Assembly (NCBI GenBank): GCA_963704755.1
Contig: OY969938.1
Coordinates: 3,180,001 to 3,212,000 of the forward strand
DNA: 32,000 bases
Direction: 5' to 3'
Origin: an uncultured Chloroflexia bacterium
GTDB lineage: Bacteria > Chloroflexota > Anaerolineae > Anaerolineales > Anaerolineaceae
The notes beneath the pieces were generated by a model, which was not told the DNA's origin, did no database searches, and saw nothing but the letters and a program-made list of their open reading frames with translations. Numbering within the stretch: the first letter of the stretch is position 1; the number at the start of each line of letters is the position of its first letter. This document shows positions 1-32,000 of the stretch, piece after piece. The position numbers were made by a program, and so were the translations under genes.

Positions 1-1041
1 GGCGGCGTAGAGCAGAGCGATGGTGTTCTTCCAATCGTCCAGGCGGGCGACCAGCACGGGGGTGTGGGCATAACGGCCCGGCACTGAAACGGATACGCTG
101 GGAATGCCGGCCAGGCGCTTGTGAATAGCGCCGGCATCGGTGCCGCCACCGCCGGGTTGGCGCAACTGGTAGGGAATGCCCAATTCGTCGCCGGTACTGC
201 TCAGCAAATGGATCAGGCGCGGGTCGGAGAGGGTGCTCGAATCGGCCACGTAGATGGCCGGCCCGGCGTCCAGGCGGGTGTTATAGCGCAGGTTCTCTTC
301 GCCGTCCCAGTCCGGCAGGTCGTTGGCCGGGGTGGAATCCACGGCGATGGCCAGGTCGGGGTTGAGTGCATAAGCCGCCGCCCCCGCGCCGCGCAGTCCC
401 AGCTCTTCCTGGACGGTAAAGGCGACACACAGTTCGATATTCTCGGGTGCGTTCTTGAATAATTCGATCAAGGTGGCCACACCCAGACGGTTATCCAGGG
501 CCTTGCCGACCAGGCTGGGCCCGGTCTGCTTGAAGCGGGTGGCAAAGGTGGCCCGGTCGCCCGGTCTGACTTTTTTGGCGTTTTCCTCGCCCAAGTCGAT
601 GCGCAGGTTCTCGAGCTGGATGGCGTTGGTGCGCTCATCCGCGCTGGTCAGGTGGATCGGCCGCGCGCCGATCACGCCCGGCAGGTGGTCTTTGCCAACC
701 AGGACGACCTTGCCGACCAACTGGCGCACGTCGATGCCGCCGATGGTCTCGAATTTGAACCAGCCGCCGTCCTCGTCTTCCACCAGCATGAAGCCGACTT
801 CGTCCATATGGGCGGCCAGCATCACCCGCAGTGCGCTGGCTTTCTTAGCTTTTTTCACGGCCAGCACGTTGCCCATCGCATCGGTCTCGATCTGGTCGGC
901 GTAGGGCTTGACCTGTTCCAGGACGATCTTGCGCACTTCGCGCTCGTCGCCCGAGACGGCCACGGCGTTCGAGAGCCGTTCGAGCAGCTCGATCTGGCCC
1001 TGGCCGAACTCCGGGAAGGAGGGTTTGTTCGTCTTTGGCAT
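1..1041 (-). CDS. M42 family metallopeptidase (FrvX/TET-type aminopeptidase), 3' end runs off the window
   Basis: Absent from the ORF track because it is open at the window edge. My minus-strand translation from ATG 1041..1039 reads MPKTNKPSFPEFGQGQIELLERLSNAVAVSGDEREVRKIVLEQVKPYADQIETDAMGNVLAV...LAAHMDEVGFMLV...DNRLGV...FTVQEELGLRGA...GRYAHTPV. It is a paralogue of the next gene and has the M42 metal-ligand motifs. GGAGG lies 7 nt upstream. The frame stays open to position 1. Confidence 0.85.
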   Translation of the reverse strand, partial: MPKTNKPSFPEFGQGQIELLERLSNAVAVSGDEREVRKIVLEQVKPYADQIETDAMGNVLAVKKAKKASALRVMLAAHMDEVGFMLVEDEDGGWFKFETIGGIDVRQLVGKVVLVGKDHLPGVIGARPIHLTSADERTNAIQLENLRIDLGEENAKKVRPGDRATFATRFKQTGPSLVGKALDNRLGVATLIELFKNAPENIELCVAFTVQEELGLRGAGAAAYALNPDLAIAVDSTPANDLPDWDGEENLRYNTRLDAGPAIYVADSSTLSDPRLIHLLSSTGDELGIPYQLRQPGGGGTDAGAIHKRLAGIPSVSVSVPGRYAHTPVLVARLDDWKNTIALLYAA

Positions 1042-1043
1042 GG

Positions 1044-2141
1044 CTATTCCTCCTCGTCCCAGCGGATTTTATCCAGGCTTTCGGGCTGCAAGCCGGCGAT
1101 AAAGGCCGCCAGCAGGCGCCCGGCCCGTTCGATGTCTTTGAGGGAAATGATTTCAACCGGGGTATGCATGTAGCGCAAGGGGATACCGACCACGGCGGTG
1201 GGGAAGCCGGCCGCCACGATCTGCATGGCGTAGGCGTCGGTGCCGGAGTGGCGGGCCATGACTTCGGTCTGGTAAGGCAGGTCCAGCTTTTCGGCAGTTT
1301 CTTTCAGCATTTTGAACAGCGCCGGGTGGATGTTGGGCCCCCAGGCAATAGTGGGGCCTTTTCCCAGCGGGAAAGTGCGGTAATCGTTGGGCCCGCCCGG
1401 GCCTTTGCCAAAGGTGACGTCGATGGCGATGGCGATATCGGGCTGGAGATCGAAAGGTGAGGTCAGCCCGCCGCCCAGGGTTACTTCTTCCTGGACGGTA
1501 GCGACCGCCCAGACGTCCCAGGCGTGCTGCATGCCTTTAAGGGCCTGCAAGCAGGCGGTGACGGCGGTCACCGAGGCGCGGTTGTCCATGGTATGACCGG
1601 CTAAATAATCATCCGAAAGGCTGATCGGTTCCTGGGCGAAAGAGATCAAGTCGCCGACATGGACCAGGCCGGCCAGTTCCGCAGCCGGCAGGCAGGTATC
1701 GACCAGCAGGTGCTTGATTTCCACGGCCTGGCGGGAGGTGTAGTCCACCGGCAGCAAATGGGCCGGCGGCTGGACGACCACGGCGGGCAGGTCGCGCTGG
1801 CCGTGTACGATCACTTCCAGGCCGGGCAGGATGCGCGCGTCGATACCGCCGACGCTGGTAAAACGCAGCCAGCTACCCTCGATCCCGGTCACCATCATGC
1901 CGATGGCATCCATATGGGCGGCCAGGAGGATGCGCGGGCGCGGATCGGTGCCGCCGCCTTTTTTGAGGGCGTGGATGCTCCCCAGCCGGCCGGTGTAGAG
2001 GTCATCCACCAGGGGTTTCCAGACATCGGTGATCACACTGCGGACCGGGTCTTCGTAACCGCTCAGTCCGGGCAAGGTGATCAAACTCTTGATTACATCT
2101 TTGATCTCGGTCATGGGTTGAAAAAGCTTTCGTTCGCTCAA
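1044..2141 (-). CDS. M42 family metallopeptidase (aminopeptidase/'endoglucanase-like')
   Basis: 365-aa ORF with AAHMDAIG, MDNRAS, VQEEVTLGG and RYMHTPVE motifs typical of M42 enzymes. Its start overlaps the upstream stop as ATGA (2138-2141). Its stop lies 2 nt before the next ATG. Confidence 0.9.
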   Translation of the reverse strand: MSERKLFQPMTEIKDVIKSLITLPGLSGYEDPVRSVITDVWKPLVDDLYTGRLGSIHALKKGGGTDPRPRILLAAHMDAIGMMVTGIEGSWLRFTSVGGIDARILPGLEVIVHGQRDLPAVVVQPPAHLLPVDYTSRQAVEIKHLLVDTCLPAAELAGLVHVGDLISFAQEPISLSDDYLAGHTMDNRASVTAVTACLQALKGMQHAWDVWAVATVQEEVTLGGGLTSPFDLQPDIAIAIDVTFGKGPGGPNDYRTFPLGKGPTIAWGPNIHPALFKMLKETAEKLDLPYQTEVMARHSGTDAYAMQIVAAGFPTAVVGIPLRYMHTPVEIISLKDIERAGRLLAAFIAGLQPESLDKIRWDEEE

Positions 2142-2584
2142 GGAGTTGGAGTTTCAGTTTCAGAAACGACGACCGCCGTCGCAGTAGCGGTATTGGTGGG
2201 GATGGGAACAGGCGTGTTGGTGGGCGGTGGTGGTGGGGACGGCGTCGTGGAGGCTGTCGGCGTGAGCGTGGAGGTAGCGGTGTGGGTCGGTGTGTGCGTG
2301 GGCGGGACAAACAACGTGAACGTCATGGTTGGCGTCCAGGTAATCGTTGGGGTAAAGGTGATCGTATTGGAGGGGATCACAAACACGGTCTCCGTGGGGC
2401 TCATCGAGGGAGTTGCCGTCTCGGTCAGGACTGTGGCCGAGGCCGTGGGCGTTTGGGTAGGCTTGCGGGCCTGCTGACCTAATTCAAATACGACCAACCC
2501 GACGCAGTAACAGGGCAGGGTAGCCAGGATGATGAAGATCAAGATGGAACGAATGCGTGCGCGCCGCTCAGCCCGGACGGCCAT
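2138..2584 (-). CDS. Membrane-anchored Thr/Pro-rich low-complexity protein (hypothetical)
   Basis: 148-aa ORF with GGAGG 7 nt upstream of ATG 2584. It has an Arg-rich N-terminus, one hydrophobic helix (ILIFIILATLPCYCVGLVVF) and then a T/P-rich tail. No recognisable domain. Confidence 0.7.
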   Translation of the reverse strand: MAVRAERRARIRSILIFIILATLPCYCVGLVVFELGQQARKPTQTPTASATVLTETATPSMSPTETVFVIPSNTITFTPTITWTPTMTFTLFVPPTHTPTHTATSTLTPTASTTPSPPPPPTNTPVPIPTNTATATAVVVSETETPTP

Positions 2585-2654
2585 CAGGTGTCCTCCATTC
2601 AGGTTTTCTCATCATAACATTATGCGTTGGATGTGACAAGGTGAGGTGGAAGGG

Positions 2655-2729
2655 GGATAGAAATACCGAAATTATGGTGTTTGAGGAGGCGTAGCCTCCT
2701 CAAACACCATAATTTCGGTATTTCTATCC
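2655..2729. repeat. Perfect 36-bp-arm palindrome (P1), central GTA
   Basis: GGATAGAAATACCGAAATTATGGTGTTTGAGGAGGC gta GCCTCCTCAAACACCATAATTTCGGTATTTCTATCC. The right arm contains the VWA gene stop codon (2724-2726). No U-tract follows on the transcribed strand. Confidence 0.9.
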
Positions 2730-3521
2730 AATACTGCCAGTATTCATCTCTTGCCGCACGGTCTGGTAGAGCGATTCGGCGCGCAGTTCGGTGAGCGAAT
2801 AGCAGGGGGCTTCCAGGTGTTCGGCCAGCGCCTGGGCCAGGCCCTGGTCGAAGGCCAGGTGTTCCATGTTGATGACCACACAGTGAGTATGCCCCTCGGC
2901 GATCTGGTGGGCGATGCGGTAAGCCTCCTCCTGCGGGGGCAGCGAGCCGACCGAGACGTTGCCGGCGCCATCGGTCAAAACGATCAACAGTGGCATTACG
3001 TCCGGGTGGAGCAGTTTTTCGCGGTCGATCACCGCGTGGGCCAGCCCCAGGCCGGCCGAAAGGGGTGTCTTGCCGCCGACAGGGATATCCGCCAGGGCGC
3101 GCTGGGCCAGCAGGACCGAGTTGGTCGGGCGCAAGACCAGCGTGGCGCGGTCCTTCTGGAACACGATCAGCCCAACCCGGTCGCGGCGCTGGTAAGCGTC
3201 GGTCAAAAGCGAGAGAATGGCCCCCTTGGTGGCCTGCATTCGTTCGGCGACGGCCATCGACCAGGAGGCATCCACCAGGAACAAAATCAAATTGGAAGCG
3301 CGGCGCACGCGCACCTTGCGCATGTAATCGGAAGAATGGACCGAAAATGCGACCTTCTTGCGGTCCTCGAGACGCTGGTTTTGAAATGGCGCGGCTGCGC
3401 GCAGGGTCGCGTCGAAAGCCAGGTCGTCGGGTTTGCCGGCGGATGGGCGCGATTGCACATAGCGGCCACGTTTACGCTCGGTATGAGTGCGCGAGCGCCG
3501 TCCGGCAGCCCGCCGCACCAT
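2724..3521 (-). CDS. VWA-domain protein resembling the C-terminal half of Mg/Co-chelatase subunit D (ChlD/BchD)
   Basis: 265-aa ORF with a basic N-terminus (RRSRTHTERKRGRYV). MIDAS-type motifs are present: DASWS (DxSxS), GGKTPL and LTDGAGN. The start is uncertain. The same frame is open upstream to 3722 with no ATG/GTG/TTG, and ATG 3521 lacks a clear SD. Confidence 0.85.
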   Translation of the reverse strand: MVRRAAGRRSRTHTERKRGRYVQSRPSAGKPDDLAFDATLRAAAPFQNQRLEDRKKVAFSVHSSDYMRKVRVRRASNLILFLVDASWSMAVAERMQATKGAILSLLTDAYQRRDRVGLIVFQKDRATLVLRPTNSVLLAQRALADIPVGGKTPLSAGLGLAHAVIDREKLLHPDVMPLLIVLTDGAGNVSVGSLPPQEEAYRIAHQIAEGHTHCVVINMEHLAFDQGLAQALAEHLEAPCYSLTELRAESLYQTVRQEMNTGSIG

Positions 3522-3649
3522 TTTATCCAGGGGGGTATCCAGGCGGCGCGGGTCGAAGGATTGGCCGATCTTAACGCGTTCGCCACCGTCCCACCACTGG
3601 CCGGTTTGTTGACTAAATACGTCATCCCGCCCAGGTGTGGGTTGACCTT

Positions 3650-3712
3650 GAGGAAGCGTTTCCTGGGCCGCCGCTCCCTCGTTCAGACTTTTTTTTGCTG
3701 GGCCGTTTCCTC
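3650..3712 (-). promoter_or_regulatory. Candidate programmed -1 ribosomal frameshift (or slippage) cassette
   Basis: Read on the minus strand, the elements are: GAGGA (3712-3708), an 11-nt gap, the slippery run A AAA AAA G (T8 at 3689-3696 on the plus strand), an 8-nt spacer, and a 9-bp stem GAGGGAGCG/CGCTTCCTC (3680-3672 pairing with 3658-3650, one G.U, 13-nt loop). The zero frame stops at 3685-3683. The -1 frame continues into the VWA ORF. Confidence 0.4.
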
Positions 3713-4801
3713 TTCGATTGGATCAGACTCTTCGGACCGGCTGCCGGTGCTGCTGCCACCCTGGAGCTGTTCGATGCGGTCTTGCAGCTCCTCCATGGTC
3801 ACTTCCTCTTGCTGGAAGGGCCCGCGGCGAATGCGGTGCGGCAGGGCCAGTTCGGCGGCCAGGGCGATATCCCGCCCGTTGATGGCCGTGCGTCCTTCGA
3901 AGGCGGCCTGGGCGCGGGCGGCTTTGAGTATCACCAGGTCGGCGCGGTGGCCATCCACCTGCAGCGAGGAGGTCAATTGGGCAATCGAGAGCAGATCACG
4001 GCTGGCGTAAGTTACTTTTTCGATCAGCGCACGTGCCTTGTCAATGCGCTGGGAGAGGTCGTTTTCGTGAGGCAGCCATTCTTCGCGGAAGTGTTCCGGG
4101 TTGGCCTCGTAGGCCAGGTTGCGCTCCATAATTTGGACCCGTTCGCGGGCATCGCGGATCCCATAGATTTCGACCGAAAGAGCAAAGCGGTCCAGCAACT
4201 GGGGACGCAGGTCGCCTTCTTCGGGGTTCATGGTGCCGACCAGGATGAAACGGGCCGGGTGGCTGAAAGAGATGCCCTCGCGCTCGACGATGTTCATGCC
4301 CATGGCAGCCGAATCGAGCAGCACATCTACCACATGGTCGTCCAACAGGTTGACCTCGTCGATGTACAGCAGGCCGCGGTTGGCGGCCGCCAGAACGCCG
4401 GCGTCGAAATGGCGCTCGCCTTTCTGGATAGCTTTTTCGATATCCAGAGTACCGACCACGCGATCTTCGGTGGCCGAGATAGGCAGGTTGATGAAGGGGG
4501 TTGAGCGGATGCTGACCGGCAGTTCCTCGCCGCGGGCCACTCGTTCTTTACACTCGGTGCACAAGGCGTTCGGGTTGTCCGGGTCGCAGCCAAAGCGGCA
4601 GTCTGCCACCACCTTGACGCTGGGAAGCAAAGCCGCCAGGGCGCGCGCGGCCGTCGATTTGGCCGTCCCGCGCTCGCCGCGGATCAGCACACCGCCAATA
4701 CGCGGGTCAACCGCGTTCAATACCAGGGCGCGTCGCATGCGCTCCTGGCCAACAATTGCAGTAAAGGGATAGATCACAGGCATAGTCGTGTCGTCATCCA
4801 A
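3683..4801 (-). CDS. ChlI/BchI-type AAA+ ATPase (Mg- or Co-chelatase subunit I family)
   Basis: Matches ChlI end to end. Motifs include IYPFTAIVGQERMRRALVLNAVDPRIGGVLIRGERGTAKST (Walker A), LYIDEVNLLDDH (Walker B), VEREGISFSHPARFILVGTMNPEEGDLRPQLLDRF and VDGHRADL. It also has an acidic C-terminal extension. The track start at 4801 is TTG; ATG at 4783 (MPVIYPF) is an alternative. Confidence 0.93.
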   Translation of the reverse strand: MDDDTTMPVIYPFTAIVGQERMRRALVLNAVDPRIGGVLIRGERGTAKSTAARALAALLPSVKVVADCRFGCDPDNPNALCTECKERVARGEELPVSIRSTPFINLPISATEDRVVGTLDIEKAIQKGERHFDAGVLAAANRGLLYIDEVNLLDDHVVDVLLDSAAMGMNIVEREGISFSHPARFILVGTMNPEEGDLRPQLLDRFALSVEIYGIRDARERVQIMERNLAYEANPEHFREEWLPHENDLSQRIDKARALIEKVTYASRDLLSIAQLTSSLQVDGHRADLVILKAARAQAAFEGRTAINGRDIALAAELALPHRIRRGPFQQEEVTMEELQDRIEQLQGGSSTGSRSEESDPIEEETAQQKKV

Positions 4802-5015
4802 TGAGATTTACCTGAGATTGTATACCAGGCGAATAGAAGTTTATCACAGGCAAAAGAAAGGTGCAAAGAATAGGTGTTGGGTGTCATGGACGTGATTCGG
4901 TTTGGTGGGTTATGCGCTCCTCTATTATAAAGTTCGCTATCCTATAGGTGCTTGCATTTCTGGACCTTGCCCGCATGCGGGCTTGGTTTCCACATCGCCG
5001 CGTCTCCCCACCGGT

Positions 5016-5348
5016 GGCAGCTTAAGCTGCACCTATGAAAGCACGAAGACCCACCTTCGTGGGTCTCCCTTTTGGTAAGAGCCGATTGCACGGCCGAGAT
5101 TATGGCCGGCCGGCGTTTTCTCGGGTTTGGAAACCCGAGCTACCCATTCCAAACGTTTAAAGCTACCCGCGACCCTGGTCACTCACGTAGCCCGGCTTTC
5201 GAAGCCGGGGAAACGCCTGGTATATGCATCTCTGTGGTAGAAAACCAGGTTTTTAACTAAGGTGCAAAATAACCGTGCTTTGACCGGCGCCGCGAAAGCA
5301 CGCGCTATGCCCTCACCCCAACCCCTCTCCCAGAAACGGGAGAGGGGC
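5016..5348. repeat. Modular hairpin-repeat cluster, copy 1 (modules A, B, C)
   Basis: Module A (5016-5069): GGCAGCTTAAGCTGCACCTATGAAAGCACGAAGACCCACCTTCGTGGGTCTCCC. Module B (5187-5249): GTAGCCCGGCTTTCGAAGCCGGGGAAACGCCTGGTATATGCATCTCTGTGGTAGAAAACCAGG. Module C (5310-5348): CCCTCACCCCAACCCCTCTCCCAGAAACGGGAGAGGGGC. All three recur at 21668-22070. Confidence 0.85.
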
Positions 5349-5363
5349 TAAGAAGGGTGGTTT

Positions 5364-5405
5364 ACAGCTAATCGCTAACAGCTAACAGCTAACAGCTAAC
5401 CGCTA
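5364..5405. repeat. Heptanucleotide tandem repeat, 6 units (ACAGCTA x4 plus 2 variants)
   Basis: ACAGCTA ATCGCTA ACAGCTA ACAGCTA ACAGCTA ACCGCTA. The last unit contains the LCP gene stop codon (TAG, 5405-5403). Confidence 0.9.
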
Positions 5406-6851
5406 AAAACTCCCCACCGCATCTTCGCCCAGGTAAACGACCAGGTCGGCTTCCGGCTGCGAGGTGATTTGGACGTAAATCTCGCTGTTATGGATTTTGA
5501 AGATATCGATCAGCCGGCGCAGGGTGAAGGGCTCGTCGCTCTGGTCGATCACGCGGGTCAGGGGGCGGGTTTGTGTGCCGGCCGTCACTTTGACCACGTT
5601 CAAGCCGGTGCTTTGCAAATAAGCGGCCGCTTTCTGGCCCAACCCAGGGCTGCCGCTCTCGTCGATAATCTCGATGCGGGCGTTCTCGGACGTGACGCGG
5701 TCCGGCTCGCTCATGCCATTGGTCACGCCGGGCGTGCTGGAGGTGAAAACCTGGTTCATCACGGCCTGGATCTGGCTCCAGTTGGGCAGCAAGATATCCT
5801 CCCCGTCGGCCGATTTGGCCGGAGTCACGGCCGGGGGGCCGATGACGGCGCTGCGGATATTCTCCGGCTGGATCTGCTGGGCCAGCCAGGCCAATTGGAT
5901 GATGTCGCTCAGGCTCATATTGGTGGTCAGCCCGGTCGAAAGCTCGCGATACAGCGCCGGGGCGTGTAAAACCAGGGTCGGCAGCATGCTGAAGCTGAGG
6001 ATGCGGTCGCGGATGGCCAGGATAACCTGCTGCTGGCGGGCCGAGCGGTCAAAATCATCGTTGGCAGTGTAGCGGTCGCGCACGTAGGCCAGGGCGATGT
6101 CGCCGGGCAGGGTGACCCAGCCGGGGTCGAGGGTGACCTTCTTGTCAGAGCCAATCACCGTGACCGTGATGGGCTGTTGGACGTAAATTTTTACGCCGTG
6201 GATCTCGTTGATAAAGTCTTCGAAGGCCGTGAAGTCAATTTTGACGTAGAAATTGATCGGGATGCCGAGGATATGCTCCACCGTGCGGGTGGCCAGCTCG
6301 GGGCCTCCGCCGGGCAGGTTGTACAGCTCGCCAAAACGGTAGGCGGTGTTGATCTTGTTCTCGCCATCGATGCCCGGGATGCTGACCCACAGATCGCGCG
6401 GGATCGAGAGCATGCCGGCGGTCTTGGTGGCCGGGTCAATGGTCAGCAGGATCATGGAATCGGAGCGCGGCGGGCCGGCCCGGTCCGAGTTGGCCCAGTC
6501 GGCGTAATCGACGCCCATGACCAGCACGGTCACGCGGCCTTTGCCATCCCAGGGATCGGGGGTTGGCAGCGCTTCGGTCGGCTGGCTGGTCGCGGTGGGA
6601 TTCGGTGTGGAGGTGGGGGGGAAGGCCGGGCTGGCCGTGGGTGCAACCGGCCCGCTGGGTCCGCCAGGCCCTACCGCGGGCAAATTGGCGGGCGTGGGGG
6701 TGGCCGAATCACGCGCCTGGGGGCTGCAACCGCCCAGCCAGGCGGAGAGAACCAGGACGGCCAGCAGTCCTGCCAGGGTCAACCGGCGCATACCTCTGGT
6801 ATTTGAATTATGTGTTGGGGGTAAACCACCCCTGGGGGAAAGAAATTGCAT
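5403..6851 (-). CDS. LytR-CpsA-Psr (LCP) family glycopolymer transferase with C-terminal LytR_C domain
   Basis: LCP core motifs: VLVMGVDY...RSDSMILLTIDPATKTAGMLSIPRDLWVSIPG...KINTAY. A Pro/Thr-rich linker is present, and the C-terminal region is LytR_C-like. The more likely start is ATG 6791, giving MRRLTLAGLLAVLVLSAWLGGC (signal/anchor with a lipobox-like LGGC). Confidence 0.9.
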   Translation of the reverse strand: MQFLSPRGGLPPTHNSNTRGMRRLTLAGLLAVLVLSAWLGGCSPQARDSATPTPANLPAVGPGGPSGPVAPTASPAFPPTSTPNPTATSQPTEALPTPDPWDGKGRVTVLVMGVDYADWANSDRAGPPRSDSMILLTIDPATKTAGMLSIPRDLWVSIPGIDGENKINTAYRFGELYNLPGGGPELATRTVEHILGIPINFYVKIDFTAFEDFINEIHGVKIYVQQPITVTVIGSDKKVTLDPGWVTLPGDIALAYVRDRYTANDDFDRSARQQQVILAIRDRILSFSMLPTLVLHAPALYRELSTGLTTNMSLSDIIQLAWLAQQIQPENIRSAVIGPPAVTPAKSADGEDILLPNWSQIQAVMNQVFTSSTPGVTNGMSEPDRVTSENARIEIIDESGSPGLGQKAAAYLQSTGLNVVKVTAGTQTRPLTRVIDQSDEPFTLRRLIDIFKIHNSEIYVQITSQPEADLVVYLGEDAVGSF

Positions 6852-6944
6852 GATGCGTTCTTTGTCCTTGCGGATCAGGTCAAAGGGATTCTATCATGCC
6901 TGTCTGAACCATTCAAATGTTGCGGCTGGCGATCGCCCCTCAGG

Positions 6945-7075
6945 TTCTTGCTCCTTCCCCCTTTTAGGGGGAAGGCCGGGATGAGGGTCTGCGCCGGTCG
7001 GCCAGGGCATCTGCGGGCCGGCATCGCCCCTCACCTGGCGTGGGGAAAGAGTGCCTTGCTGCCTGGAGGTTGTTT
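6945..7075. repeat. Solitary partial copy of the ~215-bp repeat unit found at 11378-12170
   Basis: TTCTTGCTCCTTCCCCCTTTTAGGGGGAAGGCCGGGATGAGGGTCTGCGCCGGTCGGCCAGGGCATCTGCGGGCCGGC...GTGCCTTGCTGCCTGGAGGTTGTTT aligns with the array units, including the CCTTCCCCC/GGGGGAAGG hairpin. Confidence 0.8.
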
Positions 7076-7148
7076 TTGATAGGCGTTGTGCCCCCTTTCC
7101 CCGCTTCCCTCCAAATCGGTTTTTGATTTGGAGGGAAGCGCCAGACAA

Positions 7149-7185
7149 ACGAAGACCCCGGCCGATTATCGGCCGGGGTCTTCGT
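7149..7185 (-). terminator. Probable intrinsic terminator of the 7209-7802 gene
   Basis: 17-bp GC-rich stem ACGAAGACCCCGGCCGA tta TCGGCCGGGGTCTTCGT, 24 nt downstream of the stop. On the minus strand it is followed by TTGT (the stem itself ends in T, so the local string reads TTTGT). Confidence 0.6.
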
Positions 7186-7208
7186 TATCGTTTAGGTTTC
7201 AGGTAAGC

Positions 7209-7802
7209 CTAATATTGACTGTAATAGGGGCAATCCCCGCCGTAGCCGCCGAAGCCGCCGCCCATCATGCCGTACCCGCCGCCCATGCTGGGGCGAGTGC
7301 TCATCCAATCGGCCTGGTCCTGGCTGATGACCCCATCGGCAACGGCCTGGTCGATGGCCGCGCTGCGAATTTCGACCATCCAGTCGCGGAAATCGGTCAG
7401 CGAGACACCCTGCGAGACGGCAATATCCGCCATGGTCTCACCGCCGGCCAGCCGGCTCTCGATCTCATCCACGCTCAAGCCGAGTTTATCGGCGAAGGCC
7501 GCGACCATGTAGTCGTGCAGCACGCCATCCAGGTTGACCGGGGTGGCTGTGGTGCTGGAGCGGGCATTGTTGTTGGTGTTGGTATTGGTATTGGTATTGG
7601 TATTTGTGTTAGTGTTGGTGTTGGTGTTGCCCCAACTGCCCATCATGCCCATGCCGCCACCCCGCCCGTGCGGGCCATACCCCAAATCACTGTTTTGTCC
7701 GGCCGGTTGTGAGTCTTGGGCTTTGACCACATCGACAGCGCCGAATGCCGCAATGGCAACGGCCAATACTACCAGTCCAACGATCCATTTGTTCATCTTC
7801 AT
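7209..7802 (-). CDS. Secreted Gly/Met-rich protein with an (Asn-Thr)9 repeat (hypothetical)
   Basis: Signal peptide MKMNKWIVGLVVLAVAIAAFGAVDVVKA. GGGMGMMG and GGGYGMMGGGFGGYGG tracts flank a helical core (DYMVAAFADKLGLSVDEIESRL...GVISQDQADWM). It is co-directional with arsC and the metal ATPase. Confidence 0.8.
   Translation of the reverse strand: MKMNKWIVGLVVLAVAIAAFGAVDVVKAQDSQPAGQNSDLGYGPHGRGGGMGMMGSWGNTNTNTNTNTNTNTNTNTNNNARSSTTATPVNLDGVLHDYMVAAFADKLGLSVDEIESRLAGGETMADIAVSQGVSLTDFRDWMVEIRSAAIDQAVADGVISQDQADWMSTRPSMGGGYGMMGGGFGGYGGDCPYYSQY
7567..7628. repeat. Hexanucleotide microsatellite (GTTGGT/ATTGGT, about 10 units) encoding the (NT)n tract
   Basis: TTGTTGTTGGTGTTGGTATTGGTATTGGTATTGGTATTTGTGTTAGTGTTGGTGTTGGTGTT lies inside the CDS. 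Unit length is 6, so copy-number change stays in frame. Confidence 0.85.
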
Positions 7803-7968
7803 ATCCTTTCGGTTGATCCTTTTTTTGTAACCACTCAGGCTTTGGCAAGAAGTGCCGTTTGGTTGAGCGGTTAATCTTCTTTGATGATCAAAGGATATCC
7901 AAAAGGTGTGAAGAAGTTATGAAGACGATGCGAAGATCGTATGTAAACCGGCGTTGGTTAATTTTGAA

Positions 7969-8415
7969 TCAGGCTGAAACCTGGGCCGGGATGTCCTGTT
8001 CGGCCAGCCAGCCGCGGATCTTCTGATCGATCAGGTCGCGCACTTCGCGGAACTTGGCCAGGGTTTCTTCCTCGCTGCCCTGGAAAGCGGCCGGGTCCTC
8101 GAATGGCCAGTGCAGGCGGATGCCCATGCCCGGAAAGATCGGGCAGCGGTCTTCGGCCTTGCTGCATACCGTGATCAGGTACCCGAAATGGATTTTTCCC
8201 ATATAGGTATCCAGCCCCTTGCTGGCCAGTGGGGTTGTGTCCAACCCTGCCTCTTTCAACACCTTCAGAGTGTACGGGTTGATGCCCTTGGGCTCTAACC
8301 CGGCGCTATATACGTCGAAATCATCGCCGGCGTACTTGCGCAGAAAAGCTTCGGCCATCTGGCTGCGGGCTGAATTACCGGTACATAAGAACAACACACG
8401 GGTCTTATTCATCAA
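7969..8415 (-). CDS. arsC: Arsenate reductase, thioredoxin-coupled LMW-PTPase type
   Basis: It has the CTGNSARS P-loop plus the CSKAEDRC cysteine pair (Cys-x6-Cys), as in S. aureus pI258 ArsC Cys10/82/89. GAGGAG lies upstream. The first codon is TTG at 8415, with ATG at 8412. Confidence 0.9.
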   Translation of the reverse strand: MMNKTRVLFLCTGNSARSQMAEAFLRKYAGDDFDVYSAGLEPKGINPYTLKVLKEAGLDTTPLASKGLDTYMGKIHFGYLITVCSKAEDRCPIFPGMGIRLHWPFEDPAAFQGSEEETLAKFREVRDLIDQKIRGWLAEQDIPAQVSA

Positions 8416-8567
8416 TTAACGTCTCCTCGATAGCCGCACAGTACAAGAATGTGGAGCTAACGTGTTTTTTATCGCAGTATCTTGCTACTATGTTAACCAA
8501 ATCCGGTTAAGGAAATGATAAGAAAAAGTTAACGGTTCGTAACTACGCAGACACATGTTATGGCGTT

Positions 8568-8622
8568 CCCGAATTTGAGGCGTTAGCGGGGGCAAAGCCC
8601 CTGTTAACGCCTCAAATTCGGG
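8568..8622. repeat. Palindromic element P2 (18-bp outer arms plus inner GGGG/CCCC stem)
   Basis: CCCGAATTTGAGGCGTTAgcggggGCAAAGcccctgtTAACGCCTCAAATTCGGG. It sits between the ATPase stop and the arsC start. The outer-arm motif is shared with P5. Confidence 0.85.
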
Positions 8623-8660
8623 GTTCTTACCTGTTCGGCAGGGTAGCTACACCGGTTCTT

Positions 8661-10832
8661 TTAGCCCCTGTAGCCCAGCGGACGCATTCCATTGGCCGTA
8701 ACCAATAAGGAGAGGCCGGTATCGGCCAGGACGGCCAGCCAGAGAGTGGCCCAGCCGGTCATGGCCAGCAAGATGAAAGCCAGCTTGATGGCCAGGCTAA
8801 TGGCGATATTTTCGATTACCAATGCCCGGGCGAAGCGCGAAATGCGCAACGCGAAAGGCAGCCGGGCCAGGCCATCGGCCATCAACACCACATCGGCTGT
8901 TTCCATTGCCTGGGCTGAAGCCGCTCCACCCATGGCAATCCCAACACTGGCGGTCGCCAGGGCCGGCGCATCGTTAATCCCATCTCCAACCATCGCTGCC
9001 GGGCCAAACTCGGCCTGCAAATCGCGCAGCGCATCGACTTTTTGGCCGGGCAGCAGGCCGGCCAGGACATGATCGATTTTAAGCTCTGCGGCCACGGCTT
9101 TGGCTGCCCGTGGGTTATCACCGGTTAACAAAGCCATCTTCTGGCCGCTCTTGCGCAGATCTTGAACCACTTGCTGGGATTCGGGGCGGATGCCGTCGCT
9201 GACGGCCAGGTAACCACAGACCCGTTCGCCGTCGCTGACCAGCATGGTGGTTTGGCCAAGCGATTCGGCTGCATCGATCCACTGGCAGACTTTTTGCGGG
9301 TGGGGATGGGCTTCGTCGAAGAAGCGGTGGTTGCCCACCGTGATGGTTCTGCCGCCCAGCTCGCCTTGCAGACCTTTACCGGCCAGGGTGACTACTCCGT
9401 TAGCAGCCGGGTATTCCTGGGCCACACCGCGAGATTGGGCTTCCTGGACGACGGCTTGAGCAATGGGGTGGCTGCTTTGCTGTTCGAGCGAATAAGCCAG
9501 GCCCAGTACCGAGTCGCACTGCGCGCAGGGCTGCCCGCTGGGGCAGTCCACCGAACGCGTGATGGTGACCACCGGCTCGCCGCGGGTGAGCGTGCCGGTC
9601 TTGTCGAAGGCGATCACCTTGACACCGGCCAGCCCTTCGATATAAGCACCGCCCTTGAACAGCACGCCCTTGCGGGCCGCGGCTGCAATGGCGCTGACCA
9701 TCGTGACCGGTGTGCTGATGACCAGCGCACACGGGCAGCCAATGACCAGCATGGCCAGGCCGCGGTAGAGCCAGCCGTGCGTCCCATCCGCCAGGTTGAA
9801 TAACGGCTGGCCGAAAAACAGCGGCGGGATGGCCGCCACCAGGATCGCCAGCACCAGCATGGCCGGCGTGTAATAATGAGCGAAGCGATCCACAAAGCGT
9901 TGGGTGGGCGCACGCTTGGATTGGGCGTCTTCCACCATACGGATGATCCGGCTGAGGGTGGTGTCGGCGGCCAGACGGGTCACTTCGACCTCCAAAGTCC
10001 CCGAACCGTTGACCGTCCCAGCAAAGACCTCGTCGCCGGGGGCCTTGGCCACCGGCAGGCTTTCACCGGTGATGGGCGCCTGGTTGACGTCACTGTGGCC
10101 GTCGTGAATGCGGCCGTCCATGGGGATGCGCTCACCGGCGCGGACCAGGATGCGGTCGCTGACCTGCAGAGCAGCGACCGGCACCGTGTCCTGGCGGCCG
10201 TTTTGCAGGCGGATGGCCTGCGAGGGTGCCAGGCGGACCATGTCGCCGATCGAGCGGCGGGCCCGGTCGGTGGTGTAATCTTCCAGGGCCTCGGAGATGG
10301 CGAATAAGAACACCAGTGAGGCTGCCTCGGGGATCTGGTGAATGACCACGGCTCCGATGGTCGCCACGGTCATGAGAAAATTCATGTTGAAGTCGTGGTT
10401 GATGACCAGGTTGCGCATCGCGCTGATGGCCAGCGGGTAGCCGGCCAGCACAACCGCAATCAGTTGCAGGGGCGTAACCATCCCTTTGGCGATATTGGCC
10501 CAGGTCAGGACAAAGGAAACCAGGATCAACAGGCCGGCCAGCAGCGCCAGGCGTGATTCCAGGCTGGCCCAGATCGATTTCGCCAGGCCAGGCAGGAATT
10601 TGTCCGCCTCGATTACCGCTAGTTCGGGTTCGACCGGCTTGAGGTGATACCCCAGCGCTTCGACCCGGCCGAAGAGCGTCTTTTCGGGCACGTCGCCTTG
10701 CAGAGTCAGTGAGCCGGCCATGAAGTTGACATTGACCCGCACGGCTCCGGGTAACTGACTGATCCCTTTTTCAAGTTTTAAAGCACAGTCCGCACAGTCC
10801 ATGCCTTCGACAATGTATTTACGTGTTTCCAT
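8661..10832 (-). CDS. cadA: Heavy-metal P1B-2 type ATPase (Zn2+/Cd2+/Pb2+ exporter, ZntA/CadA family)
   Basis: Motifs: N-terminal HMA domain GMDCADC, then TGES, CPCALVISTP (CPCx4SxP), DKTGTLT, SSHP, GDGINDAPAL, TM7 NIAISLAIK (Nx7K) and TM8 ADTG (DxG). The true start is ATG 10832 (METRKYIVEG), which overlaps the regulator stop as TAATG. The 796-aa track ORF is an out-of-frame upstream extension over cadC. Confidence 0.93.
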   Translation of the reverse strand: METRKYIVEGMDCADCALKLEKGISQLPGAVRVNVNFMAGSLTLQGDVPEKTLFGRVEALGYHLKPVEPELAVIEADKFLPGLAKSIWASLESRLALLAGLLILVSFVLTWANIAKGMVTPLQLIAVVLAGYPLAISAMRNLVINHDFNMNFLMTVATIGAVVIHQIPEAASLVFLFAISEALEDYTTDRARRSIGDMVRLAPSQAIRLQNGRQDTVPVAALQVSDRILVRAGERIPMDGRIHDGHSDVNQAPITGESLPVAKAPGDEVFAGTVNGSGTLEVEVTRLAADTTLSRIIRMVEDAQSKRAPTQRFVDRFAHYYTPAMLVLAILVAAIPPLFFGQPLFNLADGTHGWLYRGLAMLVIGCPCALVISTPVTMVSAIAAAARKGVLFKGGAYIEGLAGVKVIAFDKTGTLTRGEPVVTITRSVDCPSGQPCAQCDSVLGLAYSLEQQSSHPIAQAVVQEAQSRGVAQEYPAANGVVTLAGKGLQGELGGRTITVGNHRFFDEAHPHPQKVCQWIDAAESLGQTTMLVSDGERVCGYLAVSDGIRPESQQVVQDLRKSGQKMALLTGDNPRAAKAVAAELKIDHVLAGLLPGQKVDALRDLQAEFGPAAMVGDGINDAPALATASVGIAMGGAASAQAMETADVVLMADGLARLPFALRISRFARALVIENIAISLAIKLAFILLAMTGWATLWLAVLADTGLSLLVTANGMRPLGYRG

Positions 10833-11224
10833 TAAGCTACTTTCTCCAGGTGAGGTTCGGTGGTTTCCCGGTGGGTGATGTGCTCCAACCCGAGGTTGTA
10901 CAAGTTGCGGACGTGTTCGTCGTCCAATTCGTAATAGACAACCCGGCCGTCCTTGCGGAAGCGCACCAGGCCCAGGTTGCGCAGCACGCGCAACTGGTGC
11001 GAGATGGCGCTCTGGGTCATGCCCAGCACGGCCGCCAGGTCGCAGACGCACAATTCGCGCTGGCTGAGGGCCGAGATCAGTCGCACCCGGGTGGGGTCCG
11101 ACAGGGCGGCGAAAACCTCAGCCAGGCGGGTGGCGGCCAGCCCATCGATCAGGTCCTGGCCGGCATCCCGCACGGCGTCTTCGTGAATAATATTTTCTAA
11201 ACAGGCAAGTGAATCATTTTTCAT
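10832..11224 (-). CDS. ArsR/SmtB family metal-sensing repressor (CadC/CzrA-like)
   Basis: Winged-HTH region LSDPTRVRLISAL...ELCVCDLAAVLGMTQSAISHQLRVLRNLGLV. It carries an alpha3 CVC site and an alpha5 DEHx10HxxH (DxHx10Hx2H) site. I chose ATG 11224 (MKNDSLACLE) as the start because a promoter and operator lie immediately upstream. Confidence 0.9.
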   Translation of the reverse strand: MKNDSLACLENIIHEDAVRDAGQDLIDGLAATRLAEVFAALSDPTRVRLISALSQRELCVCDLAAVLGMTQSAISHQLRVLRNLGLVRFRKDGRVVYYELDDEHVRNLYNLGLEHITHRETTEPHLEKVA

Positions 11225-11228
11225 GTGA

Positions 11229-11287
11229 ATACCTGAATATATGAGCAAACATTCATGTATTATAGGACGGAATAGGGAATTAATCAA
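11229..11287 (-). promoter_or_regulatory. Sigma70-type promoter with overlapping ArsR-type operator for the cadC-cadA operon
   Basis: The minus strand reads cacTTGATT-aattccctattccgtcc(17 nt)-TATAAT. The -10 box runs into the inverted repeat ATACATGAAT-N12-ATTCAGGTAT (11229-11260, one mismatch). AGGT lies 7 nt before the ATG. Confidence 0.6.
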
Positions 11288-11377
11288 GTGGGTATCTCTT
11301 GCTCTTTCCCCCAAAGAGGAGAGGAACTTTGCCCGCTAGGTCGAGGCATTTGTTGGTGCTCGGTGCTATTACTCTTG

Positions 11378-12170
11378 CTCCTTCCCCCACGTTCCGCGGG
11401 GGAAGGAAAGCCTTGCTGCCGGAGGGTTTTGTTCCGCAAGCTAAGACATCGCGGTCAAGATTTCTTGCTCCTTCCCCCTCTTAGGGGGAAGGCCGGGATG
11501 AGGGTCGGCACTGGCAGGCCGGGGCATAGGCGGGCCGGCGAGGTGCCCGTAATCCACCGTCTCGATTGACAGGCGTTCGCCCTCAACCCCCGGCCCCTTC
11601 CCCCACGTTCCGCGGGGAAGGGGAGTCTTGCTGCCGAAGGGTTTTGTTCCGCAGGCTAAGACATCGCGGTCAAGATTTCTTGCTCCTTCCCCCTCTTAGG
11701 GGGAAGGCCGGGATGAGGGTCAGTGCCGGCAGGCCGGGGCATAGGCGGGCCGGCGAGGTGCCCGTAACCCATCATCTCGATTGACGGGCGTTCGCCCTCA
11801 ACCCCCGGCCCCTTCCCCCACGTTCCGCGGGGAAGGGGAGCCTTGCTGCCGGAGGGTTTTGTTCCGCAGGCTAAGACATCGCGGTCAAGATTTCTTGCTC
11901 CTTCCCCCTCTTAGGAGGAAGGCCGGGATGAGGGTCAGCGCCGGCCGGCCAGGGCATAGGCGGGCCGGCGAGGTGCCCGTAAAACCCACCGTCCCGTTCG
12001 GCAGTCGCTGGCCCTCAACCCCCGGCCCCTTCCCCCACGTTCCGCGGGGGAAGGGGTGCCTTGCTGCCGGAGGGTTTTGTTCCGCAAGCTAAGACATCGC
12101 GGTCATGATTTCTTGCTCCTTCCCCCTCTTAGGGGGAAGGCCGGGATGAGGGTCAGCGCCGGCCGGCCGG
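11378..12170. repeat. Tandem array, about 3.7 copies of a 215-218-bp hairpin-rich unit
   Basis: The CCCCTTCCCCCACGTTCCGCGGGGAAGGGG motif starts at about 11378, 11594, 11809 and 12026. The CCTTCCCCCTCTTAGGGGGAAGG hairpin occurs at 11470, 11685, 11900 and 12118. Units are near-identical except for a short variable patch before CCCTCAACCCCCGG. Confidence 0.9.
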
Positions 12171-12195
12171 GTCACTTGTGGATTACCGGCGCCTT

Positions 12196-13131
12196 TCAAC
12201 CAACTTCTGCCCACCAGCGCAGCACGCGCAGCGCGCGCAGGGTGTTCCAGCGACTGGGGCCGCCGGTTGGCTCCATATCGAAGAACACTCGCCCGGGGTA
12301 TTTTTGCTGGACCGGCCAGCAGCCGTCACTGCGCCGCTTGTGACCCAGCAGTGCGACCGCATCGGCGAGGCGCTCGTCACGCGGTGCGCTGCAGCGGGCA
12401 AAATAGTCCAGGCCGCGCAGAATATCGAAATGCCAGCGGTAGGGGAAGGACAGCATGGTGAACTTTGGATTGATCGCCTCACCAGTCTTGTCGGACCGGT
12501 ACAGGCGGTGCTGGAGCAGCAGGTCCAGCGCGTTTTGTTCGGCCGCCAGGACCTCCTCGCGGCGGTAACCGACGCCGCGCTCGATGACCATGCGCAGCCC
12601 ATCCAGGACGTTTAACGTGGTGTGAAAAGAACTGTGGTGAACGTGTGGATCACGCAGGCGGCGGCAGTTCCAGCCGCCATCCGGCATGCGTTCAGCCAGC
12701 AGGTTATCCAGGATGGCCGGGATGCGCTCATCATCGATGCCAAAATAGACCGCCACCTGTAAGATCATGCCGACGATGCAGCGGTCCAGGTCCGCCAGGC
12801 GCTGTATAAAATGATCATCGCGGACCGGGCCCAGCAGGCTGGCCAGCATCAATTCGGCTCCGCATTGGGCCGGCGTGCAGTCCGCCGGGATGCCGATGTT
12901 GCACAACGTCAGCAAGGTGTAGGTGGTCGAAACCCACTTGGGCGAGTAAATTCCACCACCCCAGCTACCCTGTGGGTCCTGCAACGCCAAAAAACGGGCT
13001 CCCCAGCCTTCGGCCAGCGTGCGCTGCTGCTCGGCGCGCCATTCCTGCTCAGGCGCGGCCAATAAGTCGTGCTGGACCTGCCAGCGGATCGCGGGATCGC
13101 CTTCCATCAGCCAATCCAATACCGGGTCCAT
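12196..13131 (-). CDS. Alpha/alpha-toroid protein (prenyltransferase/squalene-cyclase-like repeats), function unknown
   Basis: Recurring W/G-rich repeat signatures: QDPQGSWGGG, MPDGGWNC, RRSDGCWP. AAGGA lies 7 nt upstream of ATG 13131 (MDPVLDWLMEG). The track start at 13224 is probably too far upstream. Confidence 0.7.
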   Translation of the reverse strand: MDPVLDWLMEGDPAIRWQVQHDLLAAPEQEWRAEQQRTLAEGWGARFLALQDPQGSWGGGIYSPKWVSTTYTLLTLCNIGIPADCTPAQCGAELMLASLLGPVRDDHFIQRLADLDRCIVGMILQVAVYFGIDDERIPAILDNLLAERMPDGGWNCRRLRDPHVHHSSFHTTLNVLDGLRMVIERGVGYRREEVLAAEQNALDLLLQHRLYRSDKTGEAINPKFTMLSFPYRWHFDILRGLDYFARCSAPRDERLADAVALLGHKRRSDGCWPVQQKYPGRVFFDMEPTGGPSRWNTLRALRVLRWWAEVG

Positions 13132-13521
13132 GTTTGGGTCCTTTATGATTCTTCTTCGGGCTCGTGTAAAAAAGTCTACGAATTGGAGGGATGCGCGCAG
13201 AGCGCAATTCTGGGACTCCCTCAAGTTTGGGTTTAACCCTTTAGTGGATCAAATACCCACTACCAATATTATAGAAACATCCGCTAAATTTCTATCCTGG
13301 GATTCCCAACAAAAATAAAAGGTTCAGCGCCCTTGCGGAAAATTACCCGGCCTGGCCGGGTAAACCTGCTATAATTATTGGGCTCTGATCGAACATGGGG
13401 AGATTTTTATTTTGAGGTTGGCGGGCTCGCAGCTCGTGACCCAAAAACAGGTGTTTTCCCAGTGTCGCCAGGGATCCCACATTGATTTATTCTTATCTAA
13501 TTTGTGCAAGGGATTTGGCCT

Positions 13522-14031
13522 ATGCGCCGAGAAATATTGACCTGGAACGATGTTGATAAACTAATCGATCACCTTCTGCCCCAGTTCGAAGGAGAATTCG
13601 ATTCGATGGTTATGATCACCCACGGGGGCATCATCCCCGGCGGGATGCTGGCTGAAGCCATGAAAATGGATAACATCCTGACCGCATCGGTGGATTTCCC
13701 GGCCGAGATGGAGCAGGATAGTGAAAAAGAAAAAACGCGCTGGCTGGCCTGGCCGAAATTTCTCCAGTTCCCCGAAACCGACCTGCTGCGGAACCACCGC
13801 ATTTTGGTCGTGGATGACGTGTGGGGCTCTGGCCGCACGATCACGGCGGTCAAGAACCGGGTGAGCAGCGCAGGCGGATCGCCTTTTACCTGCGTACTGC
13901 ACTTCAACCCTTACCGCAACCTGTTCGGCACCGCCCGGCCGGATTATTACGCTGCTATCACCGATGCGCATATTGTCTATCCCTGGGAAATGAACCGCGG
14001 CCCACATACCATCTTGCTGCGGGATTTCTAG
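13522..14031 (+). CDS. Type I phosphoribosyltransferase, Gpt (xanthine-guanine PRT)-like
   Basis: PRPP-binding loop ILVVDDVWGSGRTI. The layout is Gpt-like: TWNDV..., THGGIIPG, and a C-terminal IVYPWE. AGGGA lies 8 nt before ATG 13522. The track start at 13504 is GTG. Confidence 0.85.
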   Translation: MRREILTWNDVDKLIDHLLPQFEGEFDSMVMITHGGIIPGGMLAEAMKMDNILTASVDFPAEMEQDSEKEKTRWLAWPKFLQFPETDLLRNHRILVVDDVWGSGRTITAVKNRVSSAGGSPFTCVLHFNPYRNLFGTARPDYYAAITDAHIVYPWEMNRGPHTILLRDF

Positions 14032-14113
14032 GGCACAATTAACAGATATTTTTCGACCTGGCGGGTAAAAAAAAAGTAAACACACCAATTTAAAAACGTC
14101 TGCCAAGGGTAAA

Positions 14114-14150
14114 GCAAAAAGGATGGGAAATCCCATCCTTTTTTGTTGTT
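14114..14150. terminator. Bidirectional intrinsic terminator between convergent PRT and DoxX genes
   Basis: GCAAAAA-GGATGGG-aaat-CCCATCC-TTTTTTGTTGTTT. An A-run lies upstream and a T-run downstream. Confidence 0.75.
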
Positions 14151-14171
14151 TAATTTAGGAAGAAAATCCGG

Positions 14172-14756
14172 CTATTGACCGGCTTCCACCGGTTTTGGCG
14201 CAAATACTTTCCCGGGTTGCCAGGGCGTTCCCAGGGCGGGCAGAATGAAATGATCCAATCCCAGCCAACCGGCCGTCTTCCAGGCCAGGATCAAGAAGAC
14301 CGACAGGGTGAACAGCACCGGGTTGATGCTGGCCGAACCGGCCATCATAAAATTCCAGTTCATGAAGCCGCCGAAGAATGCCGCGATGCCGGTGAACAGG
14401 CCCAAAATCATCGCGATACCGATCAGTAGCTCACCAGCTACAATAATCTTGGAAAACCAGGTATAGGCATTGGCATTCAGCATGGCCTGCAGGAAATCAC
14501 GGTACCAGGCAAAAGCAATCGCCGGATGGCCGGCATCGGGAATAGCCACGGCGCTGGTCCAGAAACCTTTTAATGCCGTTCCGGTCTGAGTCCAGGCGGG
14601 ACTTTGTAGTTTTTCGATACCCGCGGACAGCCAGGAATAACCCACATACACACGGGCGATCAACCACAGCCAACTCCAGCGGGGGTCGCCAAATAAGGAT
14701 TTGGCGAAGGATGGATCCTCAAGACCTACAACTTTTTGTTTTGCTTGTGCAGCCAA
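14172..14756 (-). CDS. DoxX family membrane protein
   Basis: 194 aa with four hydrophobic segments and a DoxX-like pattern (RVYVGYSWLSAGIEKL...ELLIGIAMILGLFTGIAAFFG). TTG start with a perfect AAGGAGG 5 nt upstream. Confidence 0.85.
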   Translation of the reverse strand: MAAQAKQKVVGLEDPSFAKSLFGDPRWSWLWLIARVYVGYSWLSAGIEKLQSPAWTQTGTALKGFWTSAVAIPDAGHPAIAFAWYRDFLQAMLNANAYTWFSKIIVAGELLIGIAMILGLFTGIAAFFGGFMNWNFMMAGSASINPVLFTLSVFLILAWKTAGWLGLDHFILPALGTPWQPGKVFAPKPVEAGQ

Positions 14757-14838
14757 AGCAACCTCCTTTACTCAATAAGGTAAAATTTCAATTTCATAAA
14801 TAATACCTCAATAATCGTAATTGAGTATCATGTTTGTG

Positions 14839-14854
14839 TGTGACATTTATCACA
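14839..14854. promoter_or_regulatory. Perfect CRP/FNR-family consensus palindrome TGTGA-N6-TCACA
   Basis: TGTGACATTTATCACA lies in the AT-rich region 83-98 nt upstream of the doxX start. It is the only perfect TGTGA-N6-TCACA I noticed in a by-eye scan of the window. Confidence 0.4.
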
Positions 14855-15060
14855 TTTAGTATCTTTTTTGGGTAATTTCGCCTTAAACAAGGACCGGCGA
14901 AAAACTCTAATGCGGATTTAACGATTGGTTTGCCCCACAACCGCTGTTTCACACAAAAAACTGTTTGGCCGCAAGAATGTTTTGCGGGCAAAAGACGTGG
15001 CCGGTTGCTAATCCGTTTGGGTATCGCTTAGCGCCTGGACGGTATCTAGAATTACAGCGG

Positions 15061-15453
15061 TTACGCCTGACGGGTCAACCAGCATATGAAAATGTACTCC
15101 AGTGACCCTGTGGATAATCCATTCGACTTGCACTGCCTGGTCGAAGTCGTATTTGTACGCAGCGCTGAATTTGATATAAGCACAAAGCGCATCAGTTCGA
15201 TCCTGCTGAGGTTATTGCGCAGAAGGCCGGCATCTGCAAACACATAGGCGCTAACCGGGCGGGCCAGCGATTGGCGAATAATAAGAAATAATAGCCCCGC
15301 GCCGCGGTGCGCGATCAAATTGATGCTCTGGTTTAGCAAGATTTGGACGAGACTCTCTGCGATTGACCCGGTATGCTGCTGCCAAAAAGGCTGCCCGAGA
15401 TCCGGATTATCCGCAAGCGATGGCACAATCGCGGACACACCTCGCCTCTCCAT
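15061..15453 (-). CDS. Orphan ORF, hypothetical (possibly a gene remnant)
   Basis: 130-aa ORF with no SD and no recognisable domain. The first ~85 codons look coding-like; the last third is low-GC and Cys/Thr/Ser-rich. Confidence 0.25.
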   Translation of the reverse strand: MERRGVSAIVPSLADNPDLGQPFWQQHTGSIAESLVQILLNQSINLIAHRGAGLLFLIIRQSLARPVSAYVFADAGLLRNNLSRIELMRFVLISNSALRTNTTSTRQCKSNGLSTGSLEYIFICWLTRQA

Positions 15454-15543
15454 TTCTCGCGATACTTACGACCAGGTCAGCGGCCCAACCAGGGGACGAC
15501 GGATTAAGGCGTATACAATTTCCGGGTTTCTATGGACGATGGC

Positions 15544-16569
15544 TCAGGCACGCAAGACCGATAAGTAAGCCTCGGCCATTTTCTCTACCCCCAGAGTGCT
15601 TTCTGCCAGGCCGCGGGCTGCCGATCGAAAATGGCCCGGGTCGGCCAGGATGTCCAGGCTGGCTTTGGCCAGGCCGTCGAAGTCCGGCGGATCCAGGTTC
15701 CAGGGGTCTCCGCCGAAGGGCGCTACCCGTCCGGCATCGCCGCTGACCAGTTCTTTCAATGCGCCGGTGTCGAAAGCCACGACCGGGTCTCCGCAGGCCA
15801 GGCTTTCGATGACCGCATTGGGGCAGGCCGGGTTGAGGTCGGCGGAATAGAACAGGTGCGCCGCGCGGTGCAGCCCAGGGATCATCCGCCGTGGGACCGG
15901 GCCGGAATAGTCCACCCAGGCGTGAGGAAACTGCAGATGCACCTTTTCGCGGGCTTCGTCGCTCACGTCGCCGGCCACGACCAGCTCGACCCGCTGTTTA
16001 CATTGTTTTTCCAAGGCCAGGGCGAACTGGACGGCGTATTCCAGTCCGATGGCCGTGCCACCCACCAGGTGGCCTTCGACCACCTGCACGCGTACATGGT
16101 CCTGGGGCGGGCGTTCGGGCCCTTGAGGAGTAAAGGTTTGCAGGTCGGTGCCGTTCAGGATCACCTGGGAGGGCTTGGCCAGGTCGCCGTGCACCCGCTG
16201 CCACCATTCCTGCGAGAAGCGGCTCTGGTAGATCATGCGGCTGGCCAGGTAGCGGCGCGAAAGAGCCAGCATCATATTGGCCGTTTCGGAGCGCAAATAA
16301 TGTTTGACCCCGGTTTTCAGGCGGCGATGCAGCCAGTTCATCCCGTCCAGGCGTTGCACGATGGGGATACCCCGCTGGATTACATCCAGCAAAGTTCCAA
16401 TGTGGCGCGAGGCGCCGATCAGCAGGACGGCCTGCACGTCGGCCTTACGCGGATCGAATTGGACCTGCACCCCGCGTTTTTCCAGGGCCGTCTTGAGGTT
16501 GAGTTGAAAGGATCCCGGCCCGGCCAGGGCCTGGATGACCGGGTAGAGGCAAATACTGCCGTCAGCCAT
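15544..16569 (-). CDS. Glycosyltransferase, GT4 (group 1) family
   Basis: C-terminal GT1/GT4 signature: LFYSADLNPACPNAVIESLACGDPVVAFDTGALKELV. ATG 16569 (MADGSICLYP) overlaps the wecB stop by 8 nt (ATGGCTGA). The longer track ORF runs out of frame into wecB. Confidence 0.88.
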   Translation of the reverse strand: MADGSICLYPVIQALAGPGSFQLNLKTALEKRGVQVQFDPRKADVQAVLLIGASRHIGTLLDVIQRGIPIVQRLDGMNWLHRRLKTGVKHYLRSETANMMLALSRRYLASRMIYQSRFSQEWWQRVHGDLAKPSQVILNGTDLQTFTPQGPERPPQDHVRVQVVEGHLVGGTAIGLEYAVQFALALEKQCKQRVELVVAGDVSDEAREKVHLQFPHAWVDYSGPVPRRMIPGLHRAAHLFYSADLNPACPNAVIESLACGDPVVAFDTGALKELVSGDAGRVAPFGGDPWNLDPPDFDGLAKASLDILADPGHFRSAARGLAESTLGVEKMAEAYLSVLRA

Positions 16570-17713
16570 GCTGGGGTGGGGGCTCCTTGAAACCCAATAC
16601 TGCCTGGACGATCCGTCCGGCGGCGTGCCCGTCGCCAAATGGGTTGGCAGCATGGGCCATGACCTGGTAGGCCTGGGGATCTTCGAGCAGGCGGGTGGTC
16701 TCGCGAACGATCAACTCCGGGTCGGTGCCGACCAGCTTGAGCACCCCGGCTTCGACCCCTTCGGGGCGTTCGGTGGTCTGGCGCAGCACCAGGGTAGGAA
16801 TTCCCAGCCCGGTCGCCTCCTCCTGAATGCCGCCCGAATCGGTCAGCACCAGCCGGGCGTGGCGCAGCAGATGGACCAGGGGCAGGTAATCTTGCGGCGG
16901 CAGCAGGGATATATTTTTCACCCCGCCCAATAAGCGATAGACCGGCTCCTGCACGTTGGGGTTCAGGTGGACCGGGTAAACCAGGTGCAGCCGGTTGGGA
17001 TAGCGTTCGGCCAGTTCGCGCAGGGCCAGGCAGATATTTTCCAGGGGCTGGCCGAAGTTCTCGCGCCGGTGGGCCGTGATCAGCACCAGCTCTTTGCCAC
17101 CCGGACGAATATCGAAAGCCTGCAGCAACTGTCGGGTTTCCTCCGGGGCCGGGCGGCGGGTGATTTCTTGCAGAGCGTCGATGACCGGGTTGCCGGTGAC
17201 GGCGATGCGCCAGTCTTCCACACCTTCGCGCAGCAGGTTCTGGCGGCTGTGCTCGGTGGGCGCCAGGTGCAGGTCTGCCACCACCCCGGCTACCCGCCGG
17301 TTGATCTCCTCCGGGAAAGGCTGCCAGCGGTCGTAGGTGCGCAGGCCGGCCTCGACGTGGCCGATGTGAATGTGATTGTAAAAGCACAGCAAGGCGGTGG
17401 CCATCACGGTGGTGGTATCGCCTTGTACCAGTACCCAATCGGGATTGAGATTTTGCAGGACGGGGTTGAGGCTTTTGAATATTTCGGCGGTCAGGCTGGC
17501 CAGATCCTGGTTGGGGCGCATCAAATTTAGATCCTGGTCAGGAATGATGCCGAACAGGTCCAGAACCTGGTCGAGCATCTGGCGGTGCTGGGCGGTCACC
17601 ACCACGCACGACTCGATCTGCGGCTCCTGCTGCAGGGCCTTGACCACCGGAGCCATTTTAACTGCCTCGGGACGGGTGCCGAAGATCGAAACGACCCGCA
17701 GACGTTCCCTCAT
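16562..17713 (-). CDS. wecB: UDP-N-acetylglucosamine 2-epimerase (non-hydrolysing)
   Basis: FGTRPEAVKMAPV, VQGDTTT, HVEAGLRT, DSGGIQEE and NPFGDG motifs. Its start overlaps the wecC stop as ATGA. Confidence 0.93.
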   Translation of the reverse strand: MRERLRVVSIFGTRPEAVKMAPVVKALQQEPQIESCVVVTAQHRQMLDQVLDLFGIIPDQDLNLMRPNQDLASLTAEIFKSLNPVLQNLNPDWVLVQGDTTTVMATALLCFYNHIHIGHVEAGLRTYDRWQPFPEEINRRVAGVVADLHLAPTEHSRQNLLREGVEDWRIAVTGNPVIDALQEITRRPAPEETRQLLQAFDIRPGGKELVLITAHRRENFGQPLENICLALRELAERYPNRLHLVYPVHLNPNVQEPVYRLLGGVKNISLLPPQDYLPLVHLLRHARLVLTDSGGIQEEATGLGIPTLVLRQTTERPEGVEAGVLKLVGTDPELIVRETTRLLEDPQAYQVMAHAANPFGDGHAAGRIVQAVLGFKEPPPQHG

Positions 17714-18991
17714 ACGGGCTTGCCCACTCCCAGCCGGACCAGTTTAAAGCCGGCAGCCTGCCAGGCGGCCGGGTCGTAAACCCCGACGGTATCGAGGACA
17801 ATACGGGCCGGGGTAAGCCGGCTGACCGCCAGCGGGTCCAGCGTTTTGAATTGGCTGTGAGCTACCAGCAAGACCAGCGCGTCGGCATCCCGGACAGCAT
17901 CATCGAAATTGGCTGCACTGCGGACGCCGTCCCGGTCGTAATCTGCCTTGAAGGGCTCATAAGCCTGTACGGTGGCGCCGGCGGCCAGCAGCAATTTGGA
18001 TACCTCGATCGCCGGGCTTTCGCGCAGGTCGTCCACGTCGGGTTTGTAAGCCAGCCCCAGGGTGGTGACCTTCTTGCCGTGCAGGTCGCCCAGGGCGCGC
18101 CGCACCAGCTCGAGCACGAAGCCGGGTTGGGCGTCGTTGACCTCGCGTGAGGCGTGGATCACGGTGGCGATTTCCGGGGCAGCTTCCACCAGGAACCAGG
18201 GATCGACGCCGATGCAGTGCCCGCCCACGCCCGGGCCGGGCCGCAAAATCTTGACCCGCGGGTGGCGGTTGGCCAGGTCGATGGCCTCCCAAACGTCCAC
18301 GCCGAACTTGTCGGCCAGACGTGAAAATTCGTTAGCGATGGCGATGTTGACGTCGCGGTAGGTGTTTTCCATCAGTTTGACCATCTCGGCCGTGGTGGCA
18401 TTGGTCAGGTAGATCTCACCTTTGACGAAGGTGGCGTACAGGTCGCGCCCGGCTTCGGCTGAGACGGCGTCGATGCCGCCGATCACGCGGGCGTTCTCGA
18501 TCAGCTCGCGCAGGATCTGCCCGGGCAAGACGCGCTCCGGCGAATAGGCCAGGTGAAAATCCTGGCCGGCTTTCAGGCCGGATTTTTCCAGAATAGGAGC
18601 CACTACCTGGGTGGTGGTCAGCGGAGGGGAGGTGGATTCGAGCACCACCAGGTTGCCCTCGCGCAGGTGCGGGACGATATCCTCCGCTGCCGAGCGGACG
18701 AAACCCAGGTCGGCTTTTTTATCGTCGCAAAATGGGGTCGGTACAGCGATAAGAAAAGCGTCGGCAGGCTCCGGGCAGCCGGAAATTTTCAAATTACCCG
18801 AACTCGAGCGCCTGTTGGACCACTTCACGGATACCTGGCTCGTAGATATGGACCTGCCCGCTGCGCAAGGTCTCCAGGACGCGCGAGTTGATATCCACAC
18901 CGACGACCTGGATGCCATGAGCTGCAAATGTGGCGGCAGTAGGCAGCCCAATATAGCCTAACCCCAGGATACAAATCTTTTTGAATTCCAT
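17710..18991 (-). pseudogene. wecC: UDP-N-acetyl-D-mannosamine dehydrogenase interrupted by a 1-nt frameshift (or assembly indel)
   Basis: The N-terminal Rossmann part, MEFKKICILGLGYIGLPTAATFAAHG...VVQQALEFG*, is in one frame (18991-18794). The rest, NLKISGCPEPADAFLIAVPTPF...GGHCIGVDPWF..., is in the +1 frame (down to 17710). Removing one G from the GGG at 18797-18799 restores ...LEFGNLKIS..., which is colinear with E. coli WecC ...VEGGFLRAS.... Confidence 0.85.
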
Positions 18992-19063
18992 GGAAACTCG
19001 ATTATTAACGGTTTTTAATGCGTTGGTTATTATCCCATAAGGAGAATTATTTGCAAAGAAGGT

Positions 19064-19110
19064 ACTTAAGGGGGGCGAGGGCTGCGTAGCAGCCCTCGCC
19101 CCCCTTAAGT
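19064..19110. repeat. Perfect 22-bp-arm palindrome (P3), central GTA; possible terminator of the GGDEF gene
   Basis: ACTTAAGGGGGGCGAGGGCTGC gta GCAGCCCTCGCCCCCCTTAAGT. It lies 14 nt downstream of the GGDEF stop and upstream of wecC. Confidence 0.85.
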
Positions 19111-19123
19111 GGAAACAAAACAG

Positions 19124-20926
19124 TCAGTTTTTGGCAGTTTGGCAACTGGCGATGGAGTTCTTACCGCTGGCTTTGGCCCGGTAAAGTCCTTTATCGGCCA
19201 GGATGACCAGGTCGTCGAAGCTATGGCAGTTTTCGTCCAGCGCCGCGGCTCCCAGGGATATGGTAATGTGGACATCATTTTCCTGGTCGTAAGTGCCGCA
19301 GCTTTCAACTACCTCACGCAGGCGCTCGGCCGCTTCCATCGCGGCCGGCAGGGCCGTTTCGGGCATCAGAACCACAAATTCCTCGCCGCCGTAGCGCCCA
19401 ATCAGGTCGGATTCGCGCGTGGTCTGGCGGATGCAGTTTGCCAGGCTGCGCAAAACCTGGTCGCCGACTGTGTGTCCATACGTGTCGTTGACTAGCTTGA
19501 AATTGTCGATATCCAGGATCACGAGCGCAAGCGGGTTGCGGTAGCGGCGCGTACGGCGAAACTCGATCTCGGCCAGCTCGTAGAAATAACGCCGGTTGAA
19601 TACTCCGGTCAGCCCATCGGTGATGGCCATCTGCTGGAGCTGTTCGAACAGGCGTGCGTTTTCGATGGCGATCGAGGCCTCGCCGGCGAAGGTCACAGCC
19701 AGGTCCGCTTCAGCCGTGCCGTACACCCCAGGACTATGGCTGTAGATGCTCAGGTAACCGGTAATTTGCCCGTGGCCGAACAGCGGAACTCCCAGCCAGG
19801 CCTTGCCGCTGTTGAAATCGCCCAACTTTTGGAATGGCCGGTAATCCTCGGCGTTGAGCAGGTACAGCGGCTGGCGGTTGCGGTTGAGCGCTTCGAACTG
19901 GGGGTTGCTGGCCGGCGTTTTCTGGCCGATATACTGGCTGTTGTCAGCGAAACCCAGGGCAGCCACGCATTCCAGCTCTGCGCCTTCCAACAGGAAGAGC
20001 ATGGCCCGGTCATAGGGGATCAGGCGCTTGAGATATTCCATCAGGTAGATCTTGAGCTGATCGATATTCAGAATCGCGGTGAAGGAGGTCATGGCTTCGC
20101 GCAGCAGTTCGATCTGGCCGCGCGCACTTTCTTCCTCGATCAGCACTCTTTTCTGGTCGGTAATATCGCGCAGCATGTTGAGCAGATGCGTATCCGAAAA
20201 GCGGATGAAATCGACGATGATCCATTTTTCTTCGCCGGTAGCAGGCAAGTTGTAGTTGAATTCGACGCTGCTGGGGGCGTCGCTGGCCATCGCCTCGCGT
20301 ACGTAGCTGGCGATGTGCGGAGCTTTTGAAAAAACGTCGTCCACGGTCAGCCCGACGAAATCGGTGTAGAAGCCGGCGCTGAATTCATCCGCCTTCTGGT
20401 TGACCATGTAGAGACGGATTTCCCCGTTGGGCTCTTGCTGCCAAACCAATGTGGGGTGAGGGGCATTGACGAAGATTGCCCGGAAGAATGCTTCCTGTTG
20501 GCGGGCCTCGTCTTCGGCCAGGGTCAACCGGGCAATTTCCTTTTGGAGTTGGCGGAGCAGCGGCTCGGCTTCGAGCGGGAAACCGTTCACAACGATTTCG
20601 CGGTTTTTGCGATCGTCGGCCGAGCGGACTTTGAGCTGGACCTGAACCGGTTTCTTTTCTGAGGTGAGCAGGTTGCACAAGAAGTCGCGCTCACCTTCGC
20701 CGGCCAGGGCGGTGCGCAATGCCTGCTGACCGGGAGGGTCGACGGCTAGTTCGAAAATCGAAACCCCAACCAGCTTTTCAGCAGTGTATCCTAATAACGA
20801 ACTGGTCAGTGCATTGGCAGTTAAGATTTCACCAACCACTGAGACCAACAAAGAAGCTTCTGGCATATCATCCCCCGCTTGCGGTTGCATTTGTTGGTTG
20901 AAATTTTCTGCCATCGACTGATCCAT
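19124..20926 (-). CDS. Sensor diguanylate cyclase (PAS-PAS-GAF-GGDEF)
   Basis: C-terminal GGDEF domain with active-site GGEEF and an RESD I-site 5 residues upstream. A GAF-like segment (DRAMLFLLEG...LGVPLFGHGQITGYLSIYS) and two PAS-like N-terminal segments are present. Confidence 0.9.
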   Translation of the reverse strand: MDQSMAENFNQQMQPQAGDDMPEASLLVSVVGEILTANALTSSLLGYTAEKLVGVSIFELAVDPPGQQALRTALAGEGERDFLCNLLTSEKKPVQVQLKVRSADDRKNREIVVNGFPLEAEPLLRQLQKEIARLTLAEDEARQQEAFFRAIFVNAPHPTLVWQQEPNGEIRLYMVNQKADEFSAGFYTDFVGLTVDDVFSKAPHIASYVREAMASDAPSSVEFNYNLPATGEEKWIIVDFIRFSDTHLLNMLRDITDQKRVLIEEESARGQIELLREAMTSFTAILNIDQLKIYLMEYLKRLIPYDRAMLFLLEGAELECVAALGFADNSQYIGQKTPASNPQFEALNRNRQPLYLLNAEDYRPFQKLGDFNSGKAWLGVPLFGHGQITGYLSIYSHSPGVYGTAEADLAVTFAGEASIAIENARLFEQLQQMAITDGLTGVFNRRYFYELAEIEFRRTRRYRNPLALVILDIDNFKLVNDTYGHTVGDQVLRSLANCIRQTTRESDLIGRYGGEEFVVLMPETALPAAMEAAERLREVVESCGTYDQENDVHITISLGAAALDENCHSFDDLVILADKGLYRAKASGKNSIASCQTAKN

Positions 20927-21104
20927 TTCCTCCCTTTGAATAGTAGAGCGTTGGCAGGGTGGTTAAACTCCCCGAAACTTTTAAGATTATACTCAAATAT
21001 CGGAGATTTGAAAGTCGCTTGTCAGTAAGTCTTAAACTGGAGTTTTTGGCTGAAGTAAGTACACCCCCACAGCTTACTTCTATTTTACATCAAATATACC
21101 AAAT

Positions 21105-21533
21105 TCAGCCCTCGACCAGCTTTTTGATGCCCTCCAGGACCATATCCCAATTCTGCGCCGAATGGTCGGCGTCTTCCTGGGAGCTGTTGTTATCCTGGGT
21201 AAGATTCAACCGGGTGTCGCCTCCCACGGGGGTTAGATCATAGCGGACGGTTTTGTAATTCTCAGGCAGGTCGGGCAGGCCCTCCAGCGAGCTCCAGAAG
21301 GTGGAAACGAACAATTTGCCTGGATCGATTTCGATGATTTTGCCCTTGTCTTCATAGGTTTTGCCCTCCCATTCACCCCGGTAGATGATCGGGCTGCCGA
21401 CCTGCCAGTCGCTAATCACCTGGGTGCCGAACAGGTATTGCTTGATCAACTCCGGTTTGGTCAGCGCATCCCATACCTTTGCCGGTGAGGCATGGATGGT
21501 GATCTCGGCTTTGGCAATAAAGGTTTCGCTCAT
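21105..21533 (-). CDS. SRPBCC superfamily protein (AHSA1/START-like)
   Basis: 142 aa with ...ITIHASPAKVWDALTKPELIKQYLFG...YDLTPVGGDTRLNLTQ..., typical of Aha1-domain SRPBCC proteins. Confidence 0.85.
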   Translation of the reverse strand: MSETFIAKAEITIHASPAKVWDALTKPELIKQYLFGTQVISDWQVGSPIIYRGEWEGKTYEDKGKIIEIDPGKLFVSTFWSSLEGLPDLPENYKTVRYDLTPVGGDTRLNLTQDNNSSQEDADHSAQNWDMVLEGIKKLVEG

Positions 21534-21667
21534 TAGGATCGATTTCCTTTGAATAGTATTATTTTGGTGTAATTAATCGAATTCGCGTATACAGGATAAC
21601 AGATTTGGAATCTCCCTGCAACAGGCGCGTTGCCTCTGGTTGAAAAAACAGGCTGCGATGCCCAACC

Positions 21668-22109
21668 GGCAGCTAAAGCTGCACCTACAAAAACACGAAG
21701 ACCCACCTGCGTGGGTCTCCTTTTCGGCTCCGGCCTGATTCCGCGGCCGAAATCAAGCCGGGTAAATAATTACCCTTACCCCGGCCGCTGGGAGAGGGAG
21801 AAGAATTGCAGTCCCGTAGCCCGGCTTTCAAAGCCGGGGAAACGTTTGGTCTAAGCATCTCCGCGGTTGGAAACCAGCGCTTCGATGCTCAACCGGCAGC
21901 TAAAGCTGCACCTACAAGCACACGAAGACCCACCTGCGTGGGTCTCTCTCTTGGCGAGGCCTGATCCCACAGCCGAAATTTCGCCTGGCAGGCTGGCGAA
22001 GCACCCTCACCCCGGCCCTCTCCCAGCGGCTGGGGCCGGTTCGGATCAGCGTATTATGCTGGGAGAGGGAGAAGAAACCTGCAGAGAGGGGCCGCAGGCC
22101 CCTCTCTGC
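21668..22109. repeat. Modular hairpin-repeat cluster, copy 2 (A-C-B-A-C plus extra hairpins)
   Basis: Module A occurs twice (21668-21720 and 21895-21946). Module B is at 21826-21877. Module C-like units lie at 21773-21803 and 22004-22069, where CCCTCTCCCAGC pairs with GCTGGGAGAGGG. There is also a perfect 13-bp hairpin GCAGAGAGGGGCC gca GGCCCCTCTCTGC at 22081-22109. Confidence 0.85.
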
Positions 22110-22166
22110 TGAACTTTCCTCCCCTCCCCGCCAAATGTGAAGGACCCAACCCAGGCGCAATTTGGC

Positions 22167-22187
22167 GGGGAGGGGCGAGGGGAGGGG
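22167..22187 (+). other. Canonical G-quadruplex motif G4-A-G4-CGA-G4-A-G4
   Basis: GGGGAGGGGCGAGGGGAGGGG. The first two G-tracts can alternatively pair with CCCCTCCCCGCCAAAT (22121-22136) as a hairpin. Confidence 0.7.
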
Positions 22188-22359
22188 ATGTACAGGCGCC
22201 CGGCCGGGTCGCTGCCTACACCAAATCGCAGTTAATCTTAAAATCTTATCTGTGTCCATCCGCGTCCATCCGTGGACAAATTGTTCGGCCGCGTTATTCT
22301 ATAATCAAATCATCCCCAAATCTTGTGATACTTTTCCCGTTCAGCGCGTAATTAAATAT

Positions 22360-22900
22360 ATGACTACCTCAAAACCGGCTGATATGAGCATGACAGGAAA
22401 AATCGAAGCGACGACCGATTGGGAAAACGTATATCAAACCTGCCTGCCGCGGGTCTTCCACTTCTTTTGTTACAAGACCGGCTCGGTCGAGCTGGCCGAG
22501 GACCTCACCTCGCAAACTTTCGAAAAGGTCTGGAAGAACCGCAGAAGTTTCCGGCAGGAGCGCGGCCCAATCCATGCCTGGATATTTGGGATTGCACGCA
22601 ACGTGTCTGCAGACCATTTCCGGCGCCACAAGACGGAAACCTCACTGGAACGGTTGACCGAACTCCCCGGCGGAAGATTCGGTGGAAGAGGATGCTCAAA
22701 CGAGGCTCAATTACCAGCGGCTGTGCAACCTGCTTTTACGTTACCCGGAGCGGGAAAGAGACCTGGTGGCCCTCAAATACGGGGGCGAGCTGACCAACCG
22801 CGAAATCGCCCGCTTGCTGAAATTGAGCGAATCAAACGTCGGCACGATCCTCAACCGGGTCGTCAGCCAATTGCGTTCGGAATGGGAGCAGGAAGAATGA
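22360..22900 (+). pseudogene. ECF-type sigma-70 factor interrupted by a 1-nt frameshift (or assembly indel)
   Basis: Region 2 (VELAEDLTSQTFEKVWKNRRSFRQERGPIHAWIFGIARNVSADHFRR) is in frame 1. Region 4 (ERERDLVALKYGGELTNREIARLLKLSESNVGTILNRVVSQLR) is in frame 2. The switch must lie within 22658-22680 (CTCCCCGGCGG). Deleting one base gives ...LTELPAEDSVEEDAQTRLNY.... Confidence 0.85.
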
Positions 22901-23754
22901 ACGACAAATTTTTATACGAAAACCGCCCGGCGCTGCGCAAAGAATTCTCCAGCGCGCTTTACCAAAGAATTAACGCGGCTTATCCGCAGCGGCCGGCTCA
23001 CAATATTTTTCAGTTGCGCGGCTGGGCCTGGAAGATGGCCGCGGCCGGGGTACTGGTCTGCGGACTGCTGCTGGTTACGTTTTCCGGGGCGGTGCGCGCC
23101 GACCTGGTCGATTGGGTGAAATCGATCGCCGGTTTCACCGTCGAAGAGCGCCAAACCTTTTCGCCGGCCGGCGCGAGCGACGGGGAAAACCCCGCCCCCC
23201 AGGCTGTTTTGCCGGCACCGACCCTGGCGCCGGGGATCACCCCCAGCGATACTCCAACCCTGTACCCGACTATCGTGGTGATGTACACCCCCGAGTCGAT
23301 TACCAGCCTGCTGGCGAACGCGCCTTTTAGCTTCGACCTGCCCGGCTATCTGCCCGCCGGCTTTAGCCTGGACGAGAACAGTGCCGTACAGGCCAACTCG
23401 GGCGAATGGGTCATGCTGAATTGGACAAAGCCAGCGTCAGACGATTCCCGCACGGACACGATTGAATTTTTGGTGGAAAATGAACCACCGAGCTACACCC
23501 TGAAAGTCGGCGACCAGGGTGCGCAGGAAGTGCAGATCAACGGGCAGCCGGGGCTGCTCATCCAGGGGAACTGGAGAAACGGCGGCCAATGGGACCCGGT
23601 TGCCGGAGTGGAAATCCATTGGATGCTGGGCAACCTGCACTACCGGCTGATCTACAATGAATATGTCAACAATCAGCCCATGGATATGCTGGCCGACCCG
23701 GACGAGATGGCTTCTGAATTAATCAAAATGGCGGAATCGGTTCCGCAGCAGTAA
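22897..23754 (+). CDS. Anti-sigma factor-like membrane protein with DUF4367-like C-terminal domain
   Basis: Its ATG overlaps the sigma stop as ATGA. It has a short cytoplasmic N-terminus, one TM segment (WKMAAAGVLVCGLLLVTF), a Pro-rich linker, and then ...FDLPGYLPAGFSL.... Confidence 0.8.
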   Translation: MNDKFLYENRPALRKEFSSALYQRINAAYPQRPAHNIFQLRGWAWKMAAAGVLVCGLLLVTFSGAVRADLVDWVKSIAGFTVEERQTFSPAGASDGENPAPQAVLPAPTLAPGITPSDTPTLYPTIVVMYTPESITSLLANAPFSFDLPGYLPAGFSLDENSAVQANSGEWVMLNWTKPASDDSRTDTIEFLVENEPPSYTLKVGDQGAQEVQINGQPGLLIQGNWRNGGQWDPVAGVEIHWMLGNLHYRLIYNEYVNNQPMDMLADPDEMASELIKMAESVPQQ

Positions 23755-23761
23755 GAACGAT

Positions 23762-23812
23762 CGCGTGTGGTTTGGGCGGCCTGGCTGCCCAAACCACACG
23801 CGTATATTTTGT
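23762..23812. terminator. Bidirectional intrinsic terminator between convergent anti-sigma and FNT genes
   Basis: 16-bp perfect stem CGCGTGTGGTTTGGGC/GCCCAAACCACACGCG, extendable to about 19 bp, followed by TATATTTTGT. It ends 1 nt before the FNT stop codon (23813-23815). Confidence 0.75.
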
Positions 23813-24703
23813 CTAGGCTTGCTCTTTTTCCCCCGCCGGGACGGCCTTGCTCTCGGCCTGGCGATTGCCGGCCAGGTAAATGACCCAATAGACGACTCCC
23901 ACCATCAACGCCCCGCCGATGATATTGCCGATGGTTACCGGCAGCAGGTTCTTGAACAGGAAGGAGCCCCAGGTCAGCCCGCTCAGGTTGACTTTATCTC
24001 CCAGGCTGGCCACGAAAGCCGGGTCGAATTCCTTGATGAACAGACCATAGGAAATGAAGTACATGTTGGCCACACTGTGCTCGAAACCGGCCGCGACAAA
24101 GGCGGTGATGGGGAAGATGATCGCCATGATCTTGTCGATGGTGCTGCGGGCGCTGTAGGTCAGCCAGATGGCCAGGCACACCAGGGCGTTGCACAGGATG
24201 CCCAGGGCAATAGCCTGGACGAACCCCAGGTTGACCTTTGAGGCGGCGATCTTGAGGGCAGTCTCACCCACCGCTCCGCCGCCGGTAGTGTACTGCCCGG
24301 CGATCAGCACCAGCAGGGCCGTGGCCAGCGAGCCGACAAAGTTGCCCAGGTACACGATGCCCCAGTTACGCAGCAGCGCCCGGGTGCTGATCTTGCGGCC
24401 GGCCCAGGCGATCACGATCAGGTTGTTGCCGGTAAAGAGTTCCGCGCCGCCGACGACCACCAGGATCAGTCCTAAGCAAAAGACCAGCCCACCCAGCAAG
24501 CGAGCCACCCCATAGGGCAGGGCGGAAGAGCCGGCCAGGATGGTGGTGCAAAAAACGGCTCCCAGGGCAATGAATGCGCCGGCCAGGATGGCCAGCAAGA
24601 ACAAACGGGTAAATGGCATTTTCGACTTGCTGACGCCAATGTCCTCGGCTTTTTGCGCCATCGCCGGGGGAAGAAATGAATCGATGAAACTGCCTTGTTC
24701 CAC
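23813..24703 (-). CDS. Formate/nitrite transporter (FNT) family channel
   Basis: Colinear with FocA: LPPAMAQKAEDIGV..., GAELFTGNN, FEHSVANMY and PVTIGNIIGG. I place the start at GTG 24703 (VEQGSFIDSF) because a perfect GGAGG lies 5 nt upstream. The track's ATG at 24829 adds 42 non-homologous residues. Confidence 0.9.
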   Translation of the reverse strand: MEQGSFIDSFLPPAMAQKAEDIGVSKSKMPFTRLFLLAILAGAFIALGAVFCTTILAGSSALPYGVARLLGGLVFCLGLILVVVGGAELFTGNNLIVIAWAGRKISTRALLRNWGIVYLGNFVGSLATALLVLIAGQYTTGGGAVGETALKIAASKVNLGFVQAIALGILCNALVCLAIWLTYSARSTIDKIMAIIFPITAFVAAGFEHSVANMYFISYGLFIKEFDPAFVASLGDKVNLSGLTWGSFLFKNLLPVTIGNIIGGALMVGVVYWVIYLAGNRQAESKAVPAGEKEQA

Positions 24704-24850
24704 AAATACCTCCAGGTCTATAAAATTAAATACCAGCTCAAATCGAATCGAGTGCGGATAGCCGCACGGATTGCTTAACCCTTCCTGCCACCCAAATCGT
24801 AAACGCCTCGCCACCTGAAAGGGAGCCATGCCCCCGCTCCGCCCCCGCCA

Positions 24851-26308
24851 TCAATTCGGGAGGCTTTCGGCGATCAAACCGGCTTCGGTCACGATACGCG
24901 GCACAATTTCTTCCCAGCCGACGGTCATGACGTGGATGCCGTGAATGCCTTGCAGCGTGCGCAGCTTTTCGATCAGCTCCAGGGCAATCTGCACGCCCTC
25001 TTCGGCCGCATTTCCGGCCGCTTCGGCGGCTTCCATGCGCTGCATCAGGGCCTGGGGGATGGTCACGCCGGGGACTTCTTCGTGCATGTAGCGGGCAACC
25101 TTGAGGGATTTCAGGGGCGAAATTCCGGCCAGGATGTAGACTTTACCCAGCACGTCACGTTTGGCCAGCTCGTTCAGCCAGACCTCCAGGCGGTCCAGGT
25201 CGTAAATCAGGTTGGTCTGCAAGAACTGCGCGCCGGCGTTGACCTTCTTCTGCTCGCGCAGGGCCTGGAAGCGCGGATCGGAGGCGAACGGGGAGGCGGC
25301 TGCACCGAGGAAGAAGCTGGGGGGGAATTTCAGCTTACGCCCATCCAGGTAAATACCCTCGTCGCGCATCCGGCGCAGGATCCATAGCATCTGGATCGAA
25401 TCGAGGTCGAGAATGTCCATGCGCTCGCGCGGCGTGGGCGAGAGCTTGCTGCTGTCACCGCTCAGGCAGAGGATGTTGCGCACGCCCAGGGCGTTGGCGC
25501 CTAACACTTCGGCCTGCAGGCTGACCCGGGTGATGTCTCGGGCGGCGATTTGCAGCACCGGCTCTGCCCCTTGCTGGATGGCCAGCGTCGAGCAGGCCCA
25601 GGAGGACATGCGCGGGGTGGCCGAGGCGCTGTCGGTGAAATTCACTGACGTTACGTAAGGCTTTAGCAGGTTGATGTTGTGGATAAGCTTGTTGGTGGAA
25701 ACCGTCTGGGGTGGCTGGATCTCGGCCGTGACCACAAACTCACCGGCTTTCAGGCGCTTTTCCAGTTCCGAGACCGGCTCGGAATAGGCCGGCGGATGAT
25801 AGAGCGAATCCCCTTGCCACCACTCCGGCTGGCGTACCGGGCGGAAAATGCCATCCCAGGTCTCGTCCCGCTTTTCTTTATCGGTCGTTACCAATCCGCT
25901 GATGACTTTAGCGGTGCCGGTCTTCTTGACCTGGCGCACCAGCCCGCCTAACTGCTCTCCCCCTACCATTTCCCAATCCAGCGGGGGCAGGACTTCTAAC
26001 AGTAGCTCCTGGCGGCCCATTTGGAAGGCGCGCTCGTAAATTTTGTACCAGATGCAGGGACGTGTTTCATCGACGTAGCAATGCTCGGGGGTCGAACCGC
26101 CGCAAGGGCCGTTGCGCAGGCCCTTGGGACATTCCATCGGGCAAATAAAGGCCGTCTCTTGTAGAAGACAGTTGCCGCATTGGCGGCAACCCCACAAGGG
26201 GCCTTTGTAAACCATTTCCAGGCTGTTGAGAAACCTGTTAAAAAAAGTATCTTTCCGGAAGGGGTAATAAATTGGCTGCCAACGACGGCCCGGGGTGAGA
26301 ATGGGCAT
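24851..26308 (-). CDS. metF: Methylenetetrahydrofolate reductase fused to an N-terminal MetV-like Cys-rich (MTHFR_C) domain
   Basis: The N-terminus has CRQCGNCLLQETAFICPMECPKGLRNGPCGG. The C-terminal two-thirds is a MetF TIM barrel (VTAEIQPP, SVNFTDS, ARDITR, CLSGD, LGAAASP, FLQTNLIYD). GAGGAG lies 6 nt upstream of ATG 26308. Confidence 0.88.
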   Translation of the reverse strand: MPILTPGRRWQPIYYPFRKDTFFNRFLNSLEMVYKGPLWGCRQCGNCLLQETAFICPMECPKGLRNGPCGGSTPEHCYVDETRPCIWYKIYERAFQMGRQELLLEVLPPLDWEMVGGEQLGGLVRQVKKTGTAKVISGLVTTDKEKRDETWDGIFRPVRQPEWWQGDSLYHPPAYSEPVSELEKRLKAGEFVVTAEIQPPQTVSTNKLIHNINLLKPYVTSVNFTDSASATPRMSSWACSTLAIQQGAEPVLQIAARDITRVSLQAEVLGANALGVRNILCLSGDSSKLSPTPRERMDILDLDSIQMLWILRRMRDEGIYLDGRKLKFPPSFFLGAAASPFASDPRFQALREQKKVNAGAQFLQTNLIYDLDRLEVWLNELAKRDVLGKVYILAGISPLKSLKVARYMHEEVPGVTIPQALMQRMEAAEAAGNAAEEGVQIALELIEKLRTLQGIHGIHVMTVGWEEIVPRIVTEAGLIAESLPN

Positions 26309-26590
26309 TATAAACTCCTCTTGTGACCCTATATTCATCAACTGATAAGATGCGATAGAAAGGGATCCAGCCAGGGTACGTACTGCCCGCCTGGAAGGGG
26401 AGATTTAATCAGAGGAGAACCTCGTCATACTGGCGATCGCTTTGCAGCGCGCCTGGCATTTCTATGGCCAAAGCAGTGGAACTAACCATATAATGCCGTC
26501 ATTTTTACTCTTATTTGGGGAGGTTTTCACTACGATTATATATTTAGTTTCCCGATGGTGTCAACCCATAATTTACAACACTGCAAAGTC

Positions 26591-26994
26591 GTGTACAACA
26601 TTTCGCCAGTTGCGAGCGATTTTTGCGAAGCAATCTCCCTATTGGCCAGTGTTGATATTGCTTCGTCGACAAATGACGCCTTCTCAACGACAATAAGGGA
26701 AATGAAGCGGATCGGCCCGGTCTCCAGACCGAGGCCGCTCTTATCGGCTGGCAGGATAGTTGCTTTGATTCAACAAGCGTGTATGTTTGTCATTGCGAGC
26801 GATTTTTGCGAAGCAATCTCCCTATTGGCCAGTGTTGAGATTGCTTTGTCGACAAATGACACCTTCTCAACGAAAATAAGGGAAATGAAGCGGATCGGCC
26901 CGGTCTCCAGACCGAGGCCGCTCTTATCGGCTGGCAGGATGGTTGCTTTGATTCAACAAGCGTGTACGTTTGTCATTGCGAGCGATTTTTGCGA
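26591..26994. repeat. Tandem repeat, about 2.2 copies of a 183-bp hairpin-containing unit
   Basis: The anchor TTGCGAGCGATTTTTGCGA occurs at 26610, 26793 and 26976. Units contain the GCGAAGCAATCTC...GAGATTGCTT(C/T)G hairpin and CGGTCTCCAGACCG. Six substitutions separate units 1 and 2. Confidence 0.9.
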
Positions 26995-27168
26995 CCCAGC
27001 ACTTGCGGTACCCCTGTCACAGACTGCCAGGACTGCGTGGGCAGGTGAGCAATCTCAACATTGGCAGGCAGTCACAATGGCCGGCGCTGCCGAAGGTGCC
27101 ATGCCCTGGCAGAAGCGGCCAGGGCAATGACAAAAGGGTGCAGGCGCTGGCAAAGGACAGGGTAGAAT

Positions 27169-28125
27169 ATGCGCATGGACCCATACGCCCGGTTTCTCCG
27201 TCTGGTTCGAAAATACTTTCCCCAAAGCCAACTGCTGCGAGCCTGGACTCTTTCCGGGGGCATCTCGGCCGGCATGGACACTTTGGAGCTGGCCTACCCG
27301 GATGGCCGTACGGCTAAAGTGATCGTCCGCCGGCCGGGCGAGACTACGCTTGCCCACAACACACAGGCGGCCCAGGACGAATTCCGGCTTTTGCAGGCGC
27401 TCCACGGGCGCGGGCTGGCCGTGCCCGAACCCTATTTTCTGGACTCGTCCGGCGAGGTCTTTCCCACCCCATACCTGATGATGGAATTCGTGGAGGGGCG
27501 GATGGAATTCCCATCCAACCCGCCGGCGGATTTTTCGCGCCAGTTGGCCGAAAACCTGGTGAAGATCCATCGCCTGGGCAGGGCCAATCCGAACCTATCC
27601 TTTCTGCCCCGGCAGCCCGCTGATTTCGCGGCGAATTTTGGGGAAACGCCTGCGGAGTGCAATGCCTCCCTGGAAGAAGATCGCATCCGTGCGGCCCTGG
27701 CAACGGCCTGGCCCTTGGCCCAACACAATGCGCCGGTGCTGCTGCACGGAGACTACTGGCCGGGGAACGTCTTGTGGCGGGATGGCCGCCTGGCGGCGAT
27801 CATCGATTGGGAGGACGCCTGCCTGGGCGATCCGCTGATCGACCTGGGTATCAGCCGCCTGGATTTGCTGTGGATCTGCGGGGTCGAGGCGATGGACACG
27901 TTCACCCGCCAATACCTGTCCCTGACCGCGATCGATGAATCTAACCTGCCCTTTTGGGACCTGGCGGCTGCGCTGCGCCTGGTCCGCCTGGCGGGGGCCG
28001 ATCTGGCCGGCTGGGCCGCCTTTTTCCATCCCTACGGCCGGGTGGATATCCGCGCGGAGTCCATCCGGGAATATTTTCATGGGTTTGTCCAGCGGGCCCT
28101 GGAAAAATTGGCGGAGAGGGGCTAG
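27169..28125 (+). CDS. Phosphotransferase of the APH/choline-kinase family
   Basis: Brenner/catalytic motif LLHGDYWPGNVLW and IIDWEDACLGDP. The N-lobe shows ...VIVRRPG... and ...YLMMEFVEG.... Confidence 0.88.
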   Translation: MRMDPYARFLRLVRKYFPQSQLLRAWTLSGGISAGMDTLELAYPDGRTAKVIVRRPGETTLAHNTQAAQDEFRLLQALHGRGLAVPEPYFLDSSGEVFPTPYLMMEFVEGRMEFPSNPPADFSRQLAENLVKIHRLGRANPNLSFLPRQPADFAANFGETPAECNASLEEDRIRAALATAWPLAQHNAPVLLHGDYWPGNVLWRDGRLAAIIDWEDACLGDPLIDLGISRLDLLWICGVEAMDTFTRQYLSLTAIDESNLPFWDLAAALRLVRLAGADLAGWAAFFHPYGRVDIRAESIREYFHGFVQRALEKLAERG

Positions 28126-28143
28126 GCCTGATCTAAATTTGTG

Positions 28144-28188
28144 ATGGGGTGTTTGGGAACGTGCGTCGCACGTTCCCAAACACCCCAT
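28144..28188. repeat. Perfect 22-bp-arm palindrome (P4) between convergent genes
   Basis: ATGGGGTGTTTGGGAACGTGCG t CGCACGTTCCCAAACACCCCAT. The arm with its flank (AAATTATGGGGTGTTTGGG) closely resembles the P1 arm (AAATTATGGTGTTTGAGG). Confidence 0.88.
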
Positions 28189-28191
28189 AAT

Positions 28192-28959
28192 TTAATAAAT
28201 CAGGCTGCCGAGAAAATCGTCCAGAACGGCCGGGGAGAAATGCGGATCATTCTCGCGCAGGTCCAGACGGCAGTCCGGCAGCAATTGCGCGGTGCGCTGG
28301 GCCAGGGCGGGCATATCCGCCCGGCTGTGGCGCATCCACACCGGCGCGTGCACATCGGCCAAAGTAAAGCCCCAATCGCGGCCGCGGATTTGCAAATCCA
28401 GCGCCGGGCCAAAGCCATCGTTGCGCAGCGAGTCGCGCGTATCGTCGTCCAGGGTGTCCGGGTTAGCCAGCTCAGCAGGCGAAAGATAGCCGAAAAAGAC
28501 CTCTTTCGCCACTGCCCGCATCTCCGCCAGGCTGGCCTGTGGGTTCAACGGGTGCGGCCACAGGGCCTGCACACCGGCGTCGTACAGGGCCGGTATCCCG
28601 CTGAGAATCCACACCCGGCGTGTGCGCTGCGGTAAACGCGCCGCCACGGCGTAGGCATAGGGTGCGCCGGAGGAAATGCCCAGTACATCGAAGTGATCCG
28701 ACCCGAGCGCGTCCACCAGCACGGTGATGATTTCGCCCCAATCGCCGATTTTTTCCATTGCGTAAGGCGACGAGTCGCCATAGCCCGGCCGGGCGGCGCA
28801 GATCACGCGTTTTCCGGCCTCGGTCAGGCGGTGGAACAGCGCACCGTCGTCAACGCTGGCGATCATGCCATGCTGCACCAACACCGCCTCGCCGTGCGGG
28901 TCGCCGAATTCGGCATAGGAGAGGATCTGATCGTTGAAGTAGGGCAAGGTTTTCTTCAT
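28192..28959 (-). CDS. Alpha/beta-fold hydrolase
   Basis: 255 aa with the nucleophile elbow GISSGAP (GxSxG) and an N-terminal oxyanion region LVQHGM. GGAG lies 6 nt upstream of the ATG. Confidence 0.85.
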   Translation of the reverse strand: MKKTLPYFNDQILSYAEFGDPHGEAVLVQHGMIASVDDGALFHRLTEAGKRVICAARPGYGDSSPYAMEKIGDWGEIITVLVDALGSDHFDVLGISSGAPYAYAVAARLPQRTRRVWILSGIPALYDAGVQALWPHPLNPQASLAEMRAVAKEVFFGYLSPAELANPDTLDDDTRDSLRNDGFGPALDLQIRGRDWGFTLADVHAPVWMRHSRADMPALAQRTAQLLPDCRLDLRENDPHFSPAVLDDFLGSLIY

Positions 28960-29005
28960 GCGGGCTCCGTGAAATTTTATAACTGCTCAGCCTGGCGAGT
29001 AAGAA

Positions 29006-29062
29006 TCCCGAATTTGAGGTGATTGCGCGGGCTTCGCCCGCGCAATCACCTCAAATTCGGGA
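29006..29062. repeat. Perfect 27-bp-arm palindrome (P5), central TTC
   Basis: TCCCGAATTTGAGGTGATTGCGCGGGC ttc GCCCGCGCAATCACCTCAAATTCGGGA. It shares the outer motif CCCGAATTTGAGG with P2. Confidence 0.9.
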
Positions 29063-29253
29063 CCTTTTAACAGCAGCTTGAGTGGTTACGAATATTTTTT
29101 AGTTAGGATTTAATTGTATCCTGAATGGCTGGGACAGCGTCATTGGCTCCGGCGGCTTCACCCCTACGCCGGATACCGAAGAAATGGGGTGTCGCTACTC
29201 GGCACGCCCGGCGATGCCCTGGCCTGGATTCGCAGCCAGTTTGCCTTGCCTCA

Positions 29254-29290
29254 TCAGGTATTGTGGCGGTTTCGCCGCCACAATACCTGA
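29254..29290 (-). terminator. 16-bp hairpin immediately 3' of the GH3 gene (terminator-like, no U-tract)
   Basis: TCAGGTATTGTGGCGG tttcg CCGCCACAATACCTGA, 17 nt downstream of the stop at 29307. Confidence 0.35.
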
Positions 29291-29306
29291 ACCTGGTTTA
29301 TAGTCC

Positions 29307-31637
29307 CTAATTGACCTCAACCGGGCAAACGAACACGCGCTGTTTGACCGGGATCTTCTTTTCCCCCACGATCTCGAACTCGCCCTTCAGGCGAATGTCC
29401 TCGGACGAACTGCCGACCAGGACCTCGATCTTGCCCGGTTCGAGCACCAGGTTCAGGTCCTGGTCGTAGAAGGCTAACTGATCTACCGGCAGGTGGAAGG
29501 TGACCTGGCGGGTCTGGCCGGGCTGGAGGTTGATGCGCTGGTAGCCCTTGAGCTCTTTGAGCGGGCGCGGCAGGCTGGCGTATTCGTCGCAGGCGTAAAG
29601 CTGTACCACTTCGTCGCCGGCCAGCGCGCCGCAATTGCTGATATTGAACGTGATAGCCACGCTTTCACCGCCGGTGGCGCACGACCGGTCGATGCGCAGG
29701 TCACTGTATGCAAACTCGGTATAACTCAAGCCGTGCCCAAAGGGGTAGAGCGGGGTCACTTTCTCGGAGACGTAATCCACAAACCAGTTGGAGCGCATGC
29801 CAGAGGGCTTGTAGTTGTAAAACACGGGCACCTGGCCGACATGGCGCGGGAAGGTGATCGGCAGCTTGCCGCCCGGGTTGGTCTCGCCGAACAAGGCGCC
29901 GGCGATGGCCGCGCCGCCTTCTTCGCCCGGCAGCCAGGCTTCCAGAATGGCATTGGCCTGCCCGGCCAGCCAGGGTATGGCCAGCGGGCGGCCGTTGACC
30001 AGCACCACCACCAACGGCTTACCGGTAGCGATGATCGCTTTGGCCAGCTCCTCCTGCACGCCCGGCAGGCGCAGGTCCACACTGTCGCGCGTTTCACCGG
30101 TGCTGCTGTCCAGGGTCAGGCCCGAGCGATCGCCCAGCACCAGCACGACCGCGTCGGCTTGCTCGGCTGCCCGGATCGCCTTGGGAAAGCCACCGGCATC
30201 CCCGTCCAGGACGTCACAGCCGCGGGCGTAGAGCAGCTCGGTATCCGCCGAAACCGCGGCGCGAATCCCATCCAGGATGGTGATCACCTGCACGTCGTGC
30301 CCATCCAGGACGGCGGCGGTGTCCAGGTCCTTGAATTCGGGCACCCTGTGGCGCATGTGATCGATCATAGAGGTGTAAGAATAGTCCCCTAATTGGTTAC
30401 GTCCCGACTGTGCGTTTGGCCCGATCACGGCCAGGCGCTTGATCGTCTTGTGAAGCGGCAGCACGCCGTCGTTTTGCAGCAGCACCAGGCTCTTGCTGGC
30501 CAGCTCGCGGGCCAGGGAGCGCTGGGACGGGGTCTCGAAGACCTCGCAGACATGCTCCTCGTCTACATAGGGATTATCGAACAGCCCGGCCTCGTATTTC
30601 TTGCGCAGATGGCGCACCACCGCGGTATCGATCCACTCCAGGCTGACCTCGCCCGCTTCCAGGGCGGCCCGCAGCGGACTGCCGTAGCAGACCGTCTGGG
30701 GCAGTTCGACGTCGATGCCGGCGTAAAGGGCCATACTGGCCGCGGATGATTTATCCGCCGCGGCGCGGTGATAGTCATGGATCATTTCCACGGCCTGGTA
30801 ATCCGAGACCACCAGACCCTCAAAGCCGAGTTCTCCGCGCAGCAGGTCGGTCATGATCCGCCGGGATGCGGCCACTACATCCCCGTCCAATTCAGGGTAA
30901 GCGCACATGATGGTCGCCAGGCCGGCATCGCGGATCACAGCCTGGAATGGCGCCAGGTAAATATCCCACAGGTCGCGCGGCCCCATGTGGACCGGGCCGC
31001 AGTTCAGCCCGCCCTGCGACAGGCTGTGTCCGACGAAGTGCTTGCCGGTGGCCATGATGCCCTCGGCCAGGCTGTTTCCCTGCAAGCCGCGTACGTAGGC
31101 CATCCCAAATTGCGCCACCAGGGTCGGATCCTCGCCAAACGTCTCTTCTACGCGCCCCCAGCGCGGATCCCGCGCGATGTCCAGCACCGGAGCCAGGCCC
31201 TGGTGTCCCCCGATTGCGCGCAACTGCACGCGGATGTTTTCTGCCATTTGGGCGGCCAGTTCGGGCTGGAATGTGCTGGCCATGCCGATCATCTGTGGGA
31301 ACATTGTGCCGCCCAATACCATTGCCCCCTGGCAGCATTCTTCGTGGAGGATGGCCGGGATGCCCAGGCGTGTTTTTTCAACCAGAAAGCGCTGGATGAT
31401 ATTCGCCGATTTAGCCACGGACCCTGGTTCGAGGGTCGAGCCCCCGCCTAAACGGGTAAGCTGGCCGAGGCCATTGGTGAGCCAAAGGCTTAGTTTGTCA
31501 GGGTCGATTTGGGCACCGGTTTGCAATTCATGAAACCAGACCGATCCAAGCTGGGCCAGTTTCTCGTCTAAAGTCATTTGCTCGAGCAAGCCGGAAATTG
31601 TTTTGGTTAAGGAACGGGTCGAAGGTGAGATCGTCAT
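29307..31637 (-). CDS. Glycoside hydrolase family 3 beta-glucosidase (BglX-like) with C-terminal Fn3-like domain
   Basis: 776 aa with GH3 motifs: EECCQGAM, LDIARDPRWGRVEETFGEDP, KHFVGHS and GFEGLVVSDY (nucleophile Asp). A central alpha/beta sandwich domain and a C-terminal Fn3-like beta domain are present. Confidence 0.92.
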   Translation of the reverse strand: MTISPSTRSLTKTISGLLEQMTLDEKLAQLGSVWFHELQTGAQIDPDKLSLWLTNGLGQLTRLGGGSTLEPGSVAKSANIIQRFLVEKTRLGIPAILHEECCQGAMVLGGTMFPQMIGMASTFQPELAAQMAENIRVQLRAIGGHQGLAPVLDIARDPRWGRVEETFGEDPTLVAQFGMAYVRGLQGNSLAEGIMATGKHFVGHSLSQGGLNCGPVHMGPRDLWDIYLAPFQAVIRDAGLATIMCAYPELDGDVVAASRRIMTDLLRGELGFEGLVVSDYQAVEMIHDYHRAAADKSSAASMALYAGIDVELPQTVCYGSPLRAALEAGEVSLEWIDTAVVRHLRKKYEAGLFDNPYVDEEHVCEVFETPSQRSLARELASKSLVLLQNDGVLPLHKTIKRLAVIGPNAQSGRNQLGDYSYTSMIDHMRHRVPEFKDLDTAAVLDGHDVQVITILDGIRAAVSADTELLYARGCDVLDGDAGGFPKAIRAAEQADAVVLVLGDRSGLTLDSSTGETRDSVDLRLPGVQEELAKAIIATGKPLVVVLVNGRPLAIPWLAGQANAILEAWLPGEEGGAAIAGALFGETNPGGKLPITFPRHVGQVPVFYNYKPSGMRSNWFVDYVSEKVTPLYPFGHGLSYTEFAYSDLRIDRSCATGGESVAITFNISNCGALAGDEVVQLYACDEYASLPRPLKELKGYQRINLQPGQTRQVTFHLPVDQLAFYDQDLNLVLEPGKIEVLVGSSSEDIRLKGEFEIVGEKKIPVKQRVFVCPVEVN

Positions 31638-31688
31638 AATTTTATCTATTCTATAAACAGGTGATTTCTGGATAGGATGGTGGACATT

Positions 31689-32000
31689 TCATCCCTTGAT
31701 GGAGCCGGCGGTGAGCCCGGATACGATTTGCCTTTCGGCGAAAAGGTAAAAAATGATCGTTGGAATTGCAGAAAGGGCCACAAAGGCAGAGACAAGCGCC
31801 AGGTCCTGGCCGTATTGGCCCTGGAACTGCATGGTCCCGAGCGGCAGCGTCCAGAGGTTGTTGCTGTTGAGCACGACCAGCGGGACCAGCAGATCATTCC
31901 AACTGGCGATCATGACCAGCGAGGCCACGGCCGATAAGGCCGGCTTGACCAATGGCAGCATAATACGCCAGAAGAAATCGAAATTCGTGCATCCGTCGAT
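31689..32000 (-). CDS. Carbohydrate ABC transporter permease (MalG/BPD_transp_1 type), 5' end outside the window
   Basis: The frame is open to position 32000. It reads IDGCTNFDFFWRIMLPLVKPALSAVASLVMIASWNDLLVPLVVL...IIFYLFAERQIVSGLTAGSIKG, the typical C-terminal half of CUT1 permeases. Confidence 0.85.
   Translation of the reverse strand: MDGCTNFDFFWRIMLPLVKPALSAVASLVMIASWNDLLVPLVVLNSNNLWTLPLGTMQFQGQYGQDLALVSAFVALSAIPTIIFYLFAERQIVSGLTAGSIKG

Follow-up and report, generated by a model that had tools for sequence, protein, structure and literature searches.

A frameshifted chlD locus in an uncultured Anaerolineaceae bacterium, probably one recoded gene for ChlI-like and ChlD-like subunits

The production of both chelatase subunits from one gene by programmed frameshifting has already been published, in 2013, 2020 and 2022, with Anaerolineaceae among the organisms covered. 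Antonov et al. (2013, NAR, PMC3711429) described a cluster of Mg-chelatase frameshifted genes with -1 poly-A sites, and three of its members, from other taxa, gave efficiencies of 63% (A11), 40% (A9) and 10% (A7, A_AAA_AAA) in E. coli reporters. Such frameshifted chlD genes (fs-chlD) are annotated, RefSeq-style, as two adjacent genes (PMC3711429). The subject was taken further in Antonov 2020 (Mol Biol Evol, doi 10.1093/molbev/msaa081), as cited in PMC9227772 and PMC10732093, and Kuznetsov, Milenkin and Antonov (2022, PMC9227772) reported fs-chlD with slippery sites and downstream structures in Anaerolinea, Levilinea, Longilinea, Ornatilinea and Brevefilum, along with several Anaerolineae that have no large chelatase subunit genome-wide. 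An earlier note on the DNA analysed here had implied that one locus supplying the I and D subunits would be new; that claim to novelty falls to PMC3711429 (2013), PMC9227772 (2022) and, as far as it is represented in the papers citing it, Antonov 2020. A second route to the same outcome is transcriptional slippage, which occurs at A8/A9 in IS elements and at A9 in T. thermophilus dnaX (Baranov et al. 2005, PMC1088944).

We suggest that two overlapping ORFs on the minus strand of the 32-kb window (the whole stretch of DNA that was analysed) are, with good probability, a single recoded gene of the fs-chlD type, which yields a short I-type and a long D-type subunit by means of a -1 shift. We find no essential difference between this locus and published fs-chlD. 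As there, a ChlI-like AAA+ ORF and a -1 VWA ORF overlap at an A-rich slippery site followed by a downstream structure, small and medium chelatase subunits are proposed to come from one mRNA, and the taxon is shared. Of the properties by which fs-chlD is recognised, homology, -1 overlap, an in-phase slippery site, a downstream structure and conservation across orthologues are present. The coordinates of the features are collected in Table 1.

Table 1. Features of the fs-chlD locus, in positions of the 32-kb window
Feature	Position	Strand	Details
Zero-frame ChlI/BchI-like AAA+ ORF (small subunit; also 5' part of fs-chlD)	4783 (ATG)..3683	minus	366 aa + stop
-1 frame continuation	3689..2724	minus	321 aa + stop; acidic/Pro-rich linker, WWxGG...PRRLDTPLDK segment, VWA (integrin-I-like) domain
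A8 run (shift site)	3696-3689	minus	slippery heptamer A_AAA_AAA 3695-3689, in zero-frame phase
Zero-frame TGA ending the small subunit	3685-3683	minus	one codon past the slippery site
SD-like GAGGA (candidate upstream stimulator)	3712-3708	minus	11 nt 5' of the A-run
Hairpin (candidate downstream stimulator)	3680-3650	minus	MFE structure; 13-nt loop

The ChlI-like ORF, for which TTG 4801 is an alternative upstream start, ends in CAG CAA AAA AAA GTC TGA and overlaps the VWA ORF by 40 nt on the same strand. The VWA frame (-1) is open from 3722 to its stop at 2724, the preceding stop in that frame being 3725-3723. Its earliest ATG, GTG or TTG is ATG 3521, and no SD was found in the sequence preceding that codon (CCCCCTGGATAAA). 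The end of the ChlI ORF, the -1 frame open from 3722, the lack of a start before ATG 3521 and the missing SD had all been read in this way in the earlier note, and our examination of the sequence bears them out. A -1 shift on the A-run would give a trans-frame product of 686 aa from ATG 4783, or of 692 aa from TTG 4801, the latter reproducing the product of about 692 aa proposed before. The predicted junction of this product reads ...AQQKK followed by SLNEG..., within a linker that consists of ...EESDPIEEETAQQKK before the shift and SLNEGAAAQETLPQGQPTPG after it. The predicted junction peptide of the fused product is ...AQQKKSLNEGAAAQETLPQGQPTPGR, and a further one is SLNEGAAAQETLPQGQPTPGR, with ...TAQQKK immediately before it.

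Public annotation splits the locus into a 366-aa and a 265-aa gene, the VWA gene being called only as 3521-2724, and public collections contain the exact 366-aa product as a gene call. Its several thousand relatives have been submitted in the same manner, essentially all of them as two genes ('magnesium chelatase' and 'VWA domain-containing protein'). This annotation is consistent with two truly separate genes, the VWA protein being initiated at ATG 3521 or by coupling or reinitiation near the ChlI stop, with no fusion at all; a pair of ChlI and a VWA-only protein is conceivable, and in many relatives a start of some kind is picked by gene-calling programs. However, the VWA frame lacks any ATG, GTG or TTG over the entire interval between its preceding stop and ATG 3521, which itself has no SD. 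The codons 5' of ATG 3521 include nearly invariant residues, while the Met itself is not conserved, with I, L, V, S or T in its place in relatives, where the called VWA starts are scattered and often absent. Independent initiation would also leave unexplained both a poly-A run at 77 of the 78 listed loci compared below and the alignment of the fusion, from end to end, with a single-protein model, and we consider it very improbable.

The linker stretch ahead of ATG 3521 is preserved at the protein level (WWxGG...PRRLDTPLDK) in 25 relatives, with W32, W33, G35, G36, F45, P47, R48 and D55 near-invariant among the 56 codons, and the interval from the run to WWxGG in the listed loci is usually devoid of ATG, GTG and TTG. 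The earlier proposal that these 'intergenic' codons are a ChlD-type linker is thus upheld by conservation as protein in the absence of a conserved start codon.

Profile matches agree with a medium-subunit architecture of the fused product. Against TIGR02442 (putative cobaltochelatase) residues 5-664 align to profile positions 1-640 of 641 with 771.4 bits, narrowly missing the cut-off of 779.45 of this model, which is of the hypothetical-equivalog type. Against TIGR02031 (BchD-ChlD) residues 14-672 align to positions 1-607 of 608, with a score (429.6) that misses the equivalog cut-off of 499.55. The ChlI-like ORF scores 425 bits against TIGR02030 (BchI-ChlI), and its solved-structure matches are ChlI 8osf (354 bits), 6l8d and 1g8p; the VWA part matches the integrin-I domain of BchD (2x31_A). 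Pfam assigns Mg_chelatase, AAA_5 and AAA_lid_2 to the ChlI-like part, and VWA_2 and VWA to the -1 part. The domain order of a medium subunit is present, an AAA+ module being followed by an acidic/Pro-rich linker and a VWA domain with a MIDAS DxSxS motif, here DASWS, which is invariant in our alignment (A1). The Walker A motif is GERGTAKST, with Ala at the position where ChlI has Gly.

The same two architectures, an AAA+ small subunit and an AAA+-linker-VWA/MIDAS medium subunit, are found in the separate-gene systems ChlI/ChlD (BchI/BchD) and CobS/CobT. The present locus differs from these in that one recoded gene would stand in place of two, and in that a ChlH/CobN gene is absent from the 32-kb window. 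No cobN, chlH, second chlI or tetrapyrrole genes were found in the window; nor was a separate D-type AAA+ gene, an absence which the earlier note had already pointed out. The genome context of fs-chlD is defined by the lack of a separate small-subunit gene and/or a cobN partner (stage-8 type), an orphan without a large subunit being of the stage-1 type.

For comparison across the class we used 78 Anaerolineae species loci with both parts, among the matches listed from a contig scan. The genera behind the related loci are Bellilinea, Longilinea, Levilinea, Leptolinea, Brevefilum and Anaerolinea MAGs; the best match to our locus among those listed is 80% (a Bellilinea sp. MAG), with no identical one. 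An A7-A10 run lies at the homologous junction of 77 of the 78 listed loci, most often as A9 (n=48) or A10 (n=19), and every one of the 77 offers an in-phase A_AAA_AAA or A_AAA_AAG, in many relatives as A_AAA_AAG right before the stop. The one exception (L058) is without an A-run and has an in-phase C_CCA_AAA heptamer instead. The VWA frame stands in the -1 relation in 73/78 listed loci and in the +1 relation in 5/78. Automatic calls had placed 70 loci in the -1 class and 8 outside it, and three of the latter (L016, L040 and L046), miscalled because of upstream breaks, were returned to the -1 class by eye. Among the 70 junctions automatically scored as -1, the zero-frame stop falls 1-8 nt past the run in 65. 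The earlier note had proposed a test of whether run and stop are conserved in orthologues, and at these counts they are.

These data bear directly on the possibility of an assembly or sequencing error, by which the true run would be A9, the gene an ordinary in-frame fused chlD and the split an artefact. Homopolymers are error-prone, an A9 here would put both ORFs in frame, and fused ChlD-type genes do occur in other Chloroflexi (PMC3711429). However, the -1 relation is needed in those 73 of 78 listed species-level assemblies, and none of the best 120 homologues is called as fused, all of them being called as split VWA proteins. The retained zero-frame stop likewise argues against an in-frame gene, in which it would be pointless. 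Among the six closest relatives, whose assemblies are independent, five carry A8 in the same phase and one (L084) A7, all with the -1 relation. The earlier note, which had raised this caveat, had also described two other genes in the window as broken at homopolymers. We found no such break at same-strand ORF junctions with runs of at least 5 anywhere in the 32 kb, and that statement is not sustained. An assembly error is extremely improbable, being effectively excluded by the conservation of run, frame and stop in independent assemblies. We conclude that a -1 shift on the A-run, by which linker and VWA domain are joined onto the ChlI-like ORF, is strongly supported by the sequence comparisons.

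A/T runs of at least 8 occur only twice in the whole 32 kb, and the second one is intergenic. Around the A8 run the elements expected of a ribosomal frameshift cassette can be recognised. The 5' arm of the hairpin (3680-3672, GAGGGAGCG) pairs with the 3' arm (3658-3650, CGCUUCCUC) over 9 bp including one G-U, and it is separated from the run by a spacer of 8 nt (3688-3681). The in-phase slippery site at 3695-3689 and the placement of the three stimulatory elements in the earlier note (GAGGA 11 nt upstream, 8-nt spacer, 9-bp stem with 13-nt loop) were all reproduced. Two features temper their interpretation. The GAGGA sits in a Glu-rich (GAG/GAA) linker, and the hairpin is unexceptional by single-sequence folding (z = -2.0 for an 81-nt fold and z = -0.4 for the 60 nt past the run); what speaks for the hairpin is that it is conserved and covaries in relatives.

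This support is found in the closest clade, which among the matches listed consists of the present locus and the six relatives mentioned above, with assemblies from NCBI, Logan and JGI. All six share a Q(Q/P)KK[AV]-stop cassette. GAGGA occurs 9-14 nt 5' of the run in 7/7 members despite variable flanks. The hairpin is kept in all six relatives, with 91.4% of cells paired as against 39-56% in slid controls, and two stem pairs show compensatory G-C to A-U changes; this covariation stems from one lineage (L084 and L086), and a non-synonymous substitution (T to M) is among the changes in the 3' arm. Stem and A-run, whose conservation in orthologues was part of the proposed test, are thus both kept within this clade.

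Beyond it the picture is more varied. Folding across 65 loci gave a mean z of -0.5, with 22% below -1.64, and with such weak scores we rejected a family-wide conserved hairpin. A strong hairpin is confined to the A7 and A8 clades. The mean best dG is -17 kcal/mol at A7/A8 and -6 to -8 kcal/mol at longer runs (Mann-Whitney p = 4e-6 for short vs long runs, with loci that are not phylogenetically independent). In the tree of loci the short runs fall in just two clades, and the association of run length with hairpin strength is, for both of these reasons, only suggestive. The second short-run clade (A7) is separate from the first, and in it a different GC-rich hairpin follows the run after a spacer of 6 nt. 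GAGG/GGAG cores in the -22..-9 window are found in 24/78 listed loci, compared with 2-11/78 in control windows.

It may be that RNA polymerase adds one A at the A8 run, so that A9 mRNAs encode the fusion and no ribosome shift is involved. Such transcriptional slippage gains weight from the run lengths of the family, since the A9 and A10 found at most orthologous junctions are typical of productive slippage (PMC1088944), and since reporter efficiency in the chelatase family climbs with run length (A7 10%, A9 40%, A11 63%; PMC3711429). Most A9/A10 relatives are without a strong hairpin, and slippage is at least as plausible there. The five loci that need +1 would also be served by a heterogeneous slippage population, and A8 itself is productive in some bacteria (PMC1088944). 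On the other hand, the run is short (A8, A7) in the present locus and its clade, where GAGGA and the hairpin are conserved at canonical spacings amid varying linker sequence. The A7 site was still shifted at 10% in reporters (PMC3711429), and the separate A7 clade has a GC-rich hairpin of its own. The C_CCA_AAA of L058 is a tandem-slippage site, though its C7 stretch could also slip. Since ...AQQKKSLNEG... would result from a -1 ribosomal slip as well as from a +1A transcript, the two routes are inseparable by proteomics, and they are also inseparable by sequence alone. The ribosomal reading is tempered by the modest hairpin z-scores (-0.4 to -2.0) and by SD-like cores in no more than the 24 of 78 listed loci. 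Weighing these points, we regard transcriptional slippage as the unlikely, though not negligible, explanation for the present locus, and we infer a ribosomal shift; how efficient it is, and how the products assemble and act biochemically, are likewise matters of inference.

Under the recoded-gene reading with a ribosomal shift, most ribosomes would stay in the zero frame, terminate at the TGA just past the A-run and release the 366-aa ChlI-like small subunit. Some would slip by -1 on A_AAA_AAA, where tRNA-Lys occupies both the P and the A site, and the slip would be promoted by pairing of the upstream GAGGA with 16S rRNA and by the 9-bp hairpin downstream. The shifted ribosomes would read on through the acidic/Pro-rich linker into the VWA domain and produce a 686-aa ChlD-like medium subunit. 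Both products would share one AAA+ module and would presumably, if ChlI/ChlD and CobS/CobT are taken as the model, come together in a mixed I/D motor complex, whose subunit ratio would be set by the efficiency of the shift.

The arrangement resembles that of E. coli dnaX in its Lys heptamer, in the SD-like element ~10-14 nt upstream and in the hairpin 5-9 nt downstream, and it would share with dnaX the output of two products with a common AAA+ N-terminal module. As with dnaX, where T. thermophilus has A9, some of the related species may decode their A-run by ribosomal frameshifting and others by transcriptional slippage. It differs from dnaX in that the heptamer is A_AAA_AAA in place of A_AAA_AAG and in that the shifted product is longer here, whereas in dnaX it is shorter (gamma). 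The locus may work like dnaX but is not a dnaX member, as the shifted product is longer and the match to the DnaX model is only a marginal AAA+ one (E = 3.4e-4). A similar likeness exists to OrfA/OrfAB of IS3/IS1, where the zero frame gives a short product and a -1 shift at A_AAA_AAA/G or an A-run gives the fusion; as in these and in slippage IS elements, the position of the run is conserved while its length varies among homologues. Unlike in IS3/IS1, the gene here is a cellular AAA+/VWA gene and not a transposase, and no terminal repeats or mobility features were found around the locus.

For annotation, this means that the locus, like its relatives, should be entered as a single recoded gene that has two products. 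Publications already cover the phenomenon, the taxa in which it occurs and its validation in reporters, and the locus opens no new question. It adds one more clean case of a recoding site that would set the subunit stoichiometry of an AAA+ complex, in a lineage already flagged in the literature for a complex without a known partner or pathway. More tentatively, and as a possibility we would not yet call likely, all these observations may be read jointly as one junction in one class that has switched between regimes: short runs (A7/A8) would rely on a ribosomal cassette of SD-like element and hairpin, arisen at least twice with unrelated hairpins, and long runs (A9/A10) without stimulators would operate mainly by transcriptional slippage. 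The I/D complex would, in that case, work without a large chelatase subunit and may thus have a non-chelatase function. If true, the regime switch would be a dnaX-like interchange of mechanisms, densely sampled in ~80 species.

We suggest that the ChlI-like AAA+ ORF and the VWA ORF downstream of it form one recoded gene of the published fs-chlD type. An earlier note had proposed such recoding, and every junction element that it lists was found in place. A -1 shift at the A-run produces a 686-aa protein in which ...AQQKK continues into SLNEGAAAQ.... This product matches the NCBIfam model TIGR02442 ("putative cobaltochelatase") end to end (residues 5–664 against profile positions 1–640 of 641; 771 bits, cut-off 779), as well as the BchD-ChlD model TIGR02031 (residues 14–672), and carries the Pfam domains Mg_chelatase/AAA_5, AAA_lid_2, and VWA_2. 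Among solved structures, ChlI (8osf, 6l8d, 1g8p) closely resembles its N-terminal part, and the integrin-I domain of BchD (2x31) matches its C-terminal part. By these family-model and domain matches, the junction is therefore internal to what elsewhere is a single polypeptide with subunit-D architecture.

Features of the fs-chlD locus and of other parts of the window
Feature	Position	Strand	Remarks
ChlI/BchI-like AAA+ ORF	ATG 4783 to 3683	minus	ends CAG CAA AAA AAA GTC TGA
Further start codon	TTG 4801	minus	upstream of ATG 4783
Walker A	~4660–4690	minus	GERGTAKST, residues 35–43 of ChlI-like ORF
GAGGA	3712–3708	minus	11 nt upstream of run
A8 run	3696–3689	minus	
Heptamer A_AAA_AAA	3695–3689	minus	zero-frame phase
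Zero-frame TGA	3685–3683	minus	one codon past heptamer
Hairpin	3680–3672 with 3658–3650	minus	9 bp incl. one G-U, 13-nt loop, 8-nt spacer from run
Open -1 frame	3722 to VWA ORF stop at 2724	minus	
Earliest ATG/GTG/TTG of -1 frame	ATG 3521	minus	no Shine-Dalgarno sequence found upstream
Inverted repeat	2655–2729		perfect, 36 bp, 3-nt loop (GGATAGAAATACCGAAATTATGGTGTTTGAGGAGGC / complement)
Small ORF, then M42-family peptidase	1044–2584	minus	downstream of fs-chlD
ORF	13504–14031	plus	
A9 run	14067–14075	plus	intergenic
DoxX-like ORF	14172–14756	minus	
191-aa ORF	26555–27130		mechanically listed
Tandem duplication	26610–26975		183-nt unit, 2 copies, 97% identical

Every one of the best 120 homologues of the linker and VWA part (70–85% identity) is annotated as a VWA-only protein of 280–340 aa, with no fused ChlI-VWA call among them. 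In an alignment of 25 of these, protein-level conservation extends over the segment WWxGG..K..G..FxPRRLDTPLDK, which lies upstream of ATG 3521; in place of the Met of ATG 3521 the homologues have I, L, V, S, or T, and annotated starts fall at scattered positions. It follows that the "intergenic" codons are translated and that there is no conserved initiation site. The Walker A motif has Ala in place of the second conserved Gly of ChlI/BchI (GxxGxGKS); as 69 of 72 related loci examined retain it, it is a family trait of this fs-chlD clade, in which one AAA+ module would serve both I and D.

A scan with one genome per species gave at least 80 loci, all Anaerolineae among the matches listed, 78 of them with both parts. 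An A7–A10 run stands at the junction in 77/78 (A7 in eight, A8 in two, namely the window and the related locus L001, A9 in 48, and A10 in 19), with A_AAA_AAA or A_AAA_AAG available in phase every time. Relative to ChlI, 73/78 loci have the VWA ORF in the -1 frame (70 scored by script; L016, L040, and L046 assigned by inspection), a zero-frame stop follows the run within 1–8 nt in 65 of the 70 script-scored -1 loci, and in most of the 78 no start codon separates the run from WWxGG. The only listed junction lacking an A-run, L058 (~2965–2990, ACC CCC CCA AAA GTG TAA), has C_CCA_AAA in phase as a tandem-slippage heptamer, along with a C7 run, its VWA relation also being -1. Five A9/A10 loci (L003, L006, L010, L013, and L020; junctions at ~2950–3040 of each) show a +1 relation which, if real, needs a +1/-2 event or transcriptional slippage. 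Four are MFD-series MAGs, and the contig name of L020 (NODE_..., cov 11) is in SPAdes style; if the MFD series is nanopore-based, as presumed, homopolymers may have been miscalled there.

An assembly error splitting an in-frame gene, an alternative raised in the earlier note, was set aside, because the run, frame relation, and stop recur across independent assemblies made by different technologies, and because a stop kept directly after the run would serve no purpose in an in-frame gene. Nor could we reproduce the claim that two further window genes are broken at homopolymers: A/T runs of at least 8 number two in the 32-kb window, the junction A8 and the A9 between the plus-strand and DoxX-like ORFs, which breaks no gene.

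The six closest relatives among the matches listed (L001, L081–L084, and L086; NCBI, Logan, and JGI assemblies) all end the zero frame in Q(Q/P)KK[A/V]-stop, five having A8 and L084 A7. All six keep GAGGA 9–14 nt upstream of the run, despite a differing acidic linker around it, and a 9–10-bp hairpin 7–8 nt downstream. Both proposed stimulators are conserved among these relatives. Taken by itself, the window sequence yields a statistically unremarkable hairpin (z=-2.0 over 81 nt, -0.4 over 60 nt). Aligning the window with these relatives (seven sequences) gave 91.4% stem pairing, compared to 39–56% with the 3' arm slid, and G-C to A-U double changes at two pairs, one of the 3'-arm changes among them being non-synonymous (Thr to Met). 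This covariation is real but thin, since both compensatory changes derive from a single lineage (L084 and L086).

Family-wide, the mean best hairpin beginning 3–10 nt past the run was -17.2, -16.5, -6.2, and -7.6 kcal/mol for A7, A8, A9, and A10, respectively, and an SD-like core lay in the -22..-9 window in 5/9, 6/6, 7/48, and 6/15 loci (24/78 overall, compared to 2–11/78 in control windows within the same linker). Across 65–78 related loci, strong hairpins (~-17 kcal/mol), often with an SD-like element, thus occur in the A7 and A8 clades, whereas A9/A10 loci mostly have neither. A trade-off between run length and stimulators is only suggestive, as it rests on two independent events: short runs occur in just two separate clades of a neighbour-joining tree, with unrelated hairpins (CGCCGG/CCGGCG vs GAGGGAGCG/CGCUCCCUC).

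Most likely, zero-frame ribosomes at the window locus would stop at TGA and release a 366-aa small (I) subunit, while a fraction, promoted by the SD-like element and hairpin, would slip -1 on A_AAA_AAA to yield the 686-aa medium (D) subunit. The -1 recoding proposed earlier is supported by the end-to-end match, the linker conservation, and the conserved run, frame, and stop. Insertion of one A into the mRNA by transcriptional slippage would make an identical fused protein with no ribosomal shift; A9 is a typical length for slippage, some bacteria slip productively at A8 too (PMC1088944), and chelatase reporter efficiency increases with run length (PMC3711429). We regard slippage as the less likely mechanism here, as the short run and conserved stimulators of this clade point to the ribosome; among the A9/A10 majority it is no less plausible than a ribosomal shift.

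No cobN, chlH, or tetrapyrrole genes were found in the 32-kb window. Neighbours of fs-chlD include an LCP protein, a heavy-metal P-type ATPase, a GGDEF protein, the M42 peptidase, and the small ORF (131–148 aa, N-terminal hydrophobic segment, Thr/Pro-rich tail). The small ORF followed by the M42 peptidase recurs in four of the closest relatives listed (L081, L082, L083, and L085); L084 and L086 have a ClpB-like gene instead. The 36-bp inverted repeat begins where the VWA ORF ends, at its final sense codon and stop codon, is more AT-rich than the genome, and is followed by no T-run. Neither the six closest relatives nor any other fetched locus carries it, which suggests an insertion specific to this lineage, as an unusual terminator or a small palindromic element. 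Elsewhere, the tandem duplication, containing an imperfect 38-nt inverted repeat, sits within the 191-aa ORF, which is probably not a real gene.

One-locus I/D recoding, which the earlier note implied to be new, is already published. In a Mg-chelatase cluster, Antonov et al. 2013 (PMC3711429) grouped 23 genes that are frameshifted by -1 at poly-A sites and had been annotated as adjacent pairs; they come from archaea and bacteria (including the Chloroflexi genus Herpetosiphon), and E. coli reporters gave efficiencies of 63% (A11), 40% (A9), and 10% (A_AAA_AAA). Kuznetsov et al. 2022 (PMC9227772) described fs-chlD genes whose slippery sites are AT-rich and followed by structures, among them genes of Anaerolinea, Levilinea, Longilinea, Ornatilinea, and Brevefilum; several of these organisms lack the large subunit and the chlorophyll/B12 pathways, so that, in their account, no role can yet be assigned to the I+D complex there. 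Antonov 2020 is cited as reference 16 in PMC9227772 and also in PMC10732093. The window locus is a further member of these genes and probably their ortholog. The loci related to it come from the same genera. Its cassette of heptamer, SD, and hairpin works like that of dnaX, of which it is not a member, and its product polarity resembles IS3-type OrfAB, where the shift yields the longer protein. The questions of ribosomal shift versus slippage, of the trade-off, and of an orphan I/D role are already flagged in the literature or incremental, and the main use of the finding is annotation correction.
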